Source: Candidatus Uhrbacteria bacterium (GTDB lineage Bacteria > Patescibacteriota > Patescibacteriia > UBA9934 > GWF2-40-263). Taken from it: 64,000 bases of DNA. Location of the stretch: NCBI GenBank assembly GCA_016219925.1, contig JACRJU010000013.1, positions 102,566 to 166,565 of the forward strand. The letters run 5' to 3'. Of this stretch, positions 1-64,000 are shown in pieces. The translations under genes were made by a program, and so were the position numbers. The notes below the pieces were generated by a model. That model had not been told where the DNA came from. It was given only the letters and a program-made list of their open reading frames with translations, and searched no databases. The stretch's first letter is position 1, and each line of letters starts with the position of its first letter.

Positions 1-440
1 CCGCGCGATTTTATCGTGACGCGGTGGAGGAGTGCGGATTAAAAAAGCTATTGGGTGCATGGGTGCGCGTGCCGGAATTTCAATCCCGCTCAGCCTATTT
101 TTCCGGGTTCAACGATCTGCTCTCAACAACCGACTTGCTGTGGACCAAACCAAGTGAGTTGTCGTTTTACTGCGGGCTTGGGATTGCCATTATTATGGCG
201 CCTCCGATTGGTTCACAGGAAGAATTTAATCGCGTATGGTTGGATTATGTGGGTGGCGGAGTTCCACAAAATGATCCAAAATACACGAGCGAATGGTTAT
301 TCGATTGGATTGACTCCGGTGGAATGGCGCGAATGGCTTGGAACGGATATGTGGAGGCTCCCACACACGGCACCTATCGCATTGAAGACCTCGTTTTAGG
401 AAGAAAAAGCGAGATTCATCCACTCCCTCTTATCGTATGA
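1..440 (+). CDS. hypothetical protein, 5'-partial; frame is open to the window start and the first in-frame start at 24 is GTG
   Basis: ORF 24..440 sits in a frame that stays open back to position 1. Its stop overlaps the next start (ATGA at 437-440), suggesting translational coupling. No recognisable motifs. Confidence 0.35.
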   Translation, partial: ARFYRDAVEECGLKKLLGAWVRVPEFQSRSAYFSGFNDLLSTTDLLWTKPSELSFYCGLGIAIIMAPPIGSQEEFNRVWLDYVGGGVPQNDPKYTSEWLFDWIDSGGMARMAWNGYVEAPTHGTYRIEDLVLGRKSEIHPLPLIV

Positions 441-2017
441 ACACCACTCTTCAACATTTGATCGATACGATCGTGCAGATGCAATCGCCCGAGACCGATG
501 AAGCGCAGGAGGATGTCATCAAAGTTTCCGACACGATTGCCGTCGCCGCTTCGGTTTATGAAACGGTGCGCAATACGCTTGAATACGACGATGAACATTT
601 GTTGCGTCGCAACGCTATTCGGCGAATCCTCAAGCGCCGATTGGGAGAGATCGATTCAAGCAAGCTTGCCTTAAAGTTGTTGCGTGAGCTTATTTGGGCA
701 AAGTATCTGCCCAACAAAACCATCCCGAACCAACAAGCGGACGTCGTCGCAACAGTTTTGGAAAAGTACAAGCGAATGTTTGGAAGTTTGGAAGAAGATA
801 CCAAAGATGGACAAAACGGTTATGCGTGGTTGCTTGATGCGCTTTCAACCGAAATTGAATATCAAGTGGCTCCGCCGTGTGTGGATGAATCCATGGCGAG
901 TTTTGCGTATCAAGCGCTCAAAGAGCGGGTGCAATTTGAGACCGCACTGATCGATCCCAAAGATCAGGATCTGCAACTCTATATTGCGGTTCATCGAGCG
1001 GTTTTGAAGTCCAATCGGGCCACTCTACGATATCGTTTGTTGACGCTTTATTATCCCAAATGGCGAACCGCCAATGCGGGCGATCAGGCCGTGAGCGAAG
1101 TGGCGATGAGTTTGAACACGGTGATGCATTCGATCGACGAGCAGATTACCAACCCGGCAGCGGAGGCGGTTTTCCGTTTTGTCCGCCGGCACAGCATGGT
1201 TTTCCATGTCATTGGCGACATTGCCAAGGATCATCCCGAGGCGTTTGCGTCCGCCGTCGAATCCCGCGATCTCAACACGCTTGACGCGGCGCTCACGGCC
1301 GCGGCAAGCGAACGCTATAAAACCTTTCGTTCGCGCTTGAGCCGAACGGTGGTGCGCGCGGCATTTTTTCTGCTTCTAACCAAGTCCATCTTGGCGTTTT
1401 TAGTTGAGTATCCCTATGAGGTCTTCTTACTTCAGACGACGGATTATCTTCCGCTGGCCGTGAACATTTTGTTCCCACCACTTCTGCTGGCGTTTATTGG
1501 ACTGACCGTGCGCATTCCGAAAAAGAAGAATACCGAGATGGTGCTCGAAGAAGCCCACGCCTTTTTGGAAGTGGGAGAGGAGCAAACGTTTTTATTCAAA
1601 CAACGTCGCCCATGGGGAAGCGGGCCGTTGTTTGCGATTTTCAATTTGCTTTATCTTATCTTTTTCGCTCTGACGGTTGTGGTCATTGCGTGGGGGCTTT
1701 ACGCATTCGGGTTCAATAGTCTTTCCATTTTTTTCTTCCTCTTCTTTCTTTCTCTTGTGGCGTATTTTGGCTTGCGCATTCGCAACACGCGCCGCGAGTA
1801 TCTGGTGATGGATTCATCGGGCGGTTTTTTTGGCATTTTGGGAGATATGATTTTTTTGCCGATCGTTCGCGTTGGCCGATGGATCGCTCTGCGCGCACCA
1901 CGTGTCAACATCTTCCTTTTCTTCTTTGATTTCATTATTGAAGCTCCGTTTAAGGCAACCATTGATGTGATTGAAAGTTGGTTTGCTTTCTTGCGCGAAA
2001 AGCGCGAAGAAATTTAG
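437..2017 (+). CDS. hypothetical protein with a soluble N-terminal domain and a hydrophobic multi-TM C-terminal region
   Basis: 526-aa ORF with an ATG start. The C-terminal about 200 aa are rich in F/L/I stretches consistent with TM helices. No catalytic motif recognised. Confidence 0.5.
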   Translation: MNTTLQHLIDTIVQMQSPETDEAQEDVIKVSDTIAVAASVYETVRNTLEYDDEHLLRRNAIRRILKRRLGEIDSSKLALKLLRELIWAKYLPNKTIPNQQADVVATVLEKYKRMFGSLEEDTKDGQNGYAWLLDALSTEIEYQVAPPCVDESMASFAYQALKERVQFETALIDPKDQDLQLYIAVHRAVLKSNRATLRYRLLTLYYPKWRTANAGDQAVSEVAMSLNTVMHSIDEQITNPAAEAVFRFVRRHSMVFHVIGDIAKDHPEAFASAVESRDLNTLDAALTAAASERYKTFRSRLSRTVVRAAFFLLLTKSILAFLVEYPYEVFLLQTTDYLPLAVNILFPPLLLAFIGLTVRIPKKKNTEMVLEEAHAFLEVGEEQTFLFKQRRPWGSGPLFAIFNLLYLIFFALTVVVIAWGLYAFGFNSLSIFFFLFFLSLVAYFGLRIRNTRREYLVMDSSGGFFGILGDMIFLPIVRVGRWIALRAPRVNIFLFFFDFIIEAPFKATIDVIESWFAFLREKREEI

Positions 2018-2022
2018 AGCTC

Positions 2023-3030
2023 ATGGCCACCAAGCGTCGTTACTGGCTTTCCTTCGTATTGTTTGGGATTTTTTTCCTTGGAGTTTTTGTGCTGTATTGG
2101 CTTTATCACAACCGTTTGGACCATCCCCAGCTTGAACCAACCCGCTATGGCATCACTTTTTCAACGGAGTATGCCGGGCAACTTGGTTTAGATGCGGCCC
2201 AGACCTATCGCTCTTTGATCGAGGATTTAGGAGTTCGTTCCGTGCGCTTGCCCGTGTATTGGTCGTCGATTGAGCGGGAAAAAGGATCGTATGATTTTGC
2301 GCTTTTGGATCAGTTGGTTGCGTATTCTCAGGCTATGAACGTCAAACTCACCCTTGTCGTTGGGACGAAGGTGCCACGCTGGCCGGAGTGCTATGTGCCA
2401 GATTGGGCGGAAGTTTTGGGCGTCAATGAACAGCAGAGAGCGGCTATTGATATGATCACGACCGTTGTCACGCGGTATAAAGATTCGAGCGCCGTTGAGC
2501 GCTGGCAGGTGGAAAATGAACCATTCTTTCCGTTTGGCACATGTCCCACCATGACCGTGGCTCAGTTTAGAGAGCGTGTTGAGGCCGTGCGAAAGCTTGA
2601 TCCGGCTCGGCCCATCCAGGTCACCGTGAGCGGAGAGATTGGTCCATGGTCGACCGAGACCGATGAGGCGGATATTTTGGGGGTCTCGATGTATCGGCTC
2701 ACCTGGAATGATTTGTTCGGCTACTTCATGTATCCCCTTTCGCCGGAGTATTATTATGTGCGCGCGCAACTCGCTCAGCAAAGAGTTTCCAAAGTGATTA
2801 TTTCAGAACTGCAAGCTGAACCCTGGTTTCCCGAACCGCGCGAAAAGCGTACACTGGCTCAGTGGTATCAATCATTTGATGCTCAAATGTTTGATAATAA
2901 TCTCCAGTTTGTGAAAGACACGCACTTGCCGGAAGTTTATTTGTGGGGAGCGGAGTGGTGGGCGCTCCTTAAAACGCATGGCGATGATCGATTGTGGAAT
3001 GTGGCGAAAGAAGTATTTGGAGGAGCCTAA
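2023..3030 (+). CDS. membrane-anchored glycoside hydrolase, GH5/cellulase-superfamily-like
   Basis: ATG at 2023 (the 1978 start would overlap the upstream gene). N-terminal TM helix (YWLSFVLFGIFFLGVFVLYWL). VENEP motif, the GH clan A acid/base Asn-Glu-Pro signature, and a downstream candidate nucleophile in ISELQAEPW. Confidence 0.5.
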   Translation: MATKRRYWLSFVLFGIFFLGVFVLYWLYHNRLDHPQLEPTRYGITFSTEYAGQLGLDAAQTYRSLIEDLGVRSVRLPVYWSSIEREKGSYDFALLDQLVAYSQAMNVKLTLVVGTKVPRWPECYVPDWAEVLGVNEQQRAAIDMITTVVTRYKDSSAVERWQVENEPFFPFGTCPTMTVAQFRERVEAVRKLDPARPIQVTVSGEIGPWSTETDEADILGVSMYRLTWNDLFGYFMYPLSPEYYYVRAQLAQQRVSKVIISELQAEPWFPEPREKRTLAQWYQSFDAQMFDNNLQFVKDTHLPEVYLWGAEWWALLKTHGDDRLWNVAKEVFGGA

Positions 3031-3038
3031 TTTTTTCT

Positions 3039-4454
3039 ATGTCTAAAATTCCTTCCTACGATGTTTTGGTTATTGGTTCTGGCGCCGCTGGGTTTTCTGC
3101 GGTTGAAGCCGCTCGAGCGCAGGAAGCGAGTGTCTGTTTGGTCGAAGCTGGACGACTTGGTGGAGAATGTCCCAACGATGCCTGCGTTCCATCCAAGGCT
3201 TTGCTCAAAGCTGCACAAGTGTATCGCCAAGCCCAACATGCCCGCGAGTTTGGTGTGCAACTTGGCCAGGTTTCTTTTGATTTTTCCGAAATAATGCGCT
3301 ACCGCCAGTCCGTAGTGAACGCGATCACTGGGGATGGCGAGCGCGGCGCGCGTTATGAAAAAATTCTCAAATCCATGAAGGTGGAGGTGAAATTTGGAAA
3401 AGCATCTTTTGTGGATGACCACATCGTTGAGGTCGGAGCATCTCAGGTTCAGGCTCGATCGGTGGTGATTGCCACAGGTTCTGTGGATTTTATTCCGCCC
3501 ATCCCCGGACTCGACAGCGTAAAATTTTTGGGAAGCGCGGATGCGATGAAGCTCAAACGTCAGCCTAAAGCGATTGCGATTATCGGAGGCGGACCTGTGG
3601 GCTGTGAACTTGCAACCTTTTTTGCCTTGATCGGCACGCGCGTCGTCTTGTTGCAAAGCGCTCCCATGGTTTTACATCGCGAGGACGAAGAGATTTCAAA
3701 ACTCGCCCGCCAAGCTCTTGAAGGATTGAAAATTGAATTGTTCACGAATGCAAGCGTGGTCGAAGTTGTTAATGGCGGGGGAGGAGTGTATGGTCTCAAA
3801 GTTGATGTGGCGGGGAATCGATCTATGCACGCGGTTGAACAGGTGCTTGTGGCAACAGGCAAGCGCGCGTGTACAAAAGGCTTGGCCGTTGAGGAAGCAG
3901 GCATCCGTTTGGGAAAACGCGGGGAGATTGAAACCAACAAAGAACAAAAGACGAACGTGCCGAATATTTTTGCCGCGGGCGATGTCGCTGGCGGAATGAT
4001 GTTTACTCACACGGCACATCACGAAGGCTGGGTGGCTGGCACAAACGCCGCGCTTGTGGCCAAAAAGAAACGCTCTACGCGACTCAAGAGTGATGAACGG
4101 GTGGTGCCGCGTTGTACGTTTGTTGTGCCTGAAGTGGCCTCTGTTGGTCTCACCCAAGCCGAAGCACAACAGGCGTTCAAACGTGTTTTGGTTGGTCGCG
4201 CTGATGTTTCTTCCCTAGGTCGATCGGTAACAGACAACGCGCGTTTTGGATTATTGAAAATCGTGGCTCATCCCAAAACACGCAAAGTGTTGGGCGGTCA
4301 CATGATGGGGGAGCGCGCGGGCGAAGTGATTCATGAGATCGCGCTTGCGATTCATCTGGGGGCCACCATCGATAAGCTCGCAACGCTCATCCATGCGTAT
4401 CCAACGTACAGTGAAGCCGTCGTTTCTGCGGCGGCAACGGCACAATTCGAATAG
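3039..4454 (+). CDS. FAD-dependent pyridine nucleotide-disulfide oxidoreductase (dihydrolipoyl dehydrogenase / mercuric-reductase-like class I)
   Basis: ATG at 3039 begins with MSKIPSYDVLVIGSGAAG (FAD Rossmann fold). Redox-active disulfide GGECPNDACVPSK. Second Rossmann fold AIIGGGPVGCE. C-terminal dimerisation motif HAYPTYSEA. Confidence 0.7.
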   Translation: MSKIPSYDVLVIGSGAAGFSAVEAARAQEASVCLVEAGRLGGECPNDACVPSKALLKAAQVYRQAQHAREFGVQLGQVSFDFSEIMRYRQSVVNAITGDGERGARYEKILKSMKVEVKFGKASFVDDHIVEVGASQVQARSVVIATGSVDFIPPIPGLDSVKFLGSADAMKLKRQPKAIAIIGGGPVGCELATFFALIGTRVVLLQSAPMVLHREDEEISKLARQALEGLKIELFTNASVVEVVNGGGGVYGLKVDVAGNRSMHAVEQVLVATGKRACTKGLAVEEAGIRLGKRGEIETNKEQKTNVPNIFAAGDVAGGMMFTHTAHHEGWVAGTNAALVAKKKRSTRLKSDERVVPRCTFVVPEVASVGLTQAEAQQAFKRVLVGRADVSSLGRSVTDNARFGLLKIVAHPKTRKVLGGHMMGERAGEVIHEIALAIHLGATIDKLATLIHAYPTYSEAVVSAAATAQFE

Positions 4455-4496
4455 GTCGCGTGATCCCTCGGTCTTCTTACTTCTTGTTTCTCCCCT

Positions 4497-5066
4497 ATGT
4501 CTTCCGGCGAAATCGTTTTTGACATCGAAACCCAGTCAGCCGCCCTTAGTGATCTTCGGGCCCTGCGTATGAGCGTCATTGGATGCTATTTTTATGATAC
4601 TGATTCGTTTGAAGTCTTTGAAGAAAATGAATTGCCACAGCTTTGGCGACGATTCGAGCATGCCAGCCGATTGATTGGTTACAATAGCAAAGGGTTTGAT
4701 TTGCCTGTCATGAACAACTACTACAGCGGGGATTTTCTCAAGTTTAATAATCTCGATATTTTGGAAGAAATCCATAAAGCGCTCGGGTTTCGCTTGAAAC
4801 TGGATGATGTGGCCGGCGCGACCATCGGTGCGCATAAATCTGGCCATGGGTTGCAGGCCGTAGAGTGGTGGAAACAGGGAGAGATCAACAAAATTAAAGA
4901 GTATTGTTTGCAGGACGTGAAGATCACGCGGGACGTGTATGAATATGGCCTCAAATATGGTGCGCTGGCTTACGAAGATCGGTTGTCGGGTCGCAAGGCG
5001 ATCCCGGTCAATTTTCGTAAAACCGAGCCCGTTCCGATGAAAATCAACCTAACGATGGGGCTTTGA
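4497..5066 (+). CDS. predicted 3'-5' exonuclease, RNase H-like / DEDD superfamily
   Basis: N-terminal IVFDIETQS matches the Exo I acidic motif. Conserved Y..GFD..., C.QD and R.VYEY blocks typical of small DnaQ/PolB-exo-like proteins. Confidence 0.5.
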   Translation: MSSGEIVFDIETQSAALSDLRALRMSVIGCYFYDTDSFEVFEENELPQLWRRFEHASRLIGYNSKGFDLPVMNNYYSGDFLKFNNLDILEEIHKALGFRLKLDDVAGATIGAHKSGHGLQAVEWWKQGEINKIKEYCLQDVKITRDVYEYGLKYGALAYEDRLSGRKAIPVNFRKTEPVPMKINLTMGL

Positions 5067-5085
5067 GGTGTGGATAAACAGGTCT

Positions 5086-5139
5086 TTGACGCACAAGATA
5101 TAGTGGTCTATCATAAAAGGTGACCACAATATGTAGTGG
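5086..5139 (+). promoter_or_regulatory. sigma70-type promoter (TTGACG-17-TATCAT) overlapped by two tandem NrdR-box-like 16-bp palindromes
   Basis: TTGACG at 5086-5091, a 17-nt spacer, TATCAT at 5109-5114. Box 1 GCACAAGATATAGTGG (5091-5106) and box 2 CCACAATATGTAGTGG (5124-5139) each match the published NrdR consensus acaCwAtATaTwGtgt at 13/16 positions. They lie 33 bp apart, upstream of a ribonucleotide reductase gene. Confidence 0.5.
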
Positions 5140-5380
5140 GGAAAGGCGTCGTGGCCAGAGACCCTTCCAGGAGTGAATAGGAATGATCCCAACGGGATTG
5201 TTTTTAGTCTGCTTGTGTTGCTTACAAAATGGGCGAGCTATCGGCTGACGCTGCGGTCGTCACCTCACCGTACATCGGTGTACGGCTCGGTGCCGTCCTC
5301 GCGTTGTAGCGATATCTCATCCCATTTTGAAACCAACACGTCTGGTTTTGAGCTGATGTCTGCGTGCTGTCAATCTTCTT

Positions 5381-5449
5381 GCGGTTTGAGCTATGTCGGA
5401 GGGAACAGCGACGAGGAGTCCGCTGGCCCGGAGACATAGCATAAACCGC
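5381..5449 (+). repeat. structured hairpin element copy 1 (17-bp closing stem with 2 mismatches, 36-nt conserved core) inside the nrdJ 5' leader
   Basis: gcggtttgagctatgtc / gacatagcataaaccgc form the closing stem around core GGAGGGAACAGCGACGAGGAGTCCGCTGGCCCGGAG. The core matches copy 2 at 32/36 positions. Confidence 0.55.
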
Positions 5450-5495
5450 AAAACAATACCGCCAACAGTTACTTTACTCCTCTGTTACTTCCTTT

Positions 5496-8400
5496 ATGTC
5501 CGATCAACCGATCTCTAAAGTTCAAGTTTCCTCCTTGGACACGACCAATGTGGCCGACGCGGTTTGGCAATTTATGACCTCCGTAAAATCGTTACGGAAG
5601 CGCGATGGATCAGAACAAGATTTTGATGCTCGCAAACTCACACACTCCATTCGAGCCGCGCTTTTGGCCGCCGGCATGAAGCCTTCGCTTTGCGAGAAGA
5701 TCACCTCGCAAGTCATTTCTCGTCTTACACATCAGTTTGATGGCCACAGTGTGCCGACATTTGCCGATGTGCGCGAAGCCGTTGAGGTGACGCTCATCGA
5801 TAACAATCTGATTCATGTTGCAAAGAAGTACTTGTCTTTTCGCGGATCGGAATCTCGCGCGGCGCAAACCGAGCGTTATGGAAAGGGGATTACTGTTGAT
5901 CGTTTTTTCACCAAAGAAGGCGTTCATCCTTATGACGAGATCGAATGGGAAAAACGTGACGCGGTTATTTCAGGATCCAAAGGGGAGGTTGTATTTGAAC
6001 AGAAAGGAGTTGAAGTTCCAAAATCGTGGACGCAGACTGCGACGAATATCGTTGTTTCAAAATATTTTTTTGGGACGATTGGCAAAGATGATCGCGAATA
6101 TTCGGTAAAACAGTTGGTTCACCGCGTCGCATCCACCATCGCCAACTGGGGTCGCAAGGACGGCTATTTCCAAACCGGAGAAGATGCGCAACATTTCGAA
6201 GACGAGCTTCATCATATTTTGGTCAATCAAATGGCCGCTTTTAACTCACCGGTCTGGTTTAACGTCGGGACGACTCGTCCCCCACAGTGTAGCGCCTGCT
6301 TTATCAATTCTGTTGAAGATGACATGCGTTCTATTTTGAATCTGTGCGTGACGGAAGGTACGTTGTTTAAGGGAGGCTCTGGGACAGGATCCAATCTCTC
6401 TAAACTCCGCTCCAAGCACGAATACTTAAGCGGAAGCAATGGCAAAGCCTCCGGTCCGATTTCGTTTATGAAGGGTCTTGATGCTTTTGCAGGAGTGATT
6501 AAAAGCGGAGGCAAAACGCGTCGAGCGGCCAAAATGGTGATTTTGGATATTACGCATCCCGATATTGACGATTTCATCATGTGTAAGGTGGAGGAAGAAA
6601 AGAAAGCCTGGGCGCTGATGGACGCCGGATACGATGGTTCGATTGACGGTCCGGCTTATGCCTCCATCTATTTTCAAAACGCCAACAACTCGGTGCGCGT
6701 GACGGATGATTTTATGCGCGCGTACGAGACCGACGACTCGTGGGCGACTCGCGCCGTCACAACCGGCGAACCGGTGAAAACCTGGAAAGCGCGCGAGCTC
6801 ATGGATATGATGGCCGATGCGGCATGGCAGTGCGGCGATCCGGGCATTCAATATGATACGACGATCAACGACTGGCACACCTGTTCGAACACGGATCGCA
6901 TTTACGCGTCCAATCCGTGCAGTGAGTACATGTTCCTCAATGACAGCGCTTGCAACCTCGCTTCGCTTAACCTCATGAAGTTTCGCAAGCTCGTCGGGAG
7001 CGAAATGGTGTTTGATGTGGAGTCTTTCAAAAAAGCCAATGAGGTCATCATCACCGCCATGGAAATTATCGTCGGCAATTCGGTCTATCCAACCCCGGCG
7101 ATCGAACAGAACAGCTATGACTACCGCCCACTGGGCATCGGCTACGCCAACCTCGGTGCTTTGCTTATGAGCCGCGGGCTTCCGTATGATTCGGATGCCG
7201 GTCGCAATCTCGCGGCGGCCATCACGTCTTTGCAAAGTGGTCACTGTTATTATCAATCGGCTAAGATTGCGGAAAAAGTCGGACCGTTTGCTGGCTACAA
7301 AGCCAATGAAGATCCTTGTTTGCGTGTGATGCGCAAACATCGCGATGCCTCTTATGAAGTGGCCACCGATGGAGTGCCGGCGGATTTGCTTAGCGCGTCT
7401 CGCGTGGCTTGGGACAATGTCGTTGAGCAGGCGAGCCAGTATGGTTTGCGCAACGCACAAATTAGCGTGATCGCTCCGACAGGAACCATTTCTTTCCTCA
7501 TGGATTGTGATACGACTGGCGTCGAACCGGATATCGCACTTGTGAAATACAAATGGTTGGTTGGGGGTGGGATGTTCAAGATTATCAACAACACAGTTCC
7601 TGAAGTTCTGACGCGTTTGGGATACACCCAAACGGAGCGCGATGATATTTTGGCCTTCATTGAAAAAAACGACACGATTGAAGGAGCTCCGCATGTGAAG
7701 ATCGAACATTTGCCGGTGTTTGATTGTGCGTTCAAGGCGGCCAATGGCACGCGTACGATTCAGTACATGGGTCATGTACGCATGATGGCCGCGGTTCAAC
7801 CGTTTGTTTCCGGCGCCATTTCCAAAACCGTAAACATGCCCCATGAAGCGACCGCGCAAGATATTGCCGACGTTTATGTGCAAGGATGGAAGCTCGGGCT
7901 CAAAGCGATCGCCATTTATCGTGATGGCTCCAAGCGCCAGCAGGCGTTGACGACATCCAAAGAAAGCGACGCGAAGAAACAAAATGAATCTTCTATCGTT
8001 GCGAAAAGCGAACCGAAGGCGAGTGGCGAGGCCATCTCAACGGTTACGACCCAGACTGATCAACGTCTCCGCCGACACCGCCTTTCCGATGAACGACGCG
8101 CCATCACGCACAAGTTTAAGGTCGGGCCGCATGAAGGATATATCACCGTCGGTCTCTATGATGATGGAGCGCCGGGAGAAATTTTTGTCACCATGTCCAA
8201 AGAGGGATCCGTCATTAGCGGACTGATGGATAGTTTTGCAACAGCGATTTCTATCGGCTTGCAATACGGTGTTCCCCTGGAAGTCTTGGTCAATAAATTC
8301 GTTCACATGCGATTTGAACCTTCCGGATATACCAACAACCCCCAAATCCGCATTGCCAAATCCATCACGGATTACATTTTCCGTTGGCTTGCCATCAAGT

Positions 8401-8669
8401 TTTTGCCGCGGGAGTCGCAGATGACTTTGGGCATTAACACGGTGGACGAATCGCTCGACCAGCCTGTGAAAACCGCGGACGAAAAAGTGGAATTCGCGAC
8501 TCCGACCGTTCCACAACCGAAATTATTTGAACGGACACAGAGTGATCACATCCAAACTTTCGATAATCAGTCAGATGCGCCAGCCTGCGACACGTGCGGT
8601 TCGATCATGGTGCGCAATGCCGCCTGTTATAAATGTTTGAATTGTGGGGGAACGAGCGGGTGTAGCTAA
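5496..8669 (+). CDS. nrdJ: adenosylcobalamin-dependent ribonucleoside-diphosphate reductase (class II) with N-terminal ATP-cone and C-terminal Cys4 zinc ribbon
   Basis: 1057 aa. ATP-cone-like N-terminus. NSPVWFNVGT and SNPCSEYMF active-site blocks of class I/II RNR. C-terminal CDTCGS...CYKCLNCGG zinc ribbon. Confidence 0.85.
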   Translation: MSDQPISKVQVSSLDTTNVADAVWQFMTSVKSLRKRDGSEQDFDARKLTHSIRAALLAAGMKPSLCEKITSQVISRLTHQFDGHSVPTFADVREAVEVTLIDNNLIHVAKKYLSFRGSESRAAQTERYGKGITVDRFFTKEGVHPYDEIEWEKRDAVISGSKGEVVFEQKGVEVPKSWTQTATNIVVSKYFFGTIGKDDREYSVKQLVHRVASTIANWGRKDGYFQTGEDAQHFEDELHHILVNQMAAFNSPVWFNVGTTRPPQCSACFINSVEDDMRSILNLCVTEGTLFKGGSGTGSNLSKLRSKHEYLSGSNGKASGPISFMKGLDAFAGVIKSGGKTRRAAKMVILDITHPDIDDFIMCKVEEEKKAWALMDAGYDGSIDGPAYASIYFQNANNSVRVTDDFMRAYETDDSWATRAVTTGEPVKTWKARELMDMMADAAWQCGDPGIQYDTTINDWHTCSNTDRIYASNPCSEYMFLNDSACNLASLNLMKFRKLVGSEMVFDVESFKKANEVIITAMEIIVGNSVYPTPAIEQNSYDYRPLGIGYANLGALLMSRGLPYDSDAGRNLAAAITSLQSGHCYYQSAKIAEKVGPFAGYKANEDPCLRVMRKHRDASYEVATDGVPADLLSASRVAWDNVVEQASQYGLRNAQISVIAPTGTISFLMDCDTTGVEPDIALVKYKWLVGGGMFKIINNTVPEVLTRLGYTQTERDDILAFIEKNDTIEGAPHVKIEHLPVFDCAFKAANGTRTIQYMGHVRMMAAVQPFVSGAISKTVNMPHEATAQDIADVYVQGWKLGLKAIAIYRDGSKRQQALTTSKESDAKKQNESSIVAKSEPKASGEAISTVTTQTDQRLRRHRLSDERRAITHKFKVGPHEGYITVGLYDDGAPGEIFVTMSKEGSVISGLMDSFATAISIGLQYGVPLEVLVNKFVHMRFEPSGYTNNPQIRIAKSITDYIFRWLAIKFLPRESQMTLGINTVDESLDQPVKTADEKVEFATPTVPQPKLFERTQSDHIQTFDNQSDAPACDTCGSIMVRNAACYKCLNCGGTSGCS

Positions 8670-8756
8670 GGAATCACAAGGATCACGTTTCGTTCGAGCC
8701 CCTTCAGTTGATGTAACCTCCTTCAGGATGACAGGCAAAGATTTCTTCGTACGATC

Positions 8757-8833
8757 GCGATGACGATCTATCCTGCCGGAGGGAACAACGGCGACGAGTC
8801 CGTTGGCCCGGAGGCAGGATAGATCGTCATCGC
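8757..8833 (+). repeat. structured hairpin element copy 2 (perfect 21-bp closing stem, 35-nt conserved core) immediately 3' of nrdJ
   Basis: gcgatgacgatctatcctgcc ... ggcaggatagatcgtcatcgc are perfect reverse complements. The core GGAGGGAACAACGGCGACGAGTCCGTTGGCCCGGAG matches copy 1. Confidence 0.55.
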
Positions 8834-8869
8834 ACTGACAAAACACAACTTTCGTAATTCACAGCTATA

Positions 8870-8898
8870 AAGAGGGCTCATCATGTCCCTCTTTTTTG
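8870..8898 (+). terminator. rho-independent terminator after nrdJ
   Basis: aagaggg-ctcatcatgt-ccctct stem-loop followed by TTTTT. Confidence 0.55.
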
Positions 8899-8925
8899 TT
8901 TTTGTGATAAAATGAGCTCGAACCT

Positions 8926-9426
8926 ATGGTTAACTTTCCGTTTAAGCGTCAAGAGGAAGTTCCGGCACAACCTCCGGAGGTTTTGCATTCTCTCGCACCG
9001 GAGGTTTCTTTGGAGCAGTCCAATGAACAGCCTGGGCAATCCCCTGAACAATCTCTCGATAAAAAACCAGAAGCCACAGAACCAACACGCCCAGCGGATT
9101 TGCCAACCACCACGCCCTTCAGAGCATCTCCGTCCGTCTCTGCTGATCCGATGATAAAGCGCATCGAATCTATTTTGGAAGAAGATATGACGGATTTATA
9201 TTTAAACCTGTCACCGAAGGATCAAGTCGTTTTTAAACAGAAAGGCGAGGAGACCCTGACGAAAATACGTGTGCTCATGCAAAAGACGAAAGTAAATGCG
9301 AAGAAAATTTTTGAGCTCATTCGTGCATGGCTCCGGCTGATCCCGGGCGTCAATCGGTTTTTTTTGGAACAGGAAGCCAAAATTAAGACAGATAAAATTC
9401 TGCTTTCCAAAGATCGCGAATCATGA
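8926..9426 (+). CDS. hypothetical protein, Pro/Glu/Ser-rich low-complexity N-terminus; first gene of a three-gene operon
   Basis: ATG at 8926. Its stop overlaps the next start (ATGA at 9423). No motif recognised. Confidence 0.4.
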   Translation: MVNFPFKRQEEVPAQPPEVLHSLAPEVSLEQSNEQPGQSPEQSLDKKPEATEPTRPADLPTTTPFRASPSVSADPMIKRIESILEEDMTDLYLNLSPKDQVVFKQKGEETLTKIRVLMQKTKVNAKKIFELIRAWLRLIPGVNRFFLEQEAKIKTDKILLSKDRES

Positions 9427-11972
9427 TCACTTCTCTGTTGTACCAAACGGACGTGCAAGAACCACTGATCAATGCCATCAATCTGACGGACTTCTTTTGG
9501 TTGGCGTGGGTCATTTTGGCCGTGGCCGCACTCGTTGGGGGACTTTTTGTTTTGCGAGGGATCTTGCGACGCGTTTTTGAAGCGCGCAATGCGACGTTCA
9601 ATAGCAAGACGCTTTTAATCACCCTTCCGAAATTCCGTCGTGAAGAGGAGAGCGAGCGCGGACCTCAAAAAGAACAGGTGCAAGAAACCATTTCCGCGGC
9701 CGAAGCGATTTTCGCTTCCATTGGCGGACTCAAAGCTGAACGAGGAATTAAAGCGTGGCTGTTGGGACGATCCGATGAGCTGGCATTTGAAATTGTCTCC
9801 GAGCACAAGCTCATCAGATTTTATGTCACGATTCCCAAACACATGCAGAGCTTTGTCGAGCAACAAATTTCTGCGGCCTATCCTGATGCTTTTTTGGAAG
9901 AAGTCGAGGACTTTAATATTTTCACCCCGACAGGCACGATTCTTGGAAGTCACTTGGGTTTTTCACGTCCGAATGCGTTTCCGATCAAAACCTATCGCAA
10001 ACTCGATCAAGATCCGCTCAATTCCATCACGAATGTTCTTTCAAAAATTCCGGACGGCGATGCGGCAGCGTTTCAGTTTGTGGTGCGCTCGTCGTATAAG
10101 AAATGGCGATCGTATGGAGTGGATTTGGCCAAGCGCATGCAACAAGGCGTGAGTTTGGAAGATGCGTTACGCGGGAAGAAAAAGGGAGATAAAGGAACGC
10201 TTGAAAAGTGGGGGATTTCGAGCGGCTCGCAACAGAAAGAGCCAGAGCAGGAGTATCGCTTGTCGCCGCAAGAAGAAGAAATTGTGAAAGGGCTTCAAGA
10301 GAAGGCGAGCAAGGCCGGAATGGATGTCAGTCTTCGGCTGATTTCGTGTTCCCAAAACGCCGCGACCGCAGAGTCGATTTTGCAAAACATGCTCAACGCG
10401 TTTTCGCAGTACAATGTGTACGAATATGGCAACTCGTTTGTGAAGCAAATCCCGCGATCGAAAAAACGTTTGATCTCGCAGTTTATCTATCGAGTTGTTT
10501 CTGAAAAGAACAAAATTGTTATGAACGCTGAGGAGATGGCGAGTCTCTGGCACTTGCCGCTTCCATGGACAGAAACGCCAAACATCAAATGGCTCGGCGC
10601 GCGTTCCGCCGCCGCTCCGGCTTCGATTCCGGGTCCGGACGATGGCGATATTGAGTTGGGATACAACGTGTATCGGGGCATCAAAACACCGGTGTGGATG
10701 AAGGCCAAAGATCGCACCCGCCACATGTACATCATTGGGAAGTCCGGTTCGGGAAAATCTCAAATGATCGCAAACCTTGCCATTCAGGACATTCGCGCAG
10801 GCCATGGTGTTGCTGTGGTCGAGCCGCATGGAGATTTGATTGAGCATATTTTGGGAAACATTCCGCGCGAGCGTATTGATGATGTGGTCGTGTTTAACCC
10901 GTCGGATCTCGAGCGACCTATGGGACTCAATATGCTGGAGTCCAAAGACGAAACAATGAAAGATTTTGCGGTTCAAGAGATGATCGCCATTTTTTATAAA
11001 TTGTTTCCGCCGGAAATGATCGGCCCGATGTTTGAGCACAACATGCGAAACGTGATGCTCACGCTCATGGCGGATCCCAATCAACCCGGAACGATCGCCG
11101 AGATTCCACGCATGTTTTCAGACGAGGCGTTTCAAAAACAGTGGGTGGCCAAAGTGAAAGACCCGGTGGTGCGTTCGTTTTGGGAAAACGAAATGGCCAA
11201 GACGAGCGACTTCCATAAATCGGAGATGTTGGGGTATCTCATCTCAAAGGTTGGACGGTTTGTAGAAAATGAAATGATGAGAAACATCATCGGCCAACAG
11301 CACAATTCGTTTGACTTCCGGGAGATCATGGACAAGAAGAAAATTTTGCTTGTCAATCTGTCCAAAGGAAAAACCGGTGATGTCAACGCGGAGCTTTTGG
11401 GACTCATCATCGTGTCGAAACTTCAGATGGCGGCGCTCACTCGCGCGGACATTCCGGAAGATCAACGCCACGACTTCTATTTGTACATCGACGAGTTCCA
11501 AAACTTCATTACCGATTCGATCGCAACTATTTTGTCAGAGGCGCGCAAGTATCGCTTGAATCTCATCATCGCTCATCAGTATATCGGCCAGCTTGTAAAA
11601 AATAATGATACGAAGATTAAGGAAGCGGTGTTCGGAAACGTTGGAACAACTTTTGTGGCGCGTATCGGTCCCGAAGATGTCGAGACACTCGAGAAGATGT
11701 ATTCGCCAGATTTTTCGGGATATGACCTGATCAACTCGGATAAATTTACGTGGTACGTGAAGATGATCGTCGATAATGCTCAACAAAAGCCGTTTACTCT
11801 CAAGTTCAATACGCCACCTTCAGGAGATCGGGAACTCGCCGAAGGGATCAAAGAACTTTCTCGCCTGAAATTCGGACATGACCGACGATTGGTCGAAGCG
11901 GATATTCTTGAACGCACACAACTTGGAGGCCCAACGCGCATGCAACAACCGCCAGCCATTGGAGAAAAATAA
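9423..11972 (+). CDS. large P-loop ATPase of the VirB4/VirD4 (TraC/TraG-type) type IV secretion / DNA-translocation ATPase superfamily, with N-terminal TM helix
   Basis: 849 aa. TM helix at about residues 23-45. Walker A IIGKSGSGKSQ. Walker B-like YLYIDEFQNF followed by RKYRLNLIIAHQ, matching the RKxG...TQ arrangement of T4SS ATPases. Confidence 0.55.
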   Translation: MITSLLYQTDVQEPLINAINLTDFFWLAWVILAVAALVGGLFVLRGILRRVFEARNATFNSKTLLITLPKFRREEESERGPQKEQVQETISAAEAIFASIGGLKAERGIKAWLLGRSDELAFEIVSEHKLIRFYVTIPKHMQSFVEQQISAAYPDAFLEEVEDFNIFTPTGTILGSHLGFSRPNAFPIKTYRKLDQDPLNSITNVLSKIPDGDAAAFQFVVRSSYKKWRSYGVDLAKRMQQGVSLEDALRGKKKGDKGTLEKWGISSGSQQKEPEQEYRLSPQEEEIVKGLQEKASKAGMDVSLRLISCSQNAATAESILQNMLNAFSQYNVYEYGNSFVKQIPRSKKRLISQFIYRVVSEKNKIVMNAEEMASLWHLPLPWTETPNIKWLGARSAAAPASIPGPDDGDIELGYNVYRGIKTPVWMKAKDRTRHMYIIGKSGSGKSQMIANLAIQDIRAGHGVAVVEPHGDLIEHILGNIPRERIDDVVVFNPSDLERPMGLNMLESKDETMKDFAVQEMIAIFYKLFPPEMIGPMFEHNMRNVMLTLMADPNQPGTIAEIPRMFSDEAFQKQWVAKVKDPVVRSFWENEMAKTSDFHKSEMLGYLISKVGRFVENEMMRNIIGQQHNSFDFREIMDKKKILLVNLSKGKTGDVNAELLGLIIVSKLQMAALTRADIPEDQRHDFYLYIDEFQNFITDSIATILSEARKYRLNLIIAHQYIGQLVKNNDTKIKEAVFGNVGTTFVARIGPEDVETLEKMYSPDFSGYDLINSDKFTWYVKMIVDNAQQKPFTLKFNTPPSGDRELAEGIKELSRLKFGHDRRLVEADILERTQLGGPTRMQQPPAIGEK

Positions 11973-11974
11973 TT

Positions 11975-12601
11975 ATGCCAGACGATCTCGAATATTTTGA
12001 ACAGCCATTTGAATCCGAACCGGATGTCGACGCTCACGCGAATCAGCGGGAATATGCGGACGTCAAAAATCAGCTTGCGGTTCAGATGCTCAAAAAAATG
12101 CGCGACAGTCTCACACATGTGATTCAGTTGCTTGAGGACGGGGATGCGCCGCGTGCCACGCGTCGGCTTGTTGATTTGGTGACACATCAAAAATCGTTTG
12201 AATCGAAATTGCAATCGCAAACAGGCAGTCGGGTCGTTGAAGGGGTTTTTGATGGACTCGCCATGGTTGGAGCGGACGGGGCGCGTTATGACGTATCGGC
12301 GAACTATGCTTCAAAATCTCGGCTCGTCGAAGGGGATATGCTCAAGCTCACCATTCAGCCCGATGGGACGTATGTGTTCAAGCAAATCGGACCGGTCGAA
12401 CGCGAGCGCCTCGTCGGTAAATTGCATCTCGATCCATCCACACAAGAACACGTTGTTCACTGCGGGGATCAGGTGTATAACGTGCTCACCGCTAGTGTGA
12501 CGTATCATAAAGGCATGCCGGGCGATGAGATGGTGATTGTGGTTCCGCGAGGAGGGCAATGCCGATGGGCGGCGGTTGAAAATATCGTGAATACCTCCTA
12601 G
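11975..12601 (+). CDS. hypothetical protein (third gene of the ATPase operon)
   Basis: ATG at 11975, 3 nt after the ATPase stop. 208 aa with no recognisable motif. Confidence 0.45.
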   Translation: MPDDLEYFEQPFESEPDVDAHANQREYADVKNQLAVQMLKKMRDSLTHVIQLLEDGDAPRATRRLVDLVTHQKSFESKLQSQTGSRVVEGVFDGLAMVGADGARYDVSANYASKSRLVEGDMLKLTIQPDGTYVFKQIGPVERERLVGKLHLDPSTQEHVVHCGDQVYNVLTASVTYHKGMPGDEMVIVVPRGGQCRWAAVENIVNTS

Positions 12602-12605
12602 AGAT

Positions 12606-14090
12606 ATGGCCCAAGCGCTCTATCGCATCTATCGCCCCGCGACGTTTGCAGACGTGGTTGGGCAGGAACCTGTTGCGACAACCATTCAAAATCAATTTCG
12701 CACCGGTCATCTGGCGCACGCATATGTGTTTACGGGACCGCGCGGCATCGGGAAGACCACCATGGCGCGGCTGGTGGCCAAATTGGCCAACTGCGAACAG
12801 CCAAAAGACGCCGAACCGTGCAATGCTTGTGAGGCGTGCCGGGAAATCGCTTCGGGAACATCGTTGGACGTTTTTGAAATTGATGCCGCGTCCAACACGG
12901 ATGTGGAAAACGTGCGCGAGAATATCATCAAGAGCGTGCGTTTTGCTCCCAATCGGTTGAAGAAAAAAGTTTTCATCATCGACGAGGTGCACATGCTTTC
13001 CACTTCGGCATTCAATGCGCTTTTGAAGACCCTTGAAGAGCCGCCTGAACATGTGCTGTTTGTTTTGGCCACGACGGAAATTCACAAAGTTCCTGAAACG
13101 ATCATCAGTCGCTGTCAGCGGTTTGATTTTCGCCGCATCCTACCTGAAGTTTTGCTTAAACGTTTGCAATACATCGTCAAACAAGAGCACGTCGATGTCG
13201 AGACTGATGTGCTTGAGCAGATCGTCAAACATTCTGGCGGGTGCGCACGCGATGCGGAAAGTTTGCTCGGCCAGGTATTGGCTTTGGGAGACAAAAAAAT
13301 CACCATGCAGGAAGCTAGCCTTGTTCTCCCCGCCAGCAACGAGATGATGGTGAAGCAGTTTTTAGACCTGCTATATCAGAAAAATGCCGCTGGTGCTGTG
13401 AGTGATCTGAACACCTTTCTTGAACAAGGGGTGGACCTGAAAGTTTTTATGGACGATATGCTTGAGGCTTTGCGAGCTCGATTATTCGGTCCAGAATCGG
13501 TGTTTGTCCGAGAAGCGCTCGAGCGGTTTTTGGAAGCTCGAGCTCAAATAAAAACAGATCATCTTCCTCAACTACCGATTGAACTCGCGATTGTGGAGTT
13601 GTGCGACCCTGTTCTGTCATCCCGAGCGACCACGCCTTCGGCGGGAGAACCGAGGGATCTCCCCGAGGATTTTAAATATCAGGGGGTTGATTCTGATTAT
13701 GTCGCCCCTATCATTGAGAGGCCAGCTGAGCGGGCCGAAGCAATCTCCGCAGATTCTACTGTTTTCGACACAATCCCCATTATTTCTCTCGACGAGGTTC
13801 GTAAAAAGTGGCCCCAAGTGTTCGAACAAATTCGGGAATGTAACGCATCGCTTCCGCTGTTTATGCAGACGTGTGAGGTATGCGGAGTGAACGGTGAGCA
13901 TGTTGAGTTGGGTTTTGGTTATGATCTCTACGTCCAAACCGTCAACAAAGATAAGAATCGTCGCGTGATCGAAGAGGCGTTTGAGAGGGTATTGGGCAGG
14001 CCGATGAAAGTCAAAGCGGTTGTAAAAAAGATGGCCGAGGACGAAACCGTTATTCAATTGATCGAACAATTTGGAGGGAGTATAGGATAA
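12606..14090 (+). CDS. dnaX: DNA polymerase III subunit gamma/tau
   Basis: N-terminus YRPATFADVVGQEPV...FTGPRGIGKTTMARLVAK...C.C..C zinc module, then FEIDAAS and the sensor region. A classic DnaX. Confidence 0.85.
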   Translation: MAQALYRIYRPATFADVVGQEPVATTIQNQFRTGHLAHAYVFTGPRGIGKTTMARLVAKLANCEQPKDAEPCNACEACREIASGTSLDVFEIDAASNTDVENVRENIIKSVRFAPNRLKKKVFIIDEVHMLSTSAFNALLKTLEEPPEHVLFVLATTEIHKVPETIISRCQRFDFRRILPEVLLKRLQYIVKQEHVDVETDVLEQIVKHSGGCARDAESLLGQVLALGDKKITMQEASLVLPASNEMMVKQFLDLLYQKNAAGAVSDLNTFLEQGVDLKVFMDDMLEALRARLFGPESVFVREALERFLEARAQIKTDHLPQLPIELAIVELCDPVLSSRATTPSAGEPRDLPEDFKYQGVDSDYVAPIIERPAERAEAISADSTVFDTIPIISLDEVRKKWPQVFEQIRECNASLPLFMQTCEVCGVNGEHVELGFGYDLYVQTVNKDKNRRVIEEAFERVLGRPMKVKAVVKKMAEDETVIQLIEQFGGSIG

Positions 14091-14152
14091 AAGAATGCGG
14101 GCTCTCTGGCATTCGAATATCTGTCGTAAAAAGTAAGACGTTCACCAAAAAT

Positions 14153-14179
14153 AAATCACCCACCGTTGGTGAGTGATTT
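14153..14179. terminator. bidirectional terminator hairpin between dnaX (+) and tRNA-Gln (-)
   Basis: aaatcaccca-ccgttgg-tgagtgattt forms a 10-bp stem with one mismatch, flanked by A/T runs. Confidence 0.4.
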
Positions 14180-14183
14180 ACTT

Positions 14184-14257
14184 TGGTTCCCGGACAGGGA
14201 TTCGAACCCCGATTAAGTGGACCAGAACCACTCGTCCTGCCGTTAGACGATCCGGGA
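14184..14257 (-). tRNA. tRNA-Gln (anticodon CTG), CCA encoded
   Basis: Reverse complement is TCCCGGATCGTCTAACGGCAGGACGAGTGGTTCTGGTCCACTTAATCGGGGTTCGAATCCCTGTCCGGGAACCA. It has a 7-bp acceptor stem, a D arm with GG, the anticodon loop TTCTGGT and a T-loop TTCGAAT. Confidence 0.85.
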
Positions 14258-14353
14258 GCGAAATGAGAGGAAAGCTAGACCACGCGAGTGGTCGGGCTTT
14301 CCCGAGTGAGTGTACCGGTATATGATCGGAGATCATCTCTGGGAGCTCGGCTC

Positions 14354-15304
14354 TCATTTACTAGAAGAAGGCGCGGAAAATATACCATTCACTTTAGCGA
14401 CCGTCAACGATTCGCCGATGTGTTTTATTTGGTGTTGCTGAATGGTGTAGCGCATGATCGCTTCTGCTACGTCCACTCCCGTTGCTCTTTCAAGTTCGGC
14501 AAAACCGGGGTTTGCGTTCACCTCAAGAACGAGTGGGCCACGGACAGAACGGATCAAATCAACGCCTGCGATCTCAAGTTCAAATGTTTTGGCAACACGC
14601 AGAGCCAATATCCGCTCGTCTGGCGAGAGCTCGACAGGTGTTCCCACACCACCGTGTGTGGCATTAGCGCGTACATCGCGTTCAGGGGCGGTGCGTTCCA
14701 TCGCGGCAACAATCTCACTGCCGACAACAAACACCCGCAAATCTTTTCGCTGTGCTTCTGCCACGAACTGCTGAACGAGGATTGGATTTCGATCGCGGAT
14801 GTTCAGATAATCCGCAATGGGCCCAAACGTTTCCTCGGAGTCCGCATAAAATACGCCCGATCCGACGGTTCCGAATGCGACTTTGATGATCACTGGGAAT
14901 CCCAGGCGCCGCGCCCCGTCTATCGCAAGGTCTGGCCTTTTGCAAATCACACTGGATGGATACGGAATGCCGAGCTGTTCGAACTGTTGAATCTGCTCGA
15001 TCTTATTTTTGGCTGGACCATAGGACCGCAAGCCGTTGATCACGCGATACCCCTGTGTTAAAAGGGCGCGCACCACGTGCGCGTGCAGTCCGGGCTCCTC
15101 AATAAAATTGGGCCGCGCAATAATAACATCCACCTGCGGCATGGCCTTTCCTTCATACCAAATTTCAGAGCCGGATAAACTAAAATAGGGTTCATACAAA
15201 TGAACAATCTGATGACCCATTTGAGTCGCCGCTTGTGTGAGTCGTTCCACCCCTGCGTATTGCTCGTCTTTGGGGGTGGAGAAGATAAGGATTCCGATGA
15301 TCAT
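14354..15304 (-). CDS. RimK-family ATP-grasp ligase (alpha-L-glutamate ligase-like)
   Basis: ATP-grasp blocks (VIIKVAFGTVGSGVF, ELEIAGVDLI, LEVNANPGF). The ATG at 15304 is chosen over the upstream start because it follows the hydrophobic N-terminus. Confidence 0.65.
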   Translation of the reverse strand: MIIGILIFSTPKDEQYAGVERLTQAATQMGHQIVHLYEPYFSLSGSEIWYEGKAMPQVDVIIARPNFIEEPGLHAHVVRALLTQGYRVINGLRSYGPAKNKIEQIQQFEQLGIPYPSSVICKRPDLAIDGARRLGFPVIIKVAFGTVGSGVFYADSEETFGPIADYLNIRDRNPILVQQFVAEAQRKDLRVFVVGSEIVAAMERTAPERDVRANATHGGVGTPVELSPDERILALRVAKTFELEIAGVDLIRSVRGPLVLEVNANPGFAELERATGVDVAEAIMRYTIQQHQIKHIGESLTVAKVNGIFSAPSSSK

Positions 15305-15317
15305 AGAAGTGGTGAAA

Positions 15318-16424
15318 TTATTTCGCCATGAAGAGTCGTTGAGTCGCCATCGGATGCAAAGCATCACGAGAAGAGAGGGCGTTGTTGCGCAATCCGTCGG
15401 CAAACATTTCGTCTAAGATATCTTCCACCTCACCTGGTGTGGTTGTTGTATGCAAGCGTTCTTTGAATCGTTTGGCTCCCTCGATGCCGCGGAAGTACCA
15501 GCTCAAGTGCTTGCGAAACGTGACGACTCCAGAGGGTCCATACTGTTCCACATGAAAAGCGAGATGGCGCTTGATGGTCTCGATGCGCTCGCGCAGAGTG
15601 ATAGCCGCAGGCGTACGTGAAGCGAGCAAGTCGCCAATCTGATTGAAGATCCAAGGATTTCCCAAAGCGCCTCGCGCGATCAAAACGCCATCACATCCCG
15701 TTTGGTCAAGCGCATCCAAAGTCAACGGCGCCGTGTGGATATCTCCATTAGCCAAAACGGGGATCGAAACGGCCTGTTTGACTTGCGCGATCCGATCCCA
15801 ATCAGACGATCCGGCATAGCCTTGAACTTTTGTGCGGCCATGGATAGTGATGAGATCCGCTCCAGCCTCTTCGATCACGTGCGCGAAGTCGAGGCACTCA
15901 GTCGGGTTGCTCCATCCGGCGCGAATTTTAATCGAAAGAGGAACCGTGATCGCCGCCTTCATTTTTTTAATGATGGCTATGGCGAGCCCCGGTTCTTTCA
16001 TGAGTGCCGCGCCGTTAAAGTTGTGCACAATTTTATAGACGGGACATCCCATATTAACATCAAACCCTTCTGGATGGTGCTCGGCCTCTATGAGGCGCGC
16101 GGCCTCTGCCATCGTGTCGGGATCACTCCCAAACAATTGTTGGACGATTGGTCGCTCATTAGGATGGATCTGTGTCATGTTGAGCGTCTTTTCGTTGCCA
16201 CGCACGACGGCTTCCGCACTCACCATTTCTCGAAAGACGATGACAGAAGAAGTGTCTTGAGTAACACAACGCACCGTACGACAAAATGCCGAGTCGGTCA
16301 TGTCAGCCATCGGCGAAAGCGCAATGATAGGGCGGGAGAGTGTTTTCCAATTGAGCGCCACAGCTGAAGAATAGTAGGAGAAAAATGCAAAACAATCAAG
16401 ATGTGGGTATAATAAAGTTATCAA
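15318..16424 (-). CDS. dus: tRNA-dihydrouridine synthase
   Basis: LSPMADMTD (the APMAGVTD-like FMN site). IKIRAGW, HGRT and NGDI motifs conserved in the Dus family. Start uncertain because there is no ATG near the expected N-terminus. Confidence 0.8.
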   Translation of the reverse strand: MITLLYPHLDCFAFFSYYSSAVALNWKTLSRPIIALSPMADMTDSAFCRTVRCVTQDTSSVIVFREMVSAEAVVRGNEKTLNMTQIHPNERPIVQQLFGSDPDTMAEAARLIEAEHHPEGFDVNMGCPVYKIVHNFNGAALMKEPGLAIAIIKKMKAAITVPLSIKIRAGWSNPTECLDFAHVIEEAGADLITIHGRTKVQGYAGSSDWDRIAQVKQAVSIPVLANGDIHTAPLTLDALDQTGCDGVLIARGALGNPWIFNQIGDLLASRTPAAITLRERIETIKRHLAFHVEQYGPSGVVTFRKHLSWYFRGIEGAKRFKERLHTTTTPGEVEDILDEMFADGLRNNALSSRDALHPMATQRLFMAK

Positions 16425-16557
16425 TTAACATCCACCAACAGACGGGCGGGTGGCGGCGACCAGGTCCCCTCTTTGCGAGCGATGTGCGAGCCTAAGAGGG
16501 TGGCCGACGACAGGCCCCGCCCAGATGGGTAAAAATTTTGACCGTAAATATCATTTT

Positions 16558-16950
16558 ATGTCCCACTCCCACTCTTCAGCCAACTATCTTTATCTGCTCG
16601 CCGCTTTTATCATTATCGTCCTTCTTGTCGTCGTGGCGTCCCGTGGCGCGAAGCCGTCTCGCTACGACTCCTTCGCCCAGTGTCTGACAGATAATGGCGT
16701 GAAGATGTTTGGCGCGTGGTGGTGTCCGCATTGTGCGAATCAGAAAAAAGAATTTGAAGGCGCTTTTGATAAGATCAATTATACCGAATGTTCCGAACCG
16801 GGCTCGCAGGCGATGAATCAAACTTGTAAAGACGCTGGGATTGAAGGCTATCCGACATGGGAATTTAAAGACGCCTCCCGACTTTCTGGTGAACAGACTC
16901 TTGAGACGCTCGGACAAAAAGCGGACTGTTCTCTGCCGACCAACCCATAG
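16558..16950 (+). CDS. membrane-anchored thioredoxin-fold thiol-disulfide oxidoreductase (DsbA-like, CPHC active site)
   Basis: N-terminal TM anchor, then WCPHC. The ATG at 16558 is preferred over the ORF-track start at 16450, which would translate a GC-rich hairpin region. Confidence 0.6.
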   Translation: MSHSHSSANYLYLLAAFIIIVLLVVVASRGAKPSRYDSFAQCLTDNGVKMFGAWWCPHCANQKKEFEGAFDKINYTECSEPGSQAMNQTCKDAGIEGYPTWEFKDASRLSGEQTLETLGQKADCSLPTNP

Positions 16951-16952
16951 GT

Positions 16953-17405
16953 ATGTCGGCTCGAATTATCCCATGGATTCTTGCGGCGTCTTTGCTCGGA
17001 CTTGCGATTTCTTCGTATTCGTTTTTGCACAACCGCGGTTTCACTTCCGGCTCGTTTTGCACGATCAATGAAACCGTCAATTGCGACGTGGTAAACAAAG
17101 GCGCATACTCAACAGTTGTCGGCATCCCTGTTGCGCTCGTGGGAGTGTTGGGTTACGGCTTTCTGGTTTTAGCCTCCATTCTCAAAGTGCGCGCCCCGCA
17201 CGATCGCCAACTCACACGCGTTTTACTCATCGCGAGCGTTCTCGGACTTGCCTTCAGTCTATACCTCACCTCGCTGGAGGCCTTCGTTCTGCATGCGTGG
17301 TGTCTGCTGTGTGTAAGTTCACAGATTATGATTATTCTTATTGTCATTCTCACAAGCTATCTTACTTATCACGAATCGTATGACCACCGAATTTCTCAAT
17401 CTTGA
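16953..17405 (+). CDS. vitamin K epoxide reductase (VKOR) family protein
   Basis: Four or five TM helices. The loop cysteine pair C..NETVNC and the TM CLLC active site are arranged as in bacterial VKOR homologues. Starts 3 nt after the DsbA-like stop. Confidence 0.65.
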   Translation: MSARIIPWILAASLLGLAISSYSFLHNRGFTSGSFCTINETVNCDVVNKGAYSTVVGIPVALVGVLGYGFLVLASILKVRAPHDRQLTRVLLIASVLGLAFSLYLTSLEAFVLHAWCLLCVSSQIMIILIVILTSYLTYHESYDHRISQS

Positions 17406-17604
17406 TATTGATGCCTTTTTTGAAGAGACCGTCGCGCGAGGACGCGAACAGGGCGTCGTGGATCAACCCAGCTATGATGATTTGGTTGAGCAGGTGATCG
17501 AACAGCACCGTTCGCTTGGCGAGATTCATGACGACGAACCGACCGAGGATATGGAAGAGCAGTTGCGCGGGCGATGGGAGGAGTATCTTGAACGCGTTGC
17601 TTGA
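17380..17604 (+). CDS. small acidic hypothetical protein (74 aa)
   Basis: ATG at 17380. Highly acidic. Overlaps the VKOR 3' end in another frame; may be spurious. Confidence 0.25.
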   Translation: MTTEFLNLDIDAFFEETVARGREQGVVDQPSYDDLVEQVIEQHRSLGEIHDDEPTEDMEEQLRGRWEEYLERVA

Positions 17605-17608
17605 TCGT

Positions 17609-18979
17609 ATGAAATTGTCTTTTCATGGAGCCGTTCGCGAGGTGACAGGATCGTGCATGCACCTCAAGGTGAAAGATACCGCGGGCGTAGAACACCGGTA
17701 TCTTTTTGATTGCGGGATGTTTCAAGGTGAGCATTTGTGCGGCGATAAAAACATGCGGCCGTTTGCTTTTGATCCCAAACACGTTGAAGCGGTTTTTGTG
17801 ACACACCCGCACGCAGACCACAATGGTCGGTTGCCTAAATTGATTAAAGAAGGATTTGCCGGACCAATTTATATGACCCCGCCTTGCACAGCGCTCTCGA
17901 GGCTCGTGTTGGAAGACGCTCATCACATCATGGCCGAGGAAGCGGAGAAATGCGGAAGTTCCGTGCTATATGAATTGGCGGACCTTTTGGGAACGTTTGA
18001 TCGCGTCAAAACCGTCGGCTATCACGAAGAGGTTGCGCCGGCGCCCGGCATCAAGATTTATTTTCATGAAGCGGGCCATGTGCTCGGCTCGGCCTATATC
18101 TCCGTTGAAGCAGAAGGCAAGCGGGTGATTTTTTCGGGAGACATTGGTAACGATGATGTGCCGATTCTTCCGCAGACCGAGGCGATCTCGCGCGCGGATG
18201 TCGTCGTGTGTGAATCCACCTATGGACATCGCGTCCACGAACCGATCGCCGAGCGCGAAACCAAACTGCGCGGTGCGCTTGAAGAAGTCATGACGAACAA
18301 AGGGGTTCTGCTCATTCCGGCGTTTTCCATTGAGCGCACACAAGAACTTCTTTACGCCTTGGATCGCCTGCTTGAGCATGAACTCAAGACAACCATGCCC
18401 ATTTTTCTTGATAGCCCGATGGCCATCAAAGCGACACAAGTGTATCGCGATTTCAAAGAGTACTTGCGGTTTGACTCGCCTATTTTGCAGGAGGCGGATC
18501 GTGATTTTTTCAGCTTCAAAAATTTGCGCGAAACGCTTACGGTTGAAGAATCCAAAGCCATTAACAATGTGCCCGCGCCTAAAGTGATTATCGCCGGTTC
18601 TGGCATGATGTCAGGCGGGCGTATCATGCATCACCTCATTCGTTATCTTCCCGATCCTTCCACGCGTCTGCTCATCATCGGTTATCAAGCCACCGGAACC
18701 ATTGGGCGCAAAATTTACGAGGGGGAAAAGCGCGTGCGTATTTTTGGCCAATCGGTTGAAGTGAAGGCAAAGACCGCCGCGATCGGTGCGTTTTCCGCGC
18801 ACGGCGATATGAACAAGCTCACACGCTGGCTGCATCCGGAATCCGGCAAAATTCCCACTGAAATTTTCCTCACACACGGGGACAGTGACGCGAAAGAAGT
18901 GTTTGCCACGCATTTGCGTCACGAGCTCGGCACGCAAGTCGTCATTCCAGAGTTCGAAAGCGAACATGAGATCTCGTGA
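17609..18979 (+). CDS. MBL-fold beta-CASP ribonuclease (RNase J / CPSF73-like metallo-hydrolase)
   Basis: The HPHADH metallo-beta-lactamase motif, with downstream D and H motifs and an RNA-metabolising beta-CASP layout. ATG at 17609. Confidence 0.7.
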   Translation: MKLSFHGAVREVTGSCMHLKVKDTAGVEHRYLFDCGMFQGEHLCGDKNMRPFAFDPKHVEAVFVTHPHADHNGRLPKLIKEGFAGPIYMTPPCTALSRLVLEDAHHIMAEEAEKCGSSVLYELADLLGTFDRVKTVGYHEEVAPAPGIKIYFHEAGHVLGSAYISVEAEGKRVIFSGDIGNDDVPILPQTEAISRADVVVCESTYGHRVHEPIAERETKLRGALEEVMTNKGVLLIPAFSIERTQELLYALDRLLEHELKTTMPIFLDSPMAIKATQVYRDFKEYLRFDSPILQEADRDFFSFKNLRETLTVEESKAINNVPAPKVIIAGSGMMSGGRIMHHLIRYLPDPSTRLLIIGYQATGTIGRKIYEGEKRVRIFGQSVEVKAKTAAIGAFSAHGDMNKLTRWLHPESGKIPTEIFLTHGDSDAKEVFATHLRHELGTQVVIPEFESEHEIS

Positions 18980-19002
18980 CAATCTTTTTGAGAAAGGATA
19001 GG

Positions 19003-20808
19003 ATGCTTTCGGCTATGTCACCGTCCCGCATCAGAAACTTTTGTATTATTGCTCACATCGATCATGGCAAGTCCACATTGTCTGACCGCTTATTGGAGAT
19101 GACCGGGACGGTCGACGCGCGCCATATGAAGGCGCAGATTTTAGATTCGATGGAACTCGAGCGCGAGAAAGGCATCACGATCAAGCTGGCGCCGGCGCGC
19201 ATGATGTATCGCGACATGGTGCTCAATCTCATTGATACGCCCGGACATGTTGATTTTACTTATGAAGTCAGTCGATCTTTGGCGGCAGTCGAAGGGGCAA
19301 TTTTGCTTGTGGATGCGACGCAAGGCATTCAGGCGCAGACGATCGGAAATTTGTATTTGGCGCTTGAGGAGGAGCTCGAGGTTATTCCGGTTCTGAACAA
19401 AATTGATTTACCAGCGGCAGATGTAGAAAAACGCACCCAGGAACTTGTTCAGCTTTTGGGATGCAAACCGGAAGAAATTTTGCGTGTGAGCGGGAAGACG
19501 GGGCAGGGCGTGGAGGTTTTGCTTGAGGCGATCGTTGAGCGCATTCCGCCGCCCTCGGGCCAACCCGAAGCACCTACGCGCGCGCTCATCTTCGATTCCT
19601 TTTATGATGATTACCGCGGCGTGATGGCATATGTGCGCGTGGTGGATGGCGCGTTAAAAAAAGGCGCGCGTGTGCATATGATCGCCACGGATAAGACACT
19701 TGAAGTCCTTGAGGTGGGCGCCGTGACCCCGGGAGGATTTAAAGCCTCGCCGGAGTTGGCGTGCGGACAGATTGGCTATGTGGTGACTGGTCTCAAAGAT
19801 ATTTCCGGTTGTCGCGTGGGAGATACCATCACCGAAGAAAACAAGCAGGCGAAAGTTGAGCCGCTGGCGGGATATAAAGAAGTGCGACCGATGGTGTATG
19901 CCGGTATTTTTCCAGAGCAAGGTGATGATTTTCATCGTCTGCGCGATGCCATCGAACGGCTCAAGCTTAACGATTCTGCGCTCAGATACGAGTCGGAACA
20001 TTCCCCGGCGCTCGGCTACGGTTTTCGCGTCGGGCTGTTGGGCATGTTGCATTTGGAAATTTTAAAGGAACGCTTGGAGCGAGAATTTGATCTTGCTCTG
20101 GTGGTTACGGTGCCATCGGTTGCTTACCGAGTTATTCTGCGTGCGGGCGGAATCGAAACGATTAAAAGCTCGCTTGATCTTCCCGACCCATCGTTTATTG
20201 AACACATCGAAGAGCCGTGGGTGAAAATTGATGTGGTGTGTCCTTCGGAATACATCGGGGCGGTGATGCAATTGGTGCAGGAACGGCGCGGGGTGTATCG
20301 CAATACGGAGTATCTGCTTGGCGATCGTGCGATTTTGCATTACGAGATTCCGCTCGCGATGATCATCGTTGATTTTTATGACAAGTTGAAGGGGGTCACG
20401 GCGGGGTACGCTTCCATGAATTACGAGGTGTTGGATTATCGCAACGCGGATGTCGTGCGCATGGATATTATGGTTGCGGAAGAATCGGTGGATGCGTTTG
20501 CCACGCTCGTGTATCGCGACGAGGCCGAGCGATCTGGGCGCCGTGTGCTCACCGTGCTCAAGGATACCATCCCACGAGAAAATTTTGTAATCAAACTGCA
20601 AGCAAGCGTGGGAGGAAAGGTCGTTGCCGCCGAGCGCATTTCGGCTCTGCGCAAAGACGTGACCGCCAAGCTCTACGGCGGAGACGTGACGCGCAAGCGC
20701 AAGTTGCTGGAAAAGCAGAAGAAAGGAAAAGCCAAAATGGCCGAGATTGGCCGCGGCCGCGTGAATATCCCCACAGATGCGTATTTGAAAGTATTAAAAC
20801 GAGAGTAA
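19003..20808 (+). CDS. lepA: translation elongation factor 4 (LepA)
   Basis: IRNFCIIAHIDHGKSTLSDR G1 motif, DTPGHVDF, NKID and a LepA-specific C-terminal domain. The SD-like AAGGATAGG lies 5 nt upstream of the ATG at 19003; the start could instead be at 19015. Confidence 0.9.
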   Translation: MLSAMSPSRIRNFCIIAHIDHGKSTLSDRLLEMTGTVDARHMKAQILDSMELEREKGITIKLAPARMMYRDMVLNLIDTPGHVDFTYEVSRSLAAVEGAILLVDATQGIQAQTIGNLYLALEEELEVIPVLNKIDLPAADVEKRTQELVQLLGCKPEEILRVSGKTGQGVEVLLEAIVERIPPPSGQPEAPTRALIFDSFYDDYRGVMAYVRVVDGALKKGARVHMIATDKTLEVLEVGAVTPGGFKASPELACGQIGYVVTGLKDISGCRVGDTITEENKQAKVEPLAGYKEVRPMVYAGIFPEQGDDFHRLRDAIERLKLNDSALRYESEHSPALGYGFRVGLLGMLHLEILKERLEREFDLALVVTVPSVAYRVILRAGGIETIKSSLDLPDPSFIEHIEEPWVKIDVVCPSEYIGAVMQLVQERRGVYRNTEYLLGDRAILHYEIPLAMIIVDFYDKLKGVTAGYASMNYEVLDYRNADVVRMDIMVAEESVDAFATLVYRDEAERSGRRVLTVLKDTIPRENFVIKLQASVGGKVVAAERISALRKDVTAKLYGGDVTRKRKLLEKQKKGKAKMAEIGRGRVNIPTDAYLKVLKRE

Positions 20809-20818
20809 AACAAGCCCG

Positions 20819-20855
20819 CCGTCCGTCATCCTCCATTTGACAGACGGTATTTTTT
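20819..20855 (+). terminator. rho-independent terminator after lepA
   Basis: ccgtccgtca-tcctccatt-tgacagacgg stem with one mismatch, followed by TATTTTTT. Confidence 0.5.
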
Positions 20856-20898
20856 CCTGCAAAAAGGTTCTTGGGTAACCCCACTTCTGGAGGAGATC

Positions 20899-22833
<1,935 letters not shown>

Positions 22834-22851
<18 letters not shown>

Positions 22852-22870
22852 GCTGGGCTTTTTTATTTTA
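22834..22870 (+). terminator. rho-independent terminator overlapping the acs stop codon
   Basis: gcccagc-cttcttcgtga-gctgggc followed by TTTTTTATTTT. Confidence 0.6.
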
Positions 22871-22917
22871 AAAAGGCTCTGTGTGCAGAGGGTTCTCAAG
22901 TGCGCTATACTCTTTTT

Positions 22918-23010
22918 ATGAAAAAGAAAGCCTTTCGCACTTTTTGGATGGTGATTGCCATCCTCGTTATTCTTTCGATGGTGATGTTTATGTTTCAGTT
23001 GGGGTACTAA
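22918..23010 (+). CDS. putative 30-aa hydrophobic peptide (MKKKAFRTFWMVIAILVILSMVMFMFQLGY)
   Basis: An ATG 7 nt downstream of a TATACT -10-like hexamer, encoding a single predicted TM helix. It ends (TAA at 23008) immediately before an AAGGAG at 23012-23017 in the recJ upstream region. Below the ORF-track size cutoff; speculative. Confidence 0.2.
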   Translation: MKKKAFRTFWMVIAILVILSMVMFMFQLGY

Positions 23011-23098
23011 GAAGGAGCTTCTGTCCAAACACTGGCACTTCAACGCCCTCATCGACGATGCCATTCGTCAACAATTCCCGGAGATCCATCCGGTTCTT

Positions 23099-24799
23099 TT
23101 GCAGTTGCTTTATAATCGGGGCGTGCGCACGCAGGAAGACATAGATGTCTTTCTGTGTCCGGATTGGAGCCGGGATATTTTTCCGTCTGGAGCGTTCATA
23201 CACATGGACGAAGCGGTCGCTCGCGTGATGCGAGCTCTTGAGAGCGGGGAAGTCATCACGGTTCATGGCGATTATGATGCGGATGGCGTGTGTGGATCGA
23301 CGGTATTGATGACAACGCTTCGCGACATCTGTCGTGCGCTTCATTTTGATGAACACAAGACCACCTCCTACATCCCGCATCGAGAGAAGGAAGGGTATGG
23401 ATTGTCCATTGCGACCATGGAGCATTTGTCTGAACACGAAAAGTCGTCACTTGTGATCACAGTTGATTGTGGCATCAGCAACAAGCCAGCCATCGATCGT
23501 GGTCGCGAACTCGGTGTGGATACGATCGTGTGCGATCATCACACCATGCCAGAACAGCTTCCCGAGCAAGCGATTTTGATTCACCCGCTCGTGCCGGGCG
23601 AGACCTATCCGAATAAACAGTTGTGTGGCACGGGTGTTGCGTTCAAGCTTGCCTGTGCGTTATATGATGCGGCGCGCGCGCGAGGCGCGCAGATTGTTGA
23701 GGGGCATGAAAAATGGTTGCTTGATTTGGTGGCGATCGCAACCGTTACGGACATCATGCCTTTGCTTGGAGAAAATCGCGCGCTTGAGTTGTTCGGTCTT
23801 TGTGTGCTCAATAAGACGCGTCGCGTGGGTTTGCGAAAGTTAATTGAAGTCGCTGGAGCAAAGTGGGGAGAACTCGACACGGTGGCGATTGGCTTTGTGA
23901 TTGGTCCGCGTCTCAATGCCGCGGGGCGGATGAATCATGCCAGCGAAGCGCTTGAACTGTTGATCGAAGAGGATGAAATACATGCAACTGAGATGGCTTT
24001 GCGTCTGCATGAGACGAATAGTGAGCGCCAAAAAGTTTCAAAAAAGATGTATGAGGAAGCACGCGTCATCCTAAGCGAAGTGAAGGATCCCAAGTCCTCA
24101 AATCTATTGATCGTGGTCTCCGATTCCTGGTCTCCCGGCCTTGTGGGCCTTGTTGCCAGCCGGCTTGTGAATGAATACAACCGTCCGGTGTATGTGATCG
24201 GTAAATATGAGGATGTGTATATTGGATCCGGCCGTACGGTCGGAACGTTTGATGTGACCGCGGCTCTGCGTTCAGCTTCTGCTTATTTGGAAAAATTTGG
24301 TGGACATCCGCAGGCGTGTGGGTTTTCTATTCGAGGTGAGGAGAATTTGGCGCGCGCGATCGAGGCCTTTCAGGTTTTTGCTGACGCTTTGATCACGCCT
24401 GACGATTTGGTTTCAACTCTTTCTTGCGAAGCGGAGCTTGTTCTTGAAGAGGTGAATTGGGAATTGTTTGATGCGATTGAGCAGATGCGTCCATTTGGAC
24501 GAGGAAATGAGGAGCCACTCTTCTGTGCGCGTGGGCTCTCGGTTGTTTCGTTCACGACCGTTGGAAGTGATGGCAAACATTTGAAACTGATGGTTCGTTC
24601 GCCCGGCGGCCGCATACTCCCCGCGATTGCTTTTGGATTCGGTCATCTGGCCGAGTCGCTAAACTTATTGCCCGAGCCTGTCGAGGGCTGCACGAGCAAT
24701 AAGATTGATCTCGCCTTCTACATCCGCGTCAACGAGTGGAACGGCAACCGCGAGTTGCAGTTGTTTGTGGAGGATATTCGGCTCGTTGTGCTATCATAA
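23099..24799 (+). CDS. recJ: single-stranded-DNA-specific exonuclease RecJ (DHH/DHHA1)
   Basis: GDYDADGV, DCGIS and DHH family motifs, then DHHA1 (GGHPQACGF) and a C-terminal OB-like domain. The ORF-track start at 23099 is TTG. The reading frame is open back to 22985 and encodes a conserved RecJ N-terminal region (HPVLLQLLYNRGV) with no canonical start codon, so the true start is uncertain. Confidence 0.75.
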   Translation: MQLLYNRGVRTQEDIDVFLCPDWSRDIFPSGAFIHMDEAVARVMRALESGEVITVHGDYDADGVCGSTVLMTTLRDICRALHFDEHKTTSYIPHREKEGYGLSIATMEHLSEHEKSSLVITVDCGISNKPAIDRGRELGVDTIVCDHHTMPEQLPEQAILIHPLVPGETYPNKQLCGTGVAFKLACALYDAARARGAQIVEGHEKWLLDLVAIATVTDIMPLLGENRALELFGLCVLNKTRRVGLRKLIEVAGAKWGELDTVAIGFVIGPRLNAAGRMNHASEALELLIEEDEIHATEMALRLHETNSERQKVSKKMYEEARVILSEVKDPKSSNLLIVVSDSWSPGLVGLVASRLVNEYNRPVYVIGKYEDVYIGSGRTVGTFDVTAALRSASAYLEKFGGHPQACGFSIRGEENLARAIEAFQVFADALITPDDLVSTLSCEAELVLEEVNWELFDAIEQMRPFGRGNEEPLFCARGLSVVSFTTVGSDGKHLKLMVRSPGGRILPAIAFGFGHLAESLNLLPEPVEGCTSNKIDLAFYIRVNEWNGNRELQLFVEDIRLVVLS

Positions 24800-24807
24800 C
24801 GCCACGT

Positions 24808-25392
24808 ATGAAAAAATTAATTCTGGCTTCCACATCGCCGCGGCGCAAAGAATTAATGGAATTGATGCGATTGCCGTTTGAGGCGGTCGCGAGTGATTAT
24901 GAGGAGGATATGACGCTTGATCTTCCTGTACAGGAACTGGTTCAGCATCTGGCTTTAGGCAAGGCACAAGCTGTTGTCTCGCGCTATAAGGAAGCTTTGG
25001 TGATCGGGGGAGATACCATTGTCGTGTTGGATGAGCATCGGCTTGGCAAGCCGCACACATCGGAGCGCGCCCGCGAAATGTTGGCCCTTCTGCGCGGCCG
25101 CACCCATCAAGTCATGACCGGTCATGCCGTCATTGACACGGCGACCGGAAAAACCAAGACAGCCGTTTCTATTTCGGACGTGACGTTTTCGGCCTACACT
25201 GACGAACAGATCGATGCGTATGTCTGTACGGGAGAGCCGCTGGATCGTGCGGGTGCTTATGCCATTCAAGGTCTGGCTTCGTTGTTCACCCAGGAGATCA
25301 AAGGCGACTATTTCGGCGTTCTTGGCCTTTCGGTTGTGACCCTCGCGCGTTTGCTTGGCGAATTCGGCGTGGATGTATGGAACAATATATGA
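24808..25392 (+). CDS. maf: Maf-like nucleoside triphosphate pyrophosphatase (septum formation protein Maf)
   Basis: LILASTSPRRKELM N-terminus, GGDTIV, and AGAYAIQG near the C-terminus. Confidence 0.8.
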   Translation: MKKLILASTSPRRKELMELMRLPFEAVASDYEEDMTLDLPVQELVQHLALGKAQAVVSRYKEALVIGGDTIVVLDEHRLGKPHTSERAREMLALLRGRTHQVMTGHAVIDTATGKTKTAVSISDVTFSAYTDEQIDAYVCTGEPLDRAGAYAIQGLASLFTQEIKGDYFGVLGLSVVTLARLLGEFGVDVWNNI

Positions 25393-26588
25393 CGGGATTT
25401 TTCACCTTCAACATTTTTCTCTTGGTCGGCGGAACGCTTTTGTTCACGTTGATCTTTGGAAGATTCATGGAAAAAATCCGCGTGCCATGGGTATTCGCGG
25501 CCCTTCTGCTTGGTGCCATCTTTGCCGCCTTCGGCCCATCGTTTGTCTTGCTTACTTCCTCGAGCACATTCACATTTTTGGCCGAGATCGGCATGTATCT
25601 GTTGTTATTTTTGATCGGGCTTGAACTTAATGTGGATCAGATGCGCAAACGCCTTGGGTTCATCTTGCCGGCGACCTGCATCATCATCCTTTCTGAAGGG
25701 GCCATCGGGGCTTTGGTGGTGCACGCCGTGTTTGGGTATTCATGGATTCTTTCATTTCTAGTGGCGCTTTCGTTTGCCACGGTTGGGGAGGAGATTCTCA
25801 TCCCGATTTTGCAAGAATTCAACATGGTCAATAGCGCTTTGGGTCAGCTCATCATTGGTATTGGCACGGTCGATGACGGTTTTGAAATTATTCTACTGGC
25901 TTTCGTGAGCCTGCTCATCGGGACCTGGGCGCGAGCGGACATCTGGATTGTGCTTGGAAGTTTGGCGGCCATGTTTTTGTTGCTTGCGCTTTTATTGCGA
26001 TTACGCACGAGACCTCAGCAATTTCGATTTAAACGCATTGAGACACTCTTTCCGTTTGTCCTTGCTCTCTTTTTTGTTTTCATCGGAGTGGGTTCATTCG
26101 CACAAGCCGCGCCTCTGGGTGCCATCATGGCCGGGATCGGGGTGCGACTTTTTTTGCCAACCGCACGTCGCGAAATGATCGAGAGCGAAATCAAATCCAT
26201 GGCGTATGGGTTTTTCGCTCCGTTGTTTTTCGTCTGGGTCGGTGCTCAACTCGATATCCATTATCTCTTTTCTTCCCCACTCATCGTCGTGCTTATCATG
26301 ATTATTTCCAGCGGGACCAAAATGCTCGTCAGTCTATTGGTCGGTTCCCGCCAGCTTGGTCTGCGCGGAGCGACTCTGCTAGGTCTGGGTCTCTCTGTTC
26401 GGTTCAGCACCAGTATTATCATTATCAAAGTGCTGTTTGATCACCGCCTTATCGGCGCGGATGTGTATAGCGTGATCGTGGCTTCGAGTATCGTGTTTCA
26501 ATTTGTGATTCCGGTTGTGTTCGCCCGACTCATGGCGAAATGGGGAACTCATCCCCGATTCGCGCGCGTCATCACACCATTAACCTAG
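25377..26588 (+). CDS. cation:proton antiporter (Na+/H+ exchanger family, CPA-type)
   Basis: 403 aa with about 11 TM helices and the glycine-rich segments typical of the sodium/hydrogen exchanger family. Confidence 0.65.
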   Translation: MEQYMTGFFTFNIFLLVGGTLLFTLIFGRFMEKIRVPWVFAALLLGAIFAAFGPSFVLLTSSSTFTFLAEIGMYLLLFLIGLELNVDQMRKRLGFILPATCIIILSEGAIGALVVHAVFGYSWILSFLVALSFATVGEEILIPILQEFNMVNSALGQLIIGIGTVDDGFEIILLAFVSLLIGTWARADIWIVLGSLAAMFLLLALLLRLRTRPQQFRFKRIETLFPFVLALFFVFIGVGSFAQAAPLGAIMAGIGVRLFLPTARREMIESEIKSMAYGFFAPLFFVWVGAQLDIHYLFSSPLIVVLIMIISSGTKMLVSLLVGSRQLGLRGATLLGLGLSVRFSTSIIIIKVLFDHRLIGADVYSVIVASSIVFQFVIPVVFARLMAKWGTHPRFARVITPLT

Positions 26589-26591
26589 TCT

Positions 26592-27311
26592 ATGTCCACA
26601 TTGTGGTTCAAAAGAAAAACGTATGGTTTGGGATGGATGCCCGTAACGTGGCAAGGGTGGCTTGTTACCGCGGCTTTTGTCCTTCTTGTGGTTGGAGATT
26701 TTTTGCGCATTGACCGCGCTTCTCATTCCGTTTCGGATACGCTTATTTCCTTTGCCCCGCAGTTTATAGCTTTGTTGGCGTTACTGATCGGCATCTGTTT
26801 TCTTAAAGGTGAGACCCCCAAGTGGCAATGGGGGTCATCTAAACTTATCACGTTCGTTTGGTTTTTAGTCGTTTCTCATGCGGCCGGAGGGATCGGGGCT
26901 CTTTTTACCACCGCTGCCGTGAGTGGCTGGTATCGCACGCTTGTCAAGCCGACATTCAATCCACCCGCATCGGTGTTTGGTCCGGTCTGGTCATTGTTGT
27001 ATACCCTCATGGCGGTGAGCGCCTATATGGTTTGGCGCGCTCGTTCACCGGCATCCGACAAGAGTCGAGCCTTGCGAGTGTTTGGTCTTCAGCTCGTGCT
27101 TAATGCGTTGTGGTCTCCGATATTTTTCGGTCTTCATCGTCCGGATTTGGCTTTTGGGGTTTTGATGGCTCTCTGGTTTTCCATTATTTGGATGATCGTC
27201 GCGTTTGCGAAATGTTCCAAAGCCGCCGCTTGGCTGTTGGTTCCGTATGTCGCTTGGGTGACCTTTGCGCTTGTCTTAAATTTTTTTCTCTGGACGCTTA
27301 ATCCCTTATGA
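26592..27311 (+). CDS. TspO/MBR (tryptophan-rich sensory protein) family protein with an about 85-aa N-terminal membrane extension
   Basis: The C-terminal 150 aa carry the TspO hallmarks (GWYRTL.KP.FNPP, LNALWSPIFFGL, LLVPYVAWVTFA.LN). The N-terminus adds two hydrophobic helices. Confidence 0.65.
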   Translation: MSTLWFKRKTYGLGWMPVTWQGWLVTAAFVLLVVGDFLRIDRASHSVSDTLISFAPQFIALLALLIGICFLKGETPKWQWGSSKLITFVWFLVVSHAAGGIGALFTTAAVSGWYRTLVKPTFNPPASVFGPVWSLLYTLMAVSAYMVWRARSPASDKSRALRVFGLQLVLNALWSPIFFGLHRPDLAFGVLMALWFSIIWMIVAFAKCSKAAAWLLVPYVAWVTFALVLNFFLWTLNPL

Positions 27312-28393
27312 GGGATCAACTCAAACGTCTGCAACATTTTTTTGAAAAATACGAGCGAGTCCTTTTGCCGTTCATGTTGTTGTTTGGAGTTTCGACCGAT
27401 TACCTTGCGTTTAAGACTATTGATACTAACGTCGCTTTTTTGTGGCTGGGCTTGCATCTCATGCTCGCGCCGGTGGCTATTTTTTATATCAATCGATATG
27501 ACGCCGGGCTTGTCAGGATCCAAAATAAATTCACGTCCACCGCACGCATGTTCGCGCCGCTTCTTCTTCAGCTCTCCTTCGGCGCTCTGCTCAATGCGTC
27601 GTTTGTGTTTTATTGGTTCAGCGCATCGTTTTCCGTGAGTTGGCCGTTTTTTGTCGTGGTAGTCCTGCTTATGGTTTCAAATGATGTTTTTCGCCACTGG
27701 TTTGTCCGGCCGGCCGTGCAGATCGGAGTGTATTTCTTCGCCTGCTTTTCTGTGCTTGCTCTGATGATTCCGTATTTGGCGAATTCGATTGAAGCCCGCT
27801 GGTTTTATACGGCGGGGTTAGTCAGTGTTGTCGTGGTCGAGACTTTTGGATACGGGCTTTCTCGCTCCATAAAACCGGTGAAGCACTCCCATGTCTGGAT
27901 GCCACTCGCAGGGGTATTTATTGTTATGAACGGACTCTACTTTTTTAATCTCATCCCTCCCATTCCTCTTTCGTTGCGTGAAGCCGAGATCGCTCATCGG
28001 ATTGATCGCCTCGACGGCTCGTACCGCCTTGCGGTTGAACCGGAAAATTGGCTGGAACGATTTCTTCCCGGACAAACCATTCACGTGCGCCCGGGGGAAT
28101 CTGTTTATCTCTTTAGTTCTATATTCGCACCAGCCAAATTGAACACAAAGATTGTTCATCGTTGGCAGGTATTTGATAACGAGTCGCGTGCGTGGATTGA
28201 TAAGGATCAGTTGTCGTTTTACGTGAGTGGCGGGCGCGAAGAGGGGTATCGCGGCTATTCGCGTAAGTCGACGATTGTTCCGGGGAAATGGCGCGTGCGC
28301 ATCGAAACCGTGCGCGGCCAAGTGATTGGCATTGTTTCTGTGCGTATTATAAATGTTGATCAATCGCCTGTTTTTGTGGAAGAAGAGCATTAG
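27308..28393 (+). CDS. hypothetical polytopic membrane protein with a C-terminal soluble beta-rich domain
   Basis: 361 aa with about 6 TM helices, then a hydrophilic C-terminal 130 aa. ATG overlaps the TspO stop. Confidence 0.5.
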   Translation: MRDQLKRLQHFFEKYERVLLPFMLLFGVSTDYLAFKTIDTNVAFLWLGLHLMLAPVAIFYINRYDAGLVRIQNKFTSTARMFAPLLLQLSFGALLNASFVFYWFSASFSVSWPFFVVVVLLMVSNDVFRHWFVRPAVQIGVYFFACFSVLALMIPYLANSIEARWFYTAGLVSVVVVETFGYGLSRSIKPVKHSHVWMPLAGVFIVMNGLYFFNLIPPIPLSLREAEIAHRIDRLDGSYRLAVEPENWLERFLPGQTIHVRPGESVYLFSSIFAPAKLNTKIVHRWQVFDNESRAWIDKDQLSFYVSGGREEGYRGYSRKSTIVPGKWRVRIETVRGQVIGIVSVRIINVDQSPVFVEEEH

Positions 28394-28399
28394 CCATTC

Positions 28400-28452
28400 T
28401 TGACAAGATTGCTTGTCGATGGCAGAATCCAGCCGGGTTTGCAACAAGGAGG
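28400..28452 (+). promoter_or_regulatory. strong sigma70 promoter (TTGACA-17-CAGAAT) plus canonical SD AAGGAGG for the small GC-rich ORF
   Basis: TTGACA 28400-28405, CAGAAT 28423-28428, AAGGAGG 28446-28452, 7 nt before the ATG at 28460. Confidence 0.5.
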
Positions 28453-28459
28453 ATGACCC

Positions 28460-28699
28460 ATGCAGTTGCGTTACAACGATGCTTCGTTTACCAAGGCGCC
28501 GGAGGCGGCGCGCTTTCTTCTGCGACTTGAGAACCGTTGGACGAAATCCCGTTCCTTCGAAGGATGGATGACCGACGGCACGAGCGCGACCTTCACGCTC
28601 TTCCGCGACGCTGAACGTCCCGACCACGGGTACATCACCCTGGGTAGCTTCGAGCTCGAGAACACCAAGTTCGTCGTCACGATCGAAACCGACCCCTGA
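28460..28699 (+). CDS. hypothetical 79-aa protein (GC-rich, self-contained expression cassette)
   Basis: Perfect promoter and SD upstream, and a hairpin-plus-T-run terminator downstream (28700-28735). About 60% GC. No recognisable family. Confidence 0.45.
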   Translation: MQLRYNDASFTKAPEAARFLLRLENRWTKSRSFEGWMTDGTSATFTLFRDAERPDHGYITLGSFELENTKFVVTIETDP

Positions 28700-28743
28700 C
28701 CCGTCCTTCCAGCGGGTTCTTTTTTTTGCTAAAATTAAATTAT

Positions 28744-29691
28744 ATGATCACCTCTTCCAAATCTTCCGTCGCTAAAGACGTGTTCGCTTACCTTCTGACA
28801 TTCGTCATGCTCTATATCGGTGTGATCGATTTAATCTCACTGCTTTGGAACGTGATTGGCGTTCAGTTTCCCGATCCGGCTTCAGGCAACTGGATGAATC
28901 CTTACGATCCCATGCGCAATGCGCTCGCTTCGCTCATCATTGTCTGGCCGGTATTTCTGTTGATGACGCGTTATCTCGTGCGCGACCTGAAGCGCCATCC
29001 GGAAAAGGGTGATCTCTGGGTGCGCCGATGGCTGACCTATCTCACCGTATTTGTTGCCGCTATGACCATCATTGTTGATCTCATCACTCTGTTGAACTCT
29101 TTTTTGGGTGGGGAACTTACGACGCGGTTCGTGCTCAAGGTGTTGGTGGTCCTTGCGGTCGCGGCGTGCGTGCTTGGATATGAATTTTGGGAATTGAAAC
29201 GCAAACCGGAGGAGGGGAAGCGTCAATTTGGACTCATGGCGGGCGCAAGTATCGTATTGATCCTCGCTAGTATTGTTGCAGGATTTGTTTTTGTGGGCAC
29301 GCCGAAAACAGCCAGACAGGAAAAACTCGATGCCCAGCGTGTTTCTGATTTGCAAAGCATCCAAAGTCAGCTTGTGACTTATTGGAATCAAAAAAATATA
29401 CTGCCGGAATCGCTCGATGCCTTGCGTGATCCGATTTCCGGTTTTGTGGTGCCTGTTGATCCTGTGACGCGCGAAGTTTATGGCTACGAAAAAACAGGCG
29501 GCCTCGCTTTTAATCTCTGCGCGACTTTTGATCGCCCAACGGCCAAGTGGCAGAAAGGCCAGACGGCGGCGACCCCTGTTTTTGACCCGTATGGCAATCG
29601 GATGAGCGATGACTGGAATCACGAAAGCGGGCAGGCGTGTTTTTCCCGTACGATTGATCCGCTACTGAACAAGATTCCGGTAAAAAAATAG
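28744..29691 (+). CDS. hypothetical membrane protein (four TM helices in the N-terminal half, soluble C-terminal domain)
   Basis: ATG at 28744. The ORF-track start at 28726 is a TTG inside the upstream terminator T-run. Confidence 0.5.
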   Translation: MITSSKSSVAKDVFAYLLTFVMLYIGVIDLISLLWNVIGVQFPDPASGNWMNPYDPMRNALASLIIVWPVFLLMTRYLVRDLKRHPEKGDLWVRRWLTYLTVFVAAMTIIVDLITLLNSFLGGELTTRFVLKVLVVLAVAACVLGYEFWELKRKPEEGKRQFGLMAGASIVLILASIVAGFVFVGTPKTARQEKLDAQRVSDLQSIQSQLVTYWNQKNILPESLDALRDPISGFVVPVDPVTREVYGYEKTGGLAFNLCATFDRPTAKWQKGQTAATPVFDPYGNRMSDDWNHESGQACFSRTIDPLLNKIPVKK

Positions 29692-29734
29692 ACCCGAGGA
29701 GGGTCTGAGAAGTGAGGAGTGTGAAGCCTTGGTT

Positions 29735-31660
29735 CTACAGGTAAGGCTTGAGCAGTTCGACGAGGACGCCGAGGATGGGGATCAGGATGCCGCCGATGAT
29801 GGCCTCGCCAGCGATGAGACCGGCGGCCATTGGCCGAGCGAACAGGCTGAACGCGCCGTCCTTCCCCTTGGAGAACTGCTTCCACGCGGCGCTCGTGACA
29901 CTGCCCAGAGCGATTGCGATCGTCAGCGACGGAGACAGGATCAGAGCGAAGCCGACGGCCGAGGGGATCGGCATCCACCAGAAGCGCATGCGTTCGTTGC
30001 CATCCTCGTCGAGCATGATGACGCCGGACTTGTCGCGCTTGCGCACCGCGAGCAGCATCTCCATGATGATGCCCAGAAGCGCGGCCGCGATCGACGCGGA
30101 GAGGGCGCCATGCGGCAGAGCCGACAGACCCTTCTCCATCACCATCGCGAGCGAAGCGATCTTCAGCGCCGTTGGCGCCGTGAGCTGTCCCGGCTCGAGG
30201 CCGATGTGGTAGGCGTGTTCCAAGGACGTGAAGACCACTGGAAGCAGAAGGCACGCGATCGGGATCATCAGGAGTTGAGCGACGATGAGCGTGCGGAACT
30301 TGCCGCCCAGCCGCCGAGCGACCCAGAACGACGCGATGGTCGACTCCGACGAGGCTTGCGGGTCAGCCGCGATGTGCGCGGCGTTCAGGTTTTGCTGGAT
30401 GCGATCCGGCCAAATCAGGCCGAACAGGAACTGTGTGGCGTTCGCCATGAGCGACACCGGTCCTGTACCGGTGATGCCCAGAACGCGCAGGCCGGCGATG
30501 ATGAGCACCGGCTGAATCGATACGGCGACCAGCACTTCGTACCACGGCATCGAGAACCAGGCGTCCTGCAACCAGACGAGCGCGACGACGCACACGGCGA
30601 TGCCGGTCCAGATCCACCAGCGCGGGATCGTCTCGTCCGCGAGACTCGGCTTGGGCGTCTGTGCAAGGTCCGGGTTGCGCCGGCGCTTGATCCAGTTGCG
30701 GATGAGCGGGATGCCCACGCCCGTGAGCGCGGCGGTGACCATCATGGCCGTAGCGGGCCACATCGTCCATTGAACGACTTCCTTGAAGTGCGAGGGCGTA
30801 GCGAGGTACTTCGCCGCATTCGCGCAGTTGGTCGTGAGAAAGTCGTTCACCGTGGCCTTTCCAATCAGCTCACGGCACTGTTCCCAATGCTCCGGAGCGG
30901 TTCCACTGAGAGCGACGAGCTGTCCGACCGTCTCGCCGTACGTGGAAATCAGCCACACACCGATGAGCCCCGAAAGACCCACGGAGAGCGGGACGAGCAT
31001 GCCCGTACCGAAGCCCGCGAACTCGAGACCGAGAGCAAGGCCCAGGGCGGGCTTGCCGACGAATTCCACGGTGATGTTCAGGCCGGCGCGGATGAAGGTC
31101 ACAGCGGCCGCAACGGCCGTCGTCACCGTCAGGACAGTGCGTCGCTGGGTGGCTCTTTCGGTTGCCGCTGGATCGGTGAGGGTCTCGGCGACGCTCTGCA
31201 CGGCCTTGCCGGTCGGCCAGGGGAGCGAAGGATCGTCGAGAATCATCCGACGCGGCAGAGCGCCGACGAAGACGCCGAGGTTAGCGCTCACGAGCAGCCA
31301 CAGGGAGATCTGCCACCATTCGGGGTTGAACCCGATGGGATGATGGAAGACGTTCTGGATGTAGCAGAACGCCGCGAGGATGACCACCATGAACGACACG
31401 CCCGAGACCACGTTGATCATGGTCTGGACGAGGTTGAGCTGGATGGCCATTCGTCCGTTTGAACGCGCGGCCTGATGGCCGAGCACGGCGGCGGCCAGGA
31501 ACATGCCGCCATAGGTCAGATCGACCCCCAGCCCGAGCTTGAGCGTGAGGTAGGGACCTGCGGCTGTTGCCACGGCGCAGATGAGAGCGCCCATGACGAG
31601 CACCCTCCAGTTGAGGTCTCCGTCACGGAGCTCGGCCTTGAGCCGATCGAGCCAGTTCAT
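29735..31660 (-). CDS. OPT-family oligopeptide transporter
   Basis: 641 aa with about 16 TM helices and OPT-family conserved blocks. About 66% GC. SD GAGGTGA lies 4 nt before the ATG. Confidence 0.75.
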   Translation of the reverse strand: MNWLDRLKAELRDGDLNWRVLVMGALICAVATAAGPYLTLKLGLGVDLTYGGMFLAAAVLGHQAARSNGRMAIQLNLVQTMINVVSGVSFMVVILAAFCYIQNVFHHPIGFNPEWWQISLWLLVSANLGVFVGALPRRMILDDPSLPWPTGKAVQSVAETLTDPAATERATQRRTVLTVTTAVAAAVTFIRAGLNITVEFVGKPALGLALGLEFAGFGTGMLVPLSVGLSGLIGVWLISTYGETVGQLVALSGTAPEHWEQCRELIGKATVNDFLTTNCANAAKYLATPSHFKEVVQWTMWPATAMMVTAALTGVGIPLIRNWIKRRRNPDLAQTPKPSLADETIPRWWIWTGIAVCVVALVWLQDAWFSMPWYEVLVAVSIQPVLIIAGLRVLGITGTGPVSLMANATQFLFGLIWPDRIQQNLNAAHIAADPQASSESTIASFWVARRLGGKFRTLIVAQLLMIPIACLLLPVVFTSLEHAYHIGLEPGQLTAPTALKIASLAMVMEKGLSALPHGALSASIAAALLGIIMEMLLAVRKRDKSGVIMLDEDGNERMRFWWMPIPSAVGFALILSPSLTIAIALGSVTSAAWKQFSKGKDGAFSLFARPMAAGLIAGEAIIGGILIPILGVLVELLKPYL

Positions 31661-31770
31661 GATGTCACCTCGTGTTTGGACCCAAGAATGGGTGATGCGA
31701 CGTTAGCAGAGTGAGACCTGTGCGTCAAGACATTTCGCTTTGATGAGCGTTTTTGATACGATGAAACCAT

Positions 31771-32136
31771 ATGACAAATCTTCGCATTGCCAATACGGCC
31801 ATCTTTTTGTCCGTCGCGGTTCTTCACGCGATGCGCATCGCGTACAAATTGCCAGTGTTCGTCGGCTCCATCGAACTCTCGCTCTGGCTCTCGGTCGTTG
31901 CCGTGATCGGCGCCGGAGTATTGAGCTGGATGAACTGGCGCACGATTCATGCACCCGGCAAAACCGAATGGCTCAAGCTTTTGCTTGCCCTATTCGTTGT
32001 TGATGCCGCAATCGTGTTTTATTCCTGGGTTTCCGGTTTGTCCTTTTGGGGAATCGCTAACACTCAATTCGCTTGGATTTTGTTGTTTGATTTAGTGGTG
32101 ATCGTACTGTTGTCGTGGACGGCGCGGAAAAAATAA
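31771..32136 (+). CDS. small hypothetical membrane protein (121 aa, 4 TM)
   Basis: ATG start; a hydrophobic ORF with nothing further recognisable. Confidence 0.4.
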   Translation: MTNLRIANTAIFLSVAVLHAMRIAYKLPVFVGSIELSLWLSVVAVIGAGVLSWMNWRTIHAPGKTEWLKLLLALFVVDAAIVFYSWVSGLSFWGIANTQFAWILLFDLVVIVLLSWTARKK

Positions 32137-32138
32137 TT

Positions 32139-32552
32139 ATGCACGTGCGTATTTACACGGATGGAGGGTCGCGGGGAAATCCGGGACCGGCGGCTTCGGC
32201 CGCGGTGATCAAGACAGTACATGCCGGTAAAGAAGGCGAAACGATTGCAGAGGTTTCGAAGTTTTTGGGTCGGGAGACGAATAATCAAGCGGAGTACACC
32301 GCGATCATTATTGGTTTACAGAAAGCGCATCGGCTCGGGGCCAAGCAAGTCGAGGTGTACATGGATTCCGAACTTGCCACCCGTCAGCTCAACGGACAAT
32401 ATAAAGTGAAAGACGCCGGAATCGCCAAACGATTTTTAGAAGTGAAAAATTTAATACAGGCTTTTAATCGCGTGACGTTTACGCATGTGCGGCGCGAGCG
32501 CAACAAAGAAGCGGATGCGCTTGTCAACAAAGTCCTCGATGCGAACGCGTGA
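32139..32552 (+). CDS. rnhA: ribonuclease HI
   Basis: YTDGGSRGNPGPAA..., then E...AEY.A and a C-terminal DA..N. The RNase H catalytic D-E-D-D residues are in place. Confidence 0.85.
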   Translation: MHVRIYTDGGSRGNPGPAASAAVIKTVHAGKEGETIAEVSKFLGRETNNQAEYTAIIIGLQKAHRLGAKQVEVYMDSELATRQLNGQYKVKDAGIAKRFLEVKNLIQAFNRVTFTHVRRERNKEADALVNKVLDANA

Positions 32553-32601
32553 TCCAAGAGGCATGCTGCAGTTTGGAATTTTGTGATACACTATTTCCAC
32601 T

Positions 32602-33705
32602 ATGGCTTTGTTCGGTAAAGCAAAAAAAGGAGGAACGCTTGGCGTTGACATCGGCGCAAACAGCATCAAGCTCGTTGAACTTGGCAGCGAAAGGGGACGC
32701 GCCAAACTGCTCACCTATGGCTATGGAGAGCTGCCATTTGGCAATCAGGGCGGACTTCTCATGGACAATCCCAAAGCCGCGGGCGAATTGCTGGCGGAAA
32801 TTTGTAAAGCCTCGGGATGTCAATCCACCATTACGATGGCCGCGTTGCCGACGTCGAATGTGTTTACAACGATTTTATCGCTTCCCGCTACGAAAGATCC
32901 CAAGCAAGTCAAATCGCTCATTGATGCCGAGGTGGAAAAAATGTCGCCACTTCCGATTTCCGAGATGATTACCTACTCGACGTTTTTAGATGGGGAGGGC
33001 AAGAAGGCGGAGAAATCTCAAAAAGCTGAAAGGGCAGAGAAAGCGGATAAGTATGTGCGCGTGTTGGTCACCGGTGCTGCAAAGACGCTTGTGCAGAAGT
33101 ATATTGAGATATTCCGTACAGCCAAACTACAACTGCAAGCCTTGGATACAGAATCTTTTGCGTTGATTCGTTCTCTCATTGGCAAAGACCGCAGTGCGAT
33201 CATGCTTATTGACATGGGGGCCAAACGGACAAACATCACTGTTGTGGAAAAGGGGATTCCGTTTGTAACGCGCAGTGTGAATATTGGCGGGGATACGCTT
33301 ACGAGCCGCATTCAATCCAGCTTGCATCTCCCCGCGGACAAAGCCGAGCAGATGAAGCGTGATTTTTCCGATGCGGCCGCGGAGCCGTCTGATCTTCCCG
33401 GCGGTTTGTCGCCGGTGCTTGAGCCGGTTATTCAACCGCTGGTGAATGAAATCAAGTATTCCTTTGAACTGTATGCAAGCATGGAATTGACGCAAATCAA
33501 AAAGGTGGAAAAGATTATCTTGACTGGCGGTTCTGCTCACTTGCCTCGCGTGCCAGAATATCTTTCTGAAACCTTGAATTTGAACGTGTATCGCGGCAAT
33601 CCGTGGGCGCGCGTCGTCTATCCGCAGGATTTGTCGATCGTGTTGGAGGAGATCGGGCCGCGCATGAGCGTCGCGATCGGGCTTGCGATGCGAGATATGG
33701 AATAA
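32602..33705 (+). CDS. pilM: type IV pilus assembly protein PilM (actin-like ATPase fold)
   Basis: LGVDIGANSIKLVEL N-terminus, ILTGGSAHLP near the C-terminus, and typical PilM length. Confidence 0.8.
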   Translation: MALFGKAKKGGTLGVDIGANSIKLVELGSERGRAKLLTYGYGELPFGNQGGLLMDNPKAAGELLAEICKASGCQSTITMAALPTSNVFTTILSLPATKDPKQVKSLIDAEVEKMSPLPISEMITYSTFLDGEGKKAEKSQKAERAEKADKYVRVLVTGAAKTLVQKYIEIFRTAKLQLQALDTESFALIRSLIGKDRSAIMLIDMGAKRTNITVVEKGIPFVTRSVNIGGDTLTSRIQSSLHLPADKAEQMKRDFSDAAAEPSDLPGGLSPVLEPVIQPLVNEIKYSFELYASMELTQIKKVEKIILTGGSAHLPRVPEYLSETLNLNVYRGNPWARVVYPQDLSIVLEEIGPRMSVAIGLAMRDME

Positions 33706-33718
33706 CGAAATCCTAAGA

Positions 33719-33965
33719 TCATTTGAACCTGTCCTCTCAAAACACGCGGTCGGCCATCGTTGATTTTAGACTGTCGATTGTACCCGCCGCTCGTGTCTCG
33801 GGATCGCGAAGCCTTATTGCCTGAGCCTGTCGAAGGCAATGGCGATCCCGGAGCGGAGCGAGTGCAGTGAACAAAATTTTGTTTGTTCACTACCGAGCGA
33901 GCGAACGGGATATGACCTTTGGTCATATCCCTACGACACGGTTTTGATCGGACAGGTTCAAATGA
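33719..33965. repeat. 247-bp element bounded by perfect 16-bp inverted repeats (tcatttgaacctgtcc / ggacaggttcaaatga) containing three nested hairpins; MITE-like or structured leader RNA
   Basis: Left inverted repeat 33719-33734, right inverted repeat 33950-33965. Internal hairpins at 33799-33850, 33867-33890 (9-bp perfect stem) and 33907-33931 (11-bp perfect stem). Confidence 0.5.
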
Positions 33966-34011
33966 CTTGATCACTATCTTCTTATTTCCTACTCCTTCTC
34001 CTCTCCCCCCT

Positions 34012-34521
34012 ATGTCCAAATCTTCACGCGGTTTTACTCTTTTGGAAATTTTGGTCGTGATCGCGATCATCGCGCTCATTGGCGTTTTTGCGGCCGTTGC
34101 CGTGAACGCCGCCCGATCCAAACAACGCGATGCCACACGGCTTGCGAACATCCGTCAGTTGCAAAGCGCCCTTGAAGATCACTTCAATGAAGGGAACACG
34201 TATCCCGCGGGCGAACTTCTGCCGCTGGGCGATCCGACAACGAGTGCGTGTCTGGGTCTCAATGGATTCCTCGGAGATTGTTCTTCCGAGAGCGCGGTAT
34301 TTTTGCGCATCGTGCCGGGGACTTATGCTGACGGTCTTAAAGGCGATGTGACCTGCGGTGATCCCGCGCGTAAGGCCTTTTGCTACACCCAACGAGCTGG
34401 AGGAGACAAATACGTGATTCATTTCGAACTGGAAAACGCTCTGCCATCTATCGGTCTTCAAAAGGGGGTGAACTGTGCCATTGCCGATGGGATGCAGGCA
34501 GGGGTGTGTCCAGAAGAATAG
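34012..34521 (+). CDS. type IV pilin (prepilin with N-terminal methylation motif)
   Basis: MSKSSRGFTLLEILVVIAIIALIG has a G-F cleavage site with E at +5. C-terminal cysteine pairs are present. Confidence 0.8.
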   Translation: MSKSSRGFTLLEILVVIAIIALIGVFAAVAVNAARSKQRDATRLANIRQLQSALEDHFNEGNTYPAGELLPLGDPTTSACLGLNGFLGDCSSESAVFLRIVPGTYADGLKGDVTCGDPARKAFCYTQRAGGDKYVIHFELENALPSIGLQKGVNCAIADGMQAGVCPEE

Positions 34522-34526
34522 GGGAT

Positions 34527-34550
34527 AAAACAGGGTGCGAGCCCTGTTTT
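34527..34550 (+). terminator. hairpin terminator after the pilin gene
   Basis: aaaacaggg-tgcgag-ccctgtttt, a 9-bp perfect stem ending in a T-run. Confidence 0.5.
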
Positions 34551-34569
34551 ATGATAGAATAGGGGCGCT

Positions 34570-37328
<2,759 letters not shown>

Positions 37329-37336
37329 TATTTACT

Positions 37337-37627
37337 ATGGATATCACTCATCTTGCTAAACTCGCTCGTCTAGCGCTCACCCCTGAAGAAATTCAATCCT
37401 ATCAAGGACAGCTCGGTTCGATTTTGCAGTATGTCGATACCCTTCAGGAGCTGGATACCGAACAGGTGCCCGAGCTTCAACACGCGATTGAAGTGACAAA
37501 CGTTTTTCGTTTAGACGTTCCGGAGGGATGTGAGATGGACGTTCGTGAACGATCGCTCAAAAATTTTTCCAATCGTAGTGAGGATCTTCTTAAAGTGCAG
37601 GCGGTTTTTGATGGCCGGACCGAATAA
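37337..37627 (+). CDS. gatC: Asp-tRNA(Asn)/Glu-tRNA(Gln) amidotransferase subunit C
   Basis: 96 aa with LARLALTPEE...L..IL.YVD.L in the typical GatC pattern. Immediately upstream of gatA. Confidence 0.8.
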   Translation: MDITHLAKLARLALTPEEIQSYQGQLGSILQYVDTLQELDTEQVPELQHAIEVTNVFRLDVPEGCEMDVRERSLKNFSNRSEDLLKVQAVFDGRTE

Positions 37628-37629
37628 TT

Positions 37630-39078
37630 ATGGATATTTCTTCTTTGACACTCACTCAAGCCAAATCTTTGTTGGCCGATGGTGATATCACTAGTGAGGC
37701 GCTTGTGAGCGGACATCTCAAGCGTATCGATGAACAAAACGAGAATTTGCACGCCTTGCTTGGCGTTTCAGAACAGGCGCTTGATGAAGCTCGACAGGCA
37801 GACACTCGCAGAGCCAAGGGTGAAGATGGAGGAGTTTTGGCGGGGATTCCGATAGCGATTAAAGATAATATTCTCGTTCAAGGTTGGGAAAACACCAGTT
37901 GCTCGCAAGTGCTTGAGGGACATCGCAGCGCGTATAGCGCCACAGTTGTCGAACGCCTCAAAGCGGCGGGCGCTATTTTGATTGGTCGTACAAACATGGA
38001 CGAATTTGCCATGGGATCCTCTACAGAGTCCTCGCATTTCGGCCCGACGAAAAATCCTTGGGACGCAGAGCGCGTCCCAGGGGGCTCAAGCGGCGGATCC
38101 GCCGCGGCCGTTGCGGCTGGATTTGTTCCGGCCGCTCTGGGTTCTGATACGGGCGGATCGATCCGCCAGCCCGCTTCCCTCTGCGGCGTGGTTGGGCTCA
38201 AACCAACGTACGGACGAGTGTCGCGCTATGGGTTGATGGCCATGGCATCCTCGCTCGATCAAATCGGCCCGATCACACGCACCGTGGAAGATGCGGCGCT
38301 GGTTTTGCAGGTGATCGAAGGAAAGGATCCGCGCGACGCTACCAGTGTTGAACTTCAAGAAACCACCATCCCGGAGCTTATGACCGATTCCTTAGAAGGA
38401 ATGACTTTGGGGATTCCGGACGAATATTTTTTGGAAGGCATGGACGACACGATCAAATCGCTCGTGATGGATGCGGTCGCACAGCTCAAAGAACGCGGCG
38501 CAACGGTTGAAAAAATTTCCATGCCGCATGCGAAGTACGCGCTCGCCGCTTATTATGTGCTGATGCCTTGCGAGGCAAGTTCGAACCTCGGACGATTTGA
38601 TGGTCTGCGATTCGGCTACCATTCCAGCGGCAACACTCTTACCGAAACGTATGAGCGTTCCCGTGGAGAAGGGTTTGGATCAGAAGTGAAGCGGCGGATT
38701 TTGTTGGGATCGTATGCGCTCTCGGCTGGGTATTATGATGCGTATTATCGCAAAGCGCTCAAGGTGCGCACGCTGATCAAGCGCGATTTCGATGACGCGC
38801 TTAAACGGGTGGATGCCATCGTAACTCCGACCAGTCCATGCGTCGCCTGGAAGCTCGGAGAAAAATTCGGCGATCCACTCACGATGTATCTTTCTGACAT
38901 CTACACCATCACCGCGAATCTTGCGACGGTGCCGGCGATTTCTCTGCCATGTGGGTTCTCCGAAGGTCTTCCAGTCGGGTTGCAACTGATGGGTCGCCCA
39001 TTTGATGAGCAGACGCTCTATCGGATTGGCATGGCCTATCAGAAAGTTACAGACTGGCACACCCGAACGCCCGTATGA
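37630..39078 (+). CDS. gatA: Asp-tRNA(Asn)/Glu-tRNA(Gln) amidotransferase subunit A (amidase signature)
   Basis: GIPIAIKDNI, the GGSSGGSAAAVAAG amidase signature, and the Ser-cisSer-Lys triad context. Confidence 0.9.
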   Translation: MDISSLTLTQAKSLLADGDITSEALVSGHLKRIDEQNENLHALLGVSEQALDEARQADTRRAKGEDGGVLAGIPIAIKDNILVQGWENTSCSQVLEGHRSAYSATVVERLKAAGAILIGRTNMDEFAMGSSTESSHFGPTKNPWDAERVPGGSSGGSAAAVAAGFVPAALGSDTGGSIRQPASLCGVVGLKPTYGRVSRYGLMAMASSLDQIGPITRTVEDAALVLQVIEGKDPRDATSVELQETTIPELMTDSLEGMTLGIPDEYFLEGMDDTIKSLVMDAVAQLKERGATVEKISMPHAKYALAAYYVLMPCEASSNLGRFDGLRFGYHSSGNTLTETYERSRGEGFGSEVKRRILLGSYALSAGYYDAYYRKALKVRTLIKRDFDDALKRVDAIVTPTSPCVAWKLGEKFGDPLTMYLSDIYTITANLATVPAISLPCGFSEGLPVGLQLMGRPFDEQTLYRIGMAYQKVTDWHTRTPV

Positions 39079-39827
39079 TTCCTTATTTTCATTTCACGAC
39101 CATTCCTTTGGGCCCCATCACCATCCAGGTGTGGGGTCTTATGGTTGCACTCGGAATTTTGGCTGGCGCCTGGGCGGCAGGGAAGATGGCTAGAACGCGT
39201 GGTCAAGATCCGCAGTTAATTTGGGATCTCACGTTTTGGGTGATCATCGGCGCGTTTTTGTTCGCGCGTCTGTTCCATATTTTTTACGAACCGCAGATGT
39301 ATGCTCAATCTCCTGTTGAGATTTTTAAAATTTGGCACGGCGGTCTTTCCGTGATGGGGGGTTTTTTCGGTGCAGCGCTGTTCGGCATTTTTTTTCTAAA
39401 AAGAAAGCACGCAGATATTTTTGCGTACGCCGATACGGCGGTGTTTGGGCTACCTTTGGGTTTATTCATTGGTCGAATCGGATGTTTTTTGACGCATCTT
39501 CATCCGGGCACACGAACAAGTTTTTTTTTAGGGGTTCTGTATCCTGATGGTGTCAGGCACGATCTTGGCCTTTATCTCTCAATCAACGGACTCATTCTTT
39601 TTCTCGTCTTTCTTGTGTTCGCACGAAGACGTTCGGCTTCGGGGACTTATATGGTCACCTTCTTACTTTGGTACGGCACGGTTCGTTTTTTTCTGGATTT
39701 TCTTCGCGCAACCGATGGCCCGATTGTTGATGCTCGTTACGCTCATCTCACCCCCGCGCAATATGTCGCCATGGTGATGATTGCAGGCGGCCTGTGGTTG
39801 CGATGGTATCGAAAGGCACATCAGTAA
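39075..39827 (+). CDS. lgt: prolipoprotein diacylglyceryl transferase
   Basis: Lgt N-terminal pattern (I.IGPI.I..WGL), the GRIGCF signature region, and about 7 TM helices. Confidence 0.85.
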   Translation: MIPYFHFTTIPLGPITIQVWGLMVALGILAGAWAAGKMARTRGQDPQLIWDLTFWVIIGAFLFARLFHIFYEPQMYAQSPVEIFKIWHGGLSVMGGFFGAALFGIFFLKRKHADIFAYADTAVFGLPLGLFIGRIGCFLTHLHPGTRTSFFLGVLYPDGVRHDLGLYLSINGLILFLVFLVFARRRSASGTYMVTFLLWYGTVRFFLDFLRATDGPIVDARYAHLTPAQYVAMVMIAGGLWLRWYRKAHQ

Positions 39828-39843
39828 TCAGACGGAACGATCC

Positions 39844-39877
39844 CCTGCCGGAGGGAACAACGGCAACGAGTTCGTCG
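39844..39877 (+). repeat. structured hairpin element copy 3 (5' two-thirds only, no closing stem) downstream of lgt
   Basis: The 21-nt stretch cctgccggagggaacaacggc is identical to copy 2 (8771-8791). The element then diverges and lacks the 3' GGCCCGGAG segment. Confidence 0.45.
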
Positions 39878-39981
39878 GATATATCTGTCGAAAAAAAATT
39901 GACAAATTGTTCATTTAAAAATAGCCTGAAATCAGGTTCTTTTTTATCTATCCACATTTTTGTTGAAATTTATTGTTGACT

Positions 39982-40752
39982 ATGTCTAAACCTCCTAAAC
40001 TGACGGTGAAGACACTTGATGCCATTGGCCTTCGACAGAAGGACATGGACGTCTATGTCTCGCTGTTAAAACTTGGGACAGCTCCTTTGCGCAAGCTCGC
40101 AGATGAGTGCAGTCTCAATCGAGGAACGACCTATGATACGCTCAAGCGTCTTTTGGATCTGGGCCTCGTCAGTTTTGTGGATTCGAAAACGCATCGATTC
40201 TTTACGGCGGAAGATCCCAAGAAACTGACAGGGGTTGCCACACGGCGTGAAGTTGCTGTTCAGGAAGCTCGAGGGGATCTGCAAGAAGCGATCCCACACC
40301 TGCAGGAGCTTCTGGGATGGAGTAAGCACCGACCATCGGTGCGCTATTACGAGGGCGAGGTGGGCGTGCGGGATATTTTGGAAGACCTTCTGAAGACGTG
40401 CGCCCACGCGTCCGACAAAATGTATCGGGTGTATTCTTCTGCGGGCGTGCGCGATCTGATCTTGCACGCGTGGCCGGGATTCACCAAAACGCGCATTCAA
40501 AAAAAAATTCGCGTCAAAGCGATCGCGGTTGGAGAAGGGGGCCGCACGTTCGGACTTGATGAGCGCCGTTGGCTCTCGCACGAACAGCAATCCCCAACGT
40601 ACATTTTCATCTATCAACACAAAACGGCTTATATCTCCGTGGATGATCATCGCGAATTGTTTGGAGTGGTGATCGAAGACGATGCTATCACCTTGACCCA
40701 GACGATGATTTTTGATTCACTGTGGGGTCAGCTTTCCAAGGAGGATGAATGA
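39982..40752 (+). CDS. TrmB-family transcriptional regulator (N-terminal wHTH)
   Basis: N-terminal LDAIGL...VY..LLKLG.APLRKLA......R.TTYD.LKRL...GLV, with a TrmB-like C-terminal sugar-sensing-type domain. The ORF-track start at 39973 is TTG; ATG at 39982. Confidence 0.55.
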   Translation: MSKPPKLTVKTLDAIGLRQKDMDVYVSLLKLGTAPLRKLADECSLNRGTTYDTLKRLLDLGLVSFVDSKTHRFFTAEDPKKLTGVATRREVAVQEARGDLQEAIPHLQELLGWSKHRPSVRYYEGEVGVRDILEDLLKTCAHASDKMYRVYSSAGVRDLILHAWPGFTKTRIQKKIRVKAIAVGEGGRTFGLDERRWLSHEQQSPTYIFIYQHKTAYISVDDHRELFGVVIEDDAITLTQTMIFDSLWGQLSKEDE

Positions 40753-40881
40753 TTCTGGGCGACTGTGCTTATGCTTGCCATGAGCCAAGCCGGGCCGAAT
40801 CATCTATGCTTGTTGCGTATATGAAAAGGCAATAGCCCACCTCATTTGACCAAGGGCGTTGTACCTTCCGCGGAGCCTGCC

Positions 40882-41895
40882 ATGAGTGAAACTGACGATT
40901 TAGGGGGAGTTTACCACATCACGGATCGTGAGATTCGGGACAGGGAGTTGACCGGAACGATCCGTCCAACAGATCGAGTGGTGATCCCAGCCAAACATGA
41001 AGGAGCGACCATTCAGCGCACGCTGGAGTACCTCCTGCGTCTTGGCTTCCATCCTCGGCAGATTATCGTGCTCGTCAACGGTTCAACGGCCGTCGATGGA
41101 GAACCCGACGACACAGCCGACAAGGCGATGACTGTCGATTCTGATCTGCAGGTTCTCCATCAGAGTGACCTGCTCGACGCCGCGCTCGTCGCACGCCTGA
41201 CGTGCGACTACAAGATCAACGAGAACAGGCTGCACGGCAAGGGAACGGCGATGTTCGCCGCGCTCGTCGCCCTCCACCGGGCCGGAACGTCTCTGGACGC
41301 GCGGATCATCTTTCTGGATGCCGACATCCAGAACAGCTTCGAGGTCGATCCGGTCGGTCGCCTGTTGATCGGCGCCGACTTCTTCCCGCACGAGGTCAAG
41401 CTGGTCAAGCTGGCTTCGCTTGGACGTGACAACGCGGGCATCCACGCGTTCCTCTCCACGCTCGTCGGGGATTACATGAAGATCGGCGCCCTGCGCTGGC
41501 CGCTGTGCGGACAGGTCGTGGTGCGCTGGGAAGACTTGCGTCAGATGCGTCTGGCGGGCGGCTACGCGGTCGAGATGGCCATGATGATGGATCTCGTCGA
41601 GCGTGCGCATTCCCCGGTGGTGTTCGGGGAAGTCGAGATCGGCGCCGTGCTGATCGACAAGCACAACACGGACCGTGTCCACACGCGCATGTACGCGCAG
41701 ATCATGTGGTTCGCCGGTCAGGTGCAAATGATGGGGTACGGATTGGGCCGTCTCACGTCCAATCTGATGGCCCACATCAATGCCCAGGATCCCTTCCAAA
41801 TCTGGGTGCCGGTCAAGGAATCCGGTCTGGGTTCCAACGAGCTGGAGGATCGCTACCCCGATGCGATCTTTCCCTCGATCGCGGAACTCTTCTAG
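40882..41895 (+). CDS. GT-A fold glycosyltransferase, glucosyl-/mannosyl-3-phosphoglycerate synthase-like (GT81-like)
   Basis: RVVIPAKHE...TIQRTL NDP-sugar binding start, the DxD motif in FLDADIQ, and a conserved His-rich C-terminal region. About 64% GC. The ORF-track start at 40846 is TTG; ATG at 40882. Confidence 0.55.
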   Translation: MSETDDLGGVYHITDREIRDRELTGTIRPTDRVVIPAKHEGATIQRTLEYLLRLGFHPRQIIVLVNGSTAVDGEPDDTADKAMTVDSDLQVLHQSDLLDAALVARLTCDYKINENRLHGKGTAMFAALVALHRAGTSLDARIIFLDADIQNSFEVDPVGRLLIGADFFPHEVKLVKLASLGRDNAGIHAFLSTLVGDYMKIGALRWPLCGQVVVRWEDLRQMRLAGGYAVEMAMMMDLVERAHSPVVFGEVEIGAVLIDKHNTDRVHTRMYAQIMWFAGQVQMMGYGLGRLTSNLMAHINAQDPFQIWVPVKESGLGSNELEDRYPDAIFPSIAELF

Positions 41896-41972
41896 ACGGT
41901 TCGTCCCTCACGTCTCGGGCGCCTCAGCTGTGACTGGCGCCCGCTTTTTATTAGTGATACGATTTTTTTCGT

Positions 41973-43079
41973 ATGAATGTTTTACGTATTGGCCTCATTG
42001 GAGCCGGATATATTGGACGTGAACACGCGCGCTGTCTGCGACTCATCGCTCCGTTGTTTGACGGGAAGGTTCAAGTGCTCGCCATTGCGGATACGAACAA
42101 ACAGGCCGCGCAGTTTGCGGCTCGCCAGTTTGCTATTCCGGTTGCAACGGCGAATGTGGATGAGGTGATCGATCACCCAGAGATCAATGTGATCTTTAGC
42201 TGTGTCCCGACCAAATTTCATCTTGATGTCATGCAAAAAGCGGTGGCAAAAGGTAAAGCCGTTTTTTGTGAAAAGCCCTTTGCGGTTTCGCTTGAGGACG
42301 CTCATCGTCTGCATGATCTTTTAACCAAAAACCAAACCCCTCATCAAGTGGGGTTTGTGCTTCGTTACGCGCCGACGTACCACGCACTCAAAAAAATGCT
42401 CGTAACGCACGCTGACGTCTCACCGTTGCGCACGGTGATTTTGCGCGACGATCAAGTGTTTCCGATTCAAGGGATTTCGCATTTTACCGATTGGCGCAGT
42501 CGCGTGGAGCTTGCGGGCGCGGGAGTTTTGATCGAACACGGGATCCACGATATTGATTTATTTGAGTGGTTATTTGGGCCCATCAAACGAGTGAGCGCGC
42601 GCATGAGTAATTTCGCCGGCTATCCCGGTATCGAGGATTACATCGAGATTCGTATGGAGTTTGAAAGCGGGGTCAGCGCTAACATGATTCATGTATGGCA
42701 TGAGATCGGGGCGCATCAATCCATTCGTCATTTTGAAATTTTCTTCCAAAAGGCTCTCATCACGCTCGATACGTACGACATGCATCACATAAACGTGCGC
42801 GATCAAGAAGCGGAAAAAACCTACGAGCGTCCGGATTTATTCAAACTCGTAAAAGACGATCCGTTGTTTACCGATGTGGCTGACCGTGAAGATTTGTTAT
42901 TTGTCAGCGATTATTACGCTCTACAAGATTATTGGTTTGTAAGAAATCTGCTTGAGGACAAGCCGCTTTTCCCAACCATCCAAGATGGATTGCGCGCATT
43001 TACGCTTGCGTACGCTTGTTACGAGAGCGCAAAAAAAGACGGCGCATGGGTTGCGACGTCTTCAAAAAAACCGGCTTAA
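41973..43079 (+). CDS. Gfo/Idh/MocA-family NAD(P)-dependent oxidoreductase
   Basis: LRIGLIGAGYIGREH Rossmann fold, with the EKP motif (FCEKPFA) characteristic of the family. Confidence 0.8.
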   Translation: MNVLRIGLIGAGYIGREHARCLRLIAPLFDGKVQVLAIADTNKQAAQFAARQFAIPVATANVDEVIDHPEINVIFSCVPTKFHLDVMQKAVAKGKAVFCEKPFAVSLEDAHRLHDLLTKNQTPHQVGFVLRYAPTYHALKKMLVTHADVSPLRTVILRDDQVFPIQGISHFTDWRSRVELAGAGVLIEHGIHDIDLFEWLFGPIKRVSARMSNFAGYPGIEDYIEIRMEFESGVSANMIHVWHEIGAHQSIRHFEIFFQKALITLDTYDMHHINVRDQEAEKTYERPDLFKLVKDDPLFTDVADREDLLFVSDYYALQDYWFVRNLLEDKPLFPTIQDGLRAFTLAYACYESAKKDGAWVATSSKKPA

Positions 43080-43445
43080 GAAATTTTTCTTTTTGGGAAT
43101 CAGCGCTGACGGCGGAGTGACGGATGATTTGAGCGATTCAACGAACTGTACGAGACGCGCCATTTCGCGCTGGACAATCGGACCCTCATACTCGCCCGAG
43201 TGCGCATGAGCCCCTTCGTAGCTCGCTTCTTTTTGATCGACATGCAAGTTGATTTGCATGCCTTGGTTTTTATCTTCAGCGTAGGCGTGATAGCGGGGGA
43301 ATCGTTCTCCGGTCACGCGCCGAATAAAACTGATCTGTCCGCTTCGCGTGCGCTGTTCGCCATAGCCGGCGCGACGCATAAGGTTGCGCGTGTGATCGGA
43401 CAAGGGTCCGGCGATCCAATGTTGCATACATGCTGATCGTACCAT
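43062..43445 (-). CDS. hypothetical His-rich small protein, paralog B of a tandem pair
   Basis: Shares the blocks RR.., FPR[FY]HAY, QI[DN]LH[FV]D, YEG, EM.R[IL] and PPS with the adjacent upstream gene. Its ATG directly abuts the upstream stop (TAAATG). Confidence 0.5.
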   Translation of the reverse strand: MVRSACMQHWIAGPLSDHTRNLMRRAGYGEQRTRSGQISFIRRVTGERFPRYHAYAEDKNQGMQINLHVDQKEASYEGAHAHSGEYEGPIVQREMARLVQFVESLKSSVTPPSALIPKKKNFLSRFF

Positions 43446-43835
43446 TTATTTGAAGAGCATATCAAACCAGTTTTGTTCTTTTGATGGAGGGGAGGCGGGA
43501 CGTGTGAGACGTTCGGTTCCGGCAACGCGAGGGACGTGGTCTTCGAGAATTTCGGTGATGCGACGCATCTCATCAGACACTCGGCTTCCCTCATAAGCCC
43601 ATGTTTGATCGTGATTTCCTTTGTGTCCAATGGGATCAAGCGCGTCGAAATGAAGATCGATTTGTAGTTTGTTTGCTATCTCAATCGAGTAGGCGTGGAA
43701 CCGAGGGAACGCTGGATCATTCAGCCGTCGGTGATAACACGGTCGGCCATCTTTGGCGCAATGATAATCATATCCGATGCGTTTCATGGCGGCTTCGATC
43801 GAGACGTGGGGAGAAAGTGTAAAAGACTTTCTCAT
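43446..43835 (-). CDS. hypothetical His-rich small protein, paralog A of a tandem pair
   Basis: See paralog B. 129 aa. A TTGACA -35-like hexamer lies upstream. Confidence 0.5.
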   Translation of the reverse strand: MRKSFTLSPHVSIEAAMKRIGYDYHCAKDGRPCYHRRLNDPAFPRFHAYSIEIANKLQIDLHFDALDPIGHKGNHDQTWAYEGSRVSDEMRRITEILEDHVPRVAGTERLTRPASPPSKEQNWFDMLFK

Positions 43836-43917
43836 ATCCCCTTTACTGTCGCGCGTCTACAAACGTTTTGTCAAGCGTCTTTCAAAATAAAAAAACCGCT
43901 GCGATGAGGCAGACGGG

Positions 43918-44559
43918 CTAGGGAGACTCGCGGCGGTGGCAGGCCTTGTCGTAGGCGGAACTGCCGATCAGCACGCGGTTGAGCTTGTCGCTCGAGGTCA
44001 GGTAGAGCTGGAGCGTGTCGTCGTTGACGTGTGGGAGGGGGACGTATTTCCCCCTGTGCGCGGTTGCGAACGCTTGACGCTCTGCCTCGTCTTGAAAGAA
44101 GAAACCGTGACGGCCACGGATTGCGTTTTCGACCTGGACGAAGTCGTCGCACGAGAGCGCGTCGATGGCTTCCTTGGGGATGCGCTCGTTGTCGAATACG
44201 TGTTGGATGGCGACTTCCAGGGCAGTCGGCGTGGCCGAGGCCGGAAGCGGTTGCGCATCGCTTTGGCCAGGAGCGGTGTCCGCGAGCGATCCCGCGTCGG
44301 GTTCTCCGACTCCCAGCGCGTCCGCGGCCATCGCCGCATCTGCGCTGTCCGGCGCGCTGCCTGCATCCGGCTGGCCGATCGAGCTGGTGTCGGTCGCCGC
44401 GGAAGCCGTGGCATCATTGATGTCCGAACCGGCATCGACGATCGAGGCCGCATGGTCCGGTTCTGCGGCGGAGGCCCTCATGATGAGGTGCCAGGGCAGG
44501 ACGAGCACGGCGGCGAAAAGCACCGCCAATGCCGTGCGAGAGAACGTGGATGGGTTCAC
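43918..44559 (-). CDS. secreted Ala/Asp-rich protein with a C-terminal conserved domain (possibly YARHG-like)
   Basis: GTG start at 44559 with SD AGAGGTG 4 nt upstream. Signal peptide MNPSTFSRTALAVLFAAVLVLPWHLIMRASA. A low-complexity A/D/S linker, then a C-terminal FVQVENAIRGRHGFFFQ block. About 66% GC. Confidence 0.5.
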   Translation of the reverse strand: MNPSTFSRTALAVLFAAVLVLPWHLIMRASAAEPDHAASIVDAGSDINDATASAATDTSSIGQPDAGSAPDSADAAMAADALGVGEPDAGSLADTAPGQSDAQPLPASATPTALEVAIQHVFDNERIPKEAIDALSCDDFVQVENAIRGRHGFFFQDEAERQAFATAHRGKYVPLPHVNDDTLQLYLTSSDKLNRVLIGSSAYDKACHRRESP

Positions 44560-44625
44560 GGAGCACCTCTTGATATCTGGACGAGGAATTTCGCCAGGAA
44601 AATAACTTACAGATAGTATGGGGAA

Positions 44626-44654
44626 TTGTCAATCGTGTTGAGGTTTTGTATACT
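44626..44654 (+). promoter_or_regulatory. sigma70-type promoter TTGTCA-17-TATACT upstream of tRNA-Ser
   Basis: TTGTCA 44626-44631, TATACT 44649-44654. The tRNA starts 155 nt downstream. Confidence 0.4.
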
Positions 44655-44808
44655 TCCACTGCTCATTGAGCGCCCCCGTCAGAATCTTTCCCTGTCATCC
44701 CGGTTTTCCTCCCTCGAGATGACAGAATGCGAGATGGCACAGAGGCGCAGCGTTGAGAGAAAAATCAAGAATGACAAAGGGAGGGAAGCGTTCAAAAAAT
44801 TGATTCAC

Positions 44809-44896
44809 GGAGAGGTCGCATAGAGGTCGATTGCGCGCGCTTGGAAAGCGCGTATACCGCAAGGTATCGAGGGTTCGAATCCCTCCCTCTCCGCCA
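44809..44896 (+). tRNA. tRNA-Ser (anticodon GGA), class II with long variable arm, CCA encoded
   Basis: GGAGAGGTCGCATAGAGGTCGATTGCGCGCGCTTGGAAAGCGCGTATACCGCAAGGTATCGAGGGTTCGAATCCCTCCCTCTCCGCCA. The acceptor stem is 7 bp, the anticodon loop is TTGGAAA, the variable arm is 16 nt and the T-loop is TTCGAAT. Confidence 0.85.
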
Positions 44897-44935
44897 GCTA
44901 AAAAGGACTCATGTTTTGAGTCCTTTTTAGCTGGC
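44893..44935 (+). terminator. long perfect hairpin terminator overlapping the tRNA-Ser 3' end
   Basis: gccagctaaaaaggactca-tgtt-ttgagtcctttttagctggc, a 19-bp perfect inverted repeat. Confidence 0.6.
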
Positions 44936-44979
44936 TTCGTTTAATGTAAAAACCGGCCCGTGGGGTCGGTGGTGATGTG

Positions 44980-45783
44980 TCACGTCTGCATCGGCGCGAC
45001 GTGGATCTTTCCTCGTTGGTCGGACGTTTTGGCGTTTCGCAGCTGAGCGTCTGCGCTCTCGAACAGACGTTCGAAGATGCCTTCGACACTGCTACCGGGA
45101 ATGATGATCTGGCTTGCCACGCCGATCGTCACCCCTTGGTGAATGGCGGTGCCGCCGACCATGCATGGTCCGGCTTGCGTGTTGTGCACGATCCGGTTGG
45201 CAACGTATTCGCCGTTGTTCACGACCGCAGTCCATGTCGGATCGACACCTCCGCTTTGGTCAAAAGCGGAAGATGCCAGGTCGCGGTCACGATGTCCGGC
45301 GCGTTCGGCCGGCGGCTGGCTGGCGGAAGTGAAGACAACGAATTCCTCGCCGCCCCATCGAACCACAACGTCCGAACCACGCAGCCATCGCTTGAGAATG
45401 TTGGCGAACCAGATGAGTACGTGATCGCCCGTCGTGTGTCCGTACTGTTTGTTCACGCGACCGCAGTAGTCGAGATCGAGCACGAGCACGGAGACGGTCC
45501 CGTGAAAGGGCACGCCGCCGATGCGGCTCAGTCGTTCAGAGATCATCTGTCGCCCAGGCTCTCGTCGCAGGAGGCCTGTGAGCGGACAGTGAATCTCCCG
45601 AGTGTTCTGTTGCATGAGCAGGGTGCGGCCGGCTGTACTCCGGACGAACGTTTCGATGATGTTCCTGTCGCTGGCTGTGGGGAAGATTCCGGTTTGGTCT
45701 TCCAATCCGCCAGGGTACCGCAGAACGAGTTCTCCTTCCGGTGTGTACCGGATGGAAACCCCATTGCCGTTTTGACTTCCCAT
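44980..45783 (-). CDS. GGDEF-domain diguanylate cyclase (no recognisable sensor domain)
   Basis: The RWGGEEF active-site (GGEEF) motif with upstream D..D..N GGDEF blocks. A 267-aa protein, about 63% GC. Confidence 0.75.
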   Translation of the reverse strand: MGSQNGNGVSIRYTPEGELVLRYPGGLEDQTGIFPTASDRNIIETFVRSTAGRTLLMQQNTREIHCPLTGLLRREPGRQMISERLSRIGGVPFHGTVSVLVLDLDYCGRVNKQYGHTTGDHVLIWFANILKRWLRGSDVVVRWGGEEFVVFTSASQPPAERAGHRDRDLASSAFDQSGGVDPTWTAVVNNGEYVANRIVHNTQAGPCMVGGTAIHQGVTIGVASQIIIPGSSVEGIFERLFESADAQLRNAKTSDQRGKIHVAPMQT

Positions 45784-45904
45784 GTCCTACCTCATGACCT
45801 CTATTGAGAGGGTGACCGTCCACCCTAGCTCAAAAATAGGAAATTGTCAACTGATCGTGTTCAGTATTCTTTGCGCTTGGGGGTGAATAAGGTAGGCTGT
45901 GATC

Positions 45905-47701
45905 ATGTTAGATCCGAAAGATGAAATCAAACAAAAAATTGATATCGTCGAACTCATCGGCGAATATTTGACGCTCAAACCCGCCGGGACACACGCGTTT
46001 AAAGCCGTTTGTCCGTTTCATGCCGAGAAAACGCCGTCGCTTCATGTCTCATCCGATCGTCAGATTTGGCACTGCTTTGGATGCGGGGAAGGAGGTGATT
46101 GTTTAAGTTTCGTCATGAAGATGGAGGGAATGGATTTTGCCGAGGCGCTGATGCACCTCGGCCAGAAGGTGGGGGTGGAGGTGAAGCGTTTTGCGACGCC
46201 GCAGGGCAATCAGAATCTGCGGCTGTCCGAAATCAACGAACTGGCCGCTCGGTATTATCAAAAAGTTCTTGAGCAATCATCGGGGGCTCAAGAAGCACGT
46301 GCGTATGTGCAGAAGCGTGGGATCACCTCGGAACTCTCAACGCGTTTTGGACTCGGATATGCGATGGACCAATGGGACGGCCTCTGTATTTTTTTGCTCA
46401 AGCGCGGGTATGCCCAACAGGAAATTGTGGCCGCGGGTTTAGGCCAGACCAAACGATCGGGTTCTGGGTTGATTGATCGCTTTCGCGGACGACTGATGAT
46501 TCCTCTACGCGACCAGCATGGGAAGACCGTGGGCTTCACCGGTCGATTGATCGCGTCCGCTGTAGGTCCCGACGCTTCCGCTTCGCCAAAATATCTCAAC
46601 TCCCCTGAAACGCCGATCTATCACAAAGGTCGTCTGTTGTATGGATTAGATTTGGCCAAGCGAGCGAGTAAAGAGGCGAAGGCAATCATTATTGTCGAAG
46701 GTAATTTGGATGTGGTGGCTTCGCACAAGGCCGGCGTCGAGCATGTGGTTGCGAGTTCAGGCACCGCGCTCACGCGCGATCAATTTGAACTCCTCTCTCG
46801 TTACACGCAAACGGTCATTTTTTGTTTTGATCAAGACGCGGCGGGCCTCACCGCCGCCAAACGAGGCGTCTCGATCGCGCACGCGCTTCAGTTTGATATC
46901 CGAGCGATCTTGCTTCCAGACGGGGCTAAAGATCCAGACGATCTCGTGCAAAAGGATCCTATGGCTTGGCGACATCTCTGCGAGACATCCATTCCGTTTA
47001 TGGCGTATCTCGTCAGTCGAACCATCAAAGGAAAAAATCTTACGAGCATTGATGACAAGCGTGAGATTTCAAAAGAGTTACTCCCAGCGATTGCAGAGAT
47101 GAGTGACCCTGTGGAGCAAGAACACTGGCTTGGCGAAGTCAGCAGACTGTTGAGCACGGATGAAAGCGCGCTCCGGCGAGCGATCAGACCGTCTCCCATA
47201 GAAAAAAAATCTGCCCCGCTTTCACCCATCCATACCGGACGTCTCAATAAAGAGGGGCAGGCGTTTGCGCTTTTGTTTGGACTTGCCTTAAGCGATGAGG
47301 ATCACGCTCGAACATTTTTTGAAAATCCTCCGTCCTTGCCACGAGAGACGTCCGGTTTGTCCGAGCTTTACACCAAAGCGGAAATCCTTTATCATTCCGG
47401 CAGTAACGCACCCCATCACACATTTTTTTCGCGGCTTCGCTCTGCTCTTGAAGCGCAACAACGAGATGACCTGATTGGCTCTCTCGACACGATCGCCCTT
47501 CTGGCAGAGACAACCTTCGAGGCTATGGAGTCCAAAGAGGTGCCACAATTTATTGAGACCCTGCGCGACGTGCTTGCACGCCACTTTTCGCGAGAGCGAC
47601 GCCGGGCATTGGCCGAGCACATTCGCGATGCGGAACGCTCGGGCGACCAAGAAGCCGTTCGTCGGCTTCTGGAGGAATTAAATTTTGAAAAAGATCCATA
47701 A
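45905..47701 (+). CDS. dnaG: DNA primase
   Basis: CPFHAEKTPSLHV...WHCFGCGEGGD zinc-binding domain, the RNA polymerase core, and a TOPRIM with EG..D (IIVEGNLDV) and DQDAAG. AAGGTAGG lies 9 nt before the ATG at 45905; the ORF-track start at 45899 is GTG. Confidence 0.85.
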   Translation: MLDPKDEIKQKIDIVELIGEYLTLKPAGTHAFKAVCPFHAEKTPSLHVSSDRQIWHCFGCGEGGDCLSFVMKMEGMDFAEALMHLGQKVGVEVKRFATPQGNQNLRLSEINELAARYYQKVLEQSSGAQEARAYVQKRGITSELSTRFGLGYAMDQWDGLCIFLLKRGYAQQEIVAAGLGQTKRSGSGLIDRFRGRLMIPLRDQHGKTVGFTGRLIASAVGPDASASPKYLNSPETPIYHKGRLLYGLDLAKRASKEAKAIIIVEGNLDVVASHKAGVEHVVASSGTALTRDQFELLSRYTQTVIFCFDQDAAGLTAAKRGVSIAHALQFDIRAILLPDGAKDPDDLVQKDPMAWRHLCETSIPFMAYLVSRTIKGKNLTSIDDKREISKELLPAIAEMSDPVEQEHWLGEVSRLLSTDESALRRAIRPSPIEKKSAPLSPIHTGRLNKEGQAFALLFGLALSDEDHARTFFENPPSLPRETSGLSELYTKAEILYHSGSNAPHHTFFSRLRSALEAQQRDDLIGSLDTIALLAETTFEAMESKEVPQFIETLRDVLARHFSRERRRALAEHIRDAERSGDQEAVRRLLEELNFEKDP

Positions 47702-47740
47702 CTCTCTCACGCGCATGACGCTGAGACGGTGACGTTTCCT

Positions 47741-48970
47741 ATGCAGAAAAAAAAGGGTGTGAAGAAGCCGGTCAAGAAGCCGGCAAAAAAGATGGGGGTA
47801 AAAAAATTGACGATTCGTTCAAAGCCAAAAGTCGCTCCGGCTCCGGCTAAAACTCCTGCAGTGCGCTATAAGCGCGCCGAACCTCCCTCGCGGGAGGTGC
47901 TCGATCGGTTGATGGAAAAAGGCAAGCAACGCGGATACATCACGGAGAACGAGGTGTTGTTTACGTTTAGCGATGTAGAAGATTACGTGGAGATGTTTGA
48001 AGAATTTTTGGATCGCATGGAGCGGATGGGAGTGCATTTTGTTGAACTCAAGGAAGGCATTCTCGGACACGCGGCGGACCGTGACGAAGTGTATGACAAG
48101 ATCCGTCTCACGCACGAAAAACAAAAAGGGATTTCGGTTCCTGAACTTACGCAAGATTCCATCCAAATGTATCTGCGCGAGATTGGAAAGATCCCCTTGT
48201 TGAATGGCGAACAAGAAGTGGCGCTGGCCAAGCGTAAGGAGCGTAATGAAAAAGAAGCCGAGCGACGTCTCATCGAAGCCAACCTTCGATTGGTTGTATC
48301 CATTGCCAAGAAGTTTGTGGGTAAGCAGATGTCTCTTCTCGATCTGATTCAAGAAGGCAACATCGGGTTGTTTCGCGCGGTAAAAAAGTTTGAGTATCGC
48401 AAAGGATACAAGTTTTCAACGTATGCGACGTGGTGGATTCGCCAAGCCATTACCCGCGCGCTTGCCGACCAGTCGCGCACGATCCGCATTCCGGTTCACA
48501 TGGTTGAGACGATCAACCGTTTCCAACAGATCGAACGCCAACTGATTCAAGACCTCGGCCGCGAACCGCTTCCTGAAGAGATCGCGGCGGAAATGGGGGA
48601 GAGTGTAGCTAAAGTGCGGCACATTCGGAAGATTTCGCAAGAAACGGTTTCCCTTGAAACGTCCGTTGGAGATGATGACGAAGATTCTAAGCTTGAAGAT
48701 TTTCTTGAAGACGTCAAGACGATTTCGCCGGATCGTCAGGCCGCGCGTGAATTGCTCAAAGATTATGTCACCAAAGCGATGGAAGGACTTACCCCGCGCG
48801 AACAGAAGATTTTGGAAATGCGGTTTGGCTTAACCGACGGCGTGTCGCACACGCTCGAAGAAGTGGGCCGCGAGTTCGATGTGACGCGCGAGCGCATCCG
48901 TCAAATCGAAGCCAAGGCGCTTGAAAAAATCCAAGCAAATCCGCTCATCGAGAAATTAAGAGATTACTAG
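47741..48970 (+). CDS. rpoD: RNA polymerase primary sigma factor (sigma-70)
   Basis: [11 protein letters not shown] (region 1.2), [15 protein letters not shown]...[18 protein letters not shown] (region 2), [14 protein letters not shown], and regions 3 and 4. Sits in a dnaG-rpoD operon. ATG at 47741; the ORF-track start at 47729 is GTG. Confidence 0.85.
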
Positions 48971-49028
48971 CATTTTTTTGCAACGATTTTGTTAGACTGG
49001 CGATATAGTTCGTGTAAAGGTCGCCCCT

Positions 49029-49661
49029 ATGTCTATAACCCAAAAGGAGGTCGCCAATGCCCAACATGACCCAGAGGCATTCGGGCGGTTGTATGACGAG
49101 TACTACCAGCCCGTCTTTGGGTTTATGTATAGCCGCACTGGAAATTGTGAGCTCGCCAAAGATCTTACGAGCGAAACGTTCTTTCAGGCTTTAAAGAATC
49201 TCCATCGCTATCAGCCGCGCGAAGGCGCATCGTTTAAGTCGTGGCTGTTCGCGATCGCGGTTGCGCAAATCGGCAACTATTATCGTCACCGAGCTAAGAT
49301 GTTCGAGGTCACGGTTGAGGAAGCTCCGGAGATTATCGGACACGCAGATTTTCAACCAGACCTCGCGTATCAAATGGGGGAAGACGCCGACGAGTTGCAA
49401 GAGAAAATCGAATTGCTTCGCCGCATGATGAAAGAACTGAACGGGAAACAACACGATATTTTGACTCTGCGATTTTTTTCCAAGATGACCGTTCCGGAGA
49501 TTGCTGTAACGCTCAAAATGAAGGAAGGCACGATCAAGTCCCATATTCATCGAGCACTAAAAAAACTTCAGGATCTCATGACGCTAACCGATCGCTCATC
49601 CGTTCTCACACCCCAGACCTCTCGTTCCACAATGTATGAACCACAATCCGCTCAAAATTGA
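49029..49661 (+). CDS. ECF-subfamily sigma-70 factor
   Basis: Region 2 (FGRLYDEYYQPVFGFMYSRTGNCELAKDLTSETF) and region 4 HTH (LTLRFFSKMTVPEIAVTLKMKEGTIKSHIHRALKKL). Confidence 0.75.
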   Translation: MSITQKEVANAQHDPEAFGRLYDEYYQPVFGFMYSRTGNCELAKDLTSETFFQALKNLHRYQPREGASFKSWLFAIAVAQIGNYYRHRAKMFEVTVEEAPEIIGHADFQPDLAYQMGEDADELQEKIELLRRMMKELNGKQHDILTLRFFSKMTVPEIAVTLKMKEGTIKSHIHRALKKLQDLMTLTDRSSVLTPQTSRSTMYEPQSAQN

Positions 49662-50046
49662 AGACCTGCTTGAGCCCGCCGGTTCAATTGAATCGCGCGA
49701 AGATTTGTCGCACCGTTATGCATTGCGCCGCGAATTGTTGTGTTCACGGCATTTTGAAGATGCGCGTGCGGCATCGCGTATGCCGGTCGGACGATGGGCG
49801 GCTTTTGGCGCGCCTCTTTTGGCCGGCGGGATGTTGGTTTTGCTCGTCTCATTTACCGGTGCACCTTCTGGAGAAGCAAGCCCGATCGTTCGTCAGACAG
49901 GAGATACCAAAGTCGTTCAAGCAACGCCTGTGATTGATTTGCCTGTTGCGGTCAATGACTTCATTGATTTGCGCGAACCAACAACGATGCCTCAAACCGT
50001 GAAATTTGTTCCCGTGCAAACGGCCAGTCACGTCTTGTTGCGCTAA
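49636..50046 (+). CDS. putative membrane-spanning anti-sigma factor
   Basis: Overlaps the ECF sigma 3' end by 26 nt. 136 aa with one central TM helix (WAAFGAPLLAGGMLVLLV). Assignment is from genomic context only. Confidence 0.4.
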   Translation: MNHNPLKIEDLLEPAGSIESREDLSHRYALRRELLCSRHFEDARAASRMPVGRWAAFGAPLLAGGMLVLLVSFTGAPSGEASPIVRQTGDTKVVQATPVIDLPVAVNDFIDLREPTTMPQTVKFVPVQTASHVLLR

Positions 50047-50293
50047 CGTGGCGCATGGTAAAATTAAAGCACTCCACAGAAACTCATTTGGGCAAAACTT
50101 GGCTGTCGGGTTTAGAACCAGAGTCGCTTTGGCGGCTTTGTCAGAACCCTGCGATACGGCCTCATCAGCAGGCCAAACAAAACAGGACGGTCATTCGGCG
50201 AAAGCTGAAACGCAGGTCCTGTTGGAACGTCTCCGGCGCCGCCGGATATCCAATTGTCGCAAGCCAAATTGAGTGCTGTGGAGTTTTGTGTTT

Positions 50294-51190
50294 TCAATGA
50301 GGTGAAAGATAAAGTTTTTCACATCGCTTGCAGATGAATTTTTCTTGGATCAATTTATTGATGAGCGAAGTGATCCAAAGATGGTCTGCCGCACCATAAG
50401 TGGCGTCAACTAATGGACCGATGTTTTGATGAACGATACCTTTTGAATGTTCACGGATCACGCGCAGAATGCGTCCGCGGTAAATGCGATCGGGAAAGCG
50501 TTTTCCGGGATGGATATGTTCATGTGCGCGAGGCGTCAAGCGTTGAGGTTTGCCCACGCGTCCAGAGAGAAATTTCGCGGCGGCTTTGCACTGCGTGCGC
50601 AGGGGACAGCGCGCGCACGCGGGTTGTTTTGTGCACACCAGACTCGCTAAATCGAAAAGCGCTTGAGGGACGTCGTAGAATGCCTCGCGCTTGGGCAGAA
50701 CCTGATCGAAATATTTTTGTAGACGCGTGTCAACATTTTGAGAAGGGAAAGGTATGCCGAGAAATAGGCGAGCGAGAACACGACGGATGTTGGTGTCGAG
50801 GGGCATGAGGCGTTCGTGTGCGCTAAAGGTTCGAATAGCCGCCGCGGTATAAGGGCCGATGCCCTTGAGCGCGCGCCACGCTTGCAAAGAATCTGGAACG
50901 CCGCGAGCGACGATCTGTCGCGCGATCTCGCGCAACATCAGAGGTCGTCGATTATATCCAAGACCGGCCCATGCGTGCAGGAGAGCTGGGGTTTTCGCGC
51001 GCGCGAGTTTTTCAAAGGTTGGAAATGCACGCATCCATTTATCATAAAACAACAGGACGCGATCGACCTGCGTTTGTTGGAGCATGATTTCGCTGATGAG
51101 AATGCGGTAGGGATCGCACGTTTGGCGCCACGGAAGATTCCGTCCATGTTTCCGATACCAGCGTAAGAGGTTTTGAGAAACGGTCTGCAC
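50294..51190 (-). CDS. A/G-specific adenine DNA glycosylase-like (MutY/HhH-GPD family with 4Fe-4S loop); no NUDIX-like C-terminal domain recognised
   Basis: The N-terminus QTVSQNLLRWYRKHGRNLPWRQ aligns with MutY. The HhH-GPD motif (LKGIGPYTAAAI) and the C-x6-C-x2-C-x5-C cluster CTKQPACARCPLRTQC are present. GTG start at 51190. Confidence 0.7.
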   Translation of the reverse strand: MQTVSQNLLRWYRKHGRNLPWRQTCDPYRILISEIMLQQTQVDRVLLFYDKWMRAFPTFEKLARAKTPALLHAWAGLGYNRRPLMLREIARQIVARGVPDSLQAWRALKGIGPYTAAAIRTFSAHERLMPLDTNIRRVLARLFLGIPFPSQNVDTRLQKYFDQVLPKREAFYDVPQALFDLASLVCTKQPACARCPLRTQCKAAAKFLSGRVGKPQRLTPRAHEHIHPGKRFPDRIYRGRILRVIREHSKGIVHQNIGPLVDATYGAADHLWITSLINKLIQEKFICKRCEKLYLSPH

Positions 51191-51537
51191 AGGATCTTTA
51201 TTTTAACCTCTTGACAGCCTCTTGCAAGGCCGTTCTAGGGTAGGTATCATAGTTCCACTAAATCATAACGTATTTGCGTATACGTATGTTGCTTCCATAC
51301 AGTTTCGTCATGGACGATGAAGACTGGGGATCTGACGACGACGAGGACAAAGAGGGTATGGGTTCCGACGTCGAAGAGAGTGATGACGCTGATGACGATG
51401 GTGACGACGCCGATGGTGGGGAAGAGTGGTAGATATAAAACAGACCTTTCATAGGTCTGTTTTTCTATTGACGAAAGGAGGTATTTCATGTACGATAGCG
51501 ACGCCGCAACGGGATAAGGCTAAAGACTTTTGGAGGA

Positions 51538-52290
51538 ATGATGAAATTCGTGCGGATCAGGTGGTTCGTCAAGACGTGGCTCATGAACCGACGGTTCAAG
51601 TCACTCGATGGCCTTTCCAGGCGCGTCGCGCGCTGGCTCACCGACCACTGGACGGCCAACCAGATCACGCTTCTGGGTGTCGCGCTGTGTGTGCCCATGA
51701 CGGCGTTGTTCTGGGCAGACCTGTACTTTCCCGCTTCCGTTCTGCTGACGTTGAGCCTGCTCACCGACTTCGCCGACGGGGCCCTCGCGCATTACCAGCA
51801 AGGTCTGCGCCCGCCCATGTCGCTCGAAGAAGAGCGACGCCTTACGCTCAAACAGCGCATCGACTACCGCGGGGTCACGCATCTGGGCAAAGCCTTCGAC
51901 CCCGTTGTCGACAAGGTTCGGTTCTTCTGCGTCGTCTACGCGCTCGGCTGGGGCATCGTCAACACCGGCCTCGTTATCGCCCTTACGGTCGTGGCGGTGA
52001 CCCTCACGGTCATCCGGCCGATCAAGCGTTGGATGAAGATGGGCGATGCCAGGTCCAACCGCTTTGGCAAGTTCAAGATCTGGGCGGAGATCGCGGCGCT
52101 CGCGCTTCTGATCATCCATCCGACCAGTACAGTGCTTCTTCACCTCACCTTCGCTGTGGCTCTGGCGTTCGGATGCTTCTCGCTTCTGGGACACCTGCTT
52201 GCCGCCTACGTGGCCCTGCGCACGCGTCGCGCCTCGCGCCGCCGTTCGCGCGCTTCTCGCCGTGTACAGCCCGCGACGGTCGACTCCTGA
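51538..52290 (+). CDS. CDP-alcohol phosphatidyltransferase family protein
   Basis: D..DG..AR...G.....D...D pattern (DFADGALAHYQQG...GKAFDPVVDK) within 5-6 TM helices. GGAGG lies 4 nt before the ATG. About 64% GC. Confidence 0.65.
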   Translation: MMKFVRIRWFVKTWLMNRRFKSLDGLSRRVARWLTDHWTANQITLLGVALCVPMTALFWADLYFPASVLLTLSLLTDFADGALAHYQQGLRPPMSLEEERRLTLKQRIDYRGVTHLGKAFDPVVDKVRFFCVVYALGWGIVNTGLVIALTVVAVTLTVIRPIKRWMKMGDARSNRFGKFKIWAEIAALALLIIHPTSTVLLHLTFAVALAFGCFSLLGHLLAAYVALRTRRASRRRSRASRRVQPATVDS

Positions 52291-52317
52291 CTCCTCCCAG
52301 GGGTCTTTTTTTGACTC

Positions 52318-52346
52318 TTGTCAGAGGGGAGAAGGGTTGTTATAAT
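52318..52346 (+). promoter_or_regulatory. sigma70 promoter TTGTCA-17-TATAAT driving tRNA-Asn
   Basis: TTGTCA 52318-52323, TATAAT 52341-52346. The tRNA begins about 80 nt downstream, after two small leader hairpins. Confidence 0.5.
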
Positions 52347-52427
52347 CCTGGCGGTCCCCTGTCATTGCGAAGGAGGTTCAAGCGATTGAAGCCATTTCCG
52401 CACTGTGGAAATCGTCAGACAATTTAT

Positions 52428-52502
52428 TCCGGGGTAGCTCAGCGGCAGAGCGGCTCGCTGTTAACGAGATGGTCGTGGGTTCGATCCCCACCCCCGGAGC
52501 CA
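52428..52502 (+). tRNA. tRNA-Asn (anticodon GTT), CCA encoded
   Basis: TCCGGGGTAGCTCAGCGGCAGAGCGGCTCGCTGTTAACGAGATGGTCGTGGGTTCGATCCCCACCCCCGGAGCCA. The anticodon loop is CTGTTAA and the T-loop TTCGATC. Lies inside a spurious long ORF (51426..52715). Confidence 0.85.
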
Positions 52503-52582
52503 AGCAGGTCGGTCAGTCGAAAGACTGGTCGTTTTGTTTTGTATGGTAAACTTATTCTCAAAATGTCTATAGACAAACTGAT

Positions 52583-52978
52583 ATGCCTCCAGATCTTCAA
52601 CTCCATCATTGCGCCAAGCAGATTACACGAGGCCGTTTGGATTTCGTGCTTCGTCTGTTTGAGCACCTCGGCTGTCAAATTTTTTATCGCGAAGAGGGCG
52701 CGACCTGGGCGATGATCGGACAGGCCGGTTTACGCTTCAGCATTCAGTTTATTGAATGCGACCGAACGCCGATTCCCATTGAACTCAAACGAGAAAATCA
52801 TGTCGCCTTTATTTCATCAGATCCGCAACAAGAGATGGCGAGGATTGAGCAGTGGATTAAAGCTGAAGGCAAAACGATTGTTACGGGTTCATGGTCAACA
52901 AAGGAACACTATTTCGATTGCCCCGACGTATTCGTTGATTTTGTGGTTGAAATTATGCATCGATCCATTGTCGAATAG
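52583..52978 (+). CDS. hypothetical protein, possibly VOC (glyoxalase/bleomycin-resistance-like) fold
   Basis: 131 aa with an alternating beta/alpha pattern and conserved His/Glu positions (HHCAK, HVAF, E..H). Weak assignment. Confidence 0.35.
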   Translation: MPPDLQLHHCAKQITRGRLDFVLRLFEHLGCQIFYREEGATWAMIGQAGLRFSIQFIECDRTPIPIELKRENHVAFISSDPQQEMARIEQWIKAEGKTIVTGSWSTKEHYFDCPDVFVDFVVEIMHRSIVE

Positions 52979-52986
52979 CAGACTTT

Positions 52987-53859
52987 ATGAACCGAAAATT
53001 CCTTTCCCTTTTTGTCGTCATTGTCGTTTTGTTTATTTTTTGGGTTGTCTACGCTCTTTATTCAACCACAGAGAAATCCAACACATCTCTCAGCGGATGG
53101 TTTATAGGGAATCAGATTTGGAGTGGACATATTTTTGTGACTGGTGATGTTGAAATTTTGGGGCGCCTTACTGTTTTGCCTGGGACAAAGGTGACCTTTT
53201 CTGTCGGTGATGATCGTCAGCGAGGGGATGAGGTGCCGGCTGACGGTTTTAATGATAAAGATCCCACACGACTGAAGTCGTACTCGACAACTCACTCGAG
53301 TCTTTTTGTGTTGAGAGAATTTATGGCCATCGGTACTCAAAACCAACCGATTTTGTTTACTTCAGTTGCAGAACAACCTCAAGTGGCGGATTGGGAGGCT
53401 ATCATTTTTCAGGGTGATGGGAGCATTGTGGATCACACCATTGTTGAATATACTCGCAACGGACTGAATCCTATCGGTAAACAACCGCACAGTATTATTC
53501 AAAACACGATATCGCGACATGCATTTTGGGGAGCGATATCTTCGGCACATTCAAATATAAAGATAGTGAACAATATTTTGTCTGATGCTGGACATGAAGG
53601 GATTGATCTCAAGTTCGACGGCGACCAAGAAATTACTGGCAACAAGATTGATGATTGTCATACAGGTATCGCGTCTATCTCCGGCTTCCAGCTCATCAAA
53701 AATAACACCATTAAAAACTGCGGCGATGGTGTCTACATCAGTCCACAATCAAAAGCCATCTCCGTTGACAACACGTTTACGTCCGCCCCTGCAGAAAGTC
53801 GCCGCGTTTGGCGATACGGGGATTATGAAATTCCAATTTTTGGCGATCCTGAAATTTAA
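52987..53859 (+). CDS. membrane-anchored right-handed parallel beta-helix repeat protein
   Basis: N-terminal TM helix, then repeated G.D/N-containing turns (NNILSDAGHEGIDL, GNKIDDCHTGIA, NNTIKNCGDGVYI) typical of pectate-lyase-like beta-helices. Confidence 0.5.
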   Translation: MNRKFLSLFVVIVVLFIFWVVYALYSTTEKSNTSLSGWFIGNQIWSGHIFVTGDVEILGRLTVLPGTKVTFSVGDDRQRGDEVPADGFNDKDPTRLKSYSTTHSSLFVLREFMAIGTQNQPILFTSVAEQPQVADWEAIIFQGDGSIVDHTIVEYTRNGLNPIGKQPHSIIQNTISRHAFWGAISSAHSNIKIVNNILSDAGHEGIDLKFDGDQEITGNKIDDCHTGIASISGFQLIKNNTIKNCGDGVYISPQSKAISVDNTFTSAPAESRRVWRYGDYEIPIFGDPEI

Positions 53860-53894
53860 AAAAATCCAGAGCCGGAAGCTCTGGGGAAGAAGGC

Positions 53895-54781
53895 CTACCA
53901 CTCGGAGGCGACGACGTGATCGAGGAACGTGCCGAGTTGCGGGGCGCGTGCTTGGGCCGCCGCGGTGATCTCCGCATGGCTGGGCAGATCGTGGTCGTCG
54001 GTGACGATGAAGGCCGCGAAGACCTGCATGGCGCCTCTCGCGTTGTCCATGTTCTCGAGCGCGATGAGTCGAAGTTCGGGATCGAGCGACATCCCGACCG
54101 TGTCGACCCCCACGACTTCCAGAGGCGGCGTTCGAAAGCTCCTCCGAAGCCGGGACCGGGAATCATGATGTGTACACCTCTGTCCAGCGCATTCAATCCG
54201 GCGCGCGCGGCGGCCTCGGTAAAGGTGCTTCGGATCAGAGGGCGGTCGACCCCGGACTCTTTGTGAAAGAGCCAGAGGAGGTGTTCGGACATGACGAATT
54301 CTGCTTCGGCGCCGTTCAGATACGGCATGGGCAGATGCGCACTGACGAGCGTCGTCGGTTGAACGACCGTTCCCGTTTTTGCCGTGGCCGAGATGCCTCC
54401 GACGGAGCTGGTGATGACGATTCGTGTGCCAGCGCCCTTGAGCGCGAGCAGGACCGACATCCATCTGCGAATTAGCGATTCCATTCCAGCCCGTTCTTGG
54501 TACAGATGCACCCGCCCTTGGCTGATCACAACCTTGCGGTCGTGCCAAGTTCCGAGAAGGAACTTGTTGGGGTGGCCAGCGCCGTTTCCGGCGGCGATGC
54601 CGACTTGTTGGAAGGTCAGCTCTTGTTCTGGCACGAAACCTCTGTCGACCAAAACAGCTGGATCCGACCAGCCCGTTCCCAGAACGAGAGCGAGTCGATC
54701 TGGGGTCGATGCTGGGTCCAGACCCGCATCACGCAGAATGCGTTGTCCGGACTTCATGAGTCGTCCCACGAGAGCCTCCAT
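53895..54781 (-). pseudogene. purine nucleoside phosphorylase (PNP/MTAP family) disrupted by a frameshift near 54130
   Basis: The N-terminal two-thirds (MEALVGRLMKS...LVLGTGW...SQGRVHLYQE...GPGFGGAFE) sit in one frame (ORF 53777..54889). The conserved C-terminal third (TPPLEVVGVDTVGMSLDPELRLIA...FIVTDDHD) sits in another frame (ORF 53895..54548). The two frames meet at about 54125-54140. Could alternatively be a sequencing error. Confidence 0.55.
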
Positions 54782-54848
54782 ACACGGCAAGAGCGTGCTG
54801 GCTGATCTTATCAAGGAAAACAACAAAGTCAATTGAGGTCTAGTCACA

Positions 54849-54877
54849 TTGACAAAAAACCCTCTTTCGCGTATACT
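54849..54877 (+). promoter_or_regulatory. consensus sigma70 promoter TTGACA-17-TATACT for csp, followed by an about 85-nt 5' UTR
   Basis: TTGACA 54849-54854, TATACT 54872-54877. A long 5' UTR is typical of cold-shock genes. Confidence 0.55.
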
Positions 54878-54963
54878 CATGGCACGCAAAACGACTCAAC
54901 GTGGAGATCCAACAAATTTCCCACAAGAGGCGAAATTTGTGGATAATTCACCTAACGCAACCT

Positions 54964-55161
54964 ATGAACGGTACAATCAAGCGATTGACGGACAAGGGGT
55001 TCGGCTTCATCGCCCAGGACGGCGCAGAGAAAGACTTGTTTTTTCACTCGTCCGCTCTCGTCGGTGCAAGCTTCGACGAACTCCGTGAAGGCGATGCGGT
55101 GACGTTTGACACCGAAGACTCTGACAAGGGTCCTCGTGCCACCAACGTCAAGCGCGCCTAA
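54964..55161 (+). CDS. cold-shock protein (CspA family)
   Basis: MNGTIKRLTDKGFGFIAQDGAEKDLFFHSSAL carries the RNP1 (KGFGFI) and RNP2 (FFHSSAL) motifs. Confidence 0.85.
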   Translation: MNGTIKRLTDKGFGFIAQDGAEKDLFFHSSALVGASFDELREGDAVTFDTEDSDKGPRATNVKRA

Positions 55162-55175
55162 GAGTCATCAAAAAT

Positions 55176-55202
55176 CCCCTCGGGATAATCCGAGGGGTTT
55201 TT
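55176..55202 (+). terminator. rho-independent terminator after csp
   Basis: cccctcgg-gataat-ccgagggg, an 8-bp GC stem followed by TTTTT. Confidence 0.65.
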
Positions 55203-55244
55203 GTTTCCGTTGGCGTTGTTTTCTGCTAAAGTACGCTCATTGCT

Positions 55245-57734
55245 ATGATATCTCCATTTGCGGAAACGGCCGTGGCTTCTTCGTCGGAAGTCGCAAAAAA
55301 ATTTGAAACAGACATCCAAAACGGTTTGACCTCCGCGCAAGCAACAACGCGGTTGTTGACGTATGGAAGAAACACGCTAGCTGGATCAGAACCTTCCACG
55401 TGGGATCTGATCGTGCGACAGTTTCGATCAGTGTTTGTGTGGCTTTTGATTTTTGCGGCCGCGCTTTCTTTTATCCTTCATCAACGATTGGACGGCACGC
55501 TCATTGTCGTTTTTGTGCTTCTCAATGTTTTTCTCACTTTTTTTCAGGAATATAAATACCAGCACATTTTAGCAACGCTCAAAAAATATTTCGTCGCGCA
55601 TTCCCGTGTCATTCGCGATGGCAAACAGGAAGAGATCATGAGCCCACAACTCGTTCTCGGAGACGTTGTCGTATTGGAGCCCGGAGACCTCGTGCCCGCA
55701 GATGTGCGGTTGTTTGAAGCGGTTGATTTTACTTTGGACGAATCGGTGCTTACCGGAGAATCACAGGCCGTAGAAAAATCGGCCGATGATTTAAGCACGC
55801 CTCCACAAAATCTTTTCGCCGCGCAAAATATCGCCTTTGCGGCCACGCATGTGGTGAGCGGCACGGGGCGTGGGATTGTGATTGCAACAGCTTCTCATAC
55901 GCAGGCTGGATCGGCGGCCAAGCTCGCCACCCAAACCAAACGCGTCAGCAATTTTGAACAGGTGATGGATCAATTTAGTGTGTTCATGTTGCGCCTGGTG
56001 ATCGGAACGCTTCTGGTTTTGTTCGTTCTGCACTATGTGATCAAAGGGCCAACGGTTCAGATCGGTGAGCTTCTGATCTTTTTTATCGCGCTTGCGGTTT
56101 CGGTTGTCCCCGAGGCGCTTCCGGTTGTTTTCACCTTTGCCCTTTCAAACGGCGCCGCGCATCTTGCGCGCCACAAAGTCGTTGTCAAACGCCTCACCAG
56201 CATAGAGGATTTGGGCAACATAGATATTTTGTGTACGGATAAAACCGGCACGATCACGCAAGGCGAAATGGTGCTGGTGGAAGTGAGCGATGGAGATGGA
56301 CACACGCTTCAAATCGCGCGCGTGGGCATCCCGGAATCTGACGCGCGAGAAAATCCGTTTGATAAAGCGATTGCGAAAGCCGAAGGGTCGATGTCTGCGC
56401 AGATCGTTGAAGTTGTGGACCGTATCGGCTTTGATCCAACGCAACGATTTGATCTCACCCTTGTAAAAAACCCCAAGCCGATGTTGATCATGCGTGGGGC
56501 ACCGGAGTCCGTTGCGGAACATTGTGCGATGAGCGTGGAGCAAAAAGCGCAGATGACGAAATGGATTGAACAAGAAGGTCGAAAAGGTCGCCGCGTTTTG
56601 GCTGTGGCACAGCGTTTCTTTGAGACGATTCCCGATAACTGGTCACAGCCTGACGGGTTGTTGTTTCTTGGGATGCTTTCATTTGAGGATCCGCTTAAGC
56701 CAACCTCTCTGGCCGCGGTAAAAAAAGCTCAAGCTCTTGGCTTGAGTATTAAGGTATTAACGGGCGATCGACCGGAAGTGGCCGGAGCGATCGCTACGCA
56801 AGTCGGGCTGATTAAGGATCCGGATGAAGTGATGACGGGAGAACAACTTTTTGCTTTGCCGGCCGATCAACAGCTGAATGCGGCTCGTCGGTGTCACGTC
56901 TTTGCGCGCGTCACCCCCGAGGATAAGCTCGAGATTATTCGATTATTAAAGGAGCATGCGCGGGTTGGATTTTTGGGGGAGGGGATCAATGACGCTCCAG
57001 CTTTGAAAGAAGCCCATGTGGGCATTGTCGTCGAGTCTGCTTCTGATGTGGCGCGCGAATCCGCGGACATCGTTCTGCTTCAACAAAGTTTGATGGTGAT
57101 TTTGGAGGGCGTTGAGCGCGGGCGCATCGTTTCAGCGAACACCCTCAAATACATCAAGACGACGTTGGCATCCAATTTCGGTAACTTTTATTCTGTGGCC
57201 ATCGCTTCGCTTTTTATTCCGTATCTGCCCATGCTTCCGATTCAGATCCTGCTCGTCAATCTGCTCTCGGATTTCCCCATGATTGCCATTTCAACCGATA
57301 CCGTCGAGGCGTCTGCGCTTTCAAAACCCAGAGGCATGGATCTGCGCGAGATGGGATTTGTCACCACCTTTTTTGGGGTGATCAGTTCCGTGTTCGATTT
57401 CATTTTATTTGGGGCGTTCTTTCGCACGAGCGCGGCGCTTCTGCAAACGGCCTGGTTTATTGAAAGCATTTTGACCGAACTGTTTGCGATTCTTTCTCTG
57501 CGTACCCATAAATGGTTTTTTCTCACACGCCCGCCAGCTCGCTTACTCTCTTCCCTCATTATCGGTGCAACGATTGTGACTCTCGCACTTCCGTTGTGGA
57601 GCGTTACGCGCGGACTGTTTTCCTTCGCCGCGATTTCTCGTCCACAACTGTTGAGCGTCATTGGCATCATTGCGGCGTATTTTGTCGCGATGGAAATCTC
57701 AAAAAAATTATTCTACCGGTATGTCCATGATTGA
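55245..57734 (+). CDS. cation-transporting P-type ATPase (P-type IIA/IIIB-like, Ca2+/Mg2+ type)
   Basis: DKTGTIT phosphorylation site, TGES, PEALP in TM4, GEGINDAPALK hinge, and a 10-TM topology. Confidence 0.85.
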   Translation: MISPFAETAVASSSEVAKKFETDIQNGLTSAQATTRLLTYGRNTLAGSEPSTWDLIVRQFRSVFVWLLIFAAALSFILHQRLDGTLIVVFVLLNVFLTFFQEYKYQHILATLKKYFVAHSRVIRDGKQEEIMSPQLVLGDVVVLEPGDLVPADVRLFEAVDFTLDESVLTGESQAVEKSADDLSTPPQNLFAAQNIAFAATHVVSGTGRGIVIATASHTQAGSAAKLATQTKRVSNFEQVMDQFSVFMLRLVIGTLLVLFVLHYVIKGPTVQIGELLIFFIALAVSVVPEALPVVFTFALSNGAAHLARHKVVVKRLTSIEDLGNIDILCTDKTGTITQGEMVLVEVSDGDGHTLQIARVGIPESDARENPFDKAIAKAEGSMSAQIVEVVDRIGFDPTQRFDLTLVKNPKPMLIMRGAPESVAEHCAMSVEQKAQMTKWIEQEGRKGRRVLAVAQRFFETIPDNWSQPDGLLFLGMLSFEDPLKPTSLAAVKKAQALGLSIKVLTGDRPEVAGAIATQVGLIKDPDEVMTGEQLFALPADQQLNAARRCHVFARVTPEDKLEIIRLLKEHARVGFLGEGINDAPALKEAHVGIVVESASDVARESADIVLLQQSLMVILEGVERGRIVSANTLKYIKTTLASNFGNFYSVAIASLFIPYLPMLPIQILLVNLLSDFPMIAISTDTVEASALSKPRGMDLREMGFVTTFFGVISSVFDFILFGAFFRTSAALLQTAWFIESILTELFAILSLRTHKWFFLTRPPARLLSSLIIGATIVTLALPLWSVTRGLFSFAAISRPQLLSVIGIIAAYFVAMEISKKLFYRYVHD

Positions 57735-58695
57735 GGTGAAAAATCTTTCCAAACGATTTGGTGATCTCGAAGCGGTCAAAGGCATTTTTTTTGAAGTGGC
57801 ACAAGGAGAGATTTTCGGATTTCTTGGACCCAACGGAGCAGGAAAATCCACCAGTATCAGCATGCTTGCAACGATTCTCTCACCCACGAGCGGGGACGCC
57901 TTCGTGAATGGTCAAAGTGTTTTACACAACCGTAACGGAGTGCGTGCGTCTATCGGACTAGTTTTTCAAGATCCGTCGCTTGATGATCGCCTCACAGCCA
58001 TGGAAAATTTACGTTTTCATGCCCAGCTCTATGGCGTTCCCAAATCAGAATTCAAAAAACGCGCGCAAGAAGTTCTTGAACTTGTTGATCTTTCCGACCG
58101 CGCGCAAGACCTCATTCGTACCTTTTCGGGCGGCATGAAGCGACGCTTAGAAATCGCCCGTGGCCTCATTCATTACCCGCGCGTCTTGTTTCTTGATGAA
58201 CCGACCATTGGCCTTGATCCCCAAACACGGTCTCATCTTTGGGAGTATATTTTACGGCTTAAGCGAGAAAAAGGGATGACGATTTTTATGACGACGCATT
58301 ATATGAACGAAGCGGAATACTGCGACCGCATCGCCATCATCGATCAGGGAACAATTGTGGCGCTTGATACTCCGGCGGCTCTTAAGAAACGTCTCGGAGG
58401 AGATGTGGTGAGGATGCAGAGCTTGAATAAAGAGGCATTGGTTGCCGAATTGAAACGACGTTATGGCACAGAGGTGCATGTGGACGGGGAAAGCGTTCTC
58501 ATAGAAGTGGAAAACGGAGAATCGTTTTTACCAAAACTGTTTCAAGATTTGCAGACGACCATTCGTTCGATTGAACTGCGCAAACCAACGCTTGACGATG
58601 TTTTTTTGGCGTTGACCGGTCGTGCGATTCGTGCGGAAGAGGCGTCAAGCAAAGATCAATTTCGCCAGCACGCTCGCATGCGTGGCTTGCGCTAA
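57721..58695 (+). CDS. ABC transporter ATP-binding protein (ABC-2/DrrA-like exporter)
   Basis: Walker A GPNGAGKST, signature LSGGMKRRLEIAR, Walker B VLFLDEPT. Overlaps the P-type ATPase stop by 14 nt. Confidence 0.8.
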   Translation: MSMIEVKNLSKRFGDLEAVKGIFFEVAQGEIFGFLGPNGAGKSTSISMLATILSPTSGDAFVNGQSVLHNRNGVRASIGLVFQDPSLDDRLTAMENLRFHAQLYGVPKSEFKKRAQEVLELVDLSDRAQDLIRTFSGGMKRRLEIARGLIHYPRVLFLDEPTIGLDPQTRSHLWEYILRLKREKGMTIFMTTHYMNEAEYCDRIAIIDQGTIVALDTPAALKKRLGGDVVRMQSLNKEALVAELKRRYGTEVHVDGESVLIEVENGESFLPKLFQDLQTTIRSIELRKPTLDDVFLALTGRAIRAEEASSKDQFRQHARMRGLR

Positions 58696-58705
58696 AACTT
58701 TTGTT

Positions 58706-59491
58706 ATGTCCATCTTCCTTCAGACCATATTGACCATTTGGCATCGCGAGCTGATTCGCTATGTTCGCGATCGTACACGCATTTTAACGACATTCATTCA
58801 GCCGCTCATGTTTTTGGCGATTTTTGGGGTGGGACTTCAGTCGGCTTTTGCCACTCAGAACAGTGGGTTTGATTTTGTCCAGTTTATGTTTCCCGGCATC
58901 ATCGCCATGAATGTGATGGGCGTAGCCTTTTTTTCAACCGTCTCAACGGTTTGGGATCGTGAATTTGGATTTTTGAAAGAGATTCTCGTCGCGCCCGTGC
59001 CGCGCAGTGCGATCGCTCTCGGCAAAACGCTCGGGGCGACATCGATCGCTTCCATCCAAGCCTTGATCTTGCTCGCGCTCGCGCCGTTCCTTCATCTGAA
59101 AATTTTTTTTTTTCAACTTCCCGCGCTTCTCGGCGTCATGCTTTTGTTGGCGTTTGCTATTTCCGGATTGGGCTTACTTATTTCGTCGCGCATGAGAACG
59201 ACCGAAAGCTTTGGGTTGCTTATGCAGGTGTTGGTTTTTCCGATGTTCTTTCTGTCCGGTGCTTTTTTCCCTCTGACCTCCGTTCCGAGCTGGATGTCCG
59301 TGCTTGCTCACATCAATCCGCTCACCTATGGCGTGGATGGGATGAGGCAAATTTTGCTTCGTCCGACCTTAGACGCGGCCGTTCTTTCGCGCATTGAACT
59401 CTACACGCTTTCTACGGACGTTCTTTTCCTCGTTGGATTTTCTGTGGGGATGGTTTCCCTTGCCGTGTGGGCGTTTGATAAAAAATCTTAG
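58706..59491 (+). CDS. ABC-2 family transporter permease
   Basis: 6 TM helices with the typical ABC-2 permease layout, following the ATPase. Confidence 0.7.
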   Translation: MSIFLQTILTIWHRELIRYVRDRTRILTTFIQPLMFLAIFGVGLQSAFATQNSGFDFVQFMFPGIIAMNVMGVAFFSTVSTVWDREFGFLKEILVAPVPRSAIALGKTLGATSIASIQALILLALAPFLHLKIFFFQLPALLGVMLLLAFAISGLGLLISSRMRTTESFGLLMQVLVFPMFFLSGAFFPLTSVPSWMSVLAHINPLTYGVDGMRQILLRPTLDAAVLSRIELYTLSTDVLFLVGFSVGMVSLAVWAFDKKS

Positions 59492-59498
59492 TCGAAGT

Positions 59499-60263
59499 AT
59501 GTTATCGCGCGTTGCAAAAAAAAATTTGAAACGGGATAAAAATGTTTTAGGGAAAAAATGGCTGAAAACCTACGGTCAGTATTTTTCAGATCCAAAAAAT
59601 ATTCATGATTTTGTTCATGCCGTTACGCCGCGCTTGCCAAATCGCCCACTCAACATCTTGTATGTTGCTTCCGCTTCTGGATTGCTCGGCGAGGCTTTGC
59701 TCAAACACTTGGGTCGCGGCCGACTGACCCTTGTAGATATTTCTCAAGAACATCTTGAACAAAATATCAATCTTCAAACAAAAAAGATCCGGAACGATCT
59801 TCTCAAACTTCATTTGACTGAACGATTTGATCTGATCATCATGCGCAGTTCGCTTGATTATTTTCCCTCACGCAAGATGCAAGTCAAAGTGCTTGGGATT
59901 ATTAAGCGGCATCTCAAAAAAGGGGGACTCTTTATCAACCAACCCGCCTACATCACGGATCTCAATGAGCGTGATGCGATCAGTGCATTATATTGTCAGA
60001 TCAGAAAGATCGGAGATCGATTTTTTCAATCAAGCGACCTTGCGGATATTTATGCCCAGGCGGGTTTTAAGCAGTTAGAACGCATTGGGACAAGTCGGAA
60101 ATTGATCGTGACAGAGGCGGATCACAAAAAACGTTACGACCTTACCGCGGCCGACATTCATAAAGGTCAGGCGATTCTCAACGGAATTTCAGGTCTGTCG
60201 CACGCGACGCCGAACGGGTATCGTCTGGTGTTTGAGTTCCCAGTTTTTCTTTCAAGAGGGTGA
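59499..60263 (+). CDS. class I SAM-dependent methyltransferase
   Basis: Rossmann-like motif I region (ILYVASASGLLGEAL) and D/E acidic motif II (TLVDIS). Weak family assignment. Confidence 0.5.
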   Translation: MLSRVAKKNLKRDKNVLGKKWLKTYGQYFSDPKNIHDFVHAVTPRLPNRPLNILYVASASGLLGEALLKHLGRGRLTLVDISQEHLEQNINLQTKKIRNDLLKLHLTERFDLIIMRSSLDYFPSRKMQVKVLGIIKRHLKKGGLFINQPAYITDLNERDAISALYCQIRKIGDRFFQSSDLADIYAQAGFKQLERIGTSRKLIVTEADHKKRYDLTAADIHKGQAILNGISGLSHATPNGYRLVFEFPVFLSRG

Positions 60264-60933
60264 GTTCTTTTGTTGTTAATGGTCGCGTTGCACCCACCGG
60301 AAGATCACCGAGCAAAATGTTCATGACGCGAATACGTTTGAGTGAATTGACGTTGTAGCCGAGTTGTTCGCACATGCGACGGATTTGTCGATTTCGTCCT
60401 TCGGTCAAGACGATTTGAAAACGATTTAAAGCCATCCGTTTCGTCCGGGCTTTTTTGGTTCGTGATCCCAAGATCATCAGGCTGTCTTCCATTCGCTTTA
60501 AGGCTTCCGCGGTGATCTCCCGATCAACAACAACATCGTATTCTTTTTCGTGATCGCCACGCGGATGAGTGATCGCCTCTGATAGTTCTCCGTCGTTGGT
60601 CAGCAAAAGCAGGCCGCTTGAGGCCACATCAAGTCGGCCGATCGGGAATAGGCGATGTCGAAGATGCAAAAACGTGGCGACCGTATCGCGCCCATTGGGA
60701 TCAACAGAAGTCATAATGCCAACGGGTTTATGAAACGCCAGATATTGATGCGCCGGTCGCGTGCTTTGAACACGCTTGCCGTTTACGCGGATATCTTCTT
60801 CACCGGTTACCCCTAAACCCTTTTGCGCCACGACGCCGTTCACGAGAACTTTTCCGGCATCAATGAGAGCGTCCGCTGTTCGCCGTGAACAGATACCACG
60901 TTCTGCCAAGAATTTATTAATCCTCACGGGCAT
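60178..60933 (-). CDS. rRNA pseudouridine synthase (RsuA/RluB family) with N-terminal S4 domain
   Basis: S4 domain (RINKFLAERGICSRR), the catalytic GRLD motif (PIGRLDVASSGLLLLTNDG) and a K/R-rich C-tail. The 3' end overlaps the convergent methyltransferase gene by 86 nt. Confidence 0.8.
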   Translation of the reverse strand: MPVRINKFLAERGICSRRTADALIDAGKVLVNGVVAQKGLGVTGEEDIRVNGKRVQSTRPAHQYLAFHKPVGIMTSVDPNGRDTVATFLHLRHRLFPIGRLDVASSGLLLLTNDGELSEAITHPRGDHEKEYDVVVDREITAEALKRMEDSLMILGSRTKKARTKRMALNRFQIVLTEGRNRQIRRMCEQLGYNVNSLKRIRVMNILLGDLPVGATRPLTTKELTLLKEKLGTQTPDDTRSASRATDLKFR

Positions 60934-60938
60934 AGGCG

Positions 60939-61979
60939 CTATTTTTTTGTTGCGTAAAGCTGACCGCAGGCGGCGGCGATATCTTCTCCCATGGTTCGTC
61001 GTTTCGTCACGGTGAGACCATGCGTATCAAGATACGCGAAAAAGTCTTCAAGCCCTTTGGAAGTTGAGCATTGCAGTCCGCCGTCGGTAAAATTGTAAGG
61101 GATGAGGTTCACGCGGATATGGCCAATCTGACTCACAAAATCAACCAAGGCTTTGGCGTGTTGGAGGCTATCATTGACTCCGCGCAGCATCACATATTCA
61201 AAAGTGAGATGATGGCGGCGATTGCCGAATTTTTTCAAATAGCGCTTGGCCCAATCAGAAAGGGCTGGCAGAAAATCATCGTAGGAGGTTGGAACGATCC
61301 GTTTTCGTGTTTCAGGATCTGCGCTGTGAAGAGAAATCGCTAGGCGCACATGGGGCCAGTTTGGATCATTGAGTAATTTTTCCAGTCGCGGCAAGACCCC
61401 TACGGTCGAGACGGTGATACGCGTTTCTCCAATCGAGGTGTGCGTGATAATCGTTTGAATAGCGTCGCGCACGCAAGAATAATTTGCCATCGGTTCACCC
61501 ATGCCCATAAACACGATGTTGGAAATGCGGGTGGGGAGTTCGGGATGCTTTTTGAGAAATGCCATCCAAAAACGATATTGATCAATGATTTCATCAGAGG
61601 TCAGATTGCGTATGAGGCCCATTTTTCCCGTTGCGCAAAAAACACACCGCATGGCACATCCGACCTGGGAAGAAACACAAATCGTCCAGGCTCCGCGCGG
61701 ATTTTGCATCAGAACGGTTTCAATTTTGTTCCCATCCTCCACTTCCAACAAGGCTTTGAAGGTATCTTGTTTAGCGCTTTGTTGGACGATCGATTCGGTG
61801 ACGCACAGCCACGGAATCGTCGTTTGTATTTTTTCCCGCAAAATTTTTGGCAACACTGCAACATCGCTCCAACAAGAATACGCCGGGTCAAACAAAGCTG
61901 CGGTGAACTGTTTCCAGCGGTACGCAGGTTCATCCGGCGCCAGAGTGTCAAAACGTTCTTTTCGTGTTTGGATGGCCAT
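60939..61979 (-). CDS. rlmN: radical SAM 23S rRNA/tRNA (adenine-C2)-methyltransferase, RlmN/Cfr family
   Basis: CAMRCVFCATG radical-SAM cluster motif, MGMGEP, and the C-terminal catalytic Cys region. The ATG at 61979 is preferred over the GTG at 62066. Confidence 0.8.
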   Translation of the reverse strand: MAIQTRKERFDTLAPDEPAYRWKQFTAALFDPAYSCWSDVAVLPKILREKIQTTIPWLCVTESIVQQSAKQDTFKALLEVEDGNKIETVLMQNPRGAWTICVSSQVGCAMRCVFCATGKMGLIRNLTSDEIIDQYRFWMAFLKKHPELPTRISNIVFMGMGEPMANYSCVRDAIQTIITHTSIGETRITVSTVGVLPRLEKLLNDPNWPHVRLAISLHSADPETRKRIVPTSYDDFLPALSDWAKRYLKKFGNRRHHLTFEYVMLRGVNDSLQHAKALVDFVSQIGHIRVNLIPYNFTDGGLQCSTSKGLEDFFAYLDTHGLTVTKRRTMGEDIAAACGQLYATKK

Positions 61980-62042
61980 ATCAAGCGCACGGAGAATATC
62001 ACATTCAACGAAAATTGTCACCCGTGATAGGATAAGGTCGTT

Positions 62043-62501
62043 ATGTCTAAACACACGATGGAACACACCTTTACTATGATTGCCTCTGTCTATTTGGTTT
62101 TACAAAATGCGCGCGGGGAAGGGCTCTTGTTGAAACGGAAAAATACGGGATTCAAAGATGGAGAGTATGGGCTCCCCGCAGGACATGTGGATGGAGGAGA
62201 AACATTGAGCGAAGCGATGCGTCGCGAGGCGCGAGAGGAAATTGGGATTGAGATTGCCCCAAAGGATTTGACATTAGCTCATGTGATGCATCGAAATTGT
62301 GGCGATCATGAGCGGTTGGATTTTTTCTTTACGTGTCATCGGTATCGAGGAGAAGTGCGTAATTGTGAAGAAGGAAAGTGTGAAGAATTACGGTGGTGTT
62401 CCCTTGATGTCCTTCCTGAAAAGACGATCGACTATTACGTTCAAGCATTTTCCGCGATCAAGCACGGAGTGTTGTATGGCGAGTTTGGGTGGATTGATTG
62501 A
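62043..62501 (+). CDS. NUDIX hydrolase
   Basis: The Nudix box GLPAGHVDGGETLSEAMRREAREEIGI matches the GX5EX7REUXEEXGU signature. Confidence 0.75.
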   Translation: MSKHTMEHTFTMIASVYLVLQNARGEGLLLKRKNTGFKDGEYGLPAGHVDGGETLSEAMRREAREEIGIEIAPKDLTLAHVMHRNCGDHERLDFFFTCHRYRGEVRNCEEGKCEELRWCSLDVLPEKTIDYYVQAFSAIKHGVLYGEFGWID

Positions 62502-62526
62502 CACCGAGACGCGTGGCACGTATACT
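62498..62526 (+). promoter_or_regulatory. consensus sigma70 promoter TTGACA-17-TATACT for upp
   Basis: TTGACA 62498-62503, TATACT 62521-62526. SD GGAGG lies 5 nt before the ATG at 62560. Confidence 0.5.
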
Positions 62527-62559
62527 TTCGCCAGCCAACGGATGGCTCTGGAGGACTTC

Positions 62560-63219
62560 ATGTCCAACGTGACCGTGATCGATCATCCGCTCGCGCGCGC
62601 CGCTCTGACGGTATGCCGCGACGCCAACACCCCCAGCGGTGGACCATTCGCCCGCCAGATGGCGCGCGTCGGACGCGTCCTGGCCCCGTACGCTCTGGCT
62701 GGCATCGAGACCGACGCCAAGCGTGTCCAAACCCCGCTTGAGGTCGGCCACGATGGCGTGATCCAGCACGGCAAGGTCGCGCTGGTTCCCATCCTGCGGG
62801 CTGGCAAGGCGCTCGAACAACCGTTCGCCGACCTGCTCGAGCGATACTGCGTCTGGGACCTGGGTCTACGTCGCAACGAGCAGACGCTCAAGCCCGAGCA
62901 GTACCTCAACCGCATCCCCGAGCGTGTGCCCGCCGTTGTCCAGCACACGATCGTGCTGGAGATCATGCTCGCGACCGGCGGCTCGAGCGTCCACGCGGTG
63001 GACATTCTCAAGGAGCGCGGAGCGACGAAGATCACGTTCGTGTGCGTCGTTAGCGCGCCCGAAGGCATCCGCAAGCTGTCGGAAGCGCATCCGGATGTCG
63101 ACATCTTCACCGTCGCCGTTGACGAACGCCTCACCACCATGGAGGATGCGTTCCCTCCCGGCTACATCGTTCCGGGACTGGGCGATGCCGGCAGGCGCCT
63201 CAACGACTCGGCCGAGTGA
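62560..63219 (+). CDS. upp: uracil phosphoribosyltransferase
   Basis: VIDHPLARAALT N-terminus, ALVPILRAG, the PRPP-binding VLEIMLATGGS motif, and the C-terminal YIVPGLGDAG. About 65% GC. Confidence 0.85.
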   Translation: MSNVTVIDHPLARAALTVCRDANTPSGGPFARQMARVGRVLAPYALAGIETDAKRVQTPLEVGHDGVIQHGKVALVPILRAGKALEQPFADLLERYCVWDLGLRRNEQTLKPEQYLNRIPERVPAVVQHTIVLEIMLATGGSSVHAVDILKERGATKITFVCVVSAPEGIRKLSEAHPDVDIFTVAVDERLTTMEDAFPPGYIVPGLGDAGRRLNDSAE

Positions 63220-63242
63220 TCAACTCGTTCGGCCCCCTTCGA

Positions 63243-63268
63243 CCCCTCAACGTGAGGGATTTTTTGTT
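63243..63268 (+). terminator. terminator hairpin after upp, embedded in the 3' end of the convergent helicase gene
   Basis: ccctca-acg-tgaggg followed by ATTTTTTG. Confidence 0.4.
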
Positions 63269-64000
63269 GGCCGATGTCGGCTGTGGCCACTTTGGCCACT
63301 GCGTCCTTGGCGATGGAACGGCCGTCCGCCAGAGCGATAAGCCCGCGGGGGGCGTTCAGGAACAGAGGCGGGAGCTTCGACGAATCGTTCGAGCGTTTCA
63401 CCGGTGTGTGATTTTACCGAGAGCCGCATGTTGATAAGCCGTTCAATTTGTCTGATGTCGTTTTTTTGTTCTGGAACCGCAAAGGAAATCGCTTTCCCAG
63501 CGCGACCAGCTCGACCAGTGCGTCCAATGCGATGCACATAGTCTTCCGTGTGATCCGGCAGATCAAAGTTCAACACCAATTCGATCCCTGTCACATCAAT
63601 CCCGCGAGCGGCGATATCCGTTGCAACAAGCACGCGGTACGCGCCGGATTTGAATCCCTCAAGGGCCTGCTTTCGCTGGGCAAGCGATCGGTTGGAGTGC
63701 AGTTCAGCTGAAGTGTGTCCCATCTGGCGCACGGCGCGGGCGATTTTTTTTGCTCCATGCTTGGTGCGACTAAAAACCAAAATCGTTCCGCGATACTCGC
63801 CCAGCACTTTTTGCAATAGACTCAATTTATCCGCTTTGGACACGATAAAAACTTCTTGATCCACATGCTCGGCTGCGGTGCCAGATCGCGCGACCTCAAC
63901 ACGCAAAGGTTGTTTCATATATTTTCGCGCGATTTGGGCAATCTGTTCTGGCATGGTCGCGGAAAACAAAAGCGTCTGTCGTTCCGTTGGAACGCCAGTC
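63247..64000 (-). CDS. DEAD-box ATP-dependent RNA helicase, C-terminal part (N-terminus beyond the window end)
   Basis: LFSATMP (motif III), ARGID (motif V), HRIGRTGRAG (motif VI) and an R/G-rich C-terminal tail. The frame is open to position 64000. Confidence 0.8.
   Translation of the reverse strand, partial: TGVPTERQTLLFSATMPEQIAQIARKYMKQPLRVEVARSGTAAEHVDQEVFIVSKADKLSLLQKVLGEYRGTILVFSRTKHGAKKIARAVRQMGHTSAELHSNRSLAQRKQALEGFKSGAYRVLVATDIAARGIDVTGIELVLNFDLPDHTEDYVHRIGRTGRAGRAGKAISFAVPEQKNDIRQIERLINMRLSVKSHTGETLERFVEAPASVPERPPRAYRSGGRPFHRQGRSGQSGHSRHRPTKNPSR

What the first reader, a model, noticed from the sequence alone, without database searches (positions are those of the whole stretch)
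43062..43835. Tandem pair of paralogous small His-rich proteins of unrecognised family
Two adjacent minus-strand genes of 129 and 127 aa are arranged stop to start (TAAATG). They share the blocks G-Y, RR[LV], FPR[FY]HAY, QI[DN]LH[FV]D, YEG-x-[HR], EM[RA]R[IL] and PPS. Otherwise they have diverged, to about 30% identity. The conserved His/Asp/Glu residues (HAY, LHxD, His-rich GAHAHSGEYEG and GHKGNHDQTWAYEG) suggest a metal-binding or hydrolytic fold. I cannot place them in a known family. The pair sits between a Gfo/Idh/MocA oxidoreductase and a high-GC secreted protein.
Basis: seen in the sequence. Interest (0 to 1): 0.5.

Follow-up and report, generated by a model that had tools for sequence, protein, structure and literature searches.

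The report
Duplicated orphan membrane-tethered CPR protein
Two neighbouring genes in an Uhrbacteria genome are diverged copies of a small protein found only in the ultra-small Patescibacteria (CPR); it has no known relatives, an unchanging His/Asp/Glu/Tyr cluster and a tail that looks like the MinD membrane anchor, and in many related lineages it is the first gene of the primase/sigma-factor operon, but its function is unknown.

Summary
Window 43446..43835(-) and 43062..43445(-) encode two paralogs (30% identity, E 2e-17) from a Candidatus Uhrbacteria genome.

The pair is not an isolated oddity. It belongs to a large, unannotated family seen here only in Patescibacteria (>= 4,875 clusters at 90% identity; 503 representatives at 50%).

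- **Fold:** confident AlphaFold models (pLDDT 84 and 91) give a beta-alpha-beta4-alpha (KA1/TBP-like) core.
- **Conserved site:** His47, His62, Asp64, His75/76, Tyr80/81 and Glu88/89 are >= 97% conserved.
- **Tail:** a disordered linker is followed, in about half the family, by a C-terminal peptide nearly identical to the E. coli MinD membrane-targeting helix. Three members carry a transmembrane anchor instead.
- **Context:** the B-type is ancestral and in many lineages is the first cistron of [X]-dnaG-rpoD.
- **Duplication:** the A-type (extra Cys26/Cys33/His35) is a faster-evolving tandem duplicate confined to an Uhrbacteria subclade.

Best reading: a housekeeping, membrane-tethered, ligand- or metal-binding domain now encoded as two co-translated subunits. 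Function, metal binding and heterodimerisation remain untested.

The parts
43446..43835 (-). Gene A (129 aa; NCBI HZA85_03130, 'hypothetical protein'): the A-type paralog, first cistron of the pair
   Evidence: ORF. 100% match to P0001. A-type HMM score 174 against 74 for the B-type HMM. AF2 model pLDDT 90.9, pTM 0.73.
43062..43427 (-). Gene B (121 aa from the family-consistent start Met7; NCBI HZA85_03125): the B-type, ancestral paralog, second cistron
   Evidence: ORF. P0028 is the 121-aa form. Homologues start at this Met. B-type HMM score 169 against 85. AF2 model pLDDT 84, pTM 0.71.
43428..43445 (-). 18-nt stretch between A's stop and B's Met7. Alternatively it is six extra N-terminal codons (MVRSAC) if the ATG abutting TAA is used.
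   Evidence: Sequence. In 19 of 22 species-level pairs the A-stop to B-start spacer is -4 to +21 nt. A few close relatives also keep the in-frame MVRS extension.
43536..43835 (-). Folded core of A (residues 1-100): beta1-alpha1-beta2-beta3-beta4-beta5-loop-alpha2. Carries H47, H62, D64, H75, Y81, E89 plus the A-specific H25, C26, C33, H35.
   Evidence: DSSP of the model. Conservation 38-39 of 39 A-type sequences.
43128..43427 (-). Folded core of B (residues 1-100 of the 121-aa form), same topology. Carries Y22, P44, R45, H47, Y49, H62, D64, K66, Y70, H76, Y80, E88.
   Evidence: DSSP of the model. Conservation 345-364 of 364 B-type sequences.
43449..43481 (-). C-terminal peptide of A (KEQNWFDMLFK), the A-type variant of the amphipathic tail, after a disordered linker
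   Evidence: AF2 predicts helix 123-128 after a linker block at pLDDT 63. Hydrophobic moment 0.44. The A-type tail consensus KK-R-S-L-F-[DE]-[IL]-L-F-K is conserved across genomes.
43065..43094 (-). C-terminal peptide of B (KKKNFLSRFF), a MinD-MTS-like basic/aromatic amphipathic tail after a disordered linker
   Evidence: 6 of 11 identities to E. coli MinD KKGFLKRLFGG; family best 9 of 11. 33% of family tails reach >= 6 of 11 against 0.4% of control ORF C-termini. Linker pLDDT 51-61.
43031..43063 (-). Terminator-like hairpin plus U-run that begins at B's stop codon and ends the bicistronic unit
   Evidence: RNA fold -14 kcal/mol, z = -2.57; 3 of 200 shuffles fold as well. The simple consensus scan missed it.
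45899..48970 (+). dnaG-rpoD, the recurrent genomic partner of the family. Here it lies 2.45 kb from the pair and is divergently oriented.
   Evidence: ORFs. Distance and orientation across loci. Same-strand adjacency in other lineages.

Best explanation
The two genes are a lineage-specific tandem duplication of a small stand-alone cytoplasmic protein that I found only in Patescibacteria. They are co-transcribed and translationally coupled.

Each copy has three parts:
1. A roughly 100-residue beta-alpha-beta4-alpha domain of the KA1/TBP-like fold class. Its polar sheet face carries a nearly invariant residue cluster. His47 pairs across strands with His62, flanked by Arg45:Asp64 and Tyr49:Asn/Asp60. 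His75/76 and Tyr80/81 come from the overlying loop, and Glu88/89 sits at the start of helix 2.
2. A disordered polar linker of about 20 residues.
3. A short basic/aromatic amphipathic C-terminal helix of the MinD type.

Most likely mechanism (inferred): the tail reversibly anchors the domain to the cytoplasmic face of the membrane. A single short helix of this type binds weakly, so anchoring should depend on oligomerisation: B:B in single-copy lineages and A:B here. At the membrane, the invariant His/Asp/Glu/Tyr site binds a divalent metal or a phosphoryl-bearing ligand and carries out a housekeeping reaction or recognition step. The A copy has gained a Cys26:Cys33 cross-strand pair plus His35, probably on the same sheet face, which points to an added or altered (Zn-type) metal site.

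The family's ancestral position as first cistron of [X]-dnaG-rpoD suggests constitutive, growth-linked expression and possibly a role tied to replication or transcription.

Shown here: paralogy, family size, restriction of named members to Patescibacteria, fold class, residue conservation, tail similarity to MinD, and gene order.

Inferred only: membrane binding, metal or ligand binding, heterodimerisation, and any link to primase or sigma factor.
For: - **Paralogy:** E 2e-17.
- **Family size and distribution:** 503 representatives at 50% identity, 423 with E <= 1e-10. 4,875 clusters at 90% identity; none has a Pfam domain, and every named member is a 'hypothetical protein' of Uhrbacteria, Falkowbacteria, the Parcubacteria group or the Patescibacteria group. 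Genome hits also include Magasanikiibacteriota and Nealsonbacteria. No hits in phages, plasmids or PADLOC.
- **Site:** H47, D64 and P44 are invariant in 364 B-type and 39 A-type sequences. H62, E88/89, H76/75, Y22 and Y80/81 are >= 97% conserved. The A-type adds H25, C33 and H35 at 39/39 and C26 at 38/39. Strands 45-53 and 56-64 joined by a two-residue turn give the i+j = 109 register.
- **Tail:** E. coli MinD ends in ...EEEKKGFLKRLFGG. This is a transplantable amphipathic MTS, too weak as a single copy and effective on dimerisation (PMC8155659). Family tails reach 9 of 11 identities. 33% reach >= 6 of 11, against 0.4% of control ORF C-termini and 0.3% of shuffled tails. The hydrophobic i, i+1, i+4, i+5 register occurs in 78%, against 10% and 5%. 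Three members carry a 19-21-residue C-terminal transmembrane segment in place of the tail, one of them seen on 8 contigs.
- **Operon:** the A-stop to B-start spacer is -4 to +21 nt in 19 of 22 species. A terminator-like hairpin follows B.
- **Duplication history:** B is present in all loci, while A is adjacent upstream in 20 of 43 species genomes and never occurs without B. A evolves faster: median core identity 56% against 71%, with B the more conserved copy in 94% of genome pairs.
- **dnaG-rpoD linkage:** same strand and immediately upstream in L045, L049, L051, L052, L055, L056, L057 and L058; within 0.6-4 kb in most Uhrbacteria.
Against: - There are no experimental data of any kind.
- In the B model the loop carrying H76 has low confidence (pLDDT about 57).
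- About one third of family representatives are core-only, with no tail. A small subgroup ends in P-P-x-M-R-F-G instead. Membrane tethering therefore cannot be essential to the domain's basic activity.
- Window A's tail matches MinD at only 2 of 11 positions.
- The dnaG-rpoD linkage could be inherited synteny without functional meaning. Other lineages place the gene next to rplI-pyrG or inside an AmmeMemoRadiSam cluster.
- Co-folding of A with B could not be run, so the heterodimer is conjecture.
Confidence: 0.5

Rival explanations
1. The C-terminal peptide is not a membrane anchor. It is a short linear docking motif on a flexible tether, built like the SSB or FtsZ C-terminal tails or a clamp-binding motif. 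It would recruit the domain to a soluble partner such as the sliding clamp, primase or a division protein.
For: The architecture of domain, disordered linker and conserved terminal peptide is also typical of docking tails. From memory, the A-type tails (SLFDLLFK, QNLFDLFF) loosely resemble the bacterial clamp-binding consensus QL[SD]LF. The gene is linked to dnaG.
Against: B-type tails are almost the MinD MTS itself (up to 9 of 11 identities) and lack the Gln of clamp motifs. Three family members replace the tail with a true C-terminal transmembrane segment, which fits membrane anchoring and not docking to a soluble partner. No clamp, SSB or FtsZ gene is a conserved neighbour.
Confidence: 0.15
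2. The conserved sheet face is a nucleic-acid-binding surface rather than a metal or catalytic site. It would resemble TBP-like domains and RNA-binding KA1 domains, recognising RNA, ssDNA or RNA:DNA primers in connection with primase.
For: The conserved Arg/Lys (R18, R36/37, R45, K66, R91) and Tyr (22, 34, 49, 70, 80) residues lie on or near the sheet. Structural neighbours include METTL16/TUT1 KA1 domains bound to U6 snRNA and the RNase HIII N-domain. The gene is the first cistron of the dnaG-rpoD operon in many lineages.
Against: The residues conserved at 100% are His, Asp and Glu. These are unusual as the core of a purely nucleic-acid-binding surface and typical of metal or acid-base sites. 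The C-terminal half of the domain is acidic. All structural matches are weak.
Confidence: 0.2
3. The pair is a toxin-antitoxin, defence or other mobile two-gene module.
For: Two small adjacent co-transcribed genes of unknown function.
Against: The two proteins are paralogs of each other, unlike toxin-antitoxin pairs. In most lineages the gene is single. Synteny with core genes (ligA-gatCA-lgt ... dnaG-rpoD) is conserved. There are no PADLOC, PHROG, phage or plasmid hits.
Confidence: 0.02
4. One or both ORFs are spurious or decaying (pseudogenised) copies.
For: The A-type evolves faster than the B-type.
Against: Both are intact. Both are conserved across at least 20 species-level genomes with type-specific invariant residues and type-specific conserved tails. 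Both give confident AF2 models.
Confidence: 0.01

Closest known systems
KA1 (kinase-associated-1) domains, and more broadly the TBP-like beta-alpha-beta(4)-alpha fold class (fold-class name from memory of SCOP)
[quoted passage not shown]
   Same: Same position (extreme C-terminus after a flexible segment), length, basic prefix and hydrophobic i, i+1, i+4, i+5 register. Up to 9 of 11 residues are identical to E. coli MinD KKGFLKRLFGG. The MinD MTS is a transplantable amphipathic helix whose single copy binds weakly and which works on dimerisation (PMC8155659).
   Different: The attached domain is unrelated to the MinD/ParA ATPase: there is no P-loop and no Pfam CbiA/ParA hit. The A-type tail carries an acidic residue and is only distantly MinD-like. 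A third of the family lacks the tail. Membrane binding has not been tested.
rpsU (ribosomal protein bS21) as first gene of the classical rpsU-dnaG-rpoD macromolecular-synthesis operon (from memory)
   Same: Occupies the same slot, a small gene immediately upstream of and co-oriented with dnaG-rpoD, in at least eight independent Parcubacteria loci.
   Different: No similarity to S21: no Pfam hit. The protein is not a small highly basic protein, it has a folded alpha+beta domain, and it carries a membrane-type tail.
Pcc1 of the KEOPS complex
CPR-C4, a conserved CPR 'hypothetical' shown to be a vasohibin-like cysteine protease (PMC9108980)
   Same: Another CPR-wide orphan family whose role emerged only from structure.
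   Different: A different protein: transglutaminase-like fold with a Cys61/His93/Leu115 triad, crystallised as a homodimer (435 residues modelled in one crystal form). It was returned neither by the profile searches against PDB sequences nor among the listed top hits of the fold searches.

Membership tests
Any curated protein family (Pfam-A, NCBIfam, PHROGs, PADLOC) | Profile match at or near the curated threshold | tested here: not met
   A has no Pfam or NCBIfam hit at E <= 10. B's best hits are PCSK9_C2 (E 0.19) and FAD-I (E 0.021), both far below cut-off. PHROGs best E is 0.11. PADLOC gives none. Of 133 members scanned singly, the best recurrent hits are GrpB in 3 members (E 0.049) and DUF7390 in 2 (E 0.006).
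Any protein with a solved structure | Sequence or profile similarity to a PDB chain | tested here: not met
   phmmer and three family profiles give only S4 (E 0.13) and coiled-coil matches to the linker (E >= 0.035).
KA1 domain | Five-stranded antiparallel sheet plus two helices in beta-alpha-beta4-alpha order | tested here: met
   DSSP of both models: E2-5, H13-19, E23-26, E32-37, E45-53, E56-64, H83-100. KA1 description in PMC4454167.
KA1 domain | Homology-level structural or sequence similarity to known KA1 domains | tested here: not met
KA1 domain | Occurs as the C-terminal module of a larger enzyme (kinase, METTL16, TUT1) | tested here: not met
   All 150 listed best representatives (of 503) are stand-alone proteins of 80-170 aa. 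The apparent long ORF in L047 is a shadow frame and not a fusion.
MinD-type membrane-targeting sequence (the peptide module, not the MinD ATPase family) | Extreme C-terminal position after a flexible segment | tested here: met
   Linker pLDDT 51-63. The tail is the last 10-11 residues. The A model predicts helix 123-128.
MinD-type membrane-targeting sequence (the peptide module, not the MinD ATPase family) | Basic residues followed by an amphipathic hydrophobic i, i+1, i+4, i+5 pattern; sequence similarity to KKGFLKRLFGG | tested here: met
   The pattern occurs in 78% of family tails, against 10% of control ORF C-termini and 5% of shuffled tails. >= 6 of 11 identities in 33% against 0.4%. Window B scores 6 of 11 and window A only 2 of 11.
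MinD-type membrane-targeting sequence (the peptide module, not the MinD ATPase family) | Binds membranes in vivo or in vitro | not testable with these tools
   Only indirect support: three members substitute a C-terminal transmembrane segment.
MinD/ParA ATPase family | Deviant Walker A P-loop ATPase domain | tested here: not met
   No CbiA/ParA/MinD Pfam hit. The domain is about 100 aa with a different fold.
Mononuclear metal-binding (His/His/Asp-type) site | Invariant His/Asp/Glu ligand candidates | tested here: met
   H47 and D64 at 100%. H62, H76/75 and E88/89 at >= 97% across 403 sequences.
Mononuclear metal-binding (His/His/Asp-type) site | Ligand side chains converge within coordination distance | tested here: inconclusive
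   Strand register places H47 opposite H62, and D64 two residues along on the same face.
Mononuclear metal-binding (His/His/Asp-type) site | Metal actually bound, or metal-dependent activity | not testable with these tools
   Needs ICP-MS, a crystal structure or enzymology.
Type II toxin-antitoxin or anti-phage defence module | Two non-homologous partners with known toxin, antitoxin or defence domains in a variable or mobile context | tested here: not met
   The partners are paralogs. No PADLOC, PHROG, phage or plasmid hits. Core-gene synteny is conserved.
Ribosomal protein bS21 (first gene of rpsU-dnaG-rpoD) | Similarity to Ribosomal_S21 | tested here: not met
   No such Pfam hit in the window proteins or among the recurrent weak hits listed for the 133 members. 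Only the operon position is shared.

The most novel reading that the evidence does not exclude
This family is a housekeeping factor specific to Patescibacteria that works at the inner face of the membrane as a small metallo- or phospho-enzyme, or as a nucleic-acid-recognition module. It would be functionally coupled to primase and the primary sigma factor, for example by tethering or regulating replication priming or transcription at the membrane. Membrane avidity would be switched by homo- or hetero-dimerisation through two weak MinD-like helices. In the Uhrbacteria subclade the A copy would have become a specialised Zn-binding partner subunit.
Probability: 0.15. Interest if true: 0.75.

Novelty: new variant of a known kind. 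Interest (0 to 1): 0.5.

Why it matters
Patescibacteria (CPR) make up a large share of bacterial diversity, have tiny genomes and almost no cultured members. A large fraction of their conserved genes have no assigned function.

This family is:
- abundant: thousands of 90%-identity clusters;
- seen here only in that group;
- under strong constraint: seven residues at >= 97-100% conservation;
- located in a core housekeeping neighbourhood, often as the first gene of the primase/sigma-factor operon;
- small enough (about 100-residue core) to be easy to express and crystallise.

It also shows the MinD membrane-targeting peptide reused, almost letter for letter, on an unrelated domain. That gives a simple, testable handle on localisation. 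A defined function would fill a gap in the minimal cell biology of these organisms. The A/B duplication offers a natural experiment in subunit specialisation.

If instead the family proves to be a routine small metal-binding protein, the result is still a clean new domain family suitable for Pfam.

Tried and rejected
- **PDB sequence searches.** One sequence and three profiles gave nothing.
- **Model coordinates.** They are not exposed to scripts, so no distances could be measured.
- **Distant genome scans.** Scans with the diverse alignments failed for lack of a conserved 7-10-column stretch. A tighter B-only alignment worked.
- **Organism names.** Two cluster look-ups were mostly uninformative.
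- **Literature.** I found no description of the family. CPR-C4 was checked and is a different protein.
- **Promoter upstream of A.** There is a perfect TTGACA at 43874-43869, but no acceptable -10 was found by the scan, so I make no promoter claim.
- **ZIP zinc-transporter adjacency.** I considered it as support for a metal link, but it is confined to three related loci.
- **L047 'fusion'.** It is a GC-rich shadow ORF.
Full report
**1. Observation**

A is at 43446..43835 (129 aa). B is at 43062..43445 (127 aa as the maximal ORF), and A's TAA is followed directly by an ATG.

BLASTP of A against B gives 30% identity over 116 residues, E = 2e-17, so they are true paralogs. The exact proteins are in NCBI as 'hypothetical protein' HZA85_03130 and HZA85_03125 of a Candidatus Uhrbacteria bacterium, on a 282-kb contig. 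The NCBI lineage is Patescibacteria group > Parcubacteria group > Ca. Uhriibacteriota.

Several details need correcting:
- NCBI starts B at Met7 (121 aa). Almost all of about 120 homologues start at the equivalent Met. Strand beta1 begins at residue 2 of that form. Among 22 species-level A-B pairs, the spacer from A's stop to this start is -4 to +21 nt in 19 cases, and it is 18 nt in the window. TAAATG may therefore not be the functional junction, although a few close relatives also keep the in-frame 'MVRS' extension.
- 'PPS' lies in a non-conserved linker.

**2. No known family**

Neither protein reaches significance in Pfam, NCBIfam, PHROGs or PADLOC or against PDB sequences. Profiles built from 84-133 family members also find nothing meaningful in PDB.

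Scanning 133 diverse members one by one against Pfam at E <= 1 gives no recurrent hit near threshold. The best are GrpB in 3 of 133 members (E 0.049) and DUF7390 in 2 (E 0.006).

There are no tblastn hits in 50,697 phage or 72,556 plasmid records. The literature searches found no description of the family. The one characterised CPR-wide orphan I found, CPR-C4, is a different protein, a transglutaminase-like cysteine protease.

**3. The family is large and appears restricted**

A profile of both paralogs' homologues, searched against 1.84 billion representatives clustered at 50% identity, finds 503 proteins with E <= 1e-3. Of these, 423 have E <= 1e-10. All 150 listed best hits are 80-170 aa and stand-alone.

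A diverse profile finds 4,875 clusters at 90% identity. None has a Pfam domain. Every named one is a hypothetical protein of Uhrbacteria, Falkowbacteria, the Parcubacteria group or the Patescibacteria group. A scan of species-representative genomes adds Magasanikiibacteriota and Nealsonbacteria.

**4. Two subtypes and a lineage-specific duplication**

HMMs separate a majority 'B-type' from a minority 'A-type'. Of the sequences held, 364 are B-type, 39 are A-type and 2 are ambiguous.

In 43 species-level loci, B is always present. An A-type gene lies immediately upstream on the same strand in 20 of them. Two loci have A-A-B. A never occurs without B. Three loci have a further, very divergent copy on the opposite strand.

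Within the same genomes A diverges faster than B. Median core identity between orthologues is 56% for A and 71% for B, and B is the more conserved copy in 94% of 231 genome pairs. A and B within one genome share 28-37% identity.

The window pair is therefore an old tandem duplication, retained in an Uhrbacteria subclade, of a gene that is single elsewhere. The unit ends in a terminator-like hairpin with a U-run that starts at B's stop codon (-14 kcal/mol, z = -2.6).

**5. Structure**

AlphaFold2 with family alignments gives confident models for both proteins: B has pLDDT 84 and pTM 0.71, and A has pLDDT 90.9 and pTM 0.73.

The order of elements is the same in both:

| Element | Residues (B model) |
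|---|---|
| beta1 | 2-5 |
| alpha1 | 13-19 |
| beta2 | 23-26 |
| beta3 | 32-37 |
| beta4 | 45-53 |
| beta5 | 56-64 |
| loop | 65-82 |
| alpha2 | 83-100 |

After alpha2 comes a low-confidence linker. In the A model a short terminal helix (123-128) follows.

- KA1 domains (Chk1, Kcc4, BRSK1, AMPK-alpha C-terminal domain, METTL16/TUT1);
- the BamC N-domain and Pcc1;
- phosphoglucomutase domain 4;
- Bet v 1/START/AHSA1/CoxG proteins;
- the RNase HIII N-domain.

From my knowledge of SCOP these belong to the 'TBP-like' beta-alpha-beta(4)-alpha fold class. KA1 is described in the literature as five strands plus two helices (PMC4454167). This is a statement about fold class and not evidence of homology.

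**6. The conserved site**

Across 364 B-type and 39 A-type sequences:

| Residue (B / A numbering) | B-type (n = 364) | A-type (n = 39) |
|---|---|---|
| P44 | 364 | 39 |
| H47 | 364 | 39 |
| D64 | 364 | 39 |
| H62 | 363 | 39 |
| E88 / E89 | 363 | 39 |
| H76 / H75 | 362 | 38 |
| Y22 | 360 | 39 |
| Y80 / Y81 | 360 | 38 |

Strands 45-53 and 56-64 are joined by a two-residue turn. Residues i and j with i + j = 109 are therefore cross-strand neighbours: H47:H62, R45:D64 and Y49:N60 (D60 in A). All of these lie on the polar face, whereas F46, A48, L61 and V63 face the helices.

An i, i+2 pair (H62, D64) plus a His on the adjacent strand (H47) is the geometry of classical sheet-borne metal sites such as carbonic anhydrase (from memory). 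H75/76 and Y80/81 come from the loop that should cover this face.

The A-type adds H25, C33 and H35 (39 of 39) and C26 (38 of 39). The same reasoning applied to strands 23-28 and 31-37 makes C26:C33 a cross-strand pair with H35 beside it, probably on the same face. This suggests an added Zn-type site in A.

A nucleic-acid or phospho-ligand surface is a live alternative, given the conserved Arg, Lys and Tyr residues and the RNA-binding KA1 and TBP-like neighbours.

**7. The tail**

After alpha2 comes a polar, low-complexity linker. In many members it is followed by a terminal peptide such as KKKGFWGTLFG, KKGFFSRLFGG or EEKKGFFAQLFK.

I read the E. coli MinD C-terminus from NC_000913. It is ...EEEKKGFLKRLFGG. 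This is the MinD membrane-targeting sequence (residues 256-270), a transplantable amphipathic helix. One copy binds membranes too weakly, and it becomes effective on dimerisation (PMC8155659).

Comparison of the last 12-16 residues of 332 family proteins of >= 112 aa with two controls:

| Measure | Family | 1,105 unrelated ORF C-termini | Shuffled family tails |
|---|---|---|---|
| >= 6 of 11 identities to the MinD MTS | 33% | 0.4% | 0.3% |
| Hydrophobic i, i+1, i+4, i+5 register | 78% | 10% | 5% |

The best family tail reaches 9 of 11 identities. Window B scores 6 of 11. Window A scores 2 of 11 and carries the A-type variant KK-R-S-L-F-[DE]-[IL]-L-F-K, which is itself conserved across genomes.

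The 150 representatives fall into these classes:
- about 72 or more have such a tail;
- about 50 are core-only;
- about 6 end in P-P-x-M-R-F-G;
- 3 (P0186, P0248, P0258) carry a 19-21-residue C-terminal transmembrane segment in its place. P0248 was seen on 8 contigs.

Replacement of the tail by a transmembrane anchor is what a membrane tether predicts. It is not what a docking peptide for a soluble partner predicts.

**8. Genomic context**

In Uhrbacteria the pair lies in a conserved core neighbourhood: ligA-gatC-gatA-lgt-trmB-(variable slot)-[B<-A] ... dnaG-rpoD. dnaG-rpoD sits 1.5-4 kb away in divergent orientation, and the distance is 2.45 kb in the window.

In lineages with a single B gene, that gene lies immediately upstream of dnaG-rpoD on the same strand in L045, L049, L051, L052 (one Ham1-like gene between), L055, L056, L057 (5-nt gap) and L058. 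From memory, this is the slot that rpsU occupies in the classical macromolecular-synthesis operon.

Other contexts also occur. The gene lies upstream of rplI-pyrG in L053 and L054. In a Nealsonbacteria genome it lies between LigB/Memo-like and AMMECR1 genes, next to a radical-SAM gene.

There is no universal partner gene other than this recurrent dnaG-rpoD linkage. The linkage argues for a housekeeping role but could be inherited synteny.

**9. Interpretation and confidence**

Firmly shown:
- the genes are real, paralogous, co-oriented and tightly coupled;
- the family is large, unannotated and appears restricted to Patescibacteria;
- the models agree on a beta-alpha-beta4-alpha fold;
- the residue cluster is extremely conserved;
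- the tail is MinD-MTS-like;
- A is a lineage-specific duplicate;
- the family is recurrently linked to dnaG-rpoD.

Inferred, with my rough probabilities:
- the tail tethers the protein to the membrane (about 0.65);
- the conserved cluster binds a metal or phosphoryl ligand, possibly catalytically (about 0.4 for metal specifically);
- A and B act together as a hetero-oligomer whose two weak helices give membrane avidity (about 0.4);
- there is a functional tie to primase or sigma factor (about 0.15).

Rivals:
- tail as docking motif (0.15);
- non-catalytic nucleic-acid binding (0.2);
- toxin-antitoxin or defence module (0.02);
- spurious or decaying ORFs (0.01).

**10. Novelty and score**

The building blocks are known: a common alpha+beta fold class and a MinD-type amphipathic helix. 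The sequence family, its invariant site, its taxonomic restriction and its operon position are undescribed as far as these searches can tell. I rate it a new variant of a known kind, with interest 0.5.

It is a good, tractable lead for CPR cell biology and a clean candidate for a new domain family. It is one of many CPR orphans, and nothing yet shows an unusual mechanism.

Noticed in passing
window 43062-43079 and 43031-43063: The Gfo/Idh/MocA gene (41973..43079, +) and gene B (from 43062, -) converge and overlap by 18 bp. B's terminator-like hairpin lies inside the last codons of the oxidoreductase gene.
   Followed up: partly
window 43918-44559 (-): A 213-aa ORF with a signal-like N-terminus and an Ala/Asp-rich body lies in locally high-GC DNA (0.66-0.67 against about 0.50 around it). 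It has no Pfam hit. The gene at the equivalent position in L002 had only a faint YARHG hit.
   Followed up: partly
window 44809-44896 (+): tRNA-Ser(GGA) lies between the secreted-protein ORF and the GGDEF gene. A tRNA-like sequence also seems to lie upstream of the A gene in L004 (about 5250-5470), but I did not verify it.
   Followed up: partly
window 44980-45783 (-): A 267-aa GGDEF protein (GGEEF motif) has a Pfam match covering only profile positions 5-98 of 161 and no recognised sensor domain. It sits between the pair and dnaG.
   Followed up: no
window 40846-43079: A glycosyltransferase-like ORF (only sub-threshold GT2 and mannosyl-3-phosphoglycerate-synthase hits; GC 0.61-0.63) plus the Gfo/Idh/MocA gene occupy the slot between trmB and the pair. 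Other Uhrbacteria (L002, L004) carry a DUF218 gene there. This looks like a variable insertion point.
   Followed up: partly
L050 6214-8796: In a Nealsonbacteria genome the single B-type gene sits between a LigB/Memo-like gene and an AMMECR1 gene, next to a radical-SAM gene (an AmmeMemoRadiSam-type cluster). Pfam confirms the neighbours.
   Followed up: yes
L055 1933-3305; L055-L057 upstream of B: A reverse-transcriptase plus bAvd (diversity-generating-retroelement-like) cassette lies beside B-dnaG-rpoD in L055. A ZIP-family metal transporter is divergently adjacent to B in L056 and L057 and lies about 3.3 kb upstream in L055. I found it in no other locus.
   Followed up: yes
family representatives P0162, P0169, P0174, P0236, P0295: A subgroup of the family ends in a different conserved C-terminal motif (P-P-x-M-R-F-G or S-F-R-F-G) instead of the MinD-like tail. 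Its meaning is unknown.
   Followed up: no
L026 5646-6050, L030 3543-4037, L033 3295-3873 (all '-'): A third, very divergent paralog scores about equally with the A-type and B-type HMMs. It lies on the opposite strand 2-4 kb from B in three Uhrbacteria genomes that lack an adjacent A gene.
   Followed up: no
L013, L016-L018, L031, L033, L034, L037, L038, L043-L045, L047 (record titles): Many species-representative MAG records that carry this Patescibacteria-type family (some also with dnaG-rpoD in the fetched DNA) are titled 'uncultured Gammaproteobacteria bacterium'. The record titles are probably mislabelled.
   Followed up: no
L008 4246-4325; L013 and L016 A-B spacers: In three genomes the A-B spacer is long (80-155 nt). 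In L008 it contains an obvious inverted repeat (ggttttgggt...acccagaacc), possibly an inserted hairpin or terminator that uncouples the two cistrons.
   Followed up: no
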